DNA from: Dehalococcoidia bacterium
Lineage (GTDB): Bacteria; Chloroflexota; Dehalococcoidia; Lucifugimonadales; JAGWBF01
Direction of reading: 5' to 3'
Length of the DNA: 64,000 nucleotides
Assembly: GCA_965226805.1 (NCBI GenBank)
Contig: CBDDDW010000001.1
Span: 24,233-88,232 of the forward strand
The notes under the pieces were generated by a model. The model was not told where the DNA came from. It saw nothing but the letters and a program-made list of their open reading frames with translations, and searched no databases. Both the position numbers and the translations under genes were made by a program. Shown here piece by piece: positions 1 through 64,000 of this stretch (positions within the stretch are counted from its first letter, which is position 1; each line of letters begins with the position of its first letter).

Positions 1-275
1 GCCGCTTGAATGTTCTCCTCTATCGAGTCAATACCTATGACGTCGTAACCCTTTGACCAGGCGTGGAATACATCGCGGGCTCCCGCGCCACAACCCGCGT
101 CCAGTCCTCGAGGGCCGGGCGCTAGCTGCACCAGCCGGTCCCAAAGGTCCCAGTCGTTCTTCAAGGCCGGGTGGGAGGTGTTGGAGTAGACCGATTGAAG
201 GAACTGATCGGATACCCTGGCATATTCCTGGGCGTAATGGCGATAGAAGTCGGTGGAGTAATCAGGAGAAGTCAC
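1..275 (-). CDS. class I SAM-dependent methyltransferase, N-terminal part (gene runs off the left window edge)
   Basis: Hand translation of the minus strand from GTG at 275 gives VTSPDYSTDFYRHYAQEYARVSDQF...LDAGCGAGARDVFHAWSKGYDVIGIDSIEENIQA, with no stop down to position 1. It contains the GxGxG SAM motif I. It is absent from the ORF track because it has no stop inside the window. Confidence 0.55.
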   Translation of the reverse strand, partial: MTSPDYSTDFYRHYAQEYARVSDQFLQSVYSNTSHPALKNDWDLWDRLVQLAPGPRGLDAGCGAGARDVFHAWSKGYDVIGIDSIEENIQA

Positions 276-421
276 GATATGTCCTGGGTGCGGCCCTTAA
301 CGCACTGACACGTTCTGGGGGTGTGACCGGTTTTTTCTACGATCATGAGCTCACCTCGTTCCGAAGAACAACTGCCCACAATTGGGTGGGCTTTGAACAG
401 GCCGAGTCCAAGGGAGGCCTA

Positions 422-1453
422 TCAGTCAAGTGCGGGAGGCTTCTCCGCGGTGACCAGGCCCAGTTGGGTAGGCAGTGGGATCGTCTTGGTGTGTTGGAAG
501 CCAGCGTCCTCGAGCCAGGACGCGACTTCCGCTCCCTCCCGATCACCAGCTCCTGGGTCGAAGACCACCAGGACATATAGGTCCTCCAGGGTATCCAGCC
601 GCTTACGCTGAGGGTCGTCTCCAATGCGAATATAGTCCTGAACGACCACCAAGCCCCCTGGCTCAAGAATGTCGAAGGCAAGCTTGAAGAGCCGGTGGCA
701 AGCCTCTTCCGGCTCGATCAAGATCACCCCCGAGATGAGGCAAATATCGTAGCCGGTACCAAGCTGGGTTTCAAAAAAGCTGCCTTCCAGGAATGTGATT
801 CGGTCCCGCAGGTTATTTTCTTCCACCAGGGATCTGGCGATGCTGAGGGGCTCCTTTTGGTCGACGACCACGGCCTCAAGCTGGGGATTGGTGTTACAGA
901 GCGCTATGCTGTAGCTGGCCGCCCCACCACCCAGGTCTATGAGCTTGCGCTTTTCTCGAACATCAAGGCTCTGCACCAGATAATGAGCTTGCCCAGAGGT
1001 CGCTCGGTTGTGCTGACCTATCATGTAGTTGGTCCAATAGGTGTCTGCGTCAACGTAGCCCGTCTCATAAGGAAGAAGAGTCTTACCTTCCTTGATTACC
1101 TCGTCGAGACGGCCCCAGGACGCCCAAGTATTCGTATGGTGGAGGGCGTGATCCCCGACGTATCCTGCTTTGCCCTTGACCAGAAATTTTGACGACATTG
1201 AGGAGTTGATGAATTTGCCGTCCTTCTTGTCCAGCAAGTCCAATACCACACAGCAATCCAGAAACGATTGAGTGTACCTGGGTGATGCACCGATGCGAAG
1301 GGCAACCTCCTGAGATGTCAAAGACTCGGTTTCCAGCCGAGAGAAGACATCAAGTTTTATCCCTGCTCGCAATATCGCCGAGTACCAGAAGTTTCTGGCC
1401 AACTCATTGACACGTTCCACGCCCAAATCGACGGGTGAGCCGGATTCTTTCAT
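422..1453 (-). CDS. O-methyltransferase (class I SAM-dependent, COMT/CrtF-like, with N-terminal dimerisation/winged-helix region)
   Basis: Track ORF 422-1495. SAM motif LIDLGGGAASYSIAL. N-terminal region NFWYSAILRAGIKLDVFSRL is typical of family-2 O-MTs. The likely start is the ATG at 1453 (MKESGSP), preceded by AAGGA. Confidence 0.8.
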   Translation of the reverse strand: MKESGSPVDLGVERVNELARNFWYSAILRAGIKLDVFSRLETESLTSQEVALRIGASPRYTQSFLDCCVVLDLLDKKDGKFINSSMSSKFLVKGKAGYVGDHALHHTNTWASWGRLDEVIKEGKTLLPYETGYVDADTYWTNYMIGQHNRATSGQAHYLVQSLDVREKRKLIDLGGGAASYSIALCNTNPQLEAVVVDQKEPLSIARSLVEENNLRDRITFLEGSFFETQLGTGYDICLISGVILIEPEEACHRLFKLAFDILEPGGLVVVQDYIRIGDDPQRKRLDTLEDLYVLVVFDPGAGDREGAEVASWLEDAGFQHTKTIPLPTQLGLVTAEKPPALD

Positions 1454-1966
1454 TGGTACAGTCCTTATCGATCGTTTTCGCTGACGGGAACCCACGGTGC
1501 TTGACTCAAGCTGCCAAACCTAGGGTCACTGCGGCGGCCAAACGGCAATGAGTGCAGATCTTGGAGTCCAGTGGGGAGGCCGGGACATGGTCGCGCGGCC
1601 TGGATTTGTTAGAGAAGATAGCTAGGGATCGCAGGGGGTGATATGGTTCCGACGGGGGGGACCAGTGGTATTAGGAAGGGGATTTCCAGTGTTCCGAATC
1701 ATGTCTCCCGAGGCTAAGGCTAGCTCCGGTAAAAAAAAAAGAGATTCAAGGTTCCAGTTATGTTCATTCCTTGATCCCGAGATGGATCACATTTACCCCA
1801 CATTCGCCGGCTTGGCGGTCATTGCACCTAGAGTGAACGAGCGTCTACAGTAGCGGGAACGTTATCACTTGTAGCCGATGCTGTCAAACGCCAACTCAAC
1901 CAGTGAGCTATATCCGCAGTACTTCTTGAAGGGCCGTGAAACGCGGGAGAAGAATCCAGTAGAGTG

Positions 1967-3130
1967 TTACTGGGTGGCGCGGTGGGACCGAAAGAAGGCG
2001 CGGACGTCCTCGGCCAGGAGCTCTGGCTCCTCCAGGGCCGCGAAGTGCCCTCCCCTGGGCATCTCCGTCCAGCGGCAGACGTTGTAGGACCGCTCGGCCC
2101 ATTCCCGAGGCGGCAGGCTTATCTCGGCAGGAAAAACAGCGATGGCCGCGGGCGTCGGCACCTGCGCATCCTTGCTCATCACCCACGCTTCACGCAGGTT
2201 CTCGTAATACATCCTAACGGAGGAGACGATGGTCTGCGTTACCCAGTAGATGGTAATGTTGGTCAGCAGCTCGTCCTTGGTGAACCGCCGCTCTACATCG
2301 CCGCCGCAGTCGCTCCAAGTGCGGTATTTCTCCACTATCCAGGCTGCCAACCCCAGGGGCGAATCGTTTAGGCCGTAAGACAGGGTCTGGGGCTTCGTGC
2401 CCTGGATGTGGTTGTAACCCCCCTCATCCTGCTGCCAGCGCCCCCGCTGTTCGATGAAGGCCTGCTCGGCCTCGTTCAACTCCCTCGACCCGGGGCCCAG
2501 ATAGGGCATGGGTTGGACGATCGAGCCGGTCATGTGGATGCCTATCGTGCGGTCAGCGTGGTAGTGGCCCAACCGTGCGGTGACCCCGGCGCCTATGTCT
2601 CCGCCCTGGGCGGCGAACCGTGGATATCCCAGGTTCTCGGTCATCAGCTTTGTCCACATCCCAGCAACCCGCCGGACTTCCATTCCGCGTTCGGTGGGCT
2701 TGTCCGAGAAGCCGAAGCCGGGCAGGGAGGGGGCGACCACGTCGAAAGCGTCGGCGGGATCTCCGCCGTGGGCGCCGGGGTCGGCCAGCAGAGGAATGAC
2801 CTTGTGCATCTCAAAGAAAGTGCTGGGCCAGCCATGGGTTATCACCAGCGGCATGGGGTTGGGACCTTTTCCCCGCTCGTGGACGAAATGGATGTCCAGC
2901 CCGTCCACCTTCGACTTGAAGTGATTGAACGCGTTTAGCTTGGTTTCCTGGGCGCGCCAATCGAATCCCGTGCGCCAATACTCGACCAGTCCCTTCAGGT
3001 ACTCTAGATTGGTGCCGTAGTCCCAGCCGGAGTTGGGGATCTCGTCGGGCCAGCGAACGGTCTCCAGGCGGCGCCGCAGGTCGTCCAGCACCTCATCGTG
3101 CACCTCGATCTTGAACGGCTTGACCTCCAT
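1967..3130 (-). CDS. epoxide hydrolase (alpha/beta hydrolase with N-terminal EHN domain)
   Basis: Track ORF 1967-3214. FKIEVHDEVLDDLRRRLETVRWPDE matches the EHN domain, and HGWPSTFFE matches the oxyanion-hole region of microsomal-type epoxide hydrolases. The likely start is the ATG at 3130 (MEVKPF) behind GAGGAGGG. Confidence 0.85.
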   Translation of the reverse strand: MEVKPFKIEVHDEVLDDLRRRLETVRWPDEIPNSGWDYGTNLEYLKGLVEYWRTGFDWRAQETKLNAFNHFKSKVDGLDIHFVHERGKGPNPMPLVITHGWPSTFFEMHKVIPLLADPGAHGGDPADAFDVVAPSLPGFGFSDKPTERGMEVRRVAGMWTKLMTENLGYPRFAAQGGDIGAGVTARLGHYHADRTIGIHMTGSIVQPMPYLGPGSRELNEAEQAFIEQRGRWQQDEGGYNHIQGTKPQTLSYGLNDSPLGLAAWIVEKYRTWSDCGGDVERRFTKDELLTNITIYWVTQTIVSSVRMYYENLREAWVMSKDAQVPTPAAIAVFPAEISLPPREWAERSYNVCRWTEMPRGGHFAALEEPELLAEDVRAFFRSHRATQ

Positions 3131-3285
3131 CTCTCTACCCTCCTCAATTCTCGGTCCCAGGCGCCCAGCAGGGTGCTGAAAAACCCTTTCGACCATCCCC
3201 CTGACCTCTTCCATTCGACAGGCTCAGGACAGGCAAAGGGGCTTCGCCCCCCTGTACTCCCTTTCTTCATCAGCCGCCTAGACGG

Positions 3286-4302
3286 CTAGACATCTATTGA
3301 GTAGACGCGGGCGGCGGTGTCGTGGAACAGGGCGGTCCGCTCTGAGTGCGAATACCCCTGCGAAAGCCGCTTAAAGGCGTTGTAAAGAACGTTGTACGAG
3401 TAGGACACCTTGTCGACCGGGAAGTTGCTCTCGAACATGCACCGGTCGGACCCGAACTGTTCAATGCAGTAATTCATGAGCGGCGCCAGCGACTCGGCCA
3501 GCTCCTCCGACCCCACTGGGACCTCCCGCTTCGACCAGTCGAAGCCGTACCGCGCCTGGCCCATCCCGCCCAGCTTCATGACGATGTTGGGGCACTGGGC
3601 CACGGTGGCCACGCCCCTACGCCACTCGGCCAGCACCTCGTTGTCGCGGTTGGCGTAGTGGCCCACCCGCAGCAGCCCGCCGATATGGTTCAGGACGATC
3701 GTGAGCTCGGGTACCGCGTTGGCGAAATCGGCCATCTCGTCCAACTGTGGGAAATACAGGGAGTTTTCCAACAAGAAGCCCATCTCCGCCAGGACCCGCC
3801 CGCCGGCCCGGTAGCCATCGGTGGCCAGGACACCCCGTATTTCCCGGTCCCGCACCTCCGGCGTGGGGTCCCAGCCCACCGAGTGGCGGACCCCGCGGAA
3901 ACGGTCAGGGCTGGCAACCTGGAGCGCCTCAAGGACCGGGCGCATTCGCTCGCCCAGCTTCAGGTCGGCCCGGCCGATGATGGCGGCGGCGGCGCGGGCC
4001 GGTCCGTAGTCCCCACTGGTGCTGTCATCGGCCAGTTTCTGCGCGAACTCCACCTCGCCTACCGGGCGCAACTCCTCGGGACCTCCCGTGTGGTACTCGG
4101 AGCTGGCCTCGATGAACACAGTGGAGCGGACATTGTGGCCGCTGTTGATGTCGGCCGCAAGGTCCGCCAGCAGGTATTGCTGATATGCCAGTGGCTCAGG
4201 CCGGTGCACCCAGAAGTGATGGTGGGAGTCGCAGATGGACAGGTCTGGTTCCAGTGTGGGCTCCTGAGTCCGGGCCAACCAGTCGGCGTCTCCAATGGGC
4301 AT
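3286..4302 (-). CDS. amidohydrolase-2 family metal-dependent hydrolase (TIM barrel)
   Basis: 338-aa ORF. N-terminal metal-binding motif ICDSHHHFW. The length and C-terminal FHDTAARVY are typical of the PF04909-type family. Confidence 0.8.
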   Translation of the reverse strand: MPIGDADWLARTQEPTLEPDLSICDSHHHFWVHRPEPLAYQQYLLADLAADINSGHNVRSTVFIEASSEYHTGGPEELRPVGEVEFAQKLADDSTSGDYGPARAAAAIIGRADLKLGERMRPVLEALQVASPDRFRGVRHSVGWDPTPEVRDREIRGVLATDGYRAGGRVLAEMGFLLENSLYFPQLDEMADFANAVPELTIVLNHIGGLLRVGHYANRDNEVLAEWRRGVATVAQCPNIVMKLGGMGQARYGFDWSKREVPVGSEELAESLAPLMNYCIEQFGSDRCMFESNFPVDKVSYSYNVLYNAFKRLSQGYSHSERTALFHDTAARVYSIDV

Positions 4303-4617
4303 AATCCGTCCGTCCTCTATCTTCAGGGTCGGCGTCCCGGCCTGTCCGAACTGCGGGCAATTTTCAGGTTGATCGACCTATGCCACGGCTAATCTATGGG
4401 CGGTTGTTGCTCGGTCTCCGAGGAGGATAACCTAATCGGAGAGCTCCACGCAATGGCTGGCGACCCGTGGACAAGGCACCTCCTCCGACGGACCCAGTCG
4501 GAGTAGAAGTTAGTGCGTTGAAATCCGTGAAGCACTGGTCACCGCCCGGCCACAAGACCAGGTTAAGTAGGATCGGCGGACGTCTGATGAGTCACGCTCG
4601 GCTTGGCCGCAAGTCAG

Positions 4618-4646
4618 TTGACATAGAAAATGTCGGCTAGTATAGT
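4618..4646 (+). promoter_or_regulatory. sigma-70-type promoter candidate, TTGACA-17 nt-TATAGT
   Basis: TTGACA at 4618-4623, an exact 17-nt spacer, and TATAGT at 4641-4646. It lies about 35 nt upstream of the GlcG-like start in a 330-nt divergent intergenic region. Confidence 0.5.
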
Positions 4647-4680
4647 TTGCGCTTATTCCAAAAAGGTGAGGTGGTCGGCT

Positions 4681-5100
4681 GTGTACAACAAACCCATGTT
4701 GAGTCTCGATCAGGCTCGGGCAGCCATCGATGCGATGATTGCCGAGTACAACAAAAACCCCGACCGGCGCAAGGTAGATATGGCTGTGGTGGATGACGCG
4801 GGAAACCTTATCGCCTATGCTCGGATGGATAGGTGTCCGAGGCCCACCTTCGCCAGCAGGAAGGCCTACACATCAGCCTTGCGAGGGGCTGATACTGGGG
4901 CTCTCGCGGAGCAGCTCAAGAGCCAGGGTAGGACGCTGGAGTCCCTCGGCGACCCCAACCTCATCGCCATCGGAGGTGGAGTAGTAGTGGTCAACCCGAG
5001 TGACGGGGCCGTCGTCGGAGGCATCGGCGTTGGAGGACTCCCCACGGGGCAGGAGGACGAGGTGATCGCTAAGGTGGGCCTAAAGGCGCTGAACCTCTAA
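4681..5100 (+). CDS. GlcG/HbpS-like heme-binding protein (DUF336)
   Basis: Track ORF 4630-5100. The C-terminal IAIGGGVVVV...GAVVGGIGVGGLPTGQEDEVIA is the DUF336 signature. The start is probably the GTG at 4681, 6 nt after GGTGAGGTGG. The ATG at 4696 is an alternative. Confidence 0.8.
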   Translation: MYNKPMLSLDQARAAIDAMIAEYNKNPDRRKVDMAVVDDAGNLIAYARMDRCPRPTFASRKAYTSALRGADTGALAEQLKSQGRTLESLGDPNLIAIGGGVVVVNPSDGAVVGGIGVGGLPTGQEDEVIAKVGLKALNL

Positions 5101-5135
5101 CGGGCGCCCTAAGCAATAGTGGGACGATACATGGG

Positions 5136-8100
5136 CTAGGAGTCCGCTGGCCAGGGGCTTTCGGACCTGCCGAAGTTCGATGCGGCGATCGCCAGATCGA
5201 GGACGTCCACCGACCCGTCGCCGTTAATGTCCGAATCCGTATCGATTGTATTGAAGTGGTTTCCGATTATCCGCAGGTCCCGGAAATCCACGTCACCATC
5301 CCCATCGGCATCTCCTCCGGCGAGCGTGACAAGAGGCAACGCGTTGGGCTGATCGATACCCACGACTAAGCCGACCTGCCTGGCCGGCAGATACCCAGAG
5401 TGACTCGCTTCTACGTCGTAGTTGCCTGGTGGAAGGTCCACGGAAAAGCTGCCCGCTTCGTCAGTCGTAACCTCATGGACGCCGCCGGTAGCGGTGTCAG
5501 CGAATGTCACCAAGACCCCAGCATGGTTGGTCCTGCCCTGCAAGGTCACTTGGCCCGTGACCACGAAAAAGCCTGGAACCACCACCTCGGGCAGTGTCTC
5601 AATTTTCTCGTTGTTGTCTTCGGTAGACTCCGTGACCTCCTGGCCGGAGTCGGCTATGGCTTTGACCTCGTGTATGCCAACGCGAGAAGTCCAGGTCTGA
5701 GTGGCCTGGCGCTCTTGACCCGCAGTCATGTCGCCGGTGATTCTCGCCTGCCCGATGAACGCGTTGTCGATCTCAAAGCGCACGTTGAAATCCCGTGTTG
5801 TACTGTTCTCGCTGATGTTTTTCACGGTGGCAGTGAACGTCACCTCCTCTCCCGCGTTGATCCCAGGGGCCGGGACCCACGCTATGGAGATGACGACAAG
5901 GTCCGTGGCAGGGACGTTGGGCATTGTCGCGGAAAGAGTGTTGTTGTTCTCGTCGGTCTCCTCAACTGCGTTGGTCTCGTCCACGGTGGCCGTGAGAATA
6001 TGAATCCCTACCTGGGAGGTCCAGAGCTGAGACGCCACCTTGAACTGGCCGGCCGTCAACCCTCCGGTGACCAGGTAGCTTCCGATGAAGACCCCGTCCA
6101 CCTCGAACCGGACTGAGAAGTCACGCAGGGTGGCGCCGCTCCCAGTGTTCAGCAGCGTGGCGAAGACTGGGATCTCTTCCCCATCGCTGAACTGGGCCGC
6201 GGGAGACCAGGTCACCTCGAAGACGATCAGGTCCGGCGCCACCACCTCCGGCAGCTGCTCAATCAGCTGGTTGTTCTGCTCGTCCGATTCGGTTACGGCG
6301 TCGGCCTCGTCGACAACCACCGTTGCTGTGTGTATCCCACCCTCTGAGGTCCACACCCGGCTAACGCTGACCTGCTCACCCGTTGAGAGGCCGCCCGTCA
6401 CCAGACGGCTGCCGATCGCGACGCCGTCCACTTCGAACCGGACTGAGAAGTCACGCAGGGTGCTCCCTTCACCTGTGTTCACTATCAAAGCGGTAATAGA
6501 CACTTCCTGACCGTCGAATATCCCTTCTGAGGGATCGAAGTCCATGTCCAGCACCACCAGGGTCGGAAGCGGGGACCTCCGGCAGCGAGAGGGTCAAGGA
6601 GTTGTTGGCCTCGTCGGCCTCAGTGACCGCGCCTTCGCTGTCGGCGATCGCTTTCGCCGTGTAGGCGCCGACTTGGGCGGTCCAGTCGGCGGTGATCACC
6701 ACTGACTCTCCGATAGACAGCCCGCCCGTGACCAGCTCTTCAGCCAGAAAGGCGTCGTCTATCTCGAAGCGAACCAGGAAGTTGCCCGGCAAGTCCCCAC
6801 TACCGGCGTTGGACACTGTTGCAACGACAGCCACCTGCTGACCATCGACAAGGGTCTCTTGGGGGAGCGTGATAATCTGGGATACCACCAGGTCGGGAGC
6901 CCCTATCGTAGGCAGGTTCTCAACCCGATCGTTATTTCCTTCTATGGACTCTGGCACTGCATCGAACCGGTCGGCGAATGCCCTTACGTTGTGGTCACCA
7001 AGACTGGCCGTCCAGGTCTGGCTCACCTGGACCGAGCCGCCCCTGGCAAGTCCATTGACGACGCTCTGGCCGATGAAGACCCCGTCCAGTTCGAAAAAGA
7101 CGTGGAACTCCCTGGAGGTGCCGCCTTCTCCAGTGTTGACCACCGTGGCTGTGAAGTTCACCTGTTCACCGTCGTCGATACTAGCTGGCGGGGTCCACGA
7201 GATATCGGATACGACGAGGTCCGGGGAGGGGACATCGGGCAATGTCAGGACCATCTCGTTGTTGTTCCTCGTTCGACTCACCGATAGCGCCCAGCTCATC
7301 AGCGATTACAGTCAGGGTGTGGGTCCCTGGTGAGACCCCCCAGACCTGATTCACTTGCAACTGCCCTCCGGCCTCCAACCCACCCCTGACCCGATGACTC
7401 CCGATCTTTACCTGGTCCACTTTGAAGGCCACATGAAAGTCGTCGAAGATGGCCCCATCGCCTGTGTTCGCGATTGTAGCGGTAATAGTAACGATATCGC
7501 CGTCCTGGAAGTCGAGGGGAGTGACGTTGAGATCGATCACCGTCAGGTCTGTGGGCAGGGCGACCACCGAAACGCTGATCGTCCCATCTACGGAGCCGCC
7601 GTTGGAGCTGACGGTGACGGTCCCTGTATGAGTTAGGCCTCCCTCCAGGGAGCTTGTATCCGCGGTCACGACAACGGCGTCCGTCTCGGCAGTGGTTGTG
7701 CCCTGAGCGGGCCGGCGCTCACCGTCCAATCCAGGGTACCCGTACCGCAGTTCGTGAGTTCAAAGGACCCCTGAACAATATCGCCCCGGTTCAGCTCGCC
7801 GAAATTGATTGAAGGTGGGAATGGGGAGGTGCACAGTAACGGGTCCACTGGGACTATAACCGACAGCGTATGCCCTACTGCCTGGGAAGGTATCGGCCGG
7901 GACTGGGTGTCTCCCAGGACCACATCCTCCAGAGTGATATCTCCTGTCGCCCCTTCTCCACCCACTACCAGAAACGACACTCCCGCCAGGTAGCCTATGC
8001 CGGTGGCGCCGTCGATACCGGGGATATTCTGGATTATCCTGATCCTCCCTGGCGCGATCTCCATCCAGGCATCCACAGGAATCGCAGTGCCATTTATCAG

Positions 8101-8808
8101 GCCAGGGGTAACGTCCGCCGTCCTCAGCACGTTGGGATCGAAGACCACGTCGTAGTTCGCGGCGTCGAAGTTGGTTACCTCGCTGATCCGGATAAGCGCG
8201 GTGAAGTTGCTATCGACGAACACCTGGTCGGGGGCATCTATGCTCACGGTCACCACCTGATGGGGGGTGACGGTAACTGAGTCGCCTACCCACTCGGCTG
8301 GTATGGCGTTGGCTAAGTTGTCGCCAAGCACGCCGTCCTCGAGGTCAATGGAACTCGTCTCGCCGGGGGACCCCACGGCGCGGAAATGCACCTCAGCAAG
8401 GGAGCCAGTGCCGCTGACGCCCGCTAGTCCGGGCACGTTTTGGACTACAGTGACCCTCCCGGAGGCGTTGTCTATATTCCGTGCGCCCACGGGGATTTCC
8501 GTGCCACCTATGTTGCCGGACGTGACGTCCGTGACTGCCAGGACGCCCGGATTGAAGGTAACGACGTAGTTCGCGGCGTCGAAGTTGTCTACCTGGGAGA
8601 TAAGGATCGGAGCCACAAAATCTGAGTCCTCCAGCACCAAATCAGGGGCCTGAATGCTGACGGTGACGTGACCCTCGGCTTGGGCAGATTGAAAGAGGAG
8701 GACGTGGGCCGCTGCGAAGGCAGTGAGACACAGGAGGATAAGGAATACTAAGAACGGGCCGTAGAGCGGCCACCTAGTCCAGTATAAAGTCCTTAGCCTC
8801 ACCCCCAA
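5136..8808 (-). CDS. large cell-surface protein: N-terminal signal anchor, 2 cohesin-like domains, 6 CARDB repeats, CarboxypepD_reg-like domain, C-terminal dockerin; frame broken 3 times
   Basis: Track ORFs 7666-8808, 7181-7729, 6469-7299 and 5136-6557 overlap end to end, and the repeat pattern continues across each junction. Cohesin-like: ISQVDNFDAANYVVTFNPGVLAVTDV. CARDB: TALIVNTGEGSTLRDFSVRFEVDG. Dockerin: DADGDGDVDFRDL...DINGDGSVDVLDL. Confidence 0.75.
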
Positions 8809-8907
8809 CTACCCTTACCGTACCTGTAGGGCTCGTAGCCCTGGGGGTCAGCTGAACTCAGGAGAGTATGGCCTGCCACGAACGGCTGCATCGGTATACC
8901 CTGCACA

Positions 8908-11900
8908 TCAGGCCAGGCCTGCGATGATGCGCTCGATCATGGTGAGGTCCAGGGCGTTGACCGCCCCGTCCTCGTTGGCGTCGGCGCCAGGCGTGGGGTC
9001 GGCTAGGCCAAGGATGATCAGCTCTGTCATCGTGATGTCCAGGGCGCTGACCTGACCGTCGCCATTGGCATCGCCGGGGAGCACCGTACGGACTTCTACC
9101 GAATCGCCGAACCACGCCACGCTTATCGCGTTGGCCAGATTGTCCCCCAACACTCCGTCGACCAGCCCCAGGTCGCTGGTATCGGACCCAGTCCCGATGA
9201 CCTGGAAGTGAAGGACCGCCAGCCAGCCGGAGCCGGATATCCCAGGGACGCCGGGGACGTTCTGGACGACAACGGCATTCCCACTTCCGTCCCCAGTACT
9301 CCAGGCGTCCACGGGGATGTCGGTGCCATTGATCCGCCCGTCGGTGACATTGGTCAGCTGGAGGACCAATGGGTCATAGGTCACGGTGTAGTTGGCGGCG
9401 TCGAAATTCTCCACCTGGCTTATCCTGATAACCGCCGTGAAGCCGCCGCCCGCCAGCACGAAGGTGGGGGCGTCAACCGTAACATTGACCCCACCCGCGT
9501 CCAGTGTAGAACCGCTGGCCTCATTGGACAGAGCTGAGATGTTCGCTCCCTCGTCCGACACTGTCATCCTGAAGTACAGCATCGTGGCGGGCGGGAGCCC
9601 GGTCACGGTAAAGCCTTGGAGGAAGCCGGCGGGTTGTGGCACGGGCTCTCCCGACACTTGGGTGGCCGAATCCCAGTTTGCGTCGGTGATGGGCGACGTG
9701 GAGTATCGCAGGTCGTACGAGCTCGCCGTGCCCGAGTTGCCGTCATCGCCCACGGCGGTCCATATGAGCTCCACCGAGCTGGGCGTGAAACCGGTAGCTT
9801 CAAGGTCATCGATGGCTGCGGGCGCTACGTCGTCCCTCTCGTCGATGCGGATGTTGTCGAGATACCAGCCGTCACGCTGGTGGTTATTTATGCCACTGCT
9901 GGTGTGGGTGTCCCGGTTGTCGTCGAGGACGAACTTGATCCTGACCGAGTCCAAACCCACGAACGTGGCCGGGATGTCGATCGCGACCCTGGTCCACTCG
10001 TTCAGAGTGCCCCAATAGGTAGCGAGGGACTGCCAGGTGCCCTCCTGTCCGAAGTAGTTGGAAATGTAAATCCGGCCGCGGTCGTGCTCGTTGATCCAAT
10101 GTTGTCCATCGTGGCCACTACCGAAGTCGTAAATGACGTATTTGTGCCAGAACGTGAGCTGAGGGTTGTCAGCGCTGCTGAGGTCAATCACATTGCTTAG
10201 TACCAGCTCCGACCATGTGTCCAGCGAATAATCCCCCCGCGGGCTTTCGTGCCAGGCGTTGTCGCCTTCGAAGGAGGTTGGCACCAACCCCCAGGAGCCG
10301 GATGCCCAATTACCTCCTCCGTCTTCCATGCCGTCGAAGAACGGGTAGTCAAGGCGAGGTGGCAGGGCCTCTCTCACCGTTACATCGTCGATGTACCAGC
10401 CGTCGGCAGAGGTGCTGCCGTTAGAGCGCACCCTGAATCGGATGAGCAGACCGGCTTGGCCGGCATAGGAGGAGAGGTCCACCAGCTCTCTGACCCACCC
10501 CGGGCCGCCGCCCGTGACGAAGTACAGCTGCGTCCAACTGGCGCCGGCGTTGGTAGAGATCTCCACGTGGCCGAAGTCTCGGTTCTCTTCCAGGCTGTAT
10601 ATGTGCCAGAACTCAAGAACAGGCATCTCGGACACTGAGAGGTCGATCTCTATCTGCAATGACGTACTGACGTTGTTGACGTAGACACTGTTGGGGCTAT
10701 CGGTCCACGAGTAAACTCCACTATGAGCCTCTTCTTGGGTCAATCCCCAGGGCGAGTCGTAGAACCAGGCGCCGGACCCGCTCTCCATGTCGTCGGAGTA
10801 GGGGAATTCGACGTTGAGGGGGCCCTCGTCGATACTCACGTCATCGATGTACCAGCCATCGGCCCTGCCGCTGCTGTCCGAGTCCAGCCGGAATCTGAGG
10901 TGGATCACGTCTCCGACATATCCGCTTAGGTCCACCTTCTCCTGGTTCCAGTCCTCGATGCCGGTGGCTCTGAACACATTTACCCAGGTGGCGCCGCCGT
11001 TGTTGGAAACCTCAACGTAGCCGTAATCCCTGCCCACCTCCAGGGCCGTCCTGTGCCAGAAGGTCAGCGCTGGGGAGCCTGCCGCGGCCAATGAGATGGA
11101 TGTCGTAAGGGCCGTATTGGCGTCGTCGGCGTAAGGGCCGACGGGGCTGTCCGCCCAGGAGGTGATACCACTGTAAGCAACGCTGGAAAGGCCCCACGGA
11201 GCGCTCCACTCCCAGTTGCTGGTCGTGTCCCCTTCCATATTATCGAAGAAGGGGTATGCGACCTCTGGCAGGCTATAGATCGCCTCTACCTGGTTGCTAC
11301 CCAGGCTGTACACACCGAGGTCGTCTATGACCCATATCTTGTAACGGAATGTGTCTGGTTCCAGGATGGTGTAGACGTCGGTGAAGGACGTAATGCTCTG
11401 GTCATCGATAGTCTGTACCAGAGTGCTGTTGGTGGTGACCGTGCCCTTGCTCCGGTAGATTTCATACCGGTTAAACGTGGCATTCGTGTTCTGTGTCCAG
11501 CTCAGATCGGTGCTGTGCATGGTGACATTCGCCGGCGGGCTCACGACCACGTCCCGCGGAGCGTCCTGGATTCTCACGTCGTCGATGAACCACCCGTCTC
11601 GCTGATGGTTGTTAATGCCGCTGCTTGTGTGGGTATCTCTGTTGTCGTCCAGGACGAACTTGATCCTCACCGAGCTGAGGCCCACCCAGTCGGACAGGTC
11701 GATTTGGACCTTGGTCCAATCGTTCTGGGTTCCCCAGAAGGTGGCCAGCTGGGTCCATGTCCCACCCTGGCCGAAGAAGTTGGATACGTACACCCGGCCG
11801 CGGTCATGTTCATTGATCCAGTGTTGCCCATCGTGGCCACTACCGAAGTCGTATATGACGTACTTGTGCCAGAATATGAGCTTGGGGTTGTTGGCCGCAC

Positions 11901-14264
11901 TCAGGTCGATGACGTTGCTAAGGACCAGTTCCGACCATGTATCCAGAGCGTAGTTACCCTGCGGACTTTCGTTCCAGGACTGAATCCCGCTATGTCCCTC
12001 GGCTACATGGCCCCACGAGCCTGATATCCAATCGCCCGTCCCGCCCTCCATGTCGTCGAAGAACGGATATACTACGTCGGTTCCGGGAGTCTCATCGATG
12101 CGGATATCGTCGATCAACCAGCCGTTGGAGGCTGTGTTCGCGTTCGATTGCATTCGGAACCGGATCATCACGTTCTCTAGACCCGCGAAGTCGCCCAGGT
12201 CCACCTTCGACTCGCGCCATTCTGAGACGCCACCCGTGGCGAAGAAAACCTGCCGCCAGCTGCTTCCCCCGTTACTCGACACTTCAACAAGGATCCAGTC
12301 GGCGTTCTCTTGCACGCTGTAGATGTGCCAGAAGCTCAGGACCGGCATTATTGCAGTACCCAGGTTTATGCCGATCGTCAGCGAGGTGCTGACGCTATCG
12401 GCGTAGCTGCCCGCCTCGCTGTCAGTCCATGAGAAGTTGCCACTGTAGGAGGCCTCCTCGGTCAGTGTCCAGGGGACCTGAGGGTCCCAGTTGCCCCGGC
12501 CTCCTTCCATGTTGTCGAAGAAGGGGTAGGCTACGAGGCCGCCCGGGGCGAAGGTGGTGGCGCTCATCTCGTTGCTTGCTGTCACCGCGCCGTGGGGGTT
12601 GACAACGAAGACCTTGTAGTAGTACTCGGTCTGATTGGCCAGACCGTCATCGATGTCACCGGTTATCGTCTGGTCGGAGATGGTCCTTACCAGCGTGTCG
12701 GACAAGTCCACTCCCGGCTGGGTATCCCGGTGGATCTGGTAGGCGCCGAAGGATACGTCGTCGTTGCGGGACCACTCCAGCCGGATCTCATCCTCGCCAG
12801 GTGGAGGCTGTGGCGTGACAGACTCCAATATTACCGCTGTCGGCAGGTCCGAGATGCTCACGTCATCGATGGTCCACCCATCGGCGCCGTCAACAGCGTC
12901 GGTCACCATGCGGAAACGGACCCTTGCGAGTGGCGACTCCGCGCTCAGACCCAGTTGGACCTGGGTCCAGGTGCCCACGGTCATGCCGGTGTAGGAGGCC
13001 ACCTCTCTCCAGGTGGTCCCGTCGTTGGTGGATATCTCCACGCTAGCCAGGTCGCCGGCCAGGATGTCCAGCAAGTGCCAGAAGACAAGCTGGGAGCCGG
13101 TGGTGATGGAGATGGCGTCGGCCAGGACCAATGAGGAATCGACATCGTTTGCATAGTCCGCGCCGGGGCTGTCGGTCCAGGCCTTTGTGCCGCTGTGGGC
13201 CGAGGCGGGTGTGACCCAGTCCAGCCGTTCACGGGCTCGGGGCTCCAGTTGTTGCCAGAGGCCTCCATGTCGTCTGAGAAGGGATAGTCGATGCCAGGCA
13301 GGGTGATGCCGCTCACCTCGTTGCTGCCGCTATAGATGTCGGTGTTATCGACCACGAACACCATATAGTGGAAAGTCGTCTTCCCCGGGAGGCCGGCATC
13401 GGTATAGGAGCCGGAGTTTGGGCCGGTGAGAGTGGCCACCAGAGTATCGTTGAAGGTGACGCCCGGACTCTCGCTACGGAACACTTGGTAGCTGGCGAAG
13501 TCTGCGGCGTCGCTGGTCGACCAGGAAAGGTCCAGGGACGTATTGGTTGCGCCGGAAACCGGGTCCAGGACAACGGCTGCGGGCTGATCGTCGATGGCTA
13601 TATCGTCCAGGTACCATCCGTCCTCTACAACGCTCTCGTCCGTGTTCACCCTGAAACGGACCAGCACCGAGGCTTCTCCTCCATAAGCCGCCAGGCTTAG
13701 CTGCTCAAGGACCCACGGCTCAACAGAAGCAGCCTCCAATGGAGAACCGGGCTCCGGTGATCCGGACTCCTCGGACTTGGACGAAGCGGCCTGGGCCTCG
13801 GCGGCCAACGGGTCGACGGCGCTGCCGGAGTATGTGGCTATGATTGTCCAGGAAGCGCCATCCGAGCTGGACACCTCCACGTAGCCGAAGTCGAAGCCGC
13901 GCTCAAAGCGGTAGTGGTGCCAGAATTTTAGCTGAGGGGAAGCGGTGGCAGATAGGTCGATCGGGGAGGCAAGGGTCAGGGAGACATCCACGCTGTTGCC
14001 GTAGTAGGCGGCGGGGCTGTCAGTCCAGGAATTAACCGGGCTGTTGAAGTCATTGTTCGTCCGAGCCCACGGTGAGTCAGCGGTCCAGAAATCAGCCGTC
14101 GCTACCTCAACATCGTCGGTGAAAGGCACTGTGATGTGAGAGACCGCGGATACCGAGGATGGGGAGGACAAGTTCGGCCCTCCGAGGATGAGGGCGGTGG
14201 CGGCGAGGACCACCAATACTAACGATAGAAGCACAACGGGAGCCGCGGTTGATAGCACTCTCAC
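8908..14264 (-). CDS. giant secreted surface protein: about 7 copies of a ~180-aa MAM/lectin-like beta-sandwich module interleaved with FN3 domains, then a cohesin-like domain and C-terminal dockerin; one frame break near 13225
   Basis: Track ORFs 12981-14264 (signal peptide MRVLSTAAPVVLLSLVLVVLAA) and 8908-13131. The recurring module is YPFFDxMEGG..W....SWTDSP...L.FWH.Y....D.G.VE.S.NGG.SW. FN3 strings include YQIHRD and YEIYRS. The C-terminus is DANGDGQVSALDITM...DANEDGAVNALDLTM. The assignment of the repeated module to a family is uncertain. Confidence 0.75.
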
Positions 14265-14650
14265 GATTCCCTTTCCTCCTAATTATCCTCTGCCAGCGGG
14301 GCGTCCCGCTACACCTCTGCCCCTCTTCCCAGGCCCGCTGCTGATAATGGTTTGTGTGCAGTCTAGTAACCCCAAGACATGATTGTCAAGCCCGAATAGG
14401 CGCTGGTGGGTGACCGGGCGCACTCCCAGACGGGCTCGTTGGAAGACGCAATGTCCGAACTCGACCCGAGGCTGGTTTACACTGAGTCGATATACCACGG
14501 TGATGGCCCATAGCGATGCCGAATTGACTCAGATAGGATGCTTGTCAATGGCGTTAGACTCCTGCTCGTGGTATAGTTCATCTAACCCACATAAAAGAAG
14601 CCAGCCGCGAATTGCACCAACCCAATATCATGGGAACTGAAGGAAACTAT

Positions 14651-15646
14651 ATGCTCGACGAATACAAAACGGTGCTCGTGACCGGAGGGGCAGGATTCAT
14701 AGGCAGACACTTGGTGAACGCTCTTTTAGATCTGGGCAAAGAAGTAGTGGTGCTAGATGACCTCTCCACGGCCGCCCCGAAAGTCAATCCACGGCGGGTT
14801 AGGCTGATTCACGCTGATATACGGGAACCCAAAGGAATTGCTGAGGCTGCTAATGGCGCCGACCTGATCTTTCACCTAGCCGCGAACTCCAACGGAACGA
14901 TCTCGGTGGAGAATATCCGATTAGACTTCGAGACGAATGCCATGGGAACCTTTAACATACTGGAAGCTGCGCTTCGAGCCGGAACGAAAAGAGTCCTTTA
15001 CGTTTCCTCAGCCTCGGTATACGGCGTCCCCCTGCAGTTTCCCATGGACGAAGCGCACCCGACAAGGCCCTTCGTGCCCCATGGCGCGTCAAAGCTGGCT
15101 GGGGAGATGTGCTCTCTCTCGTTCTCCAGAGCCTACGGTCTGCCAGTGGTGATCGCCAGGCCATTCTGCGTATATGGCCCTGGGGAGAATCCAGGGTGGG
15201 CGCTGGTTGAGGTATCCAGATACCTACGATGGCACTTGAACAATATGCCGATACACGTTGTGGGTGACGTGAAACGCAAGACGCGAGATTTCGTTCACGT
15301 CAGCGATGTGGTACAGGGCTTGATGCTGACTGCTGATCGAGGCGATCCGGGTGAGGTTTACAACCTGGGGTCCGGCGAAGAGGTGTCCATGAGGCAGCTA
15401 ACAGACGCGATAGGGGACATCACCGGGCGGGTCGCATCTGTCAATGAGATCTCCAGCGTAACGGAGGACACCTACCGCCTTGTCTCGGACATCTCGAAAA
15501 TCAGCTCTATTGGGTATGCCCCGCGGATGTCTCTGGCGGATGGCTTGACGAGCCTGGTCGCAGACCTGGGGGACGCACCAGAGCTCCCCAGCGGGGCGAC
15601 CATCTTCTTCAAGGGCCAAAAGGCTGAACGGTTGGCGGACTCCTAG
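14651..15646 (+). CDS. NAD-dependent epimerase/dehydratase (extended SDR, UDP-sugar 4-epimerase-like)
   Basis: Track ORF 14612-15646. Rossmann motif VLVTGGAGFIGRHL and catalytic region SSASVYG...PHGASKLAGE (YxxxK variant). The ATG at 14651 follows GAAGGAAA. Confidence 0.85.
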   Translation: MLDEYKTVLVTGGAGFIGRHLVNALLDLGKEVVVLDDLSTAAPKVNPRRVRLIHADIREPKGIAEAANGADLIFHLAANSNGTISVENIRLDFETNAMGTFNILEAALRAGTKRVLYVSSASVYGVPLQFPMDEAHPTRPFVPHGASKLAGEMCSLSFSRAYGLPVVIARPFCVYGPGENPGWALVEVSRYLRWHLNNMPIHVVGDVKRKTRDFVHVSDVVQGLMLTADRGDPGEVYNLGSGEEVSMRQLTDAIGDITGRVASVNEISSVTEDTYRLVSDISKISSIGYAPRMSLADGLTSLVADLGDAPELPSGATIFFKGQKAERLADS

Positions 15647-15667
15647 CCCAAAACCGCTAAATTGACA

Positions 15668-16039
15668 TGTGCGCTGCATCAGACTTTCGGCGACACGCAA
15701 CTCCCCGTTGGCGAAGCAACCTTCTCCAGGCACGGGGATTATCGGTCTTCCTGCACTGAGAAAGTGAACACTCAGGAGACAGACCTCTCCGTCACATGGT
15801 AGGACCTCGGCGAACCTTTTCTGATCGGCATTACCCCTGGGAGAGTGCCGAGGTGGGCGCCCCCGGATTCTCAAAATCGACCTCAGGGCCTATACAGCGT
15901 GCTGATCCCAGCGAACGGAGCTGAGGTGGTGGTCAACGGTAAGGCCGCGTCGGGACGGCCGTTCCCCCGGGAGACCTTCGGACACCCGGATAGCACCTGC
16001 GGCCTCGCCTGGTCTGAAACGTGGGTGAGGGCCAGGTAA
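15668..16039 (+). pseudogene. C-terminal fragment of the uncharacterised ~190-aa family (paralogue of 48586-49170 and 49298-49870) with an in-frame TAG
   Basis: Hand translation gives ..FGDTQLPVGEATFSRHGDYRSSCTEKVNTQETDLSVTW*DLGEPFLIGITPG...GLYSVLIPANGAEVVVNG...STCGLAWSETWVRAR. It is collinear with residues ~85-190 of the two intact copies. TAG at 15800-15802 replaces the Y/H of TW(Y/H)D. The N-terminal ~85 codons are missing. Confidence 0.7.
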
Positions 16040-16130
16040 GTCAATTTTAGCCCTGCCGCGACGAGACGCCATGGGTTATGTTGTTCGAGACCCTCTCTGT
16101 AGACGTAACTCAGTGGTGGGTAACGAAGCC

Positions 16131-16307
16131 TTACTCGTCCTTGATCACTTTCCGGACTGCTGCCATCAGCTCCGGAGTTAGCTCGATCGTGGGGTGGACC
16201 TGCGCGGCGTGCTCCCCAATCGACGCCATGACCTCGTCCTCCGTCGCCCCACTGGTCTTCCAGTCGCAGTCGACCCCAACGTCCCGGCAAGTGTACGTTT
16301 TAGCCAT
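16131..16307 (-). CDS. DUF1059-type small protein (58 aa; below the ORF-track size cutoff)
   Basis: Hand translation gives MAKTYTCRDVGVDCDWKTSGATEDEVMASIGEHAAQVHPTIELTPELMAAVRKVIKDE. The ATG at 16307 follows AAAGGGGGA. The C..D.G.DC...ATEDEV...EHA pattern matches my recollection of DUF1059. Confidence 0.7.
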   Translation of the reverse strand: MAKTYTCRDVGVDCDWKTSGATEDEVMASIGEHAAQVHPTIELTPELMAAVRKVIKDE

Positions 16308-16459
16308 AGCGTCCCCCTTTTTGAACTTTGGATAGCGTACTACAGCGCCACCCTACCCCCTTTCCCCGCTCAAAACATGCTCCATCTGAACCATTACGGG
16401 AGGATTCCGCCCAGATGTTGGGTGGGTGTAGGGGTCGAGCCTGGACGTGGGGAACGAAC

Positions 16460-17623
16460 CTACACGTTGGGCACAAGGCCATGCTGGGCGGCCAGGGTGG
16501 CAGCCTCCGTGCGATGCGCGAGCCCCGTTTTGGCGAGAATCGAGGCAACGTGCCGAGCCACAGTCGCCCGGCTGATCTCCAGTTCGTCCGCAATGATGGG
16601 ATTCGTCGCGCCTTGTGCGACCAACCCCAGTACCTGGAGCTCTCGGGCGCTGAGGCTCGAAAGGGCCGCTCCGTTCGATGGATTCGCATTCCCTCGCTTG
16701 CGCAAGCGTCGCTTCACGTCGCGGGCTTGGTCGAGATAGAATCGCTGCCCTGCGGGCAAAACGCACTCATCCTCGTTGACGTCAACTCCTTCGCGTTGAT
16801 GCACGACGACCACCTTCGCTTCCCCTGCTTTGCGGCGGACGGTGAATTCCATCCGATCGCCCGCCGTGTGGTCGCGGATCAACCGCTGCAGCAACGGGAG
16901 TGCATCAATCTTCTCGCCGTCGACGGCAACGATCACGTCCCTCGGCAGGAATCCCGCTGCAGCAACGGCACTACCGGGACGGGGAGGCATCAACTCGACG
17001 CCGTGCTCCGCCACCGGTGGGCGGGCGGCAATCCACGCCTCACCAAGAATGTCCCGGCTACTAATAGCGCCGACGCATATCCCGATGCTACAGCACGGGC
17101 ACGTGCACCTGCAAACGAATCCGTCTCTGTGCAACTCCCATACGACAACGTCATGGACCAAGGCGGTGATCTGGCCGGCGACGCCCAGGTACTCCTGCGT
17201 GTGTCGCCGCGAGATATCCGCTGTCGTGCCTTCGTCCGCCACCACCCAGCTATCTGCGGCACGTAGCGCGATGGGCTGAATGGTCGAGTAGGCGATCATG
17301 GCCTCCTGCACGATCGTGTAAGCAACGCCGAGCGCGTTCGACACTGGGTGCAGCTTGGCAAACTCGCCGATATCTGCCGAATCGCCAGCACCGCTTGTGC
17401 TCGCCTGGATGCATTCGTCGTCCGCCGGGGTCTGTAGGCGCTCGCACAGCACGCCCAGGTGTGTGCGAGCCATTTCCTCGATACCCGCCAACAAATCCCG
17501 CGCTGTGGGATGGCCCGAGGCGTCCCCACGGAGAGCGGCGACGGTCCGTTGGATACGTTTTTCGAGTACCACCATCGCCGTAAGCGCGAAGTAAAGTCGT
17601 TCAATGGGTGGATCGAGCACCAT
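16460..17623 (-). CDS. LuxR-family transcriptional regulator with internal PDZ domain and a Cys-rich cluster
   Basis: C-terminal HTH: LSARELQVLGLVAQGATNPIIADELEISRATVARHVASILAKTG. PDZ-like: GFLPRDVIVAVDGEKIDALPLLQRLI. Cluster: CRCTCPCCSIGIC (aa 171-183, nt 17075-17113). The N-terminal helical region was not assigned. Confidence 0.75.
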   Translation of the reverse strand: MVLDPPIERLYFALTAMVVLEKRIQRTVAALRGDASGHPTARDLLAGIEEMARTHLGVLCERLQTPADDECIQASTSGAGDSADIGEFAKLHPVSNALGVAYTIVQEAMIAYSTIQPIALRAADSWVVADEGTTADISRRHTQEYLGVAGQITALVHDVVVWELHRDGFVCRCTCPCCSIGICVGAISSRDILGEAWIAARPPVAEHGVELMPPRPGSAVAAAGFLPRDVIVAVDGEKIDALPLLQRLIRDHTAGDRMEFTVRRKAGEAKVVVVHQREGVDVNEDECVLPAGQRFYLDQARDVKRRLRKRGNANPSNGAALSSLSARELQVLGLVAQGATNPIIADELEISRATVARHVASILAKTGLAHRTEAATLAAQHGLVPNV

Positions 17624-18277
17624 GCTAACCTCCTAGTGAGCGAAGATCGCTCCCAATAATTGAAGCCGCACGGGGAATCCCGGGTGCTCTTTCCCCCAGC
17701 TAGAATTATCCCCGCAACCATCTCAGCTCAATTATAGACGACATGCAGTTAGGCCGTTATGTCAAGGGAGATAGCGGAGGTGAATGGGTGGCCTCAAATC
17801 GGACGTAGCGTCGAGAGCCCGTGATTCTGGCTTACACCTTGGATTTATTCAAGTCGACGCTATTAACCCGTGCCTCTATCGCAGTGTCGCTACTAAACAG
17901 CAATGATAGAGACGGGGGCTCTCTGATCTCGGTGACGCACAAAACCATATTAGAGTGGCGGCAGGCAAAGTAATCCAGTCCAGCGCCTCTGAGATCCCGT
18001 CGGAGTAGATCGAACGAGTCGTCAACGAAAGCTTAGGTCCGTTAATGGAACTTCGTCCGACGCACGGCTAGCCGGAGGTCCTGGCGAGTGTCACGGCTGA
18101 TGCTGTAGGCTGATTATAAGTTGGTACAAGACCCGGCAAAGACGTCCGATAGACTTAGAACAGGGGCCATGCTACACTACCTGGGCTGCGGCCAGGATGT
18201 GCGTTATGTCTCACCGCTGAAAGCCAGGCGCCAGTTACCTGGAGTGGAAAAGCAGGAAACGTGTCTAGGAGGACTTG

Positions 18278-19381
18278 ATGGCTACGCCGAAAACTGGCAC
18301 CGGAGAGAAGATTCAGCTGATCCCTTCTAACACCGGGCGACGGACGTGGACGGCGCCTCCCAAGGCCCTGCAGAGTGAAGTGGTGCCCAATGAGCTCTTC
18401 TACGTCCGCAACCACTGGAAGGATGTCCCGGAGTTTGACATAGCTACCTACCGTCTGGTCGTGGACGGTGAAGTAGATCGTCCTCTGACACTCACCTTCG
18501 ACGACGTACATCAGATTCCCAGAAAGGACCTGAGTGTAACCCTTGAGTGTTGCGGTAACGGACCCGTTCCCGAGTATTGGACAAAGAAGAACCGCAATGT
18601 AATGGAGCGGGCCACTGGCCACGGCCTGCTGGGCAACGCCGCCTGGGCCGGAGTGTCCGTGGCTGAGGTTCTGAATATGGCCGGTGTCAGATCCACGGCG
18701 GTGGATGTCGTGTTTGAGGGCGCCGACCATGGCCCCGACGAAGTGGCTGGGGACCCTCCCGACGTGGCCTACGAGCGGAGCGTTCCCGTTGAGAAAGCCA
18801 TGCACCCGGATACACTGCTAGCCTATGAGATGAACGGCGAGCCTCTGCCCCCCATCCACGGCTTCCCCCTCCGTCTGGTGGTGCCGGGCTGGTACGGAAT
18901 GACCTCCATCAAGTGGCTTATCGGGATTCATGTCCTGGACCACGAGTTCAAGGGGTTCTATCAGATGGAGCGGTATATGACGGTGAATGGCCCCGGCGCC
19001 GAGACCTACTATACCTACCACACGAAGATGAAGGTGAAGTCGATTATCACCAGCCCCACTCCGGAGGAGTTTATTCCGATGGGCGCCTGCCTGGTGAGTG
19101 GGGCCGCGTGGTCGGGCGAGGAGGAAGTGGTCAGGGTGGAGGTGAGCGCGGACGGCGGCAAGACGTGGAGCGAAGCAAGTCTCAAGCCCAGGACCGATTA
19201 CTCCTGGTACCGGTGGGAGTACACCTGGCAGACTCCCGCGCCCGGCCAGTACATCCTGATGTCCCGCGCCACCAACGACAAGGGTGTTACCCAGCCCATG
19301 GACTTCCCCAACAAATGGGACGGAATCGGATACGGGAACAACATGGTGTTCGAGCACCCTGTGGAGGTCCGGGGCGGGTAG
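18278..19381 (+). CDS. sulfite-oxidase-family molybdopterin oxidoreductase (Mo-binding plus dimerisation domains)
   Basis: Track ORF 18275-19381. YRLVVDGEVDRPLTLTFDDV...VTLECCGNG contains the conserved Mo-ligand Cys motif, and the C-terminus has an Ig-like dimerisation region. The ATG at 18278 follows AGGAGG. Confidence 0.85.
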   Translation: MATPKTGTGEKIQLIPSNTGRRTWTAPPKALQSEVVPNELFYVRNHWKDVPEFDIATYRLVVDGEVDRPLTLTFDDVHQIPRKDLSVTLECCGNGPVPEYWTKKNRNVMERATGHGLLGNAAWAGVSVAEVLNMAGVRSTAVDVVFEGADHGPDEVAGDPPDVAYERSVPVEKAMHPDTLLAYEMNGEPLPPIHGFPLRLVVPGWYGMTSIKWLIGIHVLDHEFKGFYQMERYMTVNGPGAETYYTYHTKMKVKSIITSPTPEEFIPMGACLVSGAAWSGEEEVVRVEVSADGGKTWSEASLKPRTDYSWYRWEYTWQTPAPGQYILMSRATNDKGVTQPMDFPNKWDGIGYGNNMVFEHPVEVRGG

Positions 19382-19587
19382 CTGCACAGGCAAGGTTGTC
19401 TTTCGAGTCTATCCCACACTTCCCTTCCCTCGCGCAGCTATACGTGGACGGGCCTTCGTTGGCCGCTCCAGCACACCTGCTTGAAGCCCAGAACAACCCG
19501 ATTCGGCATGAGGGCTAAGGTGCCGTCACGGACAGGTTCGGCTCTGGATTGTCCTCGGCGTAGTGGCCGAGAAACGTAAGGAGAGGT

Positions 19588-20790
19588 ATGGCTACCGAGA
19601 TTCTGCTGCCCCAGTGGGGCATGGAGATGCAGGACGGCACCATAGTCAAGTGGCTTAAGAAGGAAGGGGACCCTATTCAGGAGGGGGAGCCTCTGGTGGA
19701 GGTGGAGACCGCCAAGCTGGAGACGGAGATGGAGTCCACCGCTTCTGGCGTGGTGGCCCAGATCCTGGTGCAGGAGGGTGCGACTGTCCCCATTCGAACC
19801 GTATTGGCAATAATAGCCGCTCCAGGGGAAGAGGTATCGCGGCCCGCTGTCGATGCTCCGGCGCCCGAGGCGGCGGCCCAGGCCGTGGACTCGGCCGCTC
19901 AGCGGACCGAAGTCGACCGTTCCCGGCCCGGGGAAACAGCGGCGATTCAGGCCGTGCCGGCGGCGAGGCGCCTGGCCGGCCAGCATGGGATCGACCTTGC
20001 CCGGGTCCAGGGCACGGGACCCAGGGGCAGAATTCTGATTAAGGACGTGGAGGGGGCCATAGAGGCCGGGGGCACGCGCCCGGGCCAGGTGGTGCCCATC
20101 AGTGGCTTACGGCAGACCATCGCCAGCCGGATGTTGCAGAGTGTGCAAAGCATGGCCCAGGTGACTCTGACTACGGAGGCCGATGTAACCGACGCCATGA
20201 GGCTCCGAGAGGGGCTGGCCCGCCAATGGACTAACAGTGGCCTCAATCCCATGCATGTCGTCATCAAAGCCATCGCCCGTGCCCTCAAAGAGCACCCAAG
20301 GATGAACGCTGTTCAGAGAGAAGATGAGGTAGAGCTGGTCGAGGATATCAACATAGGGCTGGCCGTATCCCTTCCTGAAGGTTTGATTGTACCTGTCCTC
20401 CGCCAGGCCGACGACAAAAATCTGGCGGAGATCGCAAGGGAGGCACGCGACCTGGCAGTCAGGGCCCGGGATGGCAAGGCCTCCTACGAGGAGTTGACGG
20501 GAGGCACGTTTACCATAACCAACCTTGGCGCCTACGACATAGATGCGTTTACCCCCATCATAAACCCGCCCCAGGTAGGCATTCTCGGTGTCGGCAGGGT
20601 CGTGGAGAAACCAGCTATCCACAATGGAGAGATAACCGGTCGGTCGATGGTCTTCTTGAGCCTCACCTTCGACCACCGGGTGATAGATGGGGCGCCCGCA
20701 GCGGACTTCCTGCGCACAGTCAAGGGCCACCTGGAAGACCCCTGGTGGATGGTAGCCTCTCTCCACACCGACCAGCCCGAGAACAGCTAA
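19588..20790 (+). CDS. 2-oxoacid dehydrogenase complex E2 (dihydrolipoamide acyltransferase)
   Basis: Lipoyl domain VEVETAKLETEMES, subunit-binding domain AVPAARRLAGQHGIDLARVQGTGPRGRI, and catalytic LSLTFDHRVIDGAPAADFL. SD is AAGGAGAGG. Confidence 0.9.
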   Translation: MATEILLPQWGMEMQDGTIVKWLKKEGDPIQEGEPLVEVETAKLETEMESTASGVVAQILVQEGATVPIRTVLAIIAAPGEEVSRPAVDAPAPEAAAQAVDSAAQRTEVDRSRPGETAAIQAVPAARRLAGQHGIDLARVQGTGPRGRILIKDVEGAIEAGGTRPGQVVPISGLRQTIASRMLQSVQSMAQVTLTTEADVTDAMRLREGLARQWTNSGLNPMHVVIKAIARALKEHPRMNAVQREDEVELVEDINIGLAVSLPEGLIVPVLRQADDKNLAEIAREARDLAVRARDGKASYEELTGGTFTITNLGAYDIDAFTPIINPPQVGILGVGRVVEKPAIHNGEITGRSMVFLSLTFDHRVIDGAPAADFLRTVKGHLEDPWWMVASLHTDQPENS

Positions 20791-20880
20791 GGCGAAGAGT
20801 ACGGCGGATCACTGTCGGGGTGTGGGAGGCACTGAGATCAGAGGGAAGACCCGGCGCGAAATAGGCCGGAGGGTGGGACG

Positions 20881-21912
20881 GTGACACCAGCGCTGCCGTC
20901 CCTAGGCCTGAACCTTGCCGGCCTCCACCCCCAGGACAAGGTGCTCCTGGCCAGGGAGGCGGAGGAGGCGGGATTCCACTATGTAACCGTGGGCGACAAC
21001 ATCGACGACGCCTTCGTGTCCCTTGCCAGCATTGCCTCGACAACTACTCGCATCAGGCTGGTCAGCAGCGTGGCCACTTGGACTCGCACCCCGGTCACCA
21101 CCGCCCGGGCCTGTCGCAACCTGGACCTGCTGAGCGACGGCCGGTTCATCCTGGGCATGCTCCCCAGGCCCAGGCGCTGGAACGAGGAGTTCCACGGGAT
21201 ACCGGGAAGGGCCGCGCTCTCCCGCATGCGGGAGTTCGTGAGCCTTGTCCGCATCCTTTGGAGCGCTTCGCCCGCGGAGCCGGTCAGCTACCTGGGCCGG
21301 TTCTACCGGGTATCGGGTTACCGTGTTGCCCTGCCTCCGCCCCAGCGGCCCCTGTCCGTATTCATCGGGGCGACCCGCCTCAGGACTATCCGGGAGACCG
21401 GCGCGTGGGCCGAAGGCATCCTTTTCAACGGCTCCTACACCATCCCATGGATCGAGAAGCGGGCGCTGCCCACCCTCTCGGAAGGAGCCCTCGAGGCGGG
21501 CAGGTCGCCAGGCGACCTGAAGCTGGTCGCGGGCAGATTCGTCTTCCTTACAGAGGGGCCAGAGCAGGTCGAGGTGGCCAAGGCAGCGTTCCGGCGCACA
21601 TGGGCCGCCTTTCCCATGCGTATCGACTACCACCAGCAGCTCATGGCTTCTATCGGCTTTGAGCGGGAGATAGCCAGGGCCGTGACCTGCTTGGCAGCCG
21701 GGGATGAGCAGGGACTCCTGGATGCCATAAGTGACCGCATGGTGGACACCTACGCCATCATCGGGCCCGCCGAGGAATGTATGCGCAGGGTGTCAGAATA
21801 CGCGGCCCTGTTCGACTGGTTCACTCTGATGCCGGCCACGCAGGGCCTGCCCAGACCAGACCGAGTGGCCGCTATCCGGCGTCTGGTCCGGCAGTTCGGG
21901 GATCTCATATAG
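20881..21912 (+). CDS. LLM-class (luciferase-like) flavin/F420-dependent oxidoreductase
   Basis: 343-aa ORF with the layout typical of the luciferase-like monooxygenase family (AEEAGFHYVTVGDN..., RIRLVSSV..., GRFILG). GTG start behind GGAGGGTGGG. Confidence 0.75.
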   Translation: MTPALPSLGLNLAGLHPQDKVLLAREAEEAGFHYVTVGDNIDDAFVSLASIASTTTRIRLVSSVATWTRTPVTTARACRNLDLLSDGRFILGMLPRPRRWNEEFHGIPGRAALSRMREFVSLVRILWSASPAEPVSYLGRFYRVSGYRVALPPPQRPLSVFIGATRLRTIRETGAWAEGILFNGSYTIPWIEKRALPTLSEGALEAGRSPGDLKLVAGRFVFLTEGPEQVEVAKAAFRRTWAAFPMRIDYHQQLMASIGFEREIARAVTCLAAGDEQGLLDAISDRMVDTYAIIGPAEECMRRVSEYAALFDWFTLMPATQGLPRPDRVAAIRRLVRQFGDLI

Positions 21913-22033
21913 AAGAGGCCTGCTCGTCGAGCTTCGCCATCGCCCGAGGGTGCATGCCTGATGGCAGAGTGCAGAACGTCAGGAAAGGTGCTGGCCGAGA
22001 TTGACGAGTAGCTGATTCCGTCTATTTACTGAA

Positions 22034-22075
22034 AGAGCGCAGGTCATTGATGCGCACTTTTTCAGATGGTAGACT
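22034..22075 (+). promoter_or_regulatory. promoter (TTGATG-17-TAGACT) overlapped by inverted repeat GCGCA-N9-TGCGC; copy 1 of 2
   Basis: The sequence is AGAGCGCAGGTCATTGATGCGCACTTTTTCAGATGGTAGACT. The -35 is at 22047-22052 and the -10 at 22070-22075. A nearly identical copy lies at 23345-23386, upstream of the paralogous gene. Confidence 0.55.
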
Positions 22076-22162
22076 ATGTCCCAGCACATCACATTACATC
22101 ACGTCCAGGATGGCGATCAACAAGAGGGACGCTCCGTAAGTAAGAAGGGGCAGGGGGATGGC

Positions 22163-23284
22163 ATGGCTGGATACAGGATAATATCGTCGGACAGCCACGT
22201 GGTAGAGCCTCCGGACCTGTGGACCGCCCGGGCCAAGCCGGAGTTCCGGCACCGCGTTCCACAGCTTGTTCGCGCACATGGTGGCGATTGGTGGTACTGC
22301 GACGGCATTCAGGGGAGTCCGGCCGCCACCGGATCGATGGCTGGGGTGAGGTTCGATCAGCCGGAGAAGCTCAGCATGACGGATACTTTTGAAAACGTGC
22401 GGCCCGGAGCATACATCCCCGAGGAACACGTTAAGGACATGGCCATCGATGGCGTAGACGTGGGCATAATCTACCCCAGCGCGGGCCTCATGCTGTTCAG
22501 CGTTCCGGATACCGAGCTCGTTAGCGCTATGTTTGGCACCTACAATGACTGGATCGCCGAGTTCTGCGGCGCCTTTCCCGACCGGCTCAAGGGAATCGGC
22601 ATGGTCAACGTAGACGACGTGGGGGATAGTGTAAAGGAGCTGGAGAGTTGCGAGAAGAAAGGGCTCGCGGGAGCCATGATCACCGTGTACCCTCCGACGG
22701 AGAAGTCCTACGACCTGCCGGAATATGAGCCCCTGTGGGCCGCCGCCGAGGAGATGGGAATGCCCCTTAGCCTTCACTCAGGGACAAATCGCCGACGGGG
22801 TGCGGGCGAAGTTTTTGAGGGTAACGACTCCGTTAAACCCTCCTGGGTATGTAACCTGGACTATTGGGTCCGCATGTCCCTTACCAACATGATATTCAGC
22901 GGAGTTTTCGAGCGACATCCCAAGCTACAAGTAGGGTCGGTGGAGATGGAGCTGTCCTGGGCACCACATTTCCTCGACCGGATGGACACGCTGTACACAC
23001 AAAAGACCTCCGATTTCGCCCCGTACCGCTTCAAGGAAGACATGCTGCCCAGCGACTACTTTCACCGCAACGTGTTTCTCGGCTTCCAGGAAGATGCCTT
23101 TGGCATAACGAATCGCCAAATCATCGGGGTAGACAGTTTGGTGTGGGGTTCGGATTATCCCCATCAAGAGTCTACCTTCCCAAGAAGCCGGGAAATCCTG
23201 GAAGACATCCTGGGGGATTGCACCAAAGAGGAGAAGGCGAAGATCGCCGGCGGAAACGCCGCCAGGATTTACAATATCGATTAG
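22163..23284 (+). CDS. amidohydrolase-2 family hydrolase/decarboxylase (ACMSD-like)
   Basis: Track ORF 22076-23284. The start is placed at MAGYRIISSDSHVVEPPDLW, by analogy with the paralogue at 23465. The C-terminal WGSDYPHQESTFP motif is present. Confidence 0.85.
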   Translation: MAGYRIISSDSHVVEPPDLWTARAKPEFRHRVPQLVRAHGGDWWYCDGIQGSPAATGSMAGVRFDQPEKLSMTDTFENVRPGAYIPEEHVKDMAIDGVDVGIIYPSAGLMLFSVPDTELVSAMFGTYNDWIAEFCGAFPDRLKGIGMVNVDDVGDSVKELESCEKKGLAGAMITVYPPTEKSYDLPEYEPLWAAAEEMGMPLSLHSGTNRRRGAGEVFEGNDSVKPSWVCNLDYWVRMSLTNMIFSGVFERHPKLQVGSVEMELSWAPHFLDRMDTLYTQKTSDFAPYRFKEDMLPSDYFHRNVFLGFQEDAFGITNRQIIGVDSLVWGSDYPHQESTFPRSREILEDILGDCTKEEKAKIAGGNAARIYNID

Positions 23285-23344
23285 GTATCAAAGCCCCATC
23301 CTCAGCGCTGCCGTCCACAGGCCTGATGCCGTGTGTCTACCAGA

Positions 23345-23386
23345 AGAGCGCAGGTCGTTGATGCGCACTTTTTCACGTGGTAGACT
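23345..23386 (+). promoter_or_regulatory. promoter (TTGATG-17-TAGACT) with GCGCA-N9-TGCGC inverted repeat; copy 2 of 2
   Basis: The sequence is AGAGCGCAGGTCGTTGATGCGCACTTTTTCACGTGGTAGACT. The -35 is at 23358-23363 and the -10 at 23381-23386. It differs from copy 1 only at a few spacer positions. Confidence 0.55.
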
Positions 23387-23464
23387 ACGTCAAAACCACA
23401 TCACCGCACGTCCAGGTTAGCGCCGAATAAGAGGCCCCACCGCGAGATGGGCAGGGGGTAAGTC

Positions 23465-24554
23465 ATGGCCGGATACAGGATAATATCCTCGGACAGTCAC
23501 GTTATCGAACCGCCTGACCTGTGGACCACTCGAGTCGAGCCCAGGTTCAGAGACCGCGCCCCGCGAGTAGTGCGGTCCGAAGACGGCGGAGATTGGTGGT
23601 ACTGCGACGGAATCAAGGGCAGCCCTGCCGCAGCCGGCGCCCAGACCGGCAGACGCTTTGAAGCCCCCGAGAATCTGACCTATGAGGAGAAATACGAGGA
23701 CGTGCGGCCCGGCGGATATGTACCTCGACGGAGTGGACGTAGGCATAATCTACCCCACGACAGGCCTTAATCTTTACGCCGTCCCGGATGGCGAGCTCTT
23801 GACCGCCATGTTCAAGGTCTACAACGACTGGCTGGCCGAGTTTTGCCGCCCGTTCCCCAACCGTCTCCAGGGTATCGCCATGCTCAACGTAGACGACGTG
23901 CCCTCGGCCGTGAATGAGCTGGAAAGGTGTGCGGGAATGGGGCTGGCCGGGGCGATGATCACGGTATACCCGCCTGAGGACAGGTCCTACGACTCCCCCG
24001 AATATGAGCCTCTATGGGCTACGGCGGAACACCTGGCGATGCCCCTTAGTCTGCACTTTCTCACGAACCGCGTTACGACGGCACAGGTGGCGGCGGCGGA
24101 CTTCACGGCGGCCTACTACGCCAACATTGACCACTGGGTACGAATGTCCCTTGCATACATGATCTACAGCGGAGTATTCGAGAGGTACCCCAGGCTACAC
24201 GTGGGGTCGGTGGAGATGGAGCTGTCCTGGGTCCCCCATTTTCTGGAGAGAATAGACTACAACTACACCCAGAGAGTGCACGTCGCAAGCTGGTACAACT
24301 TCACCGAAAACATGCTCCCCAGCGACTATTTTCACCAGAACGGGTTTGTGGGTTTCCAGGAAGATATTCTGGGGATGCGGTTAAGGGACGTCATAGGAGT
24401 CGATAACCTCATGTGGGGCTCCGACTACCCACACATCGAGTCTACCTTCCCCAGGAGCCGCCAGATCCTCGAAGAGATCATGGCCGATTGCACGGAAGAG
24501 GAGCGCGCCAAGATCGCGGGGATGAACGCTGCCCGGGTCTACGACTTCGATTAG
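23465..24554 (+). pseudogene. amidohydrolase-2 paralogue disrupted by a 26-nt deletion (frameshift)
   Basis: Track ORFs 23465-23770 and 23682-24554 are the two halves. Compared with the upstream paralogue, the stretch between VRPGGY and DMYLDGVDVGIIYP lacks 26 nt (72 nt versus 46 nt by hand count). The junction is at GATAT, 23715-23719. Confidence 0.75.
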
Positions 24555-24700
24555 CTAAGCTACTAGAGCCCCCACACTCATTGCAACAAACTAAAGCCAA
24601 TCGCGACGCGGCTGGATTCCAATTACAAGGCAATCGCAGAATTCTGGGTGTCCATCCTTTTACCATCCAGCTTCTGCTCCTGGATGTTGCTGACAGGCGG

Positions 24701-24988
24701 CTAACCGCTATGGCACTTCTTGTACTTCTTGCCGCTACCGCACGGGCACCTTTCGTTGCGCCCCACCTTACGACCCTGGGTTGCGTTATCAAACCGGCGC
24801 TGCGCCGCCCGCCGCGTCTCACAATCGGCACAGGTGCAGGCCGCTCCATGGCCTTCGTACCAGTTAGTGCGTTCCTTTGCTACGAGCATGTTTTCTCTCA
24901 GGATTCCGAAGCTCTTCTCAAAGCCCCCAGACTCGCGCCGCGTTTCCGCTGTTACAGGCAGTCCAAGAAACCTTATGTTATCACGCAA
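24701..24988 (-). CDS. SEC-C motif domain protein
   Basis: The C-terminal RCPCGSGKKYKKCH is the SecA-type metal-binding (SEC-C) motif. The plus-strand ORFs overlapping this region have no recognisable content. Confidence 0.7.
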   Translation of the reverse strand: MRDNIRFLGLPVTAETRRESGGFEKSFGILRENMLVAKERTNWYEGHGAACTCADCETRRAAQRRFDNATQGRKVGRNERCPCGSGKKYKKCHSG

Positions 24989-25118
24989 GGCGTGTCAATC
25001 GCGGGGTATGCGACCTCAACCTCCAGTCCTGAGGCCCAAAGGCGTAGTCCACCCGCTTGATGATATAATCAGTGGCAGCCCCGGACCTAGTATTTTTCTC
25101 TAAGAGGGAGGTGCCATC

Positions 25119-25541
25119 GTGGAGAACCGCAGCCCGGCATCCGTTTTGTTACTCGCGATAGTAACGCTCGGCTTATATGGCTTAGTTTGGCTGAACAAAA
25201 CGAGGAATGAGATGGTTGCTCAAGGTGCCGACATAAAGGCCACCTGGATGGTGCTTGTCCCCATAGTGAATTTGATCTGGGCGCTGAAGTATTCCCAAGG
25301 CGTAGCGAAGGTTACCAATGGGGCAATGGGTACTGGTATGGCGTTCGTTCTCCTCACCTTTGCCGGTCCCGTAGGCGGCGCCATAATACAGGGCGAGTTT
25401 AACAAAGTTGCCGCGGCGCCAGAAGCCCCTGCTCCAGAACCCGCCGCCGCTGAGGAACCAGCAGCCGCGGCTGAGGAGCCGGCGGGGGACGCTGAGGAAC
25501 CGAGCTCCACCGACGATGACGGGGATAAGTCTGAGACGTAG
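25119..25541 (+). CDS. DUF4234-like small membrane protein with acidic Ala/Pro/Glu-rich tail
   Basis: LLLAIVTLGLYGLVWLNKTRNEM resembles the DUF4234 signature (GIYGLYWLY). There are two or three TM segments. GTG start 5 nt after GGGAGGTG. Confidence 0.6.
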   Translation: MENRSPASVLLLAIVTLGLYGLVWLNKTRNEMVAQGADIKATWMVLVPIVNLIWALKYSQGVAKVTNGAMGTGMAFVLLTFAGPVGGAIIQGEFNKVAAAPEAPAPEPAAAEEPAAAAEEPAGDAEEPSSTDDDGDKSET

Positions 25542-25785
25542 CACTCGGTTCTCTACAATAACGATCCTCTATCCCATCTGCTACGCATCCCTCCATTCCT
25601 GCCTGGGATCGCACTCACCGAACTTTCGGAGCCCGCGAGTCGAGGCCAAATCGGACCCGTGGGACTCCCCAAATGGGAGTTGCTGACTTTCCCGCGGCCC
25701 GGTTCTGACTAACCCCCTACACGGCCCCGCGGCTGGATATCAACCTGGTGTCAAGTCCTGGGGAGTACTGTCGCGGGGAACCGGG

Positions 25786-26976
25786 CTACTCAGCCCGCGC
25801 GAATCCAGTTTGCTCAAACACACGAACCTCGGTCCACACGAATACACTACCGTTGGTGGCCGAGGATGGAGGGAATACGAGGGAAGTGAAGCCCGGAGGG
25901 TCGCATGTATGATGGCCGGCATACTGGGCCAGGCCGGGGGGAGTAAGGGCTTCGCCGGCTTCCTGCCAGGTTTCACCCCTATCCGTGGAGCGGTGCAAGC
26001 CACCACACACTTTGCTGGTGAAGAGAGTGTGGTCGGTGGCAAAGTCGGGAGACACAACCACCCAGGGCTCAAAGTTGCCCTCCAAGACTTCATCGTAGCC
26101 GTACACAGCCTCCCAGTTAACGCCTCGGTCCGTGGAGCGGAGCAGGCTATCCAAGGTCGCCGCGTACAGGGTGCCGTCGGTATCGAAGGACGGGGCGATG
26201 ACCAGCCGGGTGTTGACCCACAGGACCCGTTCGATCCCAAAGTTCTGTACTATCTCATGCCAGCCGTCACCTCGGTCTTTCGAGCGGAACAACGAAGGTG
26301 CGGTGTCCCAGTTCCGATTCCGGGCCACCGCAAACAGCGTGTTGTCTGTGGCGAAGGATGGAGAGAGGGCAATGTTTATTATCCAGGAATCGGTAAGGTC
26401 GTGGCCCGCGTTGTGCCAAGTATCCCCTCGGTCCCTGGAGCGAAACAGGCCGTTCCACGTTGCCAGGTACACGGTGTCGTCGGCGTCAAAAGATGGGGAG
26501 AATTCAAAGTCCGTCACACCGTAGTATCCACAGCACTCCCCCACATCCTCGTACCTGGGGAGGCCCCGAGTGACTTTCTTCCAGCTATCTCCCCCATCGG
26601 TTGACCGGAAGACACCGCCGGACCCCCTACCCGCGAAGAGCGTGTTGTCCGAGGCGAAGGCAGGGGAGACCACCACCCACGGCTGGGAAGACCCTCGTCG
26701 TCCCTCGTAGACTTCCTCCCACGTGTCACCACCATCGGTCGAGCGGAACACACCAAGGTCCCAGCCCGAAAGTCCAATGAAAAGGGTGTCATCGCTGGAG
26801 TAAGCTGGTGAGAAGGCCAGGGAGGTGACATCGATGCCCGCCGGGCCTATGGCGCGCCATTCTTCTCCGCCAGGCGATGGGGTCCCAGCGACCGTTTCGA
26901 ACGACTGGACCCCACCGCAAGAAGCCAGGATAACACCCAGCACGAGCAGAGAGACAATAGGCAGAAGACGCGTCAT
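25786..26976 (-). CDS. BNR/Asp-box repeat beta-propeller lipoprotein (Ycf48/sialidase-like fold)
   Basis: Lipoprotein signal MTRLLPIVSLLVLGVILASCGG. Repeated SxDxGxTW boxes are present: FRSTDGGDTW, FRSTDGGDSW, FRSRDRGDTW, HRSTDRGETW. Confidence 0.8.
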   Translation of the reverse strand: MTRLLPIVSLLVLGVILASCGGVQSFETVAGTPSPGGEEWRAIGPAGIDVTSLAFSPAYSSDDTLFIGLSGWDLGVFRSTDGGDTWEEVYEGRRGSSQPWVVVSPAFASDNTLFAGRGSGGVFRSTDGGDSWKKVTRGLPRYEDVGECCGYYGVTDFEFSPSFDADDTVYLATWNGLFRSRDRGDTWHNAGHDLTDSWIINIALSPSFATDNTLFAVARNRNWDTAPSLFRSKDRGDGWHEIVQNFGIERVLWVNTRLVIAPSFDTDGTLYAATLDSLLRSTDRGVNWEAVYGYDEVLEGNFEPWVVVSPDFATDHTLFTSKVCGGLHRSTDRGETWQEAGEALTPPGLAQYAGHHTCDPPGFTSLVFPPSSATNGSVFVWTEVRVFEQTGFARAE

Positions 26977-27456
26977 CTACGCGCACCTTCCACTTTCTTG
27001 GACAGCCCCACCCCTGCCAAGGCGAGCCCACCTCCAACCAGGGTCAGCGAAAAGACCCGTTCCCCAATCCCCCGACCGGAACACAGCCATTCCGTAGTCA
27101 TGGTAGTACTGCCAAAATTCGTAGCCAAAATGGGCGAGCACAGGGAACGTGGCCATCACCAGCCCCGCGATCGTCGTTATCAGCCATCGAAGAGCCGAGC
27201 CACGGCGTGAGAAATTGATAAAATTGGCCACGCCTCCCAGAAAAGTGACAGCGACTCCCACAACGGCCCCGAAAGCCAGAAGGGTCAAGGGCAAGGGAAG
27301 GTTATACCCCGCCTCAAATCGTTGGGATGGCTGAATGTAGTCAATTCCCCTGCCGTCCCCCGTCCAGTTTAAGAACAACGCAACCAGTCCCAAAGTGGCA
27401 CCCGCCAGAAGTAGTATGGAAGCCGCTACCCTCATTACCAAGCCAGCCCTTCCCAC
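26977..27456 (-). CDS. hypothetical integral membrane protein
   Basis: 159-aa ORF with about 4 hydrophobic segments. Its stop TAG (26977-26979) abuts the ATG of the BNR gene (26976), and its start abuts the stop of ORF 27457-27726, which suggests translational coupling. Confidence 0.55.
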   Translation of the reverse strand: MGRAGLVMRVAASILLLAGATLGLVALFLNWTGDGRGIDYIQPSQRFEAGYNLPLPLTLLAFGAVVGVAVTFLGGVANFINFSRRGSALRWLITTIAGLVMATFPVLAHFGYEFWQYYHDYGMAVFRSGDWGTGLFADPGWRWARLGRGGAVQESGRCA

Positions 27457-27726
27457 TTACGCCAACGCCCGCGCCCGGCATTCGGGGCAGCCGCAACCTA
27501 GTTTGATCATGAAGAGTCCTCTGTATAGGGCGATTATCGATTCCTTATGGGTCAAAGCGAACGAGCGACCCATTGCCAGGTACTCCCCCATTCGGTGCGT
27601 CCGTTCCTGTTCCTCTTTGGGAGGGAGGCTTTCTCGCTGGAGTGTGACGAGCCTCGCGTAGTTCCTGAGGACAGCCTGGTCCCGGGCCATCGTTTTCTTT
27701 GGATACGCCAAGATGAGGCTGTTCAT
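27457..27726 (-). CDS. hypothetical small protein (C-terminal GCGCPEC motif)
   Basis: 89-aa ORF and the first gene of an apparent 3-gene operon (27726 to 25786). No family was recognised. Confidence 0.4.
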   Translation of the reverse strand: MNSLILAYPKKTMARDQAVLRNYARLVTLQRESLPPKEEQERTHRMGEYLAMGRSFALTHKESIIALYRGLFMIKLGCGCPECRARALA

Positions 27727-27866
27727 CTTCCACCTCCTCCGCCAAACTCCCTTATCTTTTAGACGTGGGATGAGGGGGATTTGTTCCCAACCGTGATTCT
27801 CCGATCAAACATAGCCATTTCCTCACACGCGGACACTCGCTACACGGTGACCTTGTTGCTTCGATT

Positions 27867-29099
27867 CTAGCTCGAGTCATGTCCCACCAAGAGCTGCCTC
27901 AGGGCGAGGAAAGATATGAAAACTGCCGTTGAAGCCACGATTATACCCCCGAGGCTCATCGTTGACTGGACCCCGACGTACTGTCCCATGGTGCCCATCA
28001 GCACGCCGCCCAGAGCCGCCGCGCCCCAGGTAAACTGTTCGAGGCTCATGACCCTGCCCCGGAATTCGTCGGCGGCCAGGGTTTGCATCAGGGTCGTGCT
28101 CATGGTCTGGAACACCACACGACAGGCTCCCACGACGGCTATCACCAGAGCGGCGGCCAAAAGCCAGTCCGCTCGTGAGAACAGTAAGAGACCCACGCCG
28201 AAGCCGACTCCAGCCAAGACGTAGAGTCTAGCCGGACGGACTCTAAGTCCCAAGAGGACTATTGCCGCCGTGGCAGCTAGGCCCCCGGCGCCTTCAGAAA
28301 GCAACAGCCGGCTGTACGTATTGATGCCGCCCGCTACCACCTTGTCGGAAAAGACAGGAAGAAGAACCTCGTAGGATGAGCCGAAGATGCCCATGACCAT
28401 CCCTATGACAACAACACCTTGGATGGCGTTGTTCCGCCGCACATAGGAAAACCCCTCCAGTACCCCGCGCAGCATGGAAGAAGGGCGGTTTTCCGGCCGA
28501 TGACCAACCGGGCTCATGAGCATCAGTGTGAGTACCGTCAGGATGTACGCCCCGCCTATGATGAAGAACACGCCTTCGAGCCCCCATAGGTCCACCAGCG
28601 GGACGAAAACCGCCGGACCTAGAACCGCCGCCACACCAGAGACGAGAGAATAAAGAGCAATGGCGCTTGCGAGTTGGTGTCGAGGTACAAGGGCAGGGAG
28701 CATGGCCGCTCGGGACGGGATATCGAACGAGAGCAGGACTCCGGTGCCTACCGAGATGGCGATGATGTGCCACGGCTCGACCAGGTCCGTGGCAACCAGC
28801 ATCCCAGTCAGAATAGCTAATGCGGCGAACATCCCACGCGTAACGCGAACCAGCCTCAGCCGGTTCGTTCGGTCGGCGAGCACTCCTCCCCAGACGGAGA
28901 AGAAGAGGACCGGGCCAAGACTAGCCGTCGTGGAAAGGCCCACCATCAAGGGGGAGTCGGTGAGCCTATGCATTAGCCACAGCCGGCCGTAGATAAGCGC
29001 CCACATGCCTACATTGGAAAAAGCGGCAGCCAGCCAAAAGAGCCGATATTCCCGGTGTCGGAAGACAGCGAAACCCGTCTTCTCTACCCAGGTCGGCAT
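27867..29099 (-). CDS. MFS transporter (MFS_3/EntS-like)
   Basis: 410 aa with about 12 TM segments. REYRLFWLAAAFSNVGMW and GGVLADRTNRLRLV are typical of this MFS subfamily. Confidence 0.8.
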   Translation of the reverse strand: MPTWVEKTGFAVFRHREYRLFWLAAAFSNVGMWALIYGRLWLMHRLTDSPLMVGLSTTASLGPVLFFSVWGGVLADRTNRLRLVRVTRGMFAALAILTGMLVATDLVEPWHIIAISVGTGVLLSFDIPSRAAMLPALVPRHQLASAIALYSLVSGVAAVLGPAVFVPLVDLWGLEGVFFIIGGAYILTVLTLMLMSPVGHRPENRPSSMLRGVLEGFSYVRRNNAIQGVVVIGMVMGIFGSSYEVLLPVFSDKVVAGGINTYSRLLLSEGAGGLAATAAIVLLGLRVRPARLYVLAGVGFGVGLLLFSRADWLLAAALVIAVVGACRVVFQTMSTTLMQTLAADEFRGRVMSLEQFTWGAAALGGVLMGTMGQYVGVQSTMSLGGIIVASTAVFISFLALRQLLVGHDSS

Positions 29100-29218
29100 G
29101 GACGGCGGGGCTTCACTATGAAAGGCCCTGATATCCTCTCTTTGGGCATCGTGCCATCATAGACGATAAAGAAGGCTCTTGAAAGCCTCGCCCCGAGGTA
29201 TGCCGACTCGAAGTTGTC

Positions 29219-30268
29219 CTACCCGCCGGTGGCGCCGCCGATGTCCCTGCGCTGAAACGCCCAGAGGGCCAGCCCGCCGAGGACTGCCATGTAAGTCATG
29301 AGCACCAGGAATGCGTGAAGCATGCCGGGGAAGTCACCGATAGGGGTACTAGTGAAGAACAGGCCGCTGAACTCGTCGCGTCCGTTCCCCATCATCCACG
29401 CGGTGATATTCCTTCCCAGCAGGTAGTCGGCCACATTCTGACCCCAATCAAACAGGTTGACCAGGAGCGCCACAAAGAGCAATTCGCTGAAGAAGTAACC
29501 GAATACCACGGTTATGCCCGCTATGGACGATGAGGTCACGACTGTGACGAGGCCTGCGAGGACAACATAAGGCAACAGAGAAAACGCGGTCCTCCCGAGG
29601 GTGGTTGCTGCTTCGGTCCACTCCGCCTGCGGGACCGGCTCTTCCGATACAAGCGCCCCCACGATCGCGCTGCTGACAGCGGTGGTCGCTGCGATGATGG
29701 CCAGCACGGCCGCGGAGAAAAGGGCCACGAGCACCAGCTTAGAAGACAGGACCTGCCATCTCCCCGTCCCCCGAGCAAGCACCAAGCGCAACGTTCCCCA
29801 GCCGAACTCAGAGCCCACCATGGACGCCGCCATGGTCGCGAAGAGTAACACGCCCAACCCGTGGGTCAGATTAAGCCCATTGATCAAACTCCCCGGAAGG
29901 GTGATGCGGCGGAGCACGTCCATCCGGTCTCCCCTATCTCTCTCCAACGACCGCTCGCAGCTCCGCGTAAAATCTTCTGTGGCGGAGCGCATCTCCTGTG
30001 GAAGCTCTTCCGGGAAGGGTCCCGCTAAGACATCGCTGCAGGTCAACTCAACGTGTTGAAAACGAGATTGGCCGCCGCCCTCGGACCCGACGGGGACGGT
30101 ATAACTGAAAGCGCTACTGTCGCGAGTACTCGGGGGATAGGCGAAGTAGGTACCCCAGAGGGTCGCCTGTGTAAGGAACAGAAGAACCGCCAGCAATATC
30201 CAGGGCATCAAGCGCCGCTGGGTTTTGAACCATTCCCAACGTACAAGGCTCGCGAAATGCAAAATCAT
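29219..30268 (-). CDS. ABC-2-type transporter permease
   Basis: 349 aa. An N-terminal TM is followed by a large extracytoplasmic loop and then 5 TM segments. The gene overlaps the upstream ATPase gene by 4 nt. Confidence 0.7.
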   Translation of the reverse strand: MILHFASLVRWEWFKTQRRLMPWILLAVLLFLTQATLWGTYFAYPPSTRDSSAFSYTVPVGSEGGGQSRFQHVELTCSDVLAGPFPEELPQEMRSATEDFTRSCERSLERDRGDRMDVLRRITLPGSLINGLNLTHGLGVLLFATMAASMVGSEFGWGTLRLVLARGTGRWQVLSSKLVLVALFSAAVLAIIAATTAVSSAIVGALVSEEPVPQAEWTEAATTLGRTAFSLLPYVVLAGLVTVVTSSSIAGITVVFGYFFSELLFVALLVNLFDWGQNVADYLLGRNITAWMMGNGRDEFSGLFFTSTPIGDFPGMLHAFLVLMTYMAVLGGLALWAFQRRDIGGATGG

Positions 30269-31203
30269 GGAGCGCTCTCCGGCGGCGAAGTGGTGTCCTC
30301 ACGAGTGACCTCGAGGAAGTAGTCCTCCAGGGAACCTTGTAGCTGAGATAGCTCGCTGACGTGGACTCCCTGCTCGGAGAGGGCGGCCGTGATCTCCGCG
30401 GACCTTTCCGCAGGCGCGTTTACCGTGAGTCCTTTCCTTTCTGGGCTAACCCCCGAGACCCAGGTCAGCGAAGAGATGATCTCTGCCGCCTTGGCGTCGT
30501 CGGTCGTCCTGATTCGCATCGCTGTGCCCCGCCGGGCGAGCAGCTCTTTCACCCGTCCCTGGGCGATAAGTCTGCCCCTAGTGAGAATAGCCACGCTGTC
30601 GCACACCTCTTCCACCTCGTGAAGGAGGTGGCTCGACAGGAGCACTGTGTATCCGTCGGTGCCGAGCTTCCGCACTAGCTCCCGCACCTCTGCCATGCCC
30701 ACCGGGTCCATCCCGTTGGTCGGCTCGTCGAGGATCAGCAGCTCCGGCCTGCCCAGCATCGCGTAGGCGAGGCCCAGCCGTTGCTTCATACCCAGCGAGT
30801 AGGTACGGAACGCGCTGTCAGCTCGCTCTGTGAGGCCGACCATGTCCAGCAGCCGGCCGATCTCATCAGGGCTGCCACGGTGGCTGATGCCCTGGAAGTA
30901 ACGCAGATTCGCGCGGCCCGTCAGGTGAGGATACAAGGTTGGCGACTCCACTATCGCGCCGACGCGGCGTAGCGCCTCGCCCGATCCCGCCGACTCTATG
31001 CCGAACAGGCGAAAGGACCCGGCTGTCGGCCTAACCAGCCCAAGCACCATACCCATTGTCGTAGTCTTTCCTGAGCCGTTGGGTCCGAGAAGTCCGAACA
31101 CCTGACCGCGGGGGACCTGCAGCGAAAGGCTGTCGACGGCCAGGACAGGGCCGAAGCGCTTGGTCAGCCCGCGGGTCTCGATAACGAGGTCGTCCATTCT
31201 CAA
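30265..31203 (-). CDS. ABC transporter ATP-binding protein
   Basis: Walker A GLLGPNGSGKTT, signature YSLGMKQRLGLA, and Walker B LLILDEPTNGMD. Confidence 0.9.
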   Translation of the reverse strand: MRMDDLVIETRGLTKRFGPVLAVDSLSLQVPRGQVFGLLGPNGSGKTTTMGMVLGLVRPTAGSFRLFGIESAGSGEALRRVGAIVESPTLYPHLTGRANLRYFQGISHRGSPDEIGRLLDMVGLTERADSAFRTYSLGMKQRLGLAYAMLGRPELLILDEPTNGMDPVGMAEVRELVRKLGTDGYTVLLSSHLLHEVEEVCDSVAILTRGRLIAQGRVKELLARRGTAMRIRTTDDAKAAEIISSLTWVSGVSPERKGLTVNAPAERSAEITAALSEQGVHVSELSQLQGSLEDYFLEVTREDTTSPPESAP

Positions 31204-31433
31204 TTATCTCCATGTAGCTGTTCTTGTTCCCCGGGCGGGACCCACGGCAGAAGCTCTAAGTGTGAGGGAGCAATCTGAGCAGTGAATCCTCCCACGTGTC
31301 CGTAACTGCCGCCGTACTCAAACGTTCCCTTGATTCGGAGTTTACCATAGCGTTCGAGGGGCCCGATCAACTCCTGCCGGTAGAGCTGTTCGTAAACCTC
31401 TCCTGGTATTGCGTTGTTCTCGATCCAAATCAC
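31200..31433 (-). CDS. hypothetical protein (77 aa), translationally coupled to the ABC ATPase
   Basis: GTG start. Its stop overlaps the ATPase ATG (ATGA). No family was recognised. It lies close to the IS256 left end, so it may be a remnant. Confidence 0.35.
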   Translation of the reverse strand: MIWIENNAIPGEVYEQLYRQELIGPLERYGKLRIKGTFEYGGSYGHVGGFTAQIAPSHLELLPWVPPGEQEQLHGDN

Positions 31434-31548
31434 GTTGCCCTGGGGCCACAGATGCCCCTCGGCACGTCACGTATACTCCAACTTCTCACTCAAGACAGTA
31501 GTTTCGAAGCCCTGAAAATAGAATCCCTCCAGCAGAATGTCTAGTAGA

Positions 31549-32904
31549 GTCCCAGGAAGTGGTGTAACAAGAGTAGAGGGTCTGGATGAAGAGAGACCAC
31601 CACGTCATCCTTAGCGGGCAAAGACGAGCCTGAGAAAGGAGGACAACGGTGGTCAAGGAAAGGATGGACCTGCTTGAGCTAATGCGCAAGAGGGGAGTCG
31701 ACGGTGACGTGGACTTTCTACGAGAGGCACTGAGAGTGCTGGTCGAGGAGATCATGGAGGCTGATGTGTCATCGAGGACCGGTGCTGGGTATGGAGAACG
31801 CAACCCTGAGCGGGTGACCCAGCGCAACGGGTACCGGTCTCGAGCATGGGACACTCGCGTAGGGACCATGGAGTTGCAGATACCCAAGCTGAGGGAGGGG
31901 AGCTACTTTCCGAGCCTGCTGGAGCCACGGCGTCGCAGCGAGCGAGCTCTGCTGGCGGTGATCCAGCAGGCGTATGTGGAGGGTGTATCGACGAGGCGAG
32001 TGGATGATCTGGTCAAGGCTCTTGGGTGCGAGGGTATCTCAAAGAGCCAAGTGTCGCGTATCTGCCAGGAGCTGGACGGGGTGGTGGAGAGCTTCCTGGG
32101 TCGGCCGCTGGACGGCGGATCATATCCCTACCTGTGGCTGGACGCACTAACCCAGAAGGTCAGAGAGGCCGGTAGGATAGTCAACGTCAGCGTGGTGGTG
32201 GCGACGGCGGTCAATAGCGAGGGCAAGCGTGAGATCGTTGGGATGGACGTGGGTACCAGTGAAGACGGCGCCTTCTGGTTAGCCTTCCTGCGCTCACTGG
32301 TCGCCAGGGGCCTCGGCGGGGTGGAACTGGTGGTATCGGACGCTCATCAGGGACTCAGGGATGCCATCGCAACTGTCTTCGGTGGGGCCAGTTGGCAGCG
32401 GTGCCGCACCCACTTCATGACCAACCTGCTCACTCGGGTCCCCAGGAGCGCTCAGCCCTGGGTGGCCACCATGGTACGCACCATCTACCAGCAGCCGTCC
32501 CCTCAGGAAGTGCATGCCCAACTCGAGCGGGTGATTGCTCAGCTCCAGGACCCGTTCCCACAGGTCGCCTCTCGACTGGACGAGGCTGGACCCGACGTCC
32601 TGGCCTTCTCCAGCTTCCCACTCGCCCACTGGAAGAAGATCTGGTCCAACAACCCCCTGGAGCGTCTCAACAAGGAGATACGGCGCCGCACCGATGTGGT
32701 GGGCATCTTCCCTAACCGCCCAGCTGTCCGTCGCATGGTCGGCGCCGTCCTAGCTGAGCAGCACGACGAGTGGGCCGTCGGCCGTCGATACATGACACAG
32801 GAGGTAACCACCTCCAACGAAGCTCTACCCAGAGCCGAACTCGCAGAGGCAGCGGCCTAGACAATATCAACCGGATGACGTACTCTTACACCACTCTATG
32901 GGAC
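31549..32904 (+). mobile_element. IS256-family insertion sequence
   Basis: Imperfect terminal inverted repeats are present: left GTCCCAGGAAGTGGTGTAA (31549-), and the right-end reverse complement GTCCCATAGAGTGGTGTAA (ending at 32904). 16 of the first 19 positions are identical. The element carries a single mutator-type transposase gene. No flanking target duplication was seen. Confidence 0.75.
31649..32860 (+). CDS. IS256-family (Mutator-type) transposase
   Basis: YLWLDALTQKVRE...VVVATAVNSEGKREIVGMDVGTSEDGAFWLAFLRSLVARGL..VELVVSDAHQGL...WQRCRTHFMTNLL is the classic PF00872 pattern. Confidence 0.9.
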   Translation: MVKERMDLLELMRKRGVDGDVDFLREALRVLVEEIMEADVSSRTGAGYGERNPERVTQRNGYRSRAWDTRVGTMELQIPKLREGSYFPSLLEPRRRSERALLAVIQQAYVEGVSTRRVDDLVKALGCEGISKSQVSRICQELDGVVESFLGRPLDGGSYPYLWLDALTQKVREAGRIVNVSVVVATAVNSEGKREIVGMDVGTSEDGAFWLAFLRSLVARGLGGVELVVSDAHQGLRDAIATVFGGASWQRCRTHFMTNLLTRVPRSAQPWVATMVRTIYQQPSPQEVHAQLERVIAQLQDPFPQVASRLDEAGPDVLAFSSFPLAHWKKIWSNNPLERLNKEIRRRTDVVGIFPNRPAVRRMVGAVLAEQHDEWAVGRRYMTQEVTTSNEALPRAELAEAAA

Positions 32905-33156
32905 GTGACCCAACCTCTCCTTCCCAGCTTCCATGAACCCCTTCGTCCAGGCGTAGTAGGAGTGGGGTTTGATTCCTTCCCGTCGGCACAGGTCATTAAC
33001 GGTAGTCTCCCGTCTGAACCCCTCCAAGACGATGCGGATCTTCTCTTCAGGGGTATACTTACGGCGGGTCGCTGCACGGACCTGACGCACGAAGCTTCGT
33101 GTCTCCTGGCTTCGCTCCTCAGCTTGGCTGGCCTGATCCTCTACCTGGGTCATCAA
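32896..33156 (-). pseudogene. IS3-family transposase OrfA (HTH) remnant, 3'-truncated by the IS256 insertion
   Basis: RRKYTPEEKIRIVLEGFRRETTVNDLCRREGIKPHSYYAWTKGFMEAGKERL is IS3/IS911 OrfA-like. The reading frame runs into the IS256 right inverted repeat and stops there (..KERLGHVP*). No orfB is present. Confidence 0.7.
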
Positions 33157-33226
33157 TGACTCCTTTCACTTAGGGTTAATCTACCCCTCTGAAGGAGCCT
33201 CTACCACCCCCAACCTCTTCGGTTTT

Positions 33227-33613
33227 CTAGGCCTCAATAGTGTCCAATTGCGCTGACACCCTACAAACATCGGCAAATACCCAGGTAAAAGCGCAACTCT
33301 TACAACTGTAGGTCATGCCGATTGCTGCGCCTATTACGGGTAGCAATAGGGTGAAGATTAATCCAACGGCTATGAAGACCACTCCAATTGGCCAAAACAG
33401 GGCTGTCACTATAGCACCGATAATGACCACGAATAGAAGCCAACAGCCAATCATCGTGGCCCCAGCAAGGGCACCAAAGCACCCTCCGGCGGGGGGTGTC
33501 ACTGTGCCATCTCCGCACCGGGGACAGGGCATCCATTCGTTCTGCTCTAATGTGCGCCCATCGATATGGTCAAGGAAGGCGTCTGAAACTTTGGGTAGCT
33601 TCAGCAAACTCAA
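33227..33613 (-). CDS. membrane protein with split zinc-ribbon (LITAF-like architecture)
   Basis: A CPRCGDG knuckle is followed by about 60 hydrophobic residues and then a SCKSCAF knuckle. The gene is AT-richer than its neighbours and sits next to the IS remnants. Confidence 0.5.
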   Translation of the reverse strand: MSLLKLPKVSDAFLDHIDGRTLEQNEWMPCPRCGDGTVTPPAGGCFGALAGATMIGCWLLFVVIIGAIVTALFWPIGVVFIAVGLIFTLLLPVIGAAIGMTYSCKSCAFTWVFADVCRVSAQLDTIEA

Positions 33614-33713
33614 GTGAGGTCACTCTACGTCGTTAGTCAGCTCGTGCGAACGCCTTCGAACGAGGGCTATCGGAAGGCCGTCTAAATCCAGTCGCGATGC
33701 CCCTGCTATTTAA

Positions 33714-34835
33714 TCAGGCGGTACAGCTTTCCGGCGCGCAGGTAATCTTGCGGCGCACCCCTTCTTCCAGGCTCCCCAGGTTCTCTTCCAGCAGTTTAAG
33801 GGAGTCGGGCCAGATGCCATCCGGATGAGGATAATCCGAGCCCCACAGGATGTTGTCCTCCCCCACCAGGTGGACCACGTCTGCCACGGTTGTCTCGTGC
33901 TGGAAGGTCGTATAGCCTTGTCGGTGCCAGTATTCGCTGGGTTTCAAGGAGAAGTTCAGGTACTCGAAGAAATCGACGTACTCTTCGTCCATCCGGCCCA
34001 ACACGTATGGTATCCAACTGGCGCCGCATTCCCCGAGGACGAACTTGAACCCGGGATGTCGCTCAAGGGCGCCGGAGAAGATAATGCTGGGGAGGTACTC
34101 AGCGCCGGCCAGCTGGAACAGCGTCAGGAAGGTCGCTTTATATTGAGTGTCATACTCCTTGGCCATCGCTTCGTCAGACGGCTGCCTAACCGTCGGCCCA
34201 GTGGAGTGGAAGGAGATCGGCATTGCACACTCGTCGGCTACGGCCCACAGTGGGTCCCAGTCGCCGTGCCATAACGGTTTCGCCGCCGTAGACACCGCGA
34301 AGTCGGCACCTCTGAGGCCCAGCTTCGCAGCGCGGCGAAGCTCACTGGTTGCCACTTCTGGGTCATCGTTGGGAAGGCAGGCGAGAAGGGCGAATCGGTC
34401 CGGGTTGGACTTGGTGAACTCTGCCGCCCACGTGTTGTAGATCTCGTATACGACCCTAAGGAGCTCGCGGTCCTCCAGGAAACGGTTGACCGCCAGGACA
34501 CCGTAGATCACCTCGGCGTCTACTCCGTCTATCTCCTGGTCCTTTATGCGCAGCTCCGGAGTGGTCGGGTGAGCCCGGCCGTCGAAAAAGCCGACCTCGT
34601 ACATCCGGTCTATGTGCTTGGAAATCCCGGGCTTGGGCGCCTGTGTGTTGGCGAGGCTGCCCATCGGAAGGCTGGCGAGGTCTCTCCCCTCCGCGTACCA
34701 TTTAGGGCCCTCACTTGTGTCGACTATCTGAGGCACCTGCTCCTTCCACTTGGCGGGCGCGTTTGAGACAAAAAGGTCGTGGGGCAGCCACTTTAGGTCG
34801 ATGTGTCCGTCTCCCGAGATTATCCTGTATTCCAT
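33714..34835 (-). CDS. amidohydrolase-2 family hydrolase
   Basis: MEYRIISGDGHIDLKWLPHDLF matches the N-terminus of the 22163 and 23465 paralogues. The WGSDYPHPDG motif is present. Confidence 0.85.
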   Translation of the reverse strand: MEYRIISGDGHIDLKWLPHDLFVSNAPAKWKEQVPQIVDTSEGPKWYAEGRDLASLPMGSLANTQAPKPGISKHIDRMYEVGFFDGRAHPTTPELRIKDQEIDGVDAEVIYGVLAVNRFLEDRELLRVVYEIYNTWAAEFTKSNPDRFALLACLPNDDPEVATSELRRAAKLGLRGADFAVSTAAKPLWHGDWDPLWAVADECAMPISFHSTGPTVRQPSDEAMAKEYDTQYKATFLTLFQLAGAEYLPSIIFSGALERHPGFKFVLGECGASWIPYVLGRMDEEYVDFFEYLNFSLKPSEYWHRQGYTTFQHETTVADVVHLVGEDNILWGSDYPHPDGIWPDSLKLLEENLGSLEEGVRRKITCAPESCTA

Positions 34836-34938
34836 TTTTCGGTCCCCCTGAATATCTAAGTTACACCGGGCTAATTTCCCTGGCGGTCAGCATACGACCA
34901 GCAGGTTGTAATTCATTGACGGGGCGCTCCTGTGAGGA

Positions 34939-35006
34939 TTGCGAAAGTATTAGCAGCGGATAGTATATCATTACGCAGGAATATTGCCCAGAATCTGTCA
35001 TTCTGG
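34939..35006 (+). promoter_or_regulatory. candidate sodN promoter (TTGCGA-16-TAGTAT) followed by palindrome CCAGAAT-N5-ATTCTGG
   Basis: The -35 is at 34939-34944 and the -10 at 34961-34966. The 7-5-7 palindrome is at 34988-35006. This placement would give a leader of about 200 nt before sodN. It rests on pattern match only. Confidence 0.3.
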
Positions 35007-35174
35007 CGGCCAACGTAGGCCGGGGTGAGGGCAGTGCCAATGTCCCGTGCCCTGAAGGTAGGGACCTCGCCCGATGCCCGAGTCGGAGTCCGAGCGGATC
35101 GGCTGTTGCGGTGGCTGGGGCAAAGGGCTAAAATGTCATCTATCAAACTCACATGAAGGAAGGAAGGGAAACCA

Positions 35175-35666
35175 ATGCTGAGTAAACTGTTCAAAGTCGT
35201 GAACTTGGTCTTTCCGGCCCGGGTGGCCCATGCCCACTGTGATATTCCCTGTGGTATATACGACCCTATCTCCGCGAAGATAGCGGCCCAAACGGTATTG
35301 AAAATGATAGCACGGATCAAGGCCATGGAGAGACCCGCAGCCGACGGTGGGCAAGAGGGGTTTGCCACCTATGCCAACACATTGGGCCGGTATATCAGGG
35401 TGAAAGAGGAGCACGCAGAAATCTGCAAGAAAGAATTGGATATCCTCTGGCACGACTATTTCAGGCCGGACCACCTGGAGAAATACCCCGATCTCCACAA
35501 CGTCGTCTGGCAGGCCAACAAGCTGGCCTCAAAGAACAAGCAGTCCGTGGACGAGGACGCGGCCAGACAGCTAGTGGCAACGGTGGACAAAGTGGCCGAG
35601 ATCTTCTGGGCCACAAAGAACGTTACCTATAAGGATGAGGTGGCCGACGTCCGGTACGGGACGTAA
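35175..35666 (+). CDS. sodN: nickel superoxide dismutase precursor
   Basis: A pro-peptide is followed by the Ni-hook HCDIPCGIYDP (consensus HCxxPCGxY). Confidence 0.9.
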   Translation: MLSKLFKVVNLVFPARVAHAHCDIPCGIYDPISAKIAAQTVLKMIARIKAMERPAADGGQEGFATYANTLGRYIRVKEEHAEICKKELDILWHDYFRPDHLEKYPDLHNVVWQANKLASKNKQSVDEDAARQLVATVDKVAEIFWATKNVTYKDEVADVRYGT

Positions 35667-35783
35667 AGGGCTGCCGATTCCCGATAAAAGTTCCCACGTC
35701 CGCTCGGATCGGCCCGGAACGGAAAGACGGGACTAACCGCGGGCCTCGCGTCAGGCCGGGGCCCGACTATTCCAACGGCAGGT

Positions 35784-36413
35784 ATGCCCCTGAGATTCGA
35801 GGGAATATCTATCCCGAAAGGGTCCGGGCGCATACCTGGCTGGGGAGGGCGTTTCCTGGAAGCGGTCCTTAGGTTCTCTCCGGTGTATAAGCTGGCGAAT
35901 CTCCTCACCGCGGTGCGCTTCGTCGTGCACGGAAATAGCATGCAGCCGGCCCTTGACGAAGACCAATACATCATGGTCAGCAGGATGGCCTACCGGTGGC
36001 AAGGGCCCTCTCGCGGCGACGTGGTGGTGTTGCGGCATCCTGAGCGGTGGAACCGGAATTACATCAAGCGCGTTGTTGGCCTTCCCGGCGAGAGGGTCCA
36101 GGTCCAGGGCGAGGCCGTTTACATAAACGGCCAGCTACTGCCGGAGCCTTATCTGAATGGGAGCGGCGTCAGGGAGCAACCCCGTGGCGTGGGCGGCTCC
36201 GTCAACGATGCTGCTTTTGAAAGGACCCCAGATCCCGGGAACGATCAGGTAACCGATTGGCTCCTAGGCGATGACCGATATTTCGTCATGGGAGACAACC
36301 GCGCCGACAGCGACGACAGCCGCGGGCTCGGCCCTGTGCGCCGGGAGTTGATCATAGGCAAGGCCTGGATCCGCTACTGGCCTAAGAGCGCTTGGGGAAT
36401 TATTCGGACCTGA
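35784..36413 (+). CDS. sodX: S26 signal-peptidase-like NiSOD maturation protease
   Basis: GNSMQPAL (catalytic Ser), YIKRVVGLPGERV (Lys box) and GDNRADSDDSR are present. It lies immediately downstream of sodN. The true start may be internal, for example the GTG at 35883. Confidence 0.8.
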   Translation: MPLRFEGISIPKGSGRIPGWGGRFLEAVLRFSPVYKLANLLTAVRFVVHGNSMQPALDEDQYIMVSRMAYRWQGPSRGDVVVLRHPERWNRNYIKRVVGLPGERVQVQGEAVYINGQLLPEPYLNGSGVREQPRGVGGSVNDAAFERTPDPGNDQVTDWLLGDDRYFVMGDNRADSDDSRGLGPVRRELIIGKAWIRYWPKSAWGIIRT

Positions 36414-36425
36414 GAGGGTGACCAC

Positions 36426-37847
36426 GTGGAGAGATCAGACATCCCATTCCTGTCGGCCTCGGAGCTATCGCGACTCATCCAGAAGAAGGAGATCTCTCCC
36501 GTGGAGGCCGTGGAGGCCTACCTTGAGCGCATAGACCGGGTGGATGGAAAGCTGAACTCCTACATTACCCTGCTCCGGGAAGAGGCACTGGCGGACGCGA
36601 GGCAGGCGGAGGAGGAGATAGCTAGAGGCGAATCTCGAGGGCCGATGCACGGAGTCCCGGTGGGCGTGAAGGACCAGTTTTTCACCAGGGGTATCCGCAC
36701 TACCGCCGGGTCCACGATCCTGGCCGACTATGTCCCCGATGAGGATGCCACGGTCATATCCAACCTGAAGAAGGCCGGAGTTATTCTGCTGGGCAAGCTG
36801 AACATGAGCGAGTTCGCCGCGGGCGACACAATCCGGCATCCGTACGGGATTCCCCACAATCCTTGGGATCTGACCAGGTACCCCGGAGGCTCCAGCACAG
36901 GTTCCGCGGCGGCCACCTCCGCTTCTCTCTGCGCTACATCCCTCGGCGAGGATACGGGTGGGTCCATCAGGGGCCCCGCCTGCTACTGCAACCTGGTCGG
37001 CCTCAGGCCCAGCTACGGTAGGGTCAGTCGGCATGGGATAGTGGGCGCCGTATGGTCCATGGATACCGTCGGGCCCATATCCAGGACAGTCGAAGACTGT
37101 GCCATGACCCTCGGGGCGATAGCTGGCTACGACCCCAAAGACCCATACACCTGGAACACCCCCGTTCCGGATTACGTTGACGAGCTGGACGGAAATATCA
37201 GCGGCGTGAGGGTGGGAGTAATCAAAGAGAGGGTGTATGTGGATGGAATAGAGCCTGATATCAAGGAGGGTGTCGTACGGGCTATCGCCGTGCTGGGCGA
37301 GCTGGGAGCATCGGTGGAGGAGGTCTCGCTGCCTTTGACCGTCTACAGCTCCTTTATATTTGCCCCAATCAGCTTCGCCGAGCTTGGGGTCGTTCACCAT
37401 CGCTGGATCAGAGAGAGACTGAGGGACTACGACTCCGGTTTCCAGAAGGCGCTGCAGGTAGACAGCATCATTCCGGCGCAGGCGTATGTCAAGGGCCAGA
37501 AGCTGAGGGCTATCTTACGGGAGCAGGTCCTGGACGCGCTGCGAAGTGTAGATGTGCTGGTACTCCCCACGTCCTCCATCCCCGCCTGGGAGATACCCAC
37601 CAGCGGCGAAATCTCAAGCAAGGAGCAAGTCAGGGCACTCCACTTTGGCCGCAGGAGCTGGACGGCTCCGGCCAACCTCGCGGGAGTTCCCGCCATCTCA
37701 GTGCCGTGCGGATTCACTACAGACGATCCCCCGCTGCCATTCGGCCTTCAGATTATGGGCAGGCCCTTCGAGGACGGCACGGTGATGAAGGTGGCCCATG
37801 CCTACGAGCAGAGCACCGAGTGGCATACCATGAGGCCGCCGGTCTAG
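36426..37847 (+). CDS. amidase (amidase-signature family, GatA-like)
   Basis: The AS motif GGSSTGSAAATSASLCATSLGEDTGGSIRGPA is present. GTG start. Confidence 0.85.
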   Translation: MERSDIPFLSASELSRLIQKKEISPVEAVEAYLERIDRVDGKLNSYITLLREEALADARQAEEEIARGESRGPMHGVPVGVKDQFFTRGIRTTAGSTILADYVPDEDATVISNLKKAGVILLGKLNMSEFAAGDTIRHPYGIPHNPWDLTRYPGGSSTGSAAATSASLCATSLGEDTGGSIRGPACYCNLVGLRPSYGRVSRHGIVGAVWSMDTVGPISRTVEDCAMTLGAIAGYDPKDPYTWNTPVPDYVDELDGNISGVRVGVIKERVYVDGIEPDIKEGVVRAIAVLGELGASVEEVSLPLTVYSSFIFAPISFAELGVVHHRWIRERLRDYDSGFQKALQVDSIIPAQAYVKGQKLRAILREQVLDALRSVDVLVLPTSSIPAWEIPTSGEISSKEQVRALHFGRRSWTAPANLAGVPAISVPCGFTTDDPPLPFGLQIMGRPFEDGTVMKVAHAYEQSTEWHTMRPPV

Positions 37848-37862
37848 CGCCCAGTCTGGGAT

Positions 37863-38878
37863 TCAGACAAGCGAGCCGTGTAGCGCCAGCGTGGCGACCA
37901 ACGCTCGGGTAACGGCGCCCATGAACTCGTAGTCAAGGGTCTCGAGCTGATCGCCGGGCGTGTGGTAATTGGGGTTGCGGTAGTCGGCGGTGTCCGTAAT
38001 CATAATGGCGGGGATGCCGGCTGCCCAGAAGGGGGCATGATCACTCCGAAATATGTCCGCGAGTATTGGGAGGTCGAGCTCTAGGGGTATCACCTCCAAG
38101 TCTGCTACATATTCACGAGCGGCGCTGGAGAATCTCCTCCCGAGGTCTTTTCCAGGACCCATCGCGACTGTGGCGATAAAGTCTCCACGGAAGTCGCGTT
38201 GACGCAACCTATCATAGACTGTGGGAAGAACGAACTGGAAGCCAGGAGGGTGGCTCTGGCTCCCAGGCCCGGAGGTATAGCCGACCATCTCCAGGTTGTA
38301 CAGACCTTCCCAGCGCTTGGCTCTTGCTGTCCCGGCGTAGGCCGAGCTGCCCACCAGGCCCGCTCCCTCGGGCTGCACCTCCTCCATGTCGAAGGCCACG
38401 AACTCGAGGCTCCTTTGGAGCCGCACATTGCCCAGGACGCGGGCGCACTCCAGGAGGACCGCCACACCACTGGCGTTATCGTCGGCCCCCGGCGACCCCG
38501 CTACCGTGTCATAATGGGCCGAGACCGCCACCGGGCGCATTCCGTCCGGGTCGGACCCGGGTCGGTATGCGGCCACGTTGATTCCACGGCGGCCCGCTAG
38601 GTCGAAACTGTGGTGTCGGTAGTCAAGCCGCACTCTTTCAACGAAGCTGTTACGTACTTCATGGCAGAAGTATGCCGGTCCGGGCTGTAAAGCGCTTGGC
38701 GGTCGCCCGTGGAGGACAGGCGGAATACGTGGCCTTCAAGCCTCTCCACGTCCACCTGTCGCACCAGGGAGGAAACCTGATCGGCTGACAATTGCGTCTC
38801 CTCGATAGCCGTGTGGCCGTGTGTACAGGATGATACCAGAAAGAGTAGAGTGTCCCAAGGGATGAGTGACGTGGACAC
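37863..38878 (-). CDS. M28-family aminopeptidase; frame break near 38620-38635
   Basis: Track ORFs 38597-38878 and 37863-38633 overlap. The metal-ligand region AHYDTVAGSPGADDNASGVAVLLE is present. Adding one G at TTG-AC restores ..SLKECGLDYRHHSFDL... Confidence 0.7.
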
Positions 38879-39566
38879 AATCCAAGGTTTACGTGAGAGA
38901 GTGATTCAGTGCACAAGGTGCCCCCGCCTGGTGGAGTATCGCCAGTGGGTGGCTGCGACCAAGAGGCGGATGTACCGAGACCACGAATACTGGGGCAAGC
39001 CCGTGCCTGGATTTGGAGACCCGGAGGCTCGGGTCCTGGTGGTCGGCCTCGCTCCCGCGGCCCACGGGGGGAACCGGAGCGGCCGGGTGTTCACCGGAGA
39101 CAAAAGCGGGGACTGGGTCTACGGTACACTGTATAAATTCGGCTTCGCCAATCAGCCGACTTCCGTCCATCGAGACGACGGGCTGGAGATCAAAGATGTT
39201 TACATAACCGCGGCCGTTCGCTGTGCCCCTCCGGCCAACAAGCCGCTCCGCGAGGAGATGCTCGCCTGTCGTCCGTATTTGCTGGAGGAGCTGGAGCTGC
39301 TCAGAAACCTGCGGGTTGTCGTGGCTCTCGGGAAGATCGCTTTCGATGCCTACCTCGATGCGCTCCGTGAATCAGCTTCATCCGGTGAACCTTTGCCCAG
39401 GCCCTTGCCTGCCTTCGGCCATGGGGCCACGTACGTCTTGCCGTCGGGCATGACGCTCGTTGCTTCGTACCATCCCAGCCAGCAGAACACGCAGACCGGG
39501 CGGCTGACACGGGAGATGTTCGAAGGAGTCTTCGCGAAGGTCAGACATCTTTTGGATGCCGCGTAA
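38862..39566 (+). CDS. uracil-DNA glycosylase superfamily protein (family 4/5; GLAPA motif favours family 5 UdgB)
   Basis: Track ORF 38811-39566. Motifs present are CTRCPRL, VLVVGLAPAAHGGNRSGRVFTGD and SYHPSQQN. The start was chosen at MSDVDTIQ. Confidence 0.8.
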   Translation: MSDVDTIQGLRERVIQCTRCPRLVEYRQWVAATKRRMYRDHEYWGKPVPGFGDPEARVLVVGLAPAAHGGNRSGRVFTGDKSGDWVYGTLYKFGFANQPTSVHRDDGLEIKDVYITAAVRCAPPANKPLREEMLACRPYLLEELELLRNLRVVVALGKIAFDAYLDALRESASSGEPLPRPLPAFGHGATYVLPSGMTLVASYHPSQQNTQTGRLTREMFEGVFAKVRHLLDAA

Positions 39567-39567
39567 T

Positions 39568-40941
39568 TCAGTCTGCGGGTGTGGGTTTGTGTGAGGCACC
39601 CGGCGTTTGCCGCCCTGGGGCTGCCTGTGAACTTCTGGACGCGGAGGGCGGGGGGCTCGGTTTGCCCATCGGAAGATACATGAACGCCCCCACCATGTTG
39701 ACAATAGCAATGGTCCTGAAGGGTATCGCGTAGCTATTAGTAGCATCGAACATGTACCCGGCAAAAAGAGGTGCGGCAAACATGAGTATGTTGATCGGCA
39801 GTAAGGAAAGGCCCATGATGATGGGGAAGTGCCTCCGGCCGAAATACGCGCCGCGCATGGAAGTCGTGATCGGGAGCCGGCCGCCGAGGCCCATGCCCAT
39901 AAACACCGCGTAGAGGATAGCCATCTGTGTCGTGTCGGCCTCGAGGGCAATGACAATGGCCACAGTCTGTAGCAGCGTGAAACAGAAGAGACCGATCCTC
40001 ACTTGGGACCTATCTCCGACGTACCCCCCTAGAGGGATGATCACCGCGACCACCGCCGTCTGAACGGCCAGTACGAGGCCAACGGTTGTGAGGCTGAATT
40101 CTCGATCGGACAGCATCGGCCCCAGGTGCACGGCCATGGTCACGGAGGTGCTGGCTGAGCAAGCGTGACCAACGGTCATCAGCCAGAAAACTTTGGTTCG
40201 GAGCGCCTCCCTCCACGTATATCCGGTTTCCGCGCTTCCCCGAGATGCCGGTGCCGTCCCACGCGCCTCCGACGGCGTGGTAGGGGCCGTGTCCCCGTCG
40301 GGAAGTTGGCCATAGTCTTCGGGTCGATTGCGGATAGTCCGGGAAATAGGGAAACTAAGAAGCAGACACGTCACCCCAAAACCCGCGGCCACTTTCCGCC
40401 ACTGGTCGAGCCCGAAGCGTTCGGGGTCGATAGCCCAGGCCAGGGCGGGGAGGAGAATTATACCGCCTATTGCTGAGCCCTGCATTGTCCAGCCGATGGC
40501 GGAAGCCCGGTGTCGCTGGAACCAGTTGTTTACGGCCGTCGTGATGGAAAGCCATGTACCCAACTCGACACCAATACCCATAATTACGAAGGCCGAGTAA
40601 AACATCCACAGGTGGTGTACCTGGCTGAATAGTAGGAATCCCGCGCCCAATATGAGGAAGCCGATAAACACCATGCTCCGGGCGCCCAGTCTTGCGACCA
40701 AATAGCCCGCCAGCGGGCCCATGATCCCCCCTTCGATTCTTGTGAAGGCGAAAGCCCATGACAACTGGGCCTTGCTCCAATCGAAGTTCTTTTCCATTAC
40801 GACGAACCAGGTCGTAGCCCCCTGGAACATCGGCACGGCCCCGACGGCAATGACAAAAGCGCCTACGCCCACCAGCCACCAGCCGTAGAACACGCCCTTC
40901 GTGCGCCTGAGGGGATTTAATGAGCGAATAAGCTGTCCCAA
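39568..40941 (-). CDS. MFS transporter (oxalate/formate antiporter-like)
   Basis: 457 aa with about 12 TM segments and a central hydrophilic loop. The N-terminal GVFYGWWLVGVGAFVI is typical of the OFA subfamily. The start codon is uncertain. Confidence 0.75.
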   Translation of the reverse strand: MGQLIRSLNPLRRTKGVFYGWWLVGVGAFVIAVGAVPMFQGATTWFVVMEKNFDWSKAQLSWAFAFTRIEGGIMGPLAGYLVARLGARSMVFIGFLILGAGFLLFSQVHHLWMFYSAFVIMGIGVELGTWLSITTAVNNWFQRHRASAIGWTMQGSAIGGIILLPALAWAIDPERFGLDQWRKVAAGFGVTCLLLSFPISRTIRNRPEDYGQLPDGDTAPTTPSEARGTAPASRGSAETGYTWREALRTKVFWLMTVGHACSASTSVTMAVHLGPMLSDREFSLTTVGLVLAVQTAVVAVIIPLGGYVGDRSQVRIGLFCFTLLQTVAIVIALEADTTQMAILYAVFMGMGLGGRLPITTSMRGAYFGRRHFPIIMGLSLLPINILMFAAPLFAGYMFDATNSYAIPFRTIAIVNMVGAFMYLPMGKPSPPPSASRSSQAAPGRQTPGASHKPTPAD

Positions 40942-41028
40942 TCGAAACCAACCCTTCGCATTCCAGGTTCTCCTTTATTCTCAGCGATGAAAAGCAGCCT
41001 GGTACCTTGTCAACAAGATTTCCTTAGC

Positions 41029-41119
41029 ATGTCATTCTGAGTGAGCGCAGCGACCGAAGAATCTGGGGAGGGGTTACCCCACAACCACTCCAGATTCTTC
41101 GCTTCGCTCAGAATGACAT
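41029..41119. repeat. inverted-repeat element with GTCATTCTGAG...GAAGAATCTGG arms
   Basis: Left arm: ATGTCATTCTGAGTGAGCGCAGCGACCGAAGAATCTGG. Right arm: CCAGATTCTTCGCTTCGCTCAGAATGACAT. The outer 13 nt and inner 11 nt pair perfectly. A related element lies at 43484-43567. Confidence 0.7.
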
Positions 41120-41421
41120 TTATATCAAAGTTAAGTTGACTGAGTACTAGCCCCAGCCGCAACGCGAAGACCAAAAGATTAGCTTGGATAGACTTGGGGA
41201 TGACCTGCGGTATCCAGTCCGTAGGTGCTGGCTACCAGCTATACTATCCCTCTGTACCCGGCTCTGCAACCTTCAACCACCGCACTGTTGGCCCTCGCAG
41301 GGTTGACAAACCCTTTTCCCTTGGGCAAACTTCAGTCTGTTCACATTGGCCACAAGGTATGCTGCTCCCATTGCCACCCCCAAGAGTGCGAGTGAGGTGA
41401 GGTCACCCACATGCCTACGAT

Positions 41422-42222
41422 ATGCTGGAGGCCAGGCCCATGACAGCGACCCAAAGCTGGACGGAAGAGTTCGTTGAGGTCGAGGGAGTAAGGACACAGG
41501 TGTTGAAGGGGGGTAAAGGCGCTCCCCTCTTCCTCCTCCACGGTGCAGGGGGAAACCCCGGCTGGCAACCCTACCACCAGGCCCTGTCCGAGCATATGAT
41601 GGTGTATGCCCCCTCCCATCCGGGCTATAACGGTTCGGAGCGTCCCCCGTGGATAAGGACCATTACCGACGTGGCCCATTTTTACCTGGGCCTGGTGCGG
41701 GCGCTGGGCGTCGAGCGGGCTTCGTTGCTGGGGATATCCATGGGAGGCTGGCTGGCGGCGGAGATTGCCGCCATGTGCCCTCCTTTGGTCAAAGGGATGG
41801 TGCTGGTTGACGCCGTGGGCATTAAGCCACGGGTGGGGGAGATCGCCGAGATGCTGATGGTGCCGCCGCAGCAGAACCTTAGCAAAGCGTTCTACGACGT
41901 CACCAAGACGCCGAATTTCGACACCCTTACCCCTGAGCAGGAGGCAGTCATGTGGGGCAACCGGGAGATGACTTCCCGTCTCTGCTGGAAGCCCTACATG
42001 CACAATCCCAACCTGCCCGAGTACCTGAAACTGGTGCGAATACCCGCCCTAATCATATGGGGACGCCAGGACGGAGTGGTACCCCTGAACTGCGGCGAGA
42101 TTTTTCACGAGGTGTTAGAAGGGTCGAGGCTTCATATTGTCGACGAATGCAGCCACAATCCCCAGATCGAGAAACCCGAGGAGTTTCTTAAAGAGACCCT
42201 TTCTTTCTTGTCCGAGCTTTGA
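41422..42222 (+). CDS. alpha/beta hydrolase (meta-cleavage-product hydrolase-like)
   Basis: [11 protein letters not shown] (HG oxyanion region), nucleophile elbow GISMGGW, and C-terminal [14 protein letters not shown] (catalytic His). Confidence 0.8.
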
Positions 42223-42261
42223 ACGGCTCCCTTTTTGGATCCCTATGCCGAGAGGTCTTTT

Positions 42262-43461
42262 ATGACTGGACAGTTACCCAGACCCGTCGACAAGGTAGAA
42301 GTCTTCTGGTTCTCCGAGCAGCCTTACAGCCACGTTTTGGATGAGGACCTGGAGCAGTACGACTCCGGGCGCCTCGGTTTCCCGAACACCTACTTCGAAC
42401 CCCAGAAGGCCCACGCATTGTACAACGAGTACCACGAGCAGTATGCCTTGGCCGATGAAGTAGGCTTCGACGGTATCATGACCAACGAGCACCACTCCTC
42501 TTACTGGTGTATGAAGCCCTCGGCAAACCTGGACGCGGCCGTCATCAGCAAAATCACCAAGAACGTGAAGATCGCCATACTGGGGAATGTCATCGCCGTC
42601 ACGGACCCTGTCAGGGTTGCCGAAGAGATCGCTATGCTGGACTGCTACTCTGGCGGTAGGATCATCTCGGGGTTCGTGCGCGGGACCGCTGTGGAGAGCC
42701 TACACGGCGGCATCGATCCCACGCAGAACCGCGAGCGGTTCGAGGAGGCCCACGACCTGATAATCAAATGCTGGACCACCCCCGGTCCCTTCAGGTACGA
42801 GGGCAAGCATTACCATTACCGGGTGGTGAATCCGTGGGTGTTGCCTATGCAGAAGCCTCATCCGGATATATGGTTTCCGGGGACCGGCAGCCCAGAGAGC
42901 GTGGTGTGGGCGGCTAGGCATGGCTATCCCTATATGAACTTGGGGGGCCTGATCGACGTGACGGCGTGGCTGAAGCAGGTGTATATCGAAACCGCCCACG
43001 AGGTGGGCTACCATCCAGGGCCGGGGCACTTTGGATATCTGATAAAGGTCCTGGTGGCCGACACCGACCAGGAGGCTCAAGAGCTGGGTCAGAGCTATAT
43101 GTGGACGGCCGCTCACCGGATCAAGGGTCCCAGGGAGCACACTGACCCTCCTGGATACCAGTCCCGGGAAGCGCAGAAAATCGCCGCCAAACGGCCCACT
43201 GCGGCAGTAGCCCCCGGGGGAGGCGCAAGGAAGACTTACGAAGAGCTTCAGGCGCTCAAGAACATCATCGTCGGGAGCCCGGAGACGGTCATCCGGAACC
43301 TCACCGAGGTGATAGACCGGCTCAGCCCAGGCTACCTGCACGTCTACGGCAATGAAGGCGGAACCCCGCACAAGGCTTCGATGCGCTCCATTGAGCTTTT
43401 GGGGAAAGAGGTGATTCCCGCATTGCGAGAGATCAAGCTGAAGCCATACGAGTGGAACTGA
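42262..43461 (+). CDS. LLM-class (luciferase-like) flavin-dependent oxidoreductase
   Basis: Track ORF 42235-43461. FDGIMTNEHHSS and the overall length are typical of the luciferase-like family. The ATG at 42262 follows GAGAGG. Confidence 0.75.
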   Translation: MTGQLPRPVDKVEVFWFSEQPYSHVLDEDLEQYDSGRLGFPNTYFEPQKAHALYNEYHEQYALADEVGFDGIMTNEHHSSYWCMKPSANLDAAVISKITKNVKIAILGNVIAVTDPVRVAEEIAMLDCYSGGRIISGFVRGTAVESLHGGIDPTQNRERFEEAHDLIIKCWTTPGPFRYEGKHYHYRVVNPWVLPMQKPHPDIWFPGTGSPESVVWAARHGYPYMNLGGLIDVTAWLKQVYIETAHEVGYHPGPGHFGYLIKVLVADTDQEAQELGQSYMWTAAHRIKGPREHTDPPGYQSREAQKIAAKRPTAAVAPGGGARKTYEELQALKNIIVGSPETVIRNLTEVIDRLSPGYLHVYGNEGGTPHKASMRSIELLGKEVIPALREIKLKPYEWN

Positions 43462-43483
43462 ACACTCTCATTCCCACGCAAGC

Positions 43484-43567
43484 GTCATTCTGAGCCGTAG
43501 GCGAAGAATCTGGTGTCGCGGGTCAGACGCCCCACTTCCTCCGGACCCTTCCCTACGCTCGGGGTGA
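43484..43567. repeat. diverged inverted-repeat element of the GTCATTCTGAG family
   Basis: Arm 1 is GTCATTCTGAGCCGTAGGCGAAGAATCTGG (43484-43513). The reverse complement of arm 2 is GTCACCCCGAGCGTAGGGAAGGGTCCGG (43541-43567). Confidence 0.55.
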
Positions 43568-43644
43568 CAAGGGTGTCGCCATTTTCATCGTTAGTGGTGC
43601 TGATAGCAATCAGCGTGATAGATTCTGGCGGAAACGGAGCCTGA

Positions 43645-44496
43645 GTGGCTGTCCAGCTGCTTGACCTGATCCCCCAGCAGGAGCCCCGCATGTTGGCTAC
43701 GGGGTTCGAGTTCACCGAAGGTCCGGTGTGGCACCCTGACGGCTATCTCCTGTTTAGCGACATCCCCGCCAGCATTATCTACCGGTGGGAGCCGGAAGGC
43801 ACGCCTGAGCCTTTCATCGCTCCCAGCAGGGAGTCCAACGGCCTCACCTACGATCGCCAGGGACGCCTGGTTGCCTGCGAACACGCCGGAAGACAGGTCT
43901 CCCGTATGGCGCCCGACGCGCGGATGATGGAAACGGTGGTGGACAGGTACCAGGGAAAGCGGCTGAACAGCCCCAACGACGTGGTGGTGCACTCCAGCGG
44001 GAGAATCTACTTCACCGACCCCCCCTACGGCATCGACCCAGACCCGGGCGAGCTGGGGTTCCGCGGCGTCTACCGAATAGACACCGACGGCAGCATCACG
44101 CTACTGGCCTCGGACTTCGTTCGTCCTAACGGCCTCGCGTTCTCGCCGGACGAGACCATCCTCTACATCGACGATTCGCGCAGGCGGCATATTCGCGCTT
44201 TCGACGTCCAGGCCGACGGCTCTATCAGCAACGGCCGTATCTTTGTGGACATGGATGTGGAGGCCAAGGGGAACCCCGACGGTATGAAGGTCGATGTGGA
44301 GGGCAACATCTATTGCTCGGCCGGGGGTGGCCTCTGGATCGTAGACCCAACTGGCCGCCATCTGGGCACCGTGTCTCTGCCGGAGCTTCCCGCCAACCTG
44401 GCTTTCGCCGGCGCGGATAACCGGACCATCTACCTGACCGCCCGCACCTCACTCTACATCCTTCAGGGCACGACCCCCGGCGTGAGGGTGTTTTAG
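43645..44496 (+). CDS. SMP-30/gluconolactonase/LRE-family protein
   Basis: FTEGPVWHPDGYLLFSDIP, RLNSPNDVVVHSSGRIYFTDP, and PNGLAFSPDE. Confidence 0.85.
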   Translation: MAVQLLDLIPQQEPRMLATGFEFTEGPVWHPDGYLLFSDIPASIIYRWEPEGTPEPFIAPSRESNGLTYDRQGRLVACEHAGRQVSRMAPDARMMETVVDRYQGKRLNSPNDVVVHSSGRIYFTDPPYGIDPDPGELGFRGVYRIDTDGSITLLASDFVRPNGLAFSPDETILYIDDSRRRHIRAFDVQADGSISNGRIFVDMDVEAKGNPDGMKVDVEGNIYCSAGGGLWIVDPTGRHLGTVSLPELPANLAFAGADNRTIYLTARTSLYILQGTTPGVRVF

Positions 44497-44546
44497 GTCC
44501 CGTCGCCTCGATCCCCTCCCCGACCACGGCATTTCTAGGGTAAACT

Positions 44547-44574
44547 GTAGGGGCGAGGCATGCCTCGCCCCTAC
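44547..44574. repeat. 28-nt perfect palindrome GTAGGGGCGAGGCATGCCTCGCCCCTAC (copy 1)
   Basis: An exact self-complementary 28-mer lying 50 nt after the SMP-30 stop. An identical copy is at 49226-49253. Confidence 0.9.
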
Positions 44575-44621
44575 GCTGCCCGACGCGGCAGCCCGAGAGA
44601 AGTTCGGCCCGGAGGTTCAAA

Positions 44622-45632
44622 TTGTCCGTTGTTGGCATAATCGCCAATCCCACGGCGAGCAAGGACATTCGCCGGCTGGTGGCCCATGGGCGCGTGGTCC
44701 CGGGTTGGGAGAAGGTGAACCTTATCCGGCGGGTCCTCTTCGGCCTGGATGCGGTCGGTGTGGGCCGGGTAGTGGCAATGCCCGATGAGACCCGCCTCTG
44801 TCAAAGGGCCCGCGACGATGGAAAGCTAACCGTGGTGCTGGACACACTGGATATGCCCGTCTCAGGTTCCGCCGAGGACTCGGTTCGAGGCGCCGCTATG
44901 ATGGAAGAAGCGGGTGTCGAGTGCCTGGTGACCCTCGGGGGCGACGGCACCAACCGGGCCGTCGCAAAGGGATGTGGCTCTATACCTCTAGTAGCGATCT
45001 CTACCGGCACCAACAATGTCTTCCCCAGCATGGTGGAGTCCACGGTGGCGGGGATGGCCGCCGGGGTGGTGGCGCGAGGCCTGGTGGATCTGGACCAGGT
45101 ATGTGTCTGGAGCAAGAGGATAGAGGTCTATTTGGACGGCGAGTTTTGCGACATTGCTCTGGTGGACGTTGCCGCTTCAAAAGAGCGGTTCGTAGCCTCC
45201 AAAGCGATTTGGGACGTGGCGACTCTCCACGAAGTGTTCCTCACTCGGGCGGAGCCCTCTAGCTTGGGCCTCTCCTCGATCGGCGCGCGGCTTCATCCAG
45301 TGGGGATGGCAGACACCGTGGGGCTTTATCTGCGCCTCGGACCTGGTGGCACCTCGGTCTTGTCTCCAGTGGCGCCGGGCATTGTGACGAATGTCCCAAT
45401 CGAGGAGTGGCGGGTCCTTCCCTTGGGGGAGCGGGTCAGGGTCCAGCTAAGTCCTTGTACCATAGCACTTGACGGCGAGCGGGAGCATAGCATCTCCCAG
45501 AGCCAGGTAGTTGAGGTCGCCATCAGCGGCAACGGGCCTCGCGTTGTAATGGTTGAGGCGGCGCTGCGCGAGGCCTCGGAGATGGGTGTGTTTACTCAGA
45601 ACCGATCGCCTTCCGATGTTGTGGCCGGCTAG
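44622..45632 (+). CDS. ATP-NAD kinase family protein (AcoX-like)
   Basis: The LVTLGGDGTNRAV (GGDGT) motif is present. At about 336 aa it is longer than a canonical NadK, as in AcoX. TTG start 6 nt after GGAGG. Confidence 0.7.
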   Translation: MSVVGIIANPTASKDIRRLVAHGRVVPGWEKVNLIRRVLFGLDAVGVGRVVAMPDETRLCQRARDDGKLTVVLDTLDMPVSGSAEDSVRGAAMMEEAGVECLVTLGGDGTNRAVAKGCGSIPLVAISTGTNNVFPSMVESTVAGMAAGVVARGLVDLDQVCVWSKRIEVYLDGEFCDIALVDVAASKERFVASKAIWDVATLHEVFLTRAEPSSLGLSSIGARLHPVGMADTVGLYLRLGPGGTSVLSPVAPGIVTNVPIEEWRVLPLGERVRVQLSPCTIALDGEREHSISQSQVVEVAISGNGPRVVMVEAALREASEMGVFTQNRSPSDVVAG

Positions 45633-45681
45633 GGACGCTGCCGAAAGTTCGGGGCGATAAACGCGGCGGAGGGATTCCGAT

Positions 45682-46784
45682 ATGGCGATAGACCCCATAA
45701 ACCTGTACGATTTCGAGGCTCGAGCCGAGATGGCGCTGCCGCGGCACATATGGGACTTCATTTAAAGTGGCGCCTGCGACGAGATGATCGCCACCAAGAG
45801 GAACAGGGCCGCCCTGGATGCGATATCCCTGCGCCCTCGTTTCCTGGCGGATATAAGTGAGCGGGACTCGTCAACAACGGTCCTGGGGAAAAAGGTTAGC
45901 TTCCCGGTGATGATCGCGCCCGCTGGGAACCAGGGGATCGCTCATCCCGATGCCGAGCTCGCCACGGCAAAGGCGGCGGGAGAAGCAGGGACGGTCATGG
46001 TGCTCAGTACCGCCTCCAGCTTCGGTATGGAGGAGGTGGCGGGCGTTGCCACGGGGCCCCTGTGGTTCCAGCTGTACCACTTCGGCTACGACCTGACCAA
46101 GATGCTCGTCACCCGCGCCGAGAGGGCGGGATACTCCGCGATCGGCCTGACGGTGGACACACCGGTGCCCGCGTACAGGGAGCGGGATGTCCGCAATCGC
46201 TACGTCCGCCCCCGGAGCTTGCAGCTGGGGAACTTCGTTGGAAAGCAGGGTCTCTTGGGTCTGGTCGCGGGGACCGATGAGCTGTATAGCTGGGTCCCGC
46301 CTCAGGACGTCGCCCCTCTGACCTGGGACGAGCTGGAGTGGCTAAGGTCCCTATCGTCTCTGCCCCTCGTGATTAAGGGGGTCAGGACTGCCGAGGACGC
46401 AAGGATGTGCGTCGAGCACGGCGTCGATGGCATCCTGGTGTCGAACCACGGGGGCCGTCAGGTTGATGGCACCCTGTCGAGTGTCGAGACCCTGCCGGAG
46501 ATCGTCGAAGCCGCGGGGGACGCGCCGAGATCTACCTGGATGGGGGAATACGAAGGGGCGCCGACGTGCTTAGGGCGCTCGCTCTGGGAGCTCGGGCGGT
46601 GCTTATTGGCCGCCCCCTCTTTTGGGGCCTGGTGGTGGGTGGGGAGTCCGGAGTGGGGAAGGTCCTAGAGCTCCTACAACAGGAGTTTGACCGAGCGATG
46701 GCCTACTGTGGGGTGACCGGCGTGGACGGTATCAACCGGGGCCACGTGTCACTCCCGGACGAGGCTGGATGGGTGCGCATGTGA
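45682..46784 (+). pseudogene. FMN-dependent alpha-hydroxy-acid dehydrogenase (LldD/glycolate-oxidase-like) with an in-frame TAA and a 1-nt frameshift
   Basis: The translation is MAIDPINLYDFEARAEMALPRHIWDFI*SGACDEMIATKRNR.., with TAA at 45763-45765. After EAAG the frame shifts at the G5 run 46515-46519. With one extra G it reads [37 protein letters not shown]. Confidence 0.75.
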
Positions 46785-46810
46785 GCTAAGTCCCTATGGT
46801 ATGCGCGGCA

Positions 46811-48496
46811 TCACCGGAGCTGGATGCCCGCAGCTTCGCGGTCGAAGCACCCGCTGGTCAGGTCCTCGCGCTCTTGGCGCAGCTCGTCTTTCCGGACCCG
46901 GAGGCTAGGCGTCCTTGGCAGGTCCTCCCTGAACTCCAGGTAGCGAGGTACCTTGAAGTACGCCAGGCGGTCCGCGCACCAATGGATAACGTCCTCGGGT
47001 GTCAACCGCGCTGGCCCGTCGCCGGAGACGGGCGGGGCTCCTGATGCGCCCTGGAGCGGGATAGGCACGACGTAGGCTTTGACCTCGTCCTCCCCGAGCT
47101 CCGACGGAACGCCTATTACCGCACATTCCGCGACTCCAGGGTGCCTCTTTATGACGTTCTCCACTTCCTGGGACGAGATGTTCTCTCCTCGCCTCCGCAC
47201 CACGTCCTTCTTCCGGTCCACGAAATACAGGTAGCCGTCCTCGTCCACCCAGCCCAGGTCGCCGGTGTGCAGCCAGCCATCTCGCAGCACCTCCGCCGTT
47301 CGCTCCGGGTCCCGCCAGTAGCCGGGCATCACGGCAGGGTTCCTCAAGGCGATCTCGCCCACCTTTCCTCGCTCGACCCCGCTGCCGTCGTCGCCCAAGA
47401 GGCGAAGCTCGTTTTGGAACCTGGGGTCCGGGTGCCACCTAGGCAGGCCTGCGGAGCCCGGTCGGTGGTCTTCGTCCAGCCTCTCGATGGTCCCATAGCA
47501 AGTTTCCGTCATGCCGAAGGCGATGATCACTTTGGACCCGAACCTGCTCTCGAACTCCGCCAGCATCTCCGGGGTTGGGGCAGGGGACCCGTAGAGGACG
47601 CGGACCGAGTTATCTCGGTCGTCGGCCAGGGGTGGGTTCTTTAGAAGCACCGGCATCATCATACCTATAAAGTTGATGATCGTGGCCTTGGATTCCCGGA
47701 CCTGCTCCCAAAAACGGGAAGCGCTGAACCGCTCCGTCACAACGAGGCTGGCCTGGGTCGCCAGGGACCCCATTGTGGAGTAGTATTGCGGATTGGCATG
47801 GAAGTAGGGGAGGCAGGTAAAGAAGCGGTCCTCGGGTGTGGCCGCAGTCCAGGCCGCGAATCCCTGCCCGGCTGCAACGTACATCTCGTGACTGATCATG
47901 ACCCCCTTGGGGTTCCCGGTGGTGCCCGAGGTGTACACCAGCATGGAGATGTCCTTGGGACTGACCTCCGGGGCGTCTTTGGCTGCTAGGGGCGAAGCCT
48001 CTTTTAAGAGCTCCCAGAAGTCCAGTTCCCCGCCGTACGGTTCGCTTTCGTCGGTCACTACCAGCGTCTTCCCCAAAGATGGACAACTCCGAGCGGCTTC
48101 GTCTGCTACCTTCCGAAGGCTGTGATGGCACACCAGCGCCACAGCCCGGGCGTCGTTAATGATGTAAGCCGTTTCCTCCTGTTTGTAGGCCGTGTTGATG
48201 GGCACGCAGATGGCGCCCAGCCGGGCCAGTCCCAGCCAAATGAACAGGACTTCGCGGCAGTTGGGTAGAAATATGCAGACCCTGTCCCCGTGTCCTACCC
48301 CCAGATTCCTGAAGAGTGTGGCACTCCGAAGGCTGTACTCCAGTAGATCCTGATAGGTCACCTGGTACTGCTGGAAATACAGGTAGACCTTTTGAGGGTC
48401 GATAGAAACAGCCTGGTCCACTAGCTCGCCGAGCGTCATCTCCCACGCCAGACGATCTGGGTCGTCGGGCACGATGATGTTTCCTGACACTGCCAT
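46811..48496 (-). CDS. AMP-dependent acyl-CoA synthetase/ligase
   Basis: Track ORF 46811-48808. The AMP motif LVYTSGTTGNPKGV and GWLHTGDLG are present. The start was moved to the ATG at 48496 (MAVSGNIIVPDD), because the upstream extension overlaps the neighbouring gene. Confidence 0.85.
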   Translation of the reverse strand: MAVSGNIIVPDDPDRLAWEMTLGELVDQAVSIDPQKVYLYFQQYQVTYQDLLEYSLRSATLFRNLGVGHGDRVCIFLPNCREVLFIWLGLARLGAICVPINTAYKQEETAYIINDARAVALVCHHSLRKVADEAARSCPSLGKTLVVTDESEPYGGELDFWELLKEASPLAAKDAPEVSPKDISMLVYTSGTTGNPKGVMISHEMYVAAGQGFAAWTAATPEDRFFTCLPYFHANPQYYSTMGSLATQASLVVTERFSASRFWEQVRESKATIINFIGMMMPVLLKNPPLADDRDNSVRVLYGSPAPTPEMLAEFESRFGSKVIIAFGMTETCYGTIERLDEDHRPGSAGLPRWHPDPRFQNELRLLGDDGSGVERGKVGEIALRNPAVMPGYWRDPERTAEVLRDGWLHTGDLGWVDEDGYLYFVDRKKDVVRRRGENISSQEVENVIKRHPGVAECAVIGVPSELGEDEVKAYVVPIPLQGASGAPPVSGDGPARLTPEDVIHWCADRLAYFKVPRYLEFREDLPRTPSLRVRKDELRQEREDLTSGCFDREAAGIQLR

Positions 48497-48585
48497 ACTG
48501 TTTGCCTTCGCCCCTTGCGCACTAGACGCACCGGTATTCCAGCGGCGCGGTAGCCCGGTTCCGGTATTTTGAGGAAGTAGGTGGA

Positions 48586-49170
48586 TTATTGACGGGGGGT
48601 AAGCCACGTCTCTGACCAGGCGACGCAGCAGGTGCTGTTCTTGTATCCAATCATTTCGCCCACGGACGGGTTCCCCTGAGCTGCGTGGCCGTTGAGGGTC
48701 AGTTGGGCCTGCCTGGCCGGAAGAAACGTGCAGTACGCACCATGTGGGCGCCCCGGGATATCGCCGGGCTTCACGTGAATTAGGAAAGGATCGATGAAAT
48801 CGTGCCAAGTGAGAGTGATTTCCGTGTCACGGGAGGCGACTCGCTCTGTATAGTACGACCTGCCATCACCGTGCTTGGAAAAGGTCGCCTCGGCCACCGG
48901 CAGTCCCAAGTCGGCGAACCCAGGGCGGATTACTCCTTCGATTTCCTCCTGAATCCAGCGGGCCAGCGCTACGTTGTCGGAGTAAACTCTGACCTCGTTG
49001 CCTGTAAGCTCGCTCTCCAGGAAAAAGACGTGTCCCGGTCCGGACGGAGAGTAGAGAATGCGCCAGTGGCTGGATATAGTGGAAAAAGGGTCGCCTTCTT
49101 TCGGCTTCAGGCGTATATAGGAGTTCTCCCCGATAAGCCGTACTTCACCTGGATCGACAGGATTTGCCAC
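48586..49170 (-). CDS. uncharacterised ~190-aa protein, family copy 1
   Basis: 194 aa. By my hand alignment it is roughly half identical to the adjacent 49298-49870 product. Shared strings are GENSYIRL, SHWRIL.SP.GPGHV.FL, LTW.D, and AWSE(T/S)W. No known family was recognised. Confidence 0.65.
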   Translation of the reverse strand: MANPVDPGEVRLIGENSYIRLKPKEGDPFSTISSHWRILYSPSGPGHVFFLESELTGNEVRVYSDNVALARWIQEEIEGVIRPGFADLGLPVAEATFSKHGDGRSYYTERVASRDTEITLTWHDFIDPFLIHVKPGDIPGRPHGAYCTFLPARQAQLTLNGHAAQGNPSVGEMIGYKNSTCCVAWSETWLTPRQ

Positions 49171-49225
49171 GATACGGCCTCCTTCAAGCTAAGCTGGTGG
49201 TTGCGGGTCCAATACCCCGTTCCCG

Positions 49226-49253
49226 GTAGGGGCGAGGCATGCCTCGCCCCTAC
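49226..49253. repeat. 28-nt perfect palindrome GTAGGGGCGAGGCATGCCTCGCCCCTAC (copy 2)
   Basis: Identical to 44547-44574. It lies 45 nt after the stop of 49298-49870, between the two family copies. Confidence 0.9.
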
Positions 49254-49297
49254 TACTGAGACTCCTAGGGAGGGGGGGCCGTACCAGTTGCAAAAAT

Positions 49298-49870
49298 TCA
49301 GCGGGGTCTCACCCATGATTCGGACCAGGCGAGGGCACAGGAGAAGGCATCGATGCCAAAGGTGTTCCTGGGGATGTTTCGCCCCGGGACTAGGGTGCCG
49401 TTAATGAGAAGCTGGGCCTTTCGCGCAGGAATGAGCACACTATAGATGCCTTGCTGGCGGTTTGGTATCTCGCCCGGCGCTAGTTTGACCGCGAAAGGTT
49501 CCATCAGGTCGTACCATGTAAGGGAGATGTCCATGTCCCTGGAGACCACTTTCTCAGTGGAGAAAGTGCGCACGTCACCGTGCCTGGAGAACTCGGCCTC
49601 CTCCACGGGTACGCTCTGGTCTGGAAACTCGAAGACCACTATCTCGTCTTGAAGCCATCGGACCAGGGCGATGTTGTCGGCGTAGATCTTCACCTGATCA
49701 TTGTAAATCTCGCTTTTCAGGAACAGGACATGCCCGGGTCCCGCGGGAGAGAAGAGTATCCTCCAATGACTGGCGAACGTGGTCATGGGGCCGTCGTCTT
49801 CATGATGGAGCCGAATGTAAGAGTTCTCTCCCGTCAGCCGGATCTCGTTAGGGTCTACAGGACTTGTCAT
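49298..49870 (-). CDS. uncharacterised ~190-aa protein, family copy 2
   Basis: 190 aa and paralogous to 48586-49170. It ends ..FSCALAWSESWVRPR. Confidence 0.65.
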   Translation of the reverse strand: MTSPVDPNEIRLTGENSYIRLHHEDDGPMTTFASHWRILFSPAGPGHVLFLKSEIYNDQVKIYADNIALVRWLQDEIVVFEFPDQSVPVEEAEFSRHGDVRTFSTEKVVSRDMDISLTWYDLMEPFAVKLAPGEIPNRQQGIYSVLIPARKAQLLINGTLVPGRNIPRNTFGIDAFSCALAWSESWVRPR

Positions 49871-49929
49871 GATCTAACCTCCTTGCTGGATTTCTGTGGC
49901 GACCTGGTCAGGCAGCCGTGGGAGCCTGC

Positions 49930-50260
49930 CTAGCTATCGGAAGGACTCCATACCCGGTGCATCGTTTGGACGTCCATCCTGGCGAAGAATTTCCTCGGGT
50001 CGAGTTCCTCGGGCAATTTCCGGACTTCAGCGACAAAAGCCGCTTCCGTTGCCTTGAGATCCAGGCTGTCATCGAAACCGCGGATCCAGATGAACTGGTT
50101 CTTGTCCTCGTTCACCCATGCGCCTGAGATTTGCATACCCGCGTTCTGCAGCATGGGAACCAAGGTATTTTATGAAAAAAACAACCCATTCGTCCATCAT
50201 CCCAAGGTTGATATCCATCATCCCAAGGTTGATAGTATATATGCGTAGCTGATAAGTCAC
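49930..50260 (-). pseudogene. NIPSNAP-like (dimeric alpha/beta-barrel) protein with a 21-bp in-frame tandem duplication and a 1-nt frameshift
   Basis: The N-terminal frame reads VTYQLRIYTINLGMMDINLGMMDEWVVFFIKYL. The C-terminal frame (track ORF 49930-50163) reads LVPMLQNAGMQISGAWVNEDKNQFIWIRGFDD.. Removing one G at the CC run 50160-50161 (plus strand) joins them. Confidence 0.6.
50194..50235. repeat. 21-bp direct tandem duplication (2 copies, 20/21 identical)
   Basis: The two copies are CCATCATCCCAAGGTTGATAT and CCATCATCCCAAGGTTGATAG. The duplication encodes the duplicated INLGMMD in the NIPSNAP-like gene. Confidence 0.9.
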
Positions 50261-50360
50261 TTTCGTCCGTTCCTTTTGATTAGTGCCCGGTCTGCGACGG
50301 GCCCTCGAGGGGGTAGCACACTGTATAATACATGCACTAAACGCACAAAGAAAGAGGCAG

Positions 50361-51221
50361 ATGCTTTTATCCGAAAGGCGGGAACGATTTCGTAGAATAC
50401 TCGCTGGTGGGCAATGCGTCCATCCGGCCGGTGTCTTCGATCCCATGTCGGCTCGCATGGCCGAGTCGCTGGGATTTCAGGTAGGTCTGGTAGGGGGGTC
50501 CATCATGTCGGCTGTCATCCTCGGAGCACCCGACATCGCGCTGATCACGCTGACCGAGTTCGCCGATCAGGTGCGGCGAATAACTCGGGCCAGCGACCTG
50601 AGCCTCATGGTGGACGCTGACCACGGATATGGCAACGCGTTGAATGTCATGCGGACTGTAGAGGAGCTGGAGGCTGCCGGAACTTCGGCCCTTACTATTG
50701 AGGACGTTGTCCTTCCCAGACCTTTCGGAAGCCAGGGCGAGGCCCAGATATCTATACCCGAGATGGTGGGCAAACTTCGCGCCGCAGTTGCCGCCAGGCG
50801 CGATCCGTCTCTGGTGATAATCGGCCGCACGACCTCTATACGCGTCAGTGGAATTGAAGAGGCAGAAAAACGGATCAGGGCTTATGAGGATACAGGGATC
50901 GACGCCATGTTCCTGGAGCAAGTCTTCTCACGGGAGGAAGTGGAGATCATCCACCGGGCCACCAGGCTCCCATTGATCCTCGGCTTTGCGCCGGACTCCG
51001 TCCGTGACCTGGCATTCATGGCTGCGAACGGAGTTCGCATAGCGGCTCAGGGGCACATGCCTTTCTTCGTCGCGACAAAGGCTGTTTATGACACCCTCAG
51101 GTATCTCAAGGAAGGGGGCTCACCGGCCGATCTCAAGGCGGACGCGGCATCGGAGGAGTTGCTGAGTCAATTCCAGCGGAGACCGGAACACGCCGGTTGG
51201 CAGCGGGAGTACCTGAGTTAG
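50361..51221 (+). CDS. isocitrate lyase/PEP mutase family enzyme (methylisocitrate lyase / oxaloacetate decarboxylase-like)
   Basis: Track ORF 50283-51221. VFDPMSARMAESLGF, MVDADHGYGNALNV and AGTSALTIED are present. The start was chosen at MLLSERRERF. Confidence 0.8.
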   Translation: MLLSERRERFRRILAGGQCVHPAGVFDPMSARMAESLGFQVGLVGGSIMSAVILGAPDIALITLTEFADQVRRITRASDLSLMVDADHGYGNALNVMRTVEELEAAGTSALTIEDVVLPRPFGSQGEAQISIPEMVGKLRAAVAARRDPSLVIIGRTTSIRVSGIEEAEKRIRAYEDTGIDAMFLEQVFSREEVEIIHRATRLPLILGFAPDSVRDLAFMAANGVRIAAQGHMPFFVATKAVYDTLRYLKEGGSPADLKADAASEELLSQFQRRPEHAGWQREYLS

Positions 51222-51379
51222 GCACGGCACACTGAAGTCGCCTCTCCCGGGGACACCGAAGAGACTACCACGAAGGCTATGAACACGATGGCGGTCTCGA
51301 GGCCGGTGATGCCTCTGGAGTCCTGCCACTCTGTGCGTATGAGGTTCATCGGTTTGTGACGGTTGCGTTTCCGTATCAT
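51218..51379 (-). CDS. small ORF (53 aa) with an archaeal-type/type-IV-pilin-like class III signal peptide
   Basis: Hand translation gives MIRKRNRHKPMNLIRTEWQDSRGITGLETAIVFIAFVVVSSVSPGEATSVCRA. The ATG at 51379 is 5 nt after GGAGG. The G-(I/F)TGLE(T/A)AI..IAFVVV core resembles the archaeal flagellin/pilin N-terminal motif. It is short and possibly truncated. Confidence 0.35.
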   Translation of the reverse strand: MIRKRNRHKPMNLIRTEWQDSRGITGLETAIVFIAFVVVSSVSPGEATSVCRA

Positions 51380-51841
51380 ATTCCCCTCCTCTAGGGCCTT
51401 TAGTTAAGGGATGCTTGTTCTGGAGGAATTCCTCCGGTCCTAAATCCACCGAAATCACTTGTTCCCTCCTTTGTTTGGTCCCGAATATGGTGCAATCCGG
51501 GGCAATACCTGAGTTGTCTTACTACAGTGTAGAAGGCGGTGAATGCGAACAATACGGGAGCAGCACGTTAGCGATGGAATGAGCGCTTACCACAATTTGG
51601 GGCGGTATCCTTCGGCCACAAAGGTTAATCCGGGGTGGCTCAACGGGATGCCACTGGTGGAAGAAAAGGTTATCCCTAGTTGCTTTTCGACTAATACGTT
51701 AATAGAATTGTCTCGGCGCCCTTACTCGATTGGAGGCCAGTCGGTCACTGGACCCTGAGGCAGGGTATTTAGACCAGGGTATAGGTCGGATCAAAGACAC
51801 AGACAGTGGGATTCCGTCAGCCAATTAACGGGAGCGCTACG

Positions 51842-52492
51842 ATGATAAAGGTACTGATTGTAGAGGACGAGGGCCTTTTTAGAGATATGCTGAAGATCTC
51901 CCTCTCAACCTACCGAGATCTGGAAATCGTGGATGCGGTGGGCACGGGAGAGGAGGCTATGGAAGCGTTCCGAGAGCTGAAACCCGACGTTGTTCTCATG
52001 GACATCGAGTTGGGGGAAGGCCCCGACGGAATAGAGACCGGGCGCAGCATGAAGGGCGAACGCCCCGACGTAGGGATCGTAATCCTCTCGATCCATAAAG
52101 ACAAGGAGTATATCGGCAACCTCTCACTAAACGAGGCGGCTGGCTGGTCCTATCTTCTCAAGAAGTCCGTGGGCGACGCGGCTGCGCTGGGGCGGGCGAT
52201 CGAGGGTTCGGCTTCGGGGTTTGTCGTGCTGGACCCGGAAGTCGTCAATGGCCTTAAGCCCAAGCAAGGCTCTTTCATATCGCGGCTGACCCCTCGCCAG
52301 CAAGAGGTCCTGGCTCTCATGGCCCAGGGTCATAATAACGCGGGCATTGCTGAGAATTTGGTGCTCGGGGCTAAGTCCGTAGAGAACTACATCAACGCGA
52401 TTTACCAAGAGTTAAACCTCAACCAGAACGACCGGATCCACCCCCGGGTATGCGCGGTGCTAGGATATATCCAGGATAGCTACAGTGAATAG
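51842..52492 (+). CDS. NarL/FixJ-family response regulator (REC + LuxR HTH)
   Basis: Track ORF 51806-52492. MIKVLIVEDEGLFRDML...DVVLMDIELG (receiver domain) and LTPRQQEVLALMAQGHNNAGIAENL (HTH) are present. There is no adjacent histidine kinase. Confidence 0.85.
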   Translation: MIKVLIVEDEGLFRDMLKISLSTYRDLEIVDAVGTGEEAMEAFRELKPDVVLMDIELGEGPDGIETGRSMKGERPDVGIVILSIHKDKEYIGNLSLNEAAGWSYLLKKSVGDAAALGRAIEGSASGFVVLDPEVVNGLKPKQGSFISRLTPRQQEVLALMAQGHNNAGIAENLVLGAKSVENYINAIYQELNLNQNDRIHPRVCAVLGYIQDSYSE

Positions 52493-52543
52493 CCGTTGGA
52501 CAATCGGCGGCGGCGCGCTCGGCGGAAGGGCCGATGACTGGCC

Positions 52544-52840
52544 CTAGCCCTCTGTCTGCGCCAGTTGAACTCGGAAACGATCCGCGCCCAGGTCTACGAA
52601 CTCAGCCTCCGGAATGTCATCCCTCAAGCGGTCTAATGCCAGAACTTCGCTACCCAGGTCCAAAGTAAACTGGTAGCCTGAGCCCCGTTCCAGGGCCGTG
52701 TGGTCGGCGACTTGGGCTACGCCTACAAGACTCCGCATGACGTCCCAGAAGAACGACAATGTCGCCGCGGCTGCTGAGGGCGTGAATATGATGCTAACGG
52801 CGCCGGGATAGCTTCCCGGGTCCAGAAGGGGTTTAGCCAC
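52544..52840 (-). CDS. hypothetical protein
   Basis: 98-aa ORF starting at a GTG. A strong AAGGAGGTG lies 45 nt upstream, with only an in-frame CTG (52876) at SD distance. No family was recognised. Confidence 0.3.
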   Translation of the reverse strand: MAKPLLDPGSYPGAVSIIFTPSAAAATLSFFWDVMRSLVGVAQVADHTALERGSGYQFTLDLGSEVLALDRLRDDIPEAEFVDLGADRFRVQLAQTEG

Positions 52841-53113
52841 TCCCTGTGCGGCTGCGTAGGGCTCGGCTTCTCCCAGCTCTTCTCACACCTCCTTACCCTA
52901 GGTTTTCACCCCTTTCTAAACATTTGAAACGGCCTGGCTACGAAGGTGGCCCTAATTGGGGGGACAGGTGCACGAAGGCGAAGCTGTGGCCCATCGCCCT
53001 TCCGTAGACTTCGGCTGGATTGCCCTTGCTGAGCCGAGTCACGTGTCTCTGGCCTGCCCGACCCAGCCAGTTCGGAGCCGGACTAAGAGGTGGGATCGAG
53101 CGCAAGGGTGTAA

Positions 53114-53386
53114 TTATGGAGTCGCAAAGGTCCGGACGAAGTCCTTCACCTGGATGTTCGAAGTAAGGACAAGGGAGCCTTCGGAGCGCTCCATTTCCAC
53201 CTCCATCGTGTCTTCGTCTACGACCAAATACTTGGACACGGCATCCAGGATGTCCCTCTTCAGGGATTCCATCTTGTCCTGGGCGAGCCCCACGCGGTCG
53301 AGAAACAGGATCAGGTGGAGCCGCTGACGAGCGGCGACCCTGCTTGGCTGGCGTTTATGAATGGCCCATCTGAGAAGGTCAATCAT
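53114..53386 (-). CDS. minE: cell division topological specificity factor MinE
   Basis: 90 aa. RQRLHLILFLDR and the LKRDILDAVSKYL pattern are present. It overlaps the minD stop by 8 nt. Confidence 0.85.
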   Translation of the reverse strand: MIDLLRWAIHKRQPSRVAARQRLHLILFLDRVGLAQDKMESLKRDILDAVSKYLVVDEDTMEVEMERSEGSLVLTSNIQVKDFVRTFATP

Positions 53387-54248
53387 GGAAACGGTCCTTC
53401 CAATTCATACCTACAAATTTCTTGAACTTCGACAGGATGTCCTGGCCGCTTTCTAAGTCCAGGAAGGGTTTGTCTTCGCCGTCGATCCGCGCCGCTATTC
53501 GGCGATAGGCCTCCCCTGACCAGGATTTGGGATTGTGTACGACAGGTACCCCTCGGTTGGTTGCCACGATAACTTGTGTGTCGTCGGGAATGAGGCCCAG
53601 CATTCTTACTGAGAGGAGATCTAGTATGTCGTTCGTGTCCATCATATCGCCCTGCCTAATCATCCCGGGCCTCAGACGGTTGATAACCAGGTCAGGTACT
53701 GGAAGTCCGCCGGCCTCCAGTAGCCCGATGACCCGGTCCGCGTCACGAATGGCCGATACCTCTGGGGTGGTGATGACGATGGCCTGGTTCGCTGCGGTCA
53801 CAGCGTTTCGAAATCCTTGCTCAATTCCAGCTGGGCAATCTATCAGCACGTACTCGAAGTCCTGCTCCAACTGCTGACATAGCTCTCTTACCTGTTCGGG
53901 CTGGATGGCCGTTTTGTCGCGAGTTTGAGCCGCAGGTATAAGATAGAGTTCTTTGACGTGTTTGTCCCGAATCATGGCCTGGTTGAGGCGGCAGTTCCCT
54001 TCCACCACGTCTACCAGGTCATAGACTATCCGGTTTTCCAGGCCCATTACGACATCCAGGTTCCGGAGGCCTATGTCCGTGTCGATGACCACCACCTTCC
54101 TGCCCCGCAAAGCCAGGCCGGTCCCGAGATTGGCGGTAGCCGTGGTCTTGCCAACGCCGCCCTTTCCCGAGGTGATGACTATCGTTTTTCCAGTGGTGAT
54201 GTGTTCCTTTAGTCCGTTCTCTGCCTGAGTAGCTGTTGAGCGTTTCAT
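53379..54248 (-). CDS. minD: septum site-determining ATPase MinD
   Basis: Deviant Walker A ITSGKGGVGKTT, DTDIGLRNLD, and a C-terminal amphipathic tail. Confidence 0.9.
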   Translation of the reverse strand: MKRSTATQAENGLKEHITTGKTIVITSGKGGVGKTTATANLGTGLALRGRKVVVIDTDIGLRNLDVVMGLENRIVYDLVDVVEGNCRLNQAMIRDKHVKELYLIPAAQTRDKTAIQPEQVRELCQQLEQDFEYVLIDCPAGIEQGFRNAVTAANQAIVITTPEVSAIRDADRVIGLLEAGGLPVPDLVINRLRPGMIRQGDMMDTNDILDLLSVRMLGLIPDDTQVIVATNRGVPVVHNPKSWSGEAYRRIAARIDGEDKPFLDLESGQDILSKFKKFVGMNWKDRFHD

Positions 54249-55138
54249 GTGAGCTTCCTTTCCTCCATACTCTGAAACCGGCCAGTGAAGGGCGTTACTA
54301 CTATAGAGCGCTCTCTTAGAAAGGCGATTTCAGGAAATACCGGCGTCTTCCGATTTCCCCTAGACGAAAGAGACGCGGAAACGTGGTGGCCAATTCGAAG
54401 CTGCATCGGCCGTAACGCGGTCGCTATAATGACGGCCCCGGATGGATCAGCGCCATCCGCTCCGGCATGGACGGCGCCTCTAACGGTTCCGAATACGAGG
54501 ATGTCACCGGTGGCCCTGATCTGGGCCCCGGGATTCACGTCCCCCAGCACCACCACGTCGCCGCTGTGATCTATCGATGCCCCTGACCGACAAGTGTTCT
54601 TGATAACCAACGGAGTTTCCAGACGCCAGGGGGCCTCTTGAGTTGGAAAGAGATCGTCTTGACGAGAGGGTCTACTCTCAGGCTTGGCGCCCCCGATTTC
54701 CAGCAGGTCTCCGTTGCGTCTGAAGCCCGCTACTTTTAGGTGGAACTCCTCTTCGAAGACGTGTCCTAATCGCCCCAGGTCCTCCCACGTCAGCCCCCGG
54801 CCGCCCACGTTTACCGTGACCATCTGACCCGTGAACCATCCACTGCTTTCGGACAGGTAGAGCCGCAAGCCCTGTTCCAAATGGGGGAACTCGACTTGGT
54901 CGTCGAGGGTGAATTCTACGTTCCAGTCACGTCCACCCACTTTGACCAAAGGTCCACCATGAGCAGTGTCCTCTGGGGAGTTATGCGTTCCGTCGACTCT
55001 GGAAATGACCAATCCTGTCCCATTCTTGGAGTGGAATAGCAGCCGGGCCTTCGTGATCGGATCAAATCCCGGTAAAAGCAGTCCTCTCGGGTGGGTAAGA
55101 GTGCCGCGCCTCTTGCCTGGGGCCTTCGCCTGGCTCAA
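54245..55138 (-). CDS. minC: septum formation inhibitor MinC (long N-terminal region)
   Basis: The C-terminal beta-helix GDVVVLGDVNPGAQIRATGDILVFGTVRGAVHAG is present. It forms an operon with minD and minE, with a 4-nt overlap. Confidence 0.75.
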   Translation of the reverse strand: MSQAKAPGKRRGTLTHPRGLLLPGFDPITKARLLFHSKNGTGLVISRVDGTHNSPEDTAHGGPLVKVGGRDWNVEFTLDDQVEFPHLEQGLRLYLSESSGWFTGQMVTVNVGGRGLTWEDLGRLGHVFEEEFHLKVAGFRRNGDLLEIGGAKPESRPSRQDDLFPTQEAPWRLETPLVIKNTCRSGASIDHSGDVVVLGDVNPGAQIRATGDILVFGTVRGAVHAGADGADPSGAVIIATALRPMQLRIGHHVSASLSSRGNRKTPVFPEIAFLRERSIVVTPFTGRFQSMEERKLT

Positions 55139-55458
55139 CGGAAGAGAGATACCTGGTCAGCAGAGCGCGCTAGGCGGTTCCCACGCGATCGGAAACATAA
55201 CATAGCCCACGCTATCAACGCGCGAAGAGTAGTTTCAAGGTATCCAATGCAAGATTTTGAGAAGTTTTGACTGAGTGGCTCGGAGGCTCTTGCTAGAAGA
55301 GGGCCGATGCGTCCCATTTCCAGATTCCTGGGCCCCGGGTAAAGGTGACTTGCCAAAGATAGAAGCGCCGCATAACATGGGTGAGACCCGTGAGGTTGGA
55401 TTTCGATCAACAAGGCATGCATGAGCGCCCTCGGACTGAACAAACCCGAGGAGGAGAG

Positions 55459-55665
55459 ATGGCCACTGTTCTCATACGCAACGGCAGAGTAATCGATGGT
55501 ACTGGGAACCCGTGGTCCAGAGCCGATGTAGTGATCCGCGGCGGTTATATCGATAGGATCGGCCGGCAGATCGATAGCATAGACGGCGATCCCCCCGACG
55601 AGGTGATCGATGCAACGGGGATGTGCGTGATTGGGAGGTCACGCATGACAATTTGTGCACGCTAA
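55459..55665 (+). pseudogene. N-terminal fragment of a D-aminoacylase-type amidohydrolase
   Basis: MATVLIRNGRVIDGTGNPWSRADVVIRGGYIDRIG...EVIDATGMCV follows GAGGAGGAG. Homology stops where the PGFID.H metal motif should follow. The frame ends after 11 unrelated codons. Confidence 0.65.
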
Positions 55666-55695
55666 AATCCTACGCGACTGAGAAGGTGTTCTGGC

Positions 55696-57102
55696 ATGAA
55701 TGACGTCGAAAGAGAAGCGGTTCTCTTCATCGCGGACATATCTGGCTACACGAAGTTCATATTCTCCAACGAGAAGGAGATCGCGCATAGTCAGATGGTC
55801 ATCCGAGAACTGATCACGACGCTTCTTGAAGAAGTGAATCTTCCCTTTAAGCTCGTTAGGATTGAAGGGGACGCTATTTTTCTGTACGCCATCAAGGACG
55901 ATCCTGGTCAGCCGTGGGAAAGAGTATCTAAGAACCTCGTCTCCAATATGATGACGTTCTTCCAGGTCTTCGCGAACAAGATCTCCGAGCTAACGATTCA
56001 TAAGATCTGCAACTGTAAGGCTTGCCACAACATTGAGCAGTTGAAGCTCAAGGCAGTTGTGCACAGCGGGCGAGCCGCTTTCTATCGGGTCAACGAGCAC
56101 CAGGAGCTCACAGGAACCGGTGCGATCATTGTTCACCGGTTGCTCAAGAATTCTGTCGAGGCCGATGAATATATCATTTTGACCGAGGCGGCATACAACG
56201 AGCTGACCCTCCCTGAAGGCAAAGTGGAGCAAGGGGAGGAAACCTACGACGACATTGGCTCCATCAAGACCTACGTCTACTATCCCCCTAAGCAAGAGTC
56301 CTACGTTCCTTCCCCGGATGCCAAACCGCCGGCAGTCTTCATTGAAACGCTGCGTGCCGAAGTCGCACAAGAATATGCGCAAGTAGCGCAACATCCTGAG
56401 CTTGGCTTTCATTTCCACACCGGCAGACGACTGACCGGCATCCTGGAGTATCGGGATGAGTGGCTGGAGGGCCTTCCCGAAGAGGCGATCGAGTCCTTCG
56501 CCGGTACTGGCAACCCCTTCAATGTTGGGGAGCTCCACTCCAGCAATCGGGTTGTGGATGTTGGGTGCGGGGCCGGTTTGGACTGTCTCATCGCAGCGAA
56601 ACTGGTTGGCCATGAGGGTGAGGTCGTTGGCGTCGACATGACCAAGGAAATGATTGACAAGGCGACCAGCAATGCACGGGCGATCGGGGCCAAGAACGTC
56701 TCTTTCAAGAGAGGGTTCGTCGAGGAACTGCCCGTAGAAGACGGGTGGGCCGACGTTGTTATCTCAAATGGCGCGATCAACCTGGCCCCAGACAAGGACG
56801 AGCTCTTTCGCGAGCTGAACCGAGTCCTCAAACCTGGGGGCCGGCTCCAGGTTGCTGATATCCTCGTTGAGAGACCTATCCCGGATAGCGCCAAGCAAAA
56901 AATCGAATTGTGGACTGGTTGAATTGCCGGAGCTCTGCTGGAAGCAGAGCTGGCTGATAAGATGTCAAAGGCAGGGTTCGACGATTTCGAGATCACCTGG
57001 CGAGGAGACATCTTCAGGGATGCTTCGCTGTCAAGCGCTGCATACACCTTCGGCATCATGGGGATTACCTATCGCGCACGAAAGTGCGAGGCCGTGGAGT
57101 AG
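55696..57102 (+). CDS. DUF2652 (nucleotide-cyclase-like) domain fused to an ArsM/AS3MT-like SAM methyltransferase; in-frame TGA at 56920-56922 (candidate selenocysteine)
   Basis: N-terminus: VLFIADISGYTKFI..RIEGDAIFLY..ICNCKACHN..IVHRLLKN (DUF2652 pattern). C-terminus: VVDVGCGAGLDCL, VVISNGAINLAPDK, and LKPGGRL. The ORF continues in frame after ELWTG-TGA-IAGALLEAEL.. to TAG 57100-57102. Confidence 0.6.
56931..56951 (+). promoter_or_regulatory. SECIS-like stem-loop 8 nt downstream of the in-frame TGA
   Basis: AGCTCTGC (56931-38), loop TGGAA, then GCAGAGCT (56944-51) form a perfect 8-bp stem. The stem is extendable by GCC/GGC with a GG bulge. The apical-loop G residues lie about 18-19 nt after the UGA. 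Confidence 0.45.
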
Positions 57103-57157
57103 TAACTGAGCTAGCGCCCCGGGCAGAAGGTGAGTCGGGGCAGGAAAGATATCATTT

Positions 57158-58417
57158 ATGGACGCTCCGGTCAGGATTGAGAACAGAGCCCAGCTGATCT
57201 ACCTGCTCACTGAAGCTGCAGAGCTCGAGCACGGGATAATGTGCTGTTATTTGTTTGCCGCTTTCAGCATGAAGAGCGACGTCAAGGAGGGCGTCGATGA
57301 AGAGTATTTAAGCATCATAAGGCGGTGGCGAGGGACGATTCTCCAGATTTCGATTCAGGAAATGTTGCATTTGTCCCTGGCCTGCAACATTCTCACGGCG
57401 GTGGGAGGCGCCCCCCATCTACGCAGACCAAACCTCCCGGTCAGCCCGCGGGCCTACCCGCCGTCTTTCAAGCTGGAGCTGGTCCCGTTTTGCCGCGAAT
57501 CGCTGGACACCTTCGTATTCATCGAGAGGCCGGAGGACATCGAATCTGAAATTGGCGAGGGCGAGGGCTCGGGATTGTCGTTGCCGCCACCGCAGAAACT
57601 CAGTGATATTTTCTCCAGCGCACGGGAATATGATAACCAGGGTCGCTTATACAAGGGCATTGAAGATGGCCTCGAATACCTCAGCCAGAAATACGGGGAG
57701 GACCGCCTGTTCCTCGCTCCACCCAAAGCCCAGCTGGCCAACTCCTATTTCAGTCTACCGGGCCTGAACCCGGTCACGGATCTGGCCTCAGCAGCAGCCG
57801 GTCTTAAGGTTATCGTCGAGCAAGGAGAAGGAGCACGGAACAGCTCTGAGAACTCTCATCATGCCAGATTCCTTGCCATCCAGGAAGAATACGAGCAGAT
57901 ACAAAGGGATGATCCCAAATTCGAGCCTGGACGCCCTGTGATGTGGAATCCTTACTCGATGTTACCCGGTGACATCGCCGACATAGATGCGGTCAACCTG
58001 ATAGAAGACCCTTTGAGCATCGATATAAGCAATCTCTTCGACGGATGCTATGAGCTTTTGATGCAAATGCTTGGGCGGCTGTTTCTACACGGGGAAGAGT
58101 CCGAAGGCCAACTCACGCGGCTATCTGATATCACCGTGGGTATGATGATGGACGTAATCGGGCCACTCGGTGAGGCACTGACCACGCTGCCGGTGGGGGC
58201 CTCTCATCCAGGCCTGACTGCAGGCCCGAGTTTCCGTCTCTCGCGAGATGTTAACACTCCGCCGCACCAATCCGCCGCTAGTGCGCTATTCGTCGAGCGG
58301 CTGAAGGAGCTGTCCGCGTACTGTGGGTTTCTCCAAATGAAAGGGGTCTTGCCGACGGTGTTGACTCGGGTAAGGGGGTCCCTGGCCCAGTACGCTGAGC
58401 AGCTCAACGAATCGTGA
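57158..58417 (+). CDS. ferritin-like domain protein (PF12902-type, VioB-N-terminal-like)
   Basis: LIYLLTEAAELEHGIMCCYLFAAFSMK and ISIQEMLHLSLACNILTAVGGAPHL match my recollection of the ferritin-like family. It starts 55 nt downstream of the DUF2652-MTase gene. Confidence 0.6.
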   Translation: MDAPVRIENRAQLIYLLTEAAELEHGIMCCYLFAAFSMKSDVKEGVDEEYLSIIRRWRGTILQISIQEMLHLSLACNILTAVGGAPHLRRPNLPVSPRAYPPSFKLELVPFCRESLDTFVFIERPEDIESEIGEGEGSGLSLPPPQKLSDIFSSAREYDNQGRLYKGIEDGLEYLSQKYGEDRLFLAPPKAQLANSYFSLPGLNPVTDLASAAAGLKVIVEQGEGARNSSENSHHARFLAIQEEYEQIQRDDPKFEPGRPVMWNPYSMLPGDIADIDAVNLIEDPLSIDISNLFDGCYELLMQMLGRLFLHGEESEGQLTRLSDITVGMMMDVIGPLGEALTTLPVGASHPGLTAGPSFRLSRDVNTPPHQSAASALFVERLKELSAYCGFLQMKGVLPTVLTRVRGSLAQYAEQLNES

Positions 58418-58442
58418 TGTGATAATCTGTGTAGGCCAAAGG

Positions 58443-58838
58443 TCACTGTACCAGGCGAGCGTCGGCATCCCGTAGCCGCTCCGCGAGGACTTGTAGCAAC
58501 CTGATCCCCACCTGCGGTGCCCTCTCAAGCTGCGAGAGGAACACCCAACGGTCGATACCCAGGCACCCGACCTCGCTCACAGCGCGTACGCTCGCCGTCC
58601 TGGGCCACTCGCCCAGAAGCGCCATCTCGCCGAGGACCTCGCCGGACCCTCGTGTCGCGAGGATTAGCTGATTCTCGGTCCCCAGCGCTTTCACCACTTC
58701 TACTTCGCCCGAGAGAATTACGTAGCATCCATTTCCGGTACGACCCTCTTCGACGATCAGCTCCCCGGGATGGAATGTTTTTTGAAACGTGAAGCTGGAG
58801 ATGACATCGAGTTGGTCCTGGCTCAACCCGGAAAACAA
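58443..58838 (-). CDS. stand-alone cyclic-nucleotide-binding domain protein
   Basis: FHPGELIVEEGRTGNGCYVILSGEVEV...GEVLGEMALLGEWPRTASVRAVS is the CAP/cNMP-binding signature. There is no output domain. Confidence 0.8.
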   Translation of the reverse strand: MFSGLSQDQLDVISSFTFQKTFHPGELIVEEGRTGNGCYVILSGEVEVVKALGTENQLILATRGSGEVLGEMALLGEWPRTASVRAVSEVGCLGIDRWVFLSQLERAPQVGIRLLQVLAERLRDADARLVQ

Positions 58839-58860
58839 CCATATTCGGCTTTAGCCCGAA

Positions 58861-60562
58861 TCCACCGAAGGACGGCCTTGGGGACAGTCCTTGAAGAAGC
58901 CATCGGGTGCTCCTCTGAATCTGGGATAATGGTTTTGGAACAGAAACCAGCCCGGAAACAAGGAGCACCCAATAGATGCTGCCACAGAACAAACCCGACC
59001 GTATCCGCATCCTCTTTGACGACCATCGCCTGGTGGCCAATGCCGGCCTGCTCCTGCCGGCCACCCTAGCCCGGCACCTGGGCCTGCGGGAACTCGTCGA
59101 CCATCACCTTGACCTCGGCGGAGCGCCGGGACGGGCGAACACTGGGGACAAGATGCTGACGCTGGTCGCTTCCGCGCTGGCAGGCGGCGACTGCATCGAC
59201 GACGCCGATGCGCTGCGCGCTGGTGGGACGGTCGGTGTTCTAGGCTGCGTGGTCAAGGCGCCATCCACCCTGGGGACCTTCCTGCGCAGCTTCCGGTGGG
59301 GGCATGTCCGTCAACTCGACCGCGTGAGCCGCCAGTTGTTGGCCCGGGCCTGGGCCGCTGGGGCCGGACCCGGCGACTCGCCCCTGACCATCGACCTGGA
59401 CTCGACCATCTGCGAGACCTATGGACTGGCCAAGGAGGGAGCGCGCCACCACGGCTATACCGGCGCCCGCGGCTATCACCCGCTGCTGGCCATTGCCGCC
59501 GGCACCGGCGAGGTGCTGATGTCCCGGCTGCGCGAGGGCCGGGCCAACACCGCCCGTGGCGCCGCCCACTTCCTGCGTGAGACGGTGGGGCGGGTGCGCT
59601 ACGGCGGGGCCAGGGGACAACTCACGGTGCGGGCCGACAGCGGCTTCTACGCCCACACTGTCGTTGCCGCCTGCCGGGAAATGGATGTCCGCTTCTCTAT
59701 CACCATCCGCCAGCGCGCCAGCCTGCGGGACCTGATCGAGGCGATACCAGAGGAGGACTGGACTCCCATTCCCTACTGGATGGACGGCGCCGCCGATGTC
59801 GCCGAGACGACTTACACCCCGTTCCAGACCAAGCCGGACGCCGCGCCGGTGCGGCTCATTGTCCGGCGGGTGAAGCCGACGCCCGGTTCCCAGCTCGCCC
59901 TCTTCGCCAGATACAGCTATCACGCCTTCATCACCGACCGCGATGGGGAGACGCTGGAACTGGAGGCCGATCATCGCCGCCACGCCGAGGTCGAGAACGC
60001 CATACGCGACCTCAAGTACGGCGTCGGGCTGAACCACATGCCGTCGGGGCGCTTCGCCGCCAACGGCGCCTGGCTGGCGGTCCAGGTGATGGCGCATAAC
60101 CTGGCCCGCTGGACAGCCCGCATCGGCCTGGGTCAGCAGATCGTGACCACCAAGACCCTCAGGCGGCGGGTCTTCGCTCTGGTGGGACGGATCACCCGCT
60201 CGGCGCGCCGCCTCACTTTGCATCTCCCCCGGCGCTGGCCTTGGGAAACCCAGTTCAGTCGCGCCTTGGCCCGGCTGCAAGCCATTCCATTCCCGGCCTG
60301 ACGGCCAGCCTGCAACTGACCCAACGTCCCCGCAATCTCGCGCCACCCCGGTCGCGAGAGTCCCCTGCTGCGTATCCTCTCGCCATCCCGCGCATCGCAA
60401 CTCCCGCATAGGGCCTTAGGGGCCCTGTGCGGCGCCTGAAGACCCTCCGCCGGCCTCCCATCTACCCCAAGACCCCAGGCCATCTCCCCTGTAGCTCCCT
60501 CACCCACCCCCTTCCGCTGTCCTCACGCCGTCCATCCGTGTCCTTCGGTGGATTCGGGTTAA
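58861..60562 (+). mobile_element. IS1380-family insertion sequence
   Basis: The 23-bp terminal inverted repeats are TTAGCCCGAATCCACCGAAGGAC (58861-58883) and the reverse complement of 60540-60562, TTAACCCGAATCCACCGAAGGAC (22/23 identical). No target duplication was seen. Confidence 0.8.
58976..60301 (+). CDS. IS1380-family transposase (DDE)
   Basis: DDHRLVANAGLLLPATLARHLGL, LTIDLDSTICETYG, and GYTGARGYHPLLA are hallmark IS1380 strings. Confidence 0.9.
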   Translation: MLPQNKPDRIRILFDDHRLVANAGLLLPATLARHLGLRELVDHHLDLGGAPGRANTGDKMLTLVASALAGGDCIDDADALRAGGTVGVLGCVVKAPSTLGTFLRSFRWGHVRQLDRVSRQLLARAWAAGAGPGDSPLTIDLDSTICETYGLAKEGARHHGYTGARGYHPLLAIAAGTGEVLMSRLREGRANTARGAAHFLRETVGRVRYGGARGQLTVRADSGFYAHTVVAACREMDVRFSITIRQRASLRDLIEAIPEEDWTPIPYWMDGAADVAETTYTPFQTKPDAAPVRLIVRRVKPTPGSQLALFARYSYHAFITDRDGETLELEADHRRHAEVENAIRDLKYGVGLNHMPSGRFAANGAWLAVQVMAHNLARWTARIGLGQQIVTTKTLRRRVFALVGRITRSARRLTLHLPRRWPWETQFSRALARLQAIPFPA

Positions 60563-60722
60563 GACCTCCGCGGACATGGCATCGCCTCCTTCATAGAACC
60601 TGGAGTGACCCGACGCCTCCACACTGGTCCATTGCGGGTCAACCATGACACAGTAATGGAGAGGCCGCCGAGGTGACGGTGTTCTCCCGCTCGATGCGGG
60701 CAGCCAGCGCCATGCTCACTGA

Positions 60723-61394
60723 TCATGGGTCCGAGAAGCCGATTTCCTTGTGTGTCCCGTCGCAGAGGGGTTTCTTCTTGGAAGCCCCACAGCGACATAG
60801 TGTAACCCTGTTGCGTGTTTCGAGGGGCTGCCCGTCACGCCTTTCTACGGGTATGCCCCCGCTGATCCATAGCGGCCCGTCGGGAGTCACGGCGATCTCT
60901 TTAGGAAGGTCTGGTTCTATGATTTCGCCGTCCGCTTCTAGAGCGAAGGAAAGCGCACCCGACGGGCATCGCTCAGCCATGCCCATGATTGCGACCCGCA
61001 CTTGAGTGTCCGCCGATTCCGCAACCATCTTCCAGATGTTAGTAATTCGGTTGCCGCAAAAGCCCGCGTGGGTGCATAAAGACCGGTCGTCCTTGACGAC
61101 TATCTTTTCGCCTACATGGTTCACTTCGCGATCGGCGATAGGTCCCGGGTCGGCTGTCTCATAGCCATCGAATTGCACTAGGGTGTGAGTGCCGTCACAG
61201 AAGGGTTTTGTGCTGGATTGTCCACATCGGCAGAGACGGTAGACATTCTCGGTGCTCAGAACGCCTTCTTTTTTCCAGGTGAGTGGCTCGCCGTGCTCTG
61301 ACATCACCGGCGTCTTGCGAACAAGTGGAATTCCACCCCGGACTATATATGGGCCATTGGGCCGAACAGTGATCTTTTGGATTTCCTCTGTCAT
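60723..61394 (-). CDS. CDGSH iron-sulfur domain protein (two CDGSH motifs flanking a ferredoxin-like Cys region)
   Basis: Track ORF 60723-61424. CRCGQSSTKPFCDGTH, CRCGASKKKPLCDGTH and the central CTHAGFCG...CPSGAL are present. The likely start is the ATG at 61394 (MTEEIQK) behind GAAGGA. Confidence 0.85.
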   Translation of the reverse strand: MTEEIQKITVRPNGPYIVRGGIPLVRKTPVMSEHGEPLTWKKEGVLSTENVYRLCRCGQSSTKPFCDGTHTLVQFDGYETADPGPIADREVNHVGEKIVVKDDRSLCTHAGFCGNRITNIWKMVAESADTQVRVAIMGMAERCPSGALSFALEADGEIIEPDLPKEIAVTPDGPLWISGGIPVERRDGQPLETRNRVTLCRCGASKKKPLCDGTHKEIGFSDP

Positions 61395-61501
61395 CGGGTC
61401 CTTCGAGATCGAACTTAGCCGCAATGTTACTATAGCTCTCGGTTTCCGTCCAGGTCGACTGGAATCATAGGGCGGAGGGCTCCTGCTCTCTTACCTCAAC
61501 C

Positions 61502-63301
61502 TTACCAGCCGATGGCGTAGGTTGCCCGGCGGGGATCTGCGCCGGCGGTGAGCGCTCCGGTCTCGGGGTCCCGTTGGGTTACAACGGCGCCCATGCCACA
61601 GGAGTCGGCCTCGACTACCTTGTGGCCCAGGGCCTCAAGTCGTGAGCGGACTTCATCGGGAATACCCGGGTCCACGGCTAGCTGGCCCGGCAGGTAGACG
61701 CGGGGGTAGAAGGAGTTGATGATGCTCTGGGTCCCGAACCGCGGCGCCTCTACTGCCTGCTGAGGCCCCATGCCGAACGCCAGCACGTTGAGGATCTGCT
61801 GCAGGTTCGCCTGGACCTGAAAGTCCCCTCCGGGGCATCCGCTGGTCATGACCGGCTGGCCGTCCCTGCAAACGATGTAGCTGACCAGCGTGGTGCGAGG
61901 CCGCTTACCGGGCCGCAACCCGTTTGGGTGCTCTTCGTCTAGGAAAAACATCTCGCTACGTGTGCTCAGCGCGAAACCCAACTCCGGAAAGAACACCGAT
62001 TTGGTGAAGCCGCCGCCGCTGGGCGTCACACAGACCATGTTCCCCTCGCGGTCGATGACGGCGAAATGGGTGGTCCCTTCTTGATGCCCCTCCGCGCCGT
62101 CCTGGGCCGTGACCATGCTTAGTGGGGCGTTGCTTCGCGACGCCCCCGCTCCGTTCTCGTACCTCCAGGGGTCTCCGGCCTGTGGGAGCTCTGGACATGC
62201 TTTCTCCCACGAAATTATCCTTGCCCTCTCGGCGGCGTACTGCTTAGACAGAAGGCCCTCCACAGGTACGCTGGTGTAGTCGGGGTCCCCGTAGTACATC
62301 TCTCTGTCGGCAAAGGCCAGCTTGAGGGCTTCCGTTAAGATGTGGATATACTCGGGTGAGTTGTGCCCCATGGCCCGAAGATCGAAGTTTTCAAGCATGT
62401 TGAGGGCCTGAAGCACAACCGCCCCCTGACTCCAGGTGGACTGGGCGCAAACCTCGTATCCCATAAAGGTGGTTGTGATGGGGTCCTCGAATTTCGCCCG
62501 GTACCCCGCCAGGTCATCGAGGCTCAGGAGGCCGCCCACCCGGTTGGAGCACTCGACAATGGTCCTCGCGATGTCGCCGCGGTAAAACATCTCCCGGGCT
62601 GCCCGTAGTCCGGCGATTCGATCGCCTCCGGCCGAGTGCTCCGCCGCTACCATCTTTCGTATGGTGTCCCCCAACTGCTCCTGGACCAGCAATTCCCCCA
62701 CCCTGGGCGGATCGCCTCCTGGGTAGAAGACATCCGCGCCCCCCGGGGGATAGACCTTGAACTGCTCCATGTGCGCCGGGTTTTCCAGGATCCCCCGCAT
62801 GTATGGGTACATAGGGAAGCCGCGGTGAGCGTAATCGATAGCGGACTCGGCGGCCTCGCCGAGGGTCTTTGTGCCATATGTTTCGAGCATGGTCAGGAAG
62901 CCGTCCACCGCTCCAGGTACTGTAAAGGACAGCTCGGCGTTGGCCCCGGGGCCGGTAGGGATCTTGTCCAGTCCCCTTGCTTTGAAGAACTCTACCGTCG
63001 CCCCTCCAGGGGCCACTCCCTGGGCGCTCAATGCTCTTACCTGGCGCGTGCCGGCGTGATATAGCATGATCGACGCCTCTGTGGCCAGGGTGTAGGATGC
63101 GGTAGGTTCCACAACGGCAGCGGTGAAGCCGGCGGCCACGGCCGCGTCGAAGGCGTTACCGCCGCTGAGTAGCATGCGCATCGCCGAGATGGCGGTCAGG
63201 TGGTGCCCGGCGGATACGATGCCTTGAGTGCCATCCACTGCCGGTCGGCTGGTTGGAGTATTCGTGATGTCTGCAGCAAGGGCCTCTTTAGACTTCACCA
63301 T
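61502..63301 (-). CDS. ggt: gamma-glutamyltransferase family protein
   Basis: 599 aa. The nucleophile region QEGTTHFAVIDREGNMV and the C-terminal GADPRR are present. The ATG follows GGAGG. Confidence 0.85.
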   Translation of the reverse strand: MVKSKEALAADITNTPTSRPAVDGTQGIVSAGHHLTAISAMRMLLSGGNAFDAAVAAGFTAAVVEPTASYTLATEASIMLYHAGTRQVRALSAQGVAPGGATVEFFKARGLDKIPTGPGANAELSFTVPGAVDGFLTMLETYGTKTLGEAAESAIDYAHRGFPMYPYMRGILENPAHMEQFKVYPPGGADVFYPGGDPPRVGELLVQEQLGDTIRKMVAAEHSAGGDRIAGLRAAREMFYRGDIARTIVECSNRVGGLLSLDDLAGYRAKFEDPITTTFMGYEVCAQSTWSQGAVVLQALNMLENFDLRAMGHNSPEYIHILTEALKLAFADREMYYGDPDYTSVPVEGLLSKQYAAERARIISWEKACPELPQAGDPWRYENGAGASRSNAPLSMVTAQDGAEGHQEGTTHFAVIDREGNMVCVTPSGGGFTKSVFFPELGFALSTRSEMFFLDEEHPNGLRPGKRPRTTLVSYIVCRDGQPVMTSGCPGGDFQVQANLQQILNVLAFGMGPQQAVEAPRFGTQSIINSFYPRVYLPGQLAVDPGIPDEVRSRLEALGHKVVEADSCGMGAVVTQRDPETGALTAGADPRRATYAIGW

Positions 63302-63472
63302 TGCGGGGCCTCCTGGGTACCGGGCGCATGGCTTCGTAGGAATCCCTTACTCCCGGCAGGATATGCACGCCCTCCGACACGCACAGGACGACGATGAACC
63401 GCAGCATAGCCGATGCCGGAGATTTGCGCAATGCCTCCCTGTGGCCCCACCATCTTCGCCCAACGAGAGGGC

Positions 63473-63871
63473 CTACTCAGCGTCTGTTGAATCCCGGTCG
63501 AACCTAGGGTCGCCGGTGGCGAAATCCGCAGAGTGGGTCAGTTCGACCACGTCCAGCTCTCGGCCATCGAGTCGCCCCCTGACTACGTCGCCGTCCTGCA
63601 AGCGGTCGAATACCTCCTTCTCGATGATATAGGCCATGGTTCTGCCAATAGGGATGTCATTCTTTTCGTCTTCGGTCACCAGGGTGAGAGATACTGTATA
63701 CCACGTGACAGGGCCGTTTCGTTCGCCTTGGCCGATTTGTTTGCTCTCGGCGACCCCGATCACCATTGGAGGCTGAAAGAGGGGGTAAAGGTTAAACCCC
63801 ACCGAAACGGCAAGACCGATAACCAGCACTAGTAGGGCAGATACCTGTTTGGCGCTGAGTCCCATGTTCAT
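63473..63871 (-). CDS. hypothetical membrane-anchored protein
   Basis: 132 aa with an N-terminal TM (VSALLVLVIGLAVSVGF). No family was recognised. Confidence 0.45.
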   Translation of the reverse strand: MNMGLSAKQVSALLVLVIGLAVSVGFNLYPLFQPPMVIGVAESKQIGQGERNGPVTWYTVSLTLVTEDEKNDIPIGRTMAYIIEKEVFDRLQDGDVVRGRLDGRELDVVELTHSADFATGDPRFDRDSTDAE

Positions 63872-64000
63872 GTTATTTCCTCGCTCGACGCCCTCTCGGC
63901 TATAGTCCCTGTCATATCAGACGTACCGGGGCCTCGTTTTGTTCCCGGAAGGATAATCGACCGCTTTCCTTTGCTGATGGGGACTGTGCTACGTGCCGAT

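Follow-up and report, generated by a model that had tools for sequence, protein, structure and literature searches.

A DUF2652–methyltransferase fusion with a conserved in-frame TGA, a predicted selenoprotein of Dehalococcoidia and other bacteria

Organization of the locus

The DNA analysed here is a 64-kb stretch from a Dehalococcoidia bacterium (the window). On its forward strand, a Shine–Dalgarno-like GAGAAGG (55680–55686) precedes a start codon at 55696, and the annotated open reading frame (55696..56922) closes at a TGA, 56920–56922. The initial annotation had pointed out that the same frame then stays open for 59 further codons, up to a TAG at 57100–57102, and inspection of the window sequence reproduced this. 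The full recoded coding sequence (55696..57102, plus strand) would comprise 468 sense codons, with selenocysteine (Sec) as codon 409, followed by TAG. Gene callers instead report two pieces, a product of 408 aa and an open reading frame of 46 aa.

The predicted protein has two halves. Residues 1–205 (55696..56310) form an N-terminal DUF2652 domain with a predicted class III nucleotidyl-cyclase fold; the Pfam match (PF10851, 102.7 bits) covers residues 36–159, and CNCKAC (C105, C107, C110; 56008..56025) is the CxCxxC motif of DUF2652. Residues approximately 215–468 (56338..57099) form an ArsM/AS3MT-like SAM-dependent methyltransferase domain, inside which the TGA lies. The motif GFHFHTG (residues 237–243; 56404..56424) in this half is invariant or nearly so in the clade, and was also the pattern used for retrieving related loci. 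Two further motifs, FAGTGNP (56497..56517) and VISNGAINL (56758..56784), lie at arsenic-ligand positions discussed below. The TGA is followed by a SECIS-like hairpin (56931..56951) within the codons for A-L-L-E-A-E-L, and the C-terminal 59 codons (56923..57099) would be translated only upon Sec insertion, giving the peptide IELWTG-U-IAGALLEAELADK around Sec409. A ferritin-like gene (PF12902; 57158..58417, plus strand), possibly co-transcribed, starts 55 nt downstream, and a stand-alone cyclic-nucleotide-binding domain protein (PF00027, 71 bits) is encoded on the minus strand at 58443..58838.

The TGA codon is conserved across phyla

The codon was compared within a set of 504 relatives confirmed among GTDB species genomes. 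Of the unique TGA-bearing genes that entered the comparison, all 78 place TGA in precisely this column, in the shared context ...DLWTG-TGA-IAGALLEAEL.... They come from species genomes of at least eight phyla, the TGA-bearing loci belonging to Chloroflexota, Acidobacteriota, Gemmatimonadota, Rubrobacter-type Actinomycetota, Myxococcota/Deltaproteobacteria, KSB1, Eisenbacteria and Nitrospirae. Relatives are also present on the complete chromosomes OZ245330.1 and OZ245046.1. An independent second assembly (L083, ERZ25069191) also has TGA at codon 409, which speaks for Sec and excludes an assembly error. More than 100 database homologues (58–97% identity) are annotated at exactly 408 aa and end in ...LW[TVA]G. 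Close homologues do not stop naturally at this point, as their genomic DNA has TGA followed by conserved coding sequence.

Cysteine occupies the TGA column in L079, L084, L085, L086 and P0121, in 33 of the best 120 stand-alone relatives and in canonical ArsM. The claim that the stop sits where homologues carry Cys is thus confirmed, both by these in-clade forms and by Cys224 of CmArsM, although none of the homologues examined is a DUF2652 fusion with Cys. The peptide following the residue is relaxed in Cys forms (LLETEL, LMEPDL and others), whereas Sec forms retain LLEAEL. A database search with the 95-residue C-terminal segment returned 70 candidates, including a few Cys and W forms.

Beyond the TGA, the frame is open for 55–160 codons across the compared genes. 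Values of dN/dS are 0.10–0.37 downstream of the TGA versus 0.07–0.32 upstream, and entropy downstream is higher at codon position 3 than at positions 1 and 2, the pattern of coding sequence. Three residues past the TGA are invariant or nearly so (G at codon +18, F at +19 and W at +26), and tblastn matches extend to residues 463–468. The related loci share no start codon from which a separate downstream frame could be translated. By these measures the codons downstream of the TGA are under purifying selection, like the upstream part of the gene.

A SECIS-like hairpin follows the TGA

The hairpin consists of an 8–9 bp stem and a 3-nt loop, with arms at 56932–56939 and 56943–56950, the loop GGA at 56940–56942 and an A–U closing pair at 56931/56951. 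If the apical U–A pair is open, the geometry becomes that described initially, an 8-bp stem (56931–56938 with 56944–56951) and a 5-nt G-containing loop; the structure is present in either form. In bacterial SECIS elements the distance to the upper stem is about 11 nt (E. coli fdhF) and the distance to the loop is 16–37 nt in the bSECISearch model. Here, the stem starts 8–9 nt past the UGA and the GGA loop lies 20–22 nt from its U, so that a stem-loop with G in the apical loop is found at SECIS distance from the UGA. Searches of Rfam, at the gathering threshold for the whole window and in E-value mode for 56880–57000, yielded no SECIS or other relevant family.

On its own the hairpin is moderately unusual (−22.5 kcal mol−1 over 61 nt, z = −2.26; 6 of 200 shuffled sequences were equally stable), and its weight lies in cross-genome comparison, not in single-sequence stability. 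RNAalifold finds it unguided, with 98.2% of cells paired, and it is conserved at the nucleotide level, synonymous sites included: third-position entropy is 0.10–0.59 bits in stem codons +4, +5, +6, +8 and +9, whereas other invariant residues show 1.4–1.9 bits and the loop codon 1.30 bits. Covariation is thin, with double changes in one pair only, because the stem is almost invariant; the compensatory changes are at pair 18–26, otherwise G–C, which is U–A in 4 of 79 aligned genes (from 3 distinct rows) and C–G in one. Two Cys-form genes (L084 and L085) have a nearly intact hairpin and two others (L079 and L086) have lost it. Since L084 and L085 keep it despite Cys, the hairpin is not strictly tied to the TGA, and a rule that it is lost wherever Cys replaces Sec was dropped.

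By these features the hairpin behaves like a bacterial SECIS, and an interaction with SelB is predicted. As such an element it would allow SelB and Sec-tRNA(Sec) to decode the UGA at 56920–56922, and the ribosome would read through to yield one 468-residue protein instead of a 408-residue fragment. Three sequence-level checks, on natural termination of close homologues, on Cys at the column and on TGA in independent assemblies, all favour Sec. The comparative data strongly support a selenoprotein reading of the recoded coding sequence, in which the TGA is almost certainly read as selenocysteine; for the reading as a whole, a Sec codon within a 468-residue DUF2652–methyltransferase protein, recoding and domain assignment together, we estimate a probability of roughly 85%.

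The methyltransferase half retains one arsenic-ligand position

Pfam places Methyltransf_31 at residues 281–415 (115 bits). Among PDB sequences the methyltransferase half matches 5EVJ by phmmer (5e-31), and the top Foldseek matches, obtained with a model of the 408-aa product, are ArsM/AS3MT structures (5EVJ, 4FR0, 6CX6 and 8XT7). Like the stand-alone enzymes, this half has fully conserved SAM-binding motifs, and GFHFHTGR is invariant in the clade.

HMMER alignments to 5EVJ and 4FR0/4KW7 put the TGA on Cys224 of CmArsM (LYGECLGGAL), so that Sec409 would stand at the place of the last substrate-binding cysteine; we take it to be equivalent also to Cys206 of human AS3MT. In the same alignments to ArsM structures, FAGTGNP falls on FYGCGS, with Thr for Cys72, and VISNGAINL on VISNCVCNL, with Gly for Cys174, which bears out the initial annotation that the other two As-binding cysteines are replaced. 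Clade members examined have Thr, Gly and Sec as the As(III)-ligand trio in place of the three cysteines of ArsM/AS3MT. Binding of As(III) and MAs(III) by ArsM requires at least Cys174 and Cys224.

Scores against curated NCBIfam models for this half are 230.9 bits (NF041537), 227 bits (NF008823) and 217.6 bits (NF041536), all under the cut-offs. For NF008823 the cut-off is 263 bits, and stand-alone relatives reach 221–237. Matches to NF041536, NF041537 and NF047649 involve the methyltransferase part only, at 205–231 bits versus cut-offs of 460–575, and none of the clade members scored reaches a curated NCBIfam cut-off. The ligand loss and the sub-cut-off NF008823 score both support the earlier view that the protein falls outside the canonical arsenite methyltransferases.

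ArsM-type enzymes with Sec at the UxxG position are an accepted class of selenoproteins (PMC13188914), so the residue at this position is of an already known kind. The Sec-containing arsenite methyltransferase of Fomenko et al. (2007, Science 315:387; NF008823, motif UxxG, WP_011987699.1), as described in PMC13188914, belongs to the same methyltransferase superfamily and fold, has Sec at the same column (U-x-x-G, here U-I-A-G) and likewise has an in-frame UGA decoded with a hairpin just downstream. It differs from the window protein, which has Thr and Gly at the two other As(III)-ligand positions, the GFHFHTGR motif, a score 36 bits short of the 263-bit cut-off and a 205-residue DUF2652 domain in front. 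The best-scoring curated families are the ArsM/DUF2284, ArsM/AhpD and methyltransferase/UXPK-star fusion selenoproteins (NF041536, NF041537 and NF047649; Haft & Tolstoy 2025, as cited in PMC13188914), which are also fusions and have Sec at UxxG of their ArsM-like domain. As outlined in that source, their partner domains are C-terminal and contain a second Sec, whereas the partner here is an N-terminal DUF2652 domain without Sec, and the window protein scores less than half of their cut-offs. Canonical ArsM/AS3MT proteins (CmArsM 4FR0/4FS8/6CX6, CrArsM 5EVJ and human AS3MT 8XT7) share the Rossmann-type SAM domain and C-terminal domain, 32–40% identity over the aligned core and the motif LW/Y-x-x-C-[IL]-x-G-A-L. 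In contrast to these, the window protein has one of three As(III) ligands left, as Sec, and its clade is found in the context of sulfur relay, not ars operons.

Genomic neighbourhood and a possible substrate

No conserved neighbours of the fusion gene were found across loci, PQQ-like β-propellers occurring in just five. Other neighbours at fusion-type loci are sporadic: rhodanese only in L001, MFS proteins in L006 and L011, and redoxins in L003 and L005. The ferritin-like gene is not beside the fusion gene in loci other than the window. In L062, the gene immediately upstream of the fusion gene encodes a 76% identical homologue of the cyclic-nucleotide-binding protein; among the loci examined, such neighbours were found only there and in the window.

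Stand-alone relatives of the methyltransferase half have more informative surroundings. Across 58 loci, their neighbours include ArsR–rhodanese (20), DsrE (14), MFS (14), MBL-fold (13), OsmC (11) and TusA (8) proteins, and many database members of the stand-alone clade are themselves TusA fusions. The stand-alone clade is in this way linked to rhodanese/TusA/DsrE relays; the window gene, in contrast, has none of those neighbours. The loss of Cys72 and Cys174, taken with the sulfur-relay operons of the stand-alone relatives, suggests that Sec409 most likely binds its substrate through a single Se–X bond. The rhodanese, TusA and DsrE genes beside these relatives make sulfane sulfur or selenium a more likely substrate than As(III), a tentative assignment by analogy that rests on neighbours of stand-alone paralogues, not of fusion-type loci. 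On this scheme, the atom held by Sec409 would be sulfane sulfur or selenium, with a soft metalloid less likely; SAM would then methylate it, and the methylated product would leave. Our literature search found no paper that ties TusA or DsrE to such a methyltransferase. One could go further and imagine a large, as yet unannotated clade of mono-Sec/Cys ArsM-like enzymes, broad in phylogenetic range, that takes sulfane sulfur or selenium from rhodanese/TusA/DsrE relays, with the cyclase-fold domain of the fusion sensing or signalling the same species via cyclic nucleotides, but this extended proposal is speculative and we think it somewhat unlikely.

The protein could instead be a selenoprotein that acts as an ordinary arsenite/methylarsenite methyltransferase in arsenic detoxification. 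Its best sequence and structure matches are indeed ArsM/AS3MT, ArsR-family regulators and MFS exporters are found near stand-alone relatives, and Sec is likewise at UxxG in the Sec-ArsM families already known. However, all clade members examined have Thr and Gly where Cys72 and Cys174 would be, NF008823 scores of 227–236 fall below the cut-off, and the ArsR proteins here are rhodanese-fused, with TusA, DsrE and OsmC as neighbours and not ArsB, Acr3 or ArsC. We therefore regard a role in arsenic detoxification as unlikely.

The DUF2652 half has a predicted cyclase fold

The structure of the 408-aa product, not the full 468-residue protein, was modelled with AlphaFold2 (pLDDT 84). Foldseek matched its N-terminal half to the cyclase fold of CyaC (1WC0-5), CyaB (3R5G), sGC and Rv1900c, with target-normalised TM-scores of 0.72–0.78. 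Invariant residues over 41 DUF2652 proteins include D14, D59, C105, C110, H123, H147 and K151, with C107 nearly so; the fusion family and stand-alone DUF2652 proteins share the conserved CxCxxC motif. The motifs around D14 and D59, FxDISGYT and EGDA, are similar to those of cyclases. H147 and K151 are presumed to sit at the cyclase Asn/Arg positions, a placement that comes from our own motif reading, not an alignment. By sequence, PF00211 did not match the window protein and touched one of 41 DUF2652 relatives, weakly (E = 0.024), while the DUF2652 profile matched no PDB sequence, cyclases included. By this model the DUF2652 half folds like a class III nucleotidyl cyclase; a catalytic or signalling function for it is putative.

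Ramakrishnan et al. (2016; PMC4886424) described DUF2652 proteins as a predicted class III nucleotide cyclase-like group, approximately 250 aa long and nearly all single-domain, from Actinobacteria, Bacteroidetes and Proteobacteria, with one polyketide-cyclase fusion. The window protein resembles them in its strong Pfam match, its cyclase fold by Foldseek and its two conserved Asp residues. That paper names no methyltransferase fusion, selenoprotein or Chloroflexota member.

These features could also be read the other way round, with the methyltransferase-like half as a Sec-based sensor that controls cyclase activity of the DUF2652 domain and the nearby cyclic-nucleotide-binding protein as reader of the signal. 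The class III cyclase fold and the two invariant Asp residues where cyclases bind metals are consistent with this, as are the cyclic-nucleotide-binding protein 1.3 kb away, its homologue adjoining the fusion gene in L062 and a canonical cyclase gene upstream in L003. Against it, the SAM-binding motifs are intact, as in the stand-alone enzymes; sequence profiles barely connect DUF2652 with PF00211 and find no PDB cyclase; the presumed Asn/Arg pair is His/Lys by motif reading; and the cyclic-nucleotide-binding neighbour occurs in just two related genomes. A sensor function is, in our view, distinctly unlikely.

Decoding of the TGA

Genes for selA, selB, selD and tRNA-Sec were not found in the window or in approximately 1.2 Mb of related loci. 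ARAGORN identified no tRNA-Sec in the window and 60 loci, and tblastn with E. coli SelA, SelB and SelD gave no match in the window and 79 loci, searches that cover those regions only; for the window, both agree with the initial annotation. We assume that the Sec machinery is encoded in the host genome, and infer SelB-dependent decoding in the host organism. Dehalococcoidia metagenome-assembled genomes with 46–49 selenoproteins are on record (PMC13326102). TGA is the stop codon of 7 among the 11 window genes with Pfam support, and as an ordinary stop of these other genes it speaks against reassignment of the code. A scan of the window for further read-through TGAs gave 77 candidates, none convincing and mostly spurious open frames in DNA of 55–64% GC.

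It is very improbable that the UGA is instead read through as Trp, Cys or Gly by a near-cognate or suppressor tRNA, with the hairpin merely stimulating read-through. The failure to find Sec machinery in the regions searched is compatible with such an event, and JGI pipelines rendered the codon as W in several contigs. Those W calls, however, retain the SECIS peptide LLEAEL and look like artefacts of gene calling with genetic code 4. The same TGA is retained in at least eight phyla, it is a normal stop elsewhere in the window, homologues substitute Cys, the classical partner of Sec, and the position is the one used in accepted Sec-ArsM families. That the TGA is a true stop, nonsense lesion or sequencing error, leaving a 408-aa product with a remnant or separate small gene downstream, has a negligible chance and is already contradicted by the comparative data: although gene callers, GenBank and RefSeq annotate the 408-aa form and the initial annotation reported other in-frame stops in the window (a TAG and a TAA), the TGA is identical in the 78 genes and in two independent assemblies, purifying selection acts on a downstream frame that has no conserved start codon, and the 408-aa product would be without the C-terminal 59 residues that can be aligned to ArsM structures.

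Significance of the predicted Sec-containing fusion

Unlike its Sec-ArsM relatives, the Sec branch that lacks the other two As-binding cysteines was not previously known, nor was its DUF2652 fusion; the joining of a class III cyclase-fold domain to a methyltransferase is an undescribed architecture. GenBank and RefSeq truncate clade members at the TGA, and hundreds of genomes hold the gene cut at the Sec codon, under the public names ‘DUF2652 domain-containing protein’ (408 aa) or ‘methyltransferase domain-containing protein’ (208 aa), the latter even in RefSeq. No curated model rescues these truncated entries. They would be put right by a family model that makes an exception for Sec, which would also enlarge the known selenoproteomes of Chloroflexota, Acidobacteriota and Gemmatimonadota from soil and marine settings.

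The fusion also offers a functional handle on DUF2652, a domain found in mycobacteria as well (PMC4886424). For the methyltransferase half, the predicted protein would be an enzyme of ArsM type in which a single arsenic ligand is left after loss of the others, and is upgraded to Sec. The TusA, DsrE and rhodanese links of its relatives point to a candidate reaction, possibly persulfide or selenide methylation. If true, methylated sulfur or selenium compounds would be made by an enzymatic route that is new, and the reaction would bear on the microbial formation of volatile sulfur and selenium compounds.

The in-frame TGA and its translation

The fusion ORF (55696-56922, + strand) closes at TGA 56920-56922, after which, as described in the initial annotation, the same frame stays open for 59 codons to TAG 57100-57102. 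A protein search yielded more than 100 homologues (58-97% identity), almost all called at exactly 408 aa with the C-terminus ...LW[TVA]G. Mis-called Sec codons typically leave such a precisely shared stop position. Scanning GTDB with one genome per species gave 504 confirmed relatives; the best 79 of these loci were retrieved, and here tblastn matches pass through the stop, reaching query residues 463-468. The TGA is found in 78 unique genes, in the context DLWTG-TGA-IAGALLEAEL, and the frame remains open for 55-160 further codons containing a conserved AGFxDFEITWRxDVFxGA; these homologues thus have no natural end at the TGA. They come from Anaerolineales, Dehalococcoidia, SAR202, Thermoanaerobaculia and other Acidobacteriota, Gemmatimonadota, Rubrobacter, Myxococcota/Deltaproteobacteria, KSB1, Eisenbacteria and Nitrospirae. 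Compared with the window sequence, dN/dS is 0.10-0.37 at codons +10 to +54 (counted from the TGA) and 0.07-0.32 over the 90 codons upstream of it.

There is no sign of a separate downstream gene: the Met from which gene callers begin a 46-aa ORF is not conserved among relatives. An assembly error can be set aside, since a related strain (L083), assembled independently, has the TGA too and the window derives from a 901-kb ENA contig. Genetic-code reassignment is dismissed, as seven of the 11 Pfam-supported genes in the window end in TGA. We therefore favour reading TGA 56920-56922 as a Sec codon in a DUF2652-methyltransferase protein, the interpretation first proposed, and on these sequence comparisons consider it probable (roughly 0.85).

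One Dehalococcoidia genome (locus L003) encodes a fusion (10001-11410) and a stand-alone paralogue lacking DUF2652 (11467-12255) in tandem, with the TGA in both, while loci L031 and L066 each hold two stand-alone copies.

A conserved hairpin follows the TGA

The hairpin reported at 56931-56951, starting eight nucleotides past the TGA, is present, with arms at 56932-56939 and 56943-56950, a GGA loop and an extra closing A-U pair (56931/56951). Its position and shape are, we presume, consistent with bacterial SECIS elements; Rfam has no family covering it. In isolation, the 61-nt stretch folds at -22.5 kcal/mol (z = -2.26, with 6 of 200 shuffles equally stable), so single-sequence statistics are suggestive, not decisive. 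Across the 78 genes, third-codon-position entropy is 0.10, 0.39, 0.59, 0.10 and 0.17 bits at stem codons +4, +5, +6, +8 and +9, respectively, and 1.30 bits at loop codon +7; at invariant residues outside the stem (Gly -1, Leu -4, Gly +3 and Gly +18) it is 1.4-1.9 bits. This pattern indicates nucleotide-level constraint on the stem, on top of protein constraint. Unguided RNAalifold predicted the same 8-bp helix. In the alignment 98.2% of cells are paired, versus 31-52% when the 3' arm was slid. At one stem pair, four Gemmatimonadota/Longimicrobiales genes have U-A in place of G-C, and locus L063 has C-G; each of these changes also replaces an amino acid. Beyond this pair there is little covariation, as the stem is almost invariant. 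The homologue in locus L015 has a TAG within the hairpin codons (GCATAG; 11171-11215) and frame disruptions upstream, and probably represents a pseudogene or a faulty assembly.

Cysteine and other residues at the TGA column

Homologues with Cys at the TGA column were found, as expected for a Sec/Cys pair. Canonical ArsMs have Cys in LWTGCIAGAL, locus L079 has TGC, and loci L084-L086 also encode Cys. When the 120 best database relatives of one stand-alone member were classified, 80 ended at the TGA, 33 had Cys, four had Trp and one Tyr. The Trp proteins come from JGI gene calling, retain the LLEAEL peptide and probably reflect genetic code 4 applied by the caller; these and the Tyr protein are among P0122, P0123, P0333, P0341, P0345, P0384 and P0347. 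Sec forms keep LLEAEL, and in Cys forms the peptide is relaxed (LLETEL, LMEPDL, LLESEL). At the DNA level the hairpin is lost in the Cys genes of L079 and L086 and nearly intact in those of L084 and L085, which rejects a strict rule that replacement of Sec by Cys entails hairpin loss; the latter two may be recent Sec-to-Cys conversions.

A distinct methyltransferase clade

Pfam places a SAM methyltransferase domain at residues 281-415 and DUF2652 at residues 36-159 (102.7 bits), bearing out the fusion architecture first suggested. HMMER alignment with solved ArsM structures puts the Sec (LWTG-U-IAGAL) on Cys224 of CmArsM (LYGE-C-LGGAL), the third As(III)-binding position. The other two ligands are replaced, again in agreement with the initial annotation: Thr (FAGTGNP) stands at Cys72 (FYGCGS) and Gly (VISNGAINL) at Cys174 (VISNCVCNL). 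Unlike canonical ArsM, every clade member examined has this Thr and Gly, in fused as in stand-alone forms and with either Sec or Cys, and a GFHFHTGR motif is invariant or nearly so.

A 2026 review (PMC13188914) includes among selenoproteins an arsenite methyltransferase with a UxxG motif (Fomenko et al. 2007) and three ArsM-type fusion families (Haft & Tolstoy 2025), so Sec at this place in an ArsM-like enzyme is already a known kind. No fusion, stand-alone or TusA-fused form reached a curated NCBIfam cut-off. The best matches of the methyltransferase half of the window protein were 230.9 bits for NF041537 (ArsM/AhpD selenoprotein; cut-off 510), 227 for NF008823 (arsenite methyltransferase; 263), 217.6 for NF041536 (ArsM/DUF2284 selenoprotein; 575) and 204.9 for NF047649 (methyltransferase/UXPK-star selenoprotein; 460). 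Fusions appear in GenBank as a 408-aa 'DUF2652 domain-containing protein' and the Malonomonas rubra member in RefSeq as a 208-aa 'methyltransferase domain-containing protein'. Given these scores and names, current annotation does not recognise the clade as a family of selenoproteins.

The DUF2652 half

When modelled with AlphaFold, the 408-aa product (pLDDT 84.2, pTM 0.69) matches ArsM/AS3MT in its C-terminal half and the class III cyclase catalytic domains of CyaC, CyaB and Rv1900c in its N-terminal half (target-normalised TM-score 0.72-0.78). The latter agrees with a published prediction of a class III cyclase-like fold for DUF2652 (PMC4886424); by sequence, the N-terminal half falls outside PF00211. 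Among 41 diverse DUF2652 proteins, invariant residues include D14, D59, C105, C110, K119, H123, H147 and K151, with C107 nearly so; the CxCxxC motif is therefore general to DUF2652 rather than an adaptation to the fusion. In a search of 1.84 billion representatives, DUF2652 was mostly stand-alone (245-300 aa) and sometimes joined to membrane domains. P0220, P0291 and P0295, which are more remote fusions with a methyltransferase, likewise end ...DLW[TK][GS]; the fusion is thus old and widespread.

Genomic context and possible chemistry

At a distance of 1.3 kb from the fusion gene is a stand-alone cNMP-binding protein (58443-58838, - strand; PF00027, 71 bits). Locus L062 has a 76% identical homologue (2119-2514), placed upstream of its fusion gene with a gap of 12 nt. 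These neighbours, seen in two related genomes and at no other fusion locus, hint at cyclic-nucleotide signalling for the DUF2652 half. A ferritin-like gene (PF12902; 57158-58417, + strand) begins 55 nt past the TAG, and the gap holds no terminator-like site; in no other locus does this gene adjoin the fusion gene. Just upstream, a 94-codon ORF (55381-55665, + strand; MATVLIRNGRVIDGTGNP...) resembles an amidohydrolase N-terminus by eye, matches no Pfam family and may be a truncated remnant. A DDE_Tnp_1_4 transposase gene lies at 58976-60301 (+ strand), and in locus L006 the same IS family immediately follows the fusion gene (11523-12845). The second strain (L083) has extra upstream IS110 and DDE_3 insertions (1854-2963 and 4759-5418), absent from the window.

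Rhodanese, TusA and DsrE carry sulfane sulfur. At 58 stand-alone loci, neighbours include an ArsR-HTH fused to rhodanese (20 loci), DsrE (14), an MFS transporter (14), an MBL-fold protein (13), OsmC (11) and TusA as neighbour or C-terminal fusion (8); example clusters are L084 202-3792, L085 1887-3813 and L086 3001-5070. Many database members of the clade are TusA fusions, and several of the neighbour families are themselves selenoprotein families according to the 2026 review (PMC13188914). The single Cys/Sec could conceivably take a sulfur or selenium atom, held as a persulfide or selenosulfide, which SAM would then methylate. Such a substrate, suggested by the carrier neighbours of stand-alone relatives, is a tentative proposal that we hold at somewhat under even odds; with two of the three ligands missing, methylation of As(III) in the classical way is less probable. 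The fusion loci examined lack conserved neighbours and show scattered ones (rhodanese in L001, MFS in L006 and L011, redoxins in L003 and L005), so for the window gene the idea carries over by homology alone.

As first reported for the window, selA, selB, selD and tRNA-Sec were absent from it, and likewise from the retrieved loci. Dehalococcoidia MAGs with 46-49 selenoproteins (PMC13326102) make Sec use plausible in the lineage, with this organism a candidate for it. The finding corrects the annotation of these genes and yields hypotheses on the enzymology of sulfur/selenium methylation and on DUF2652.
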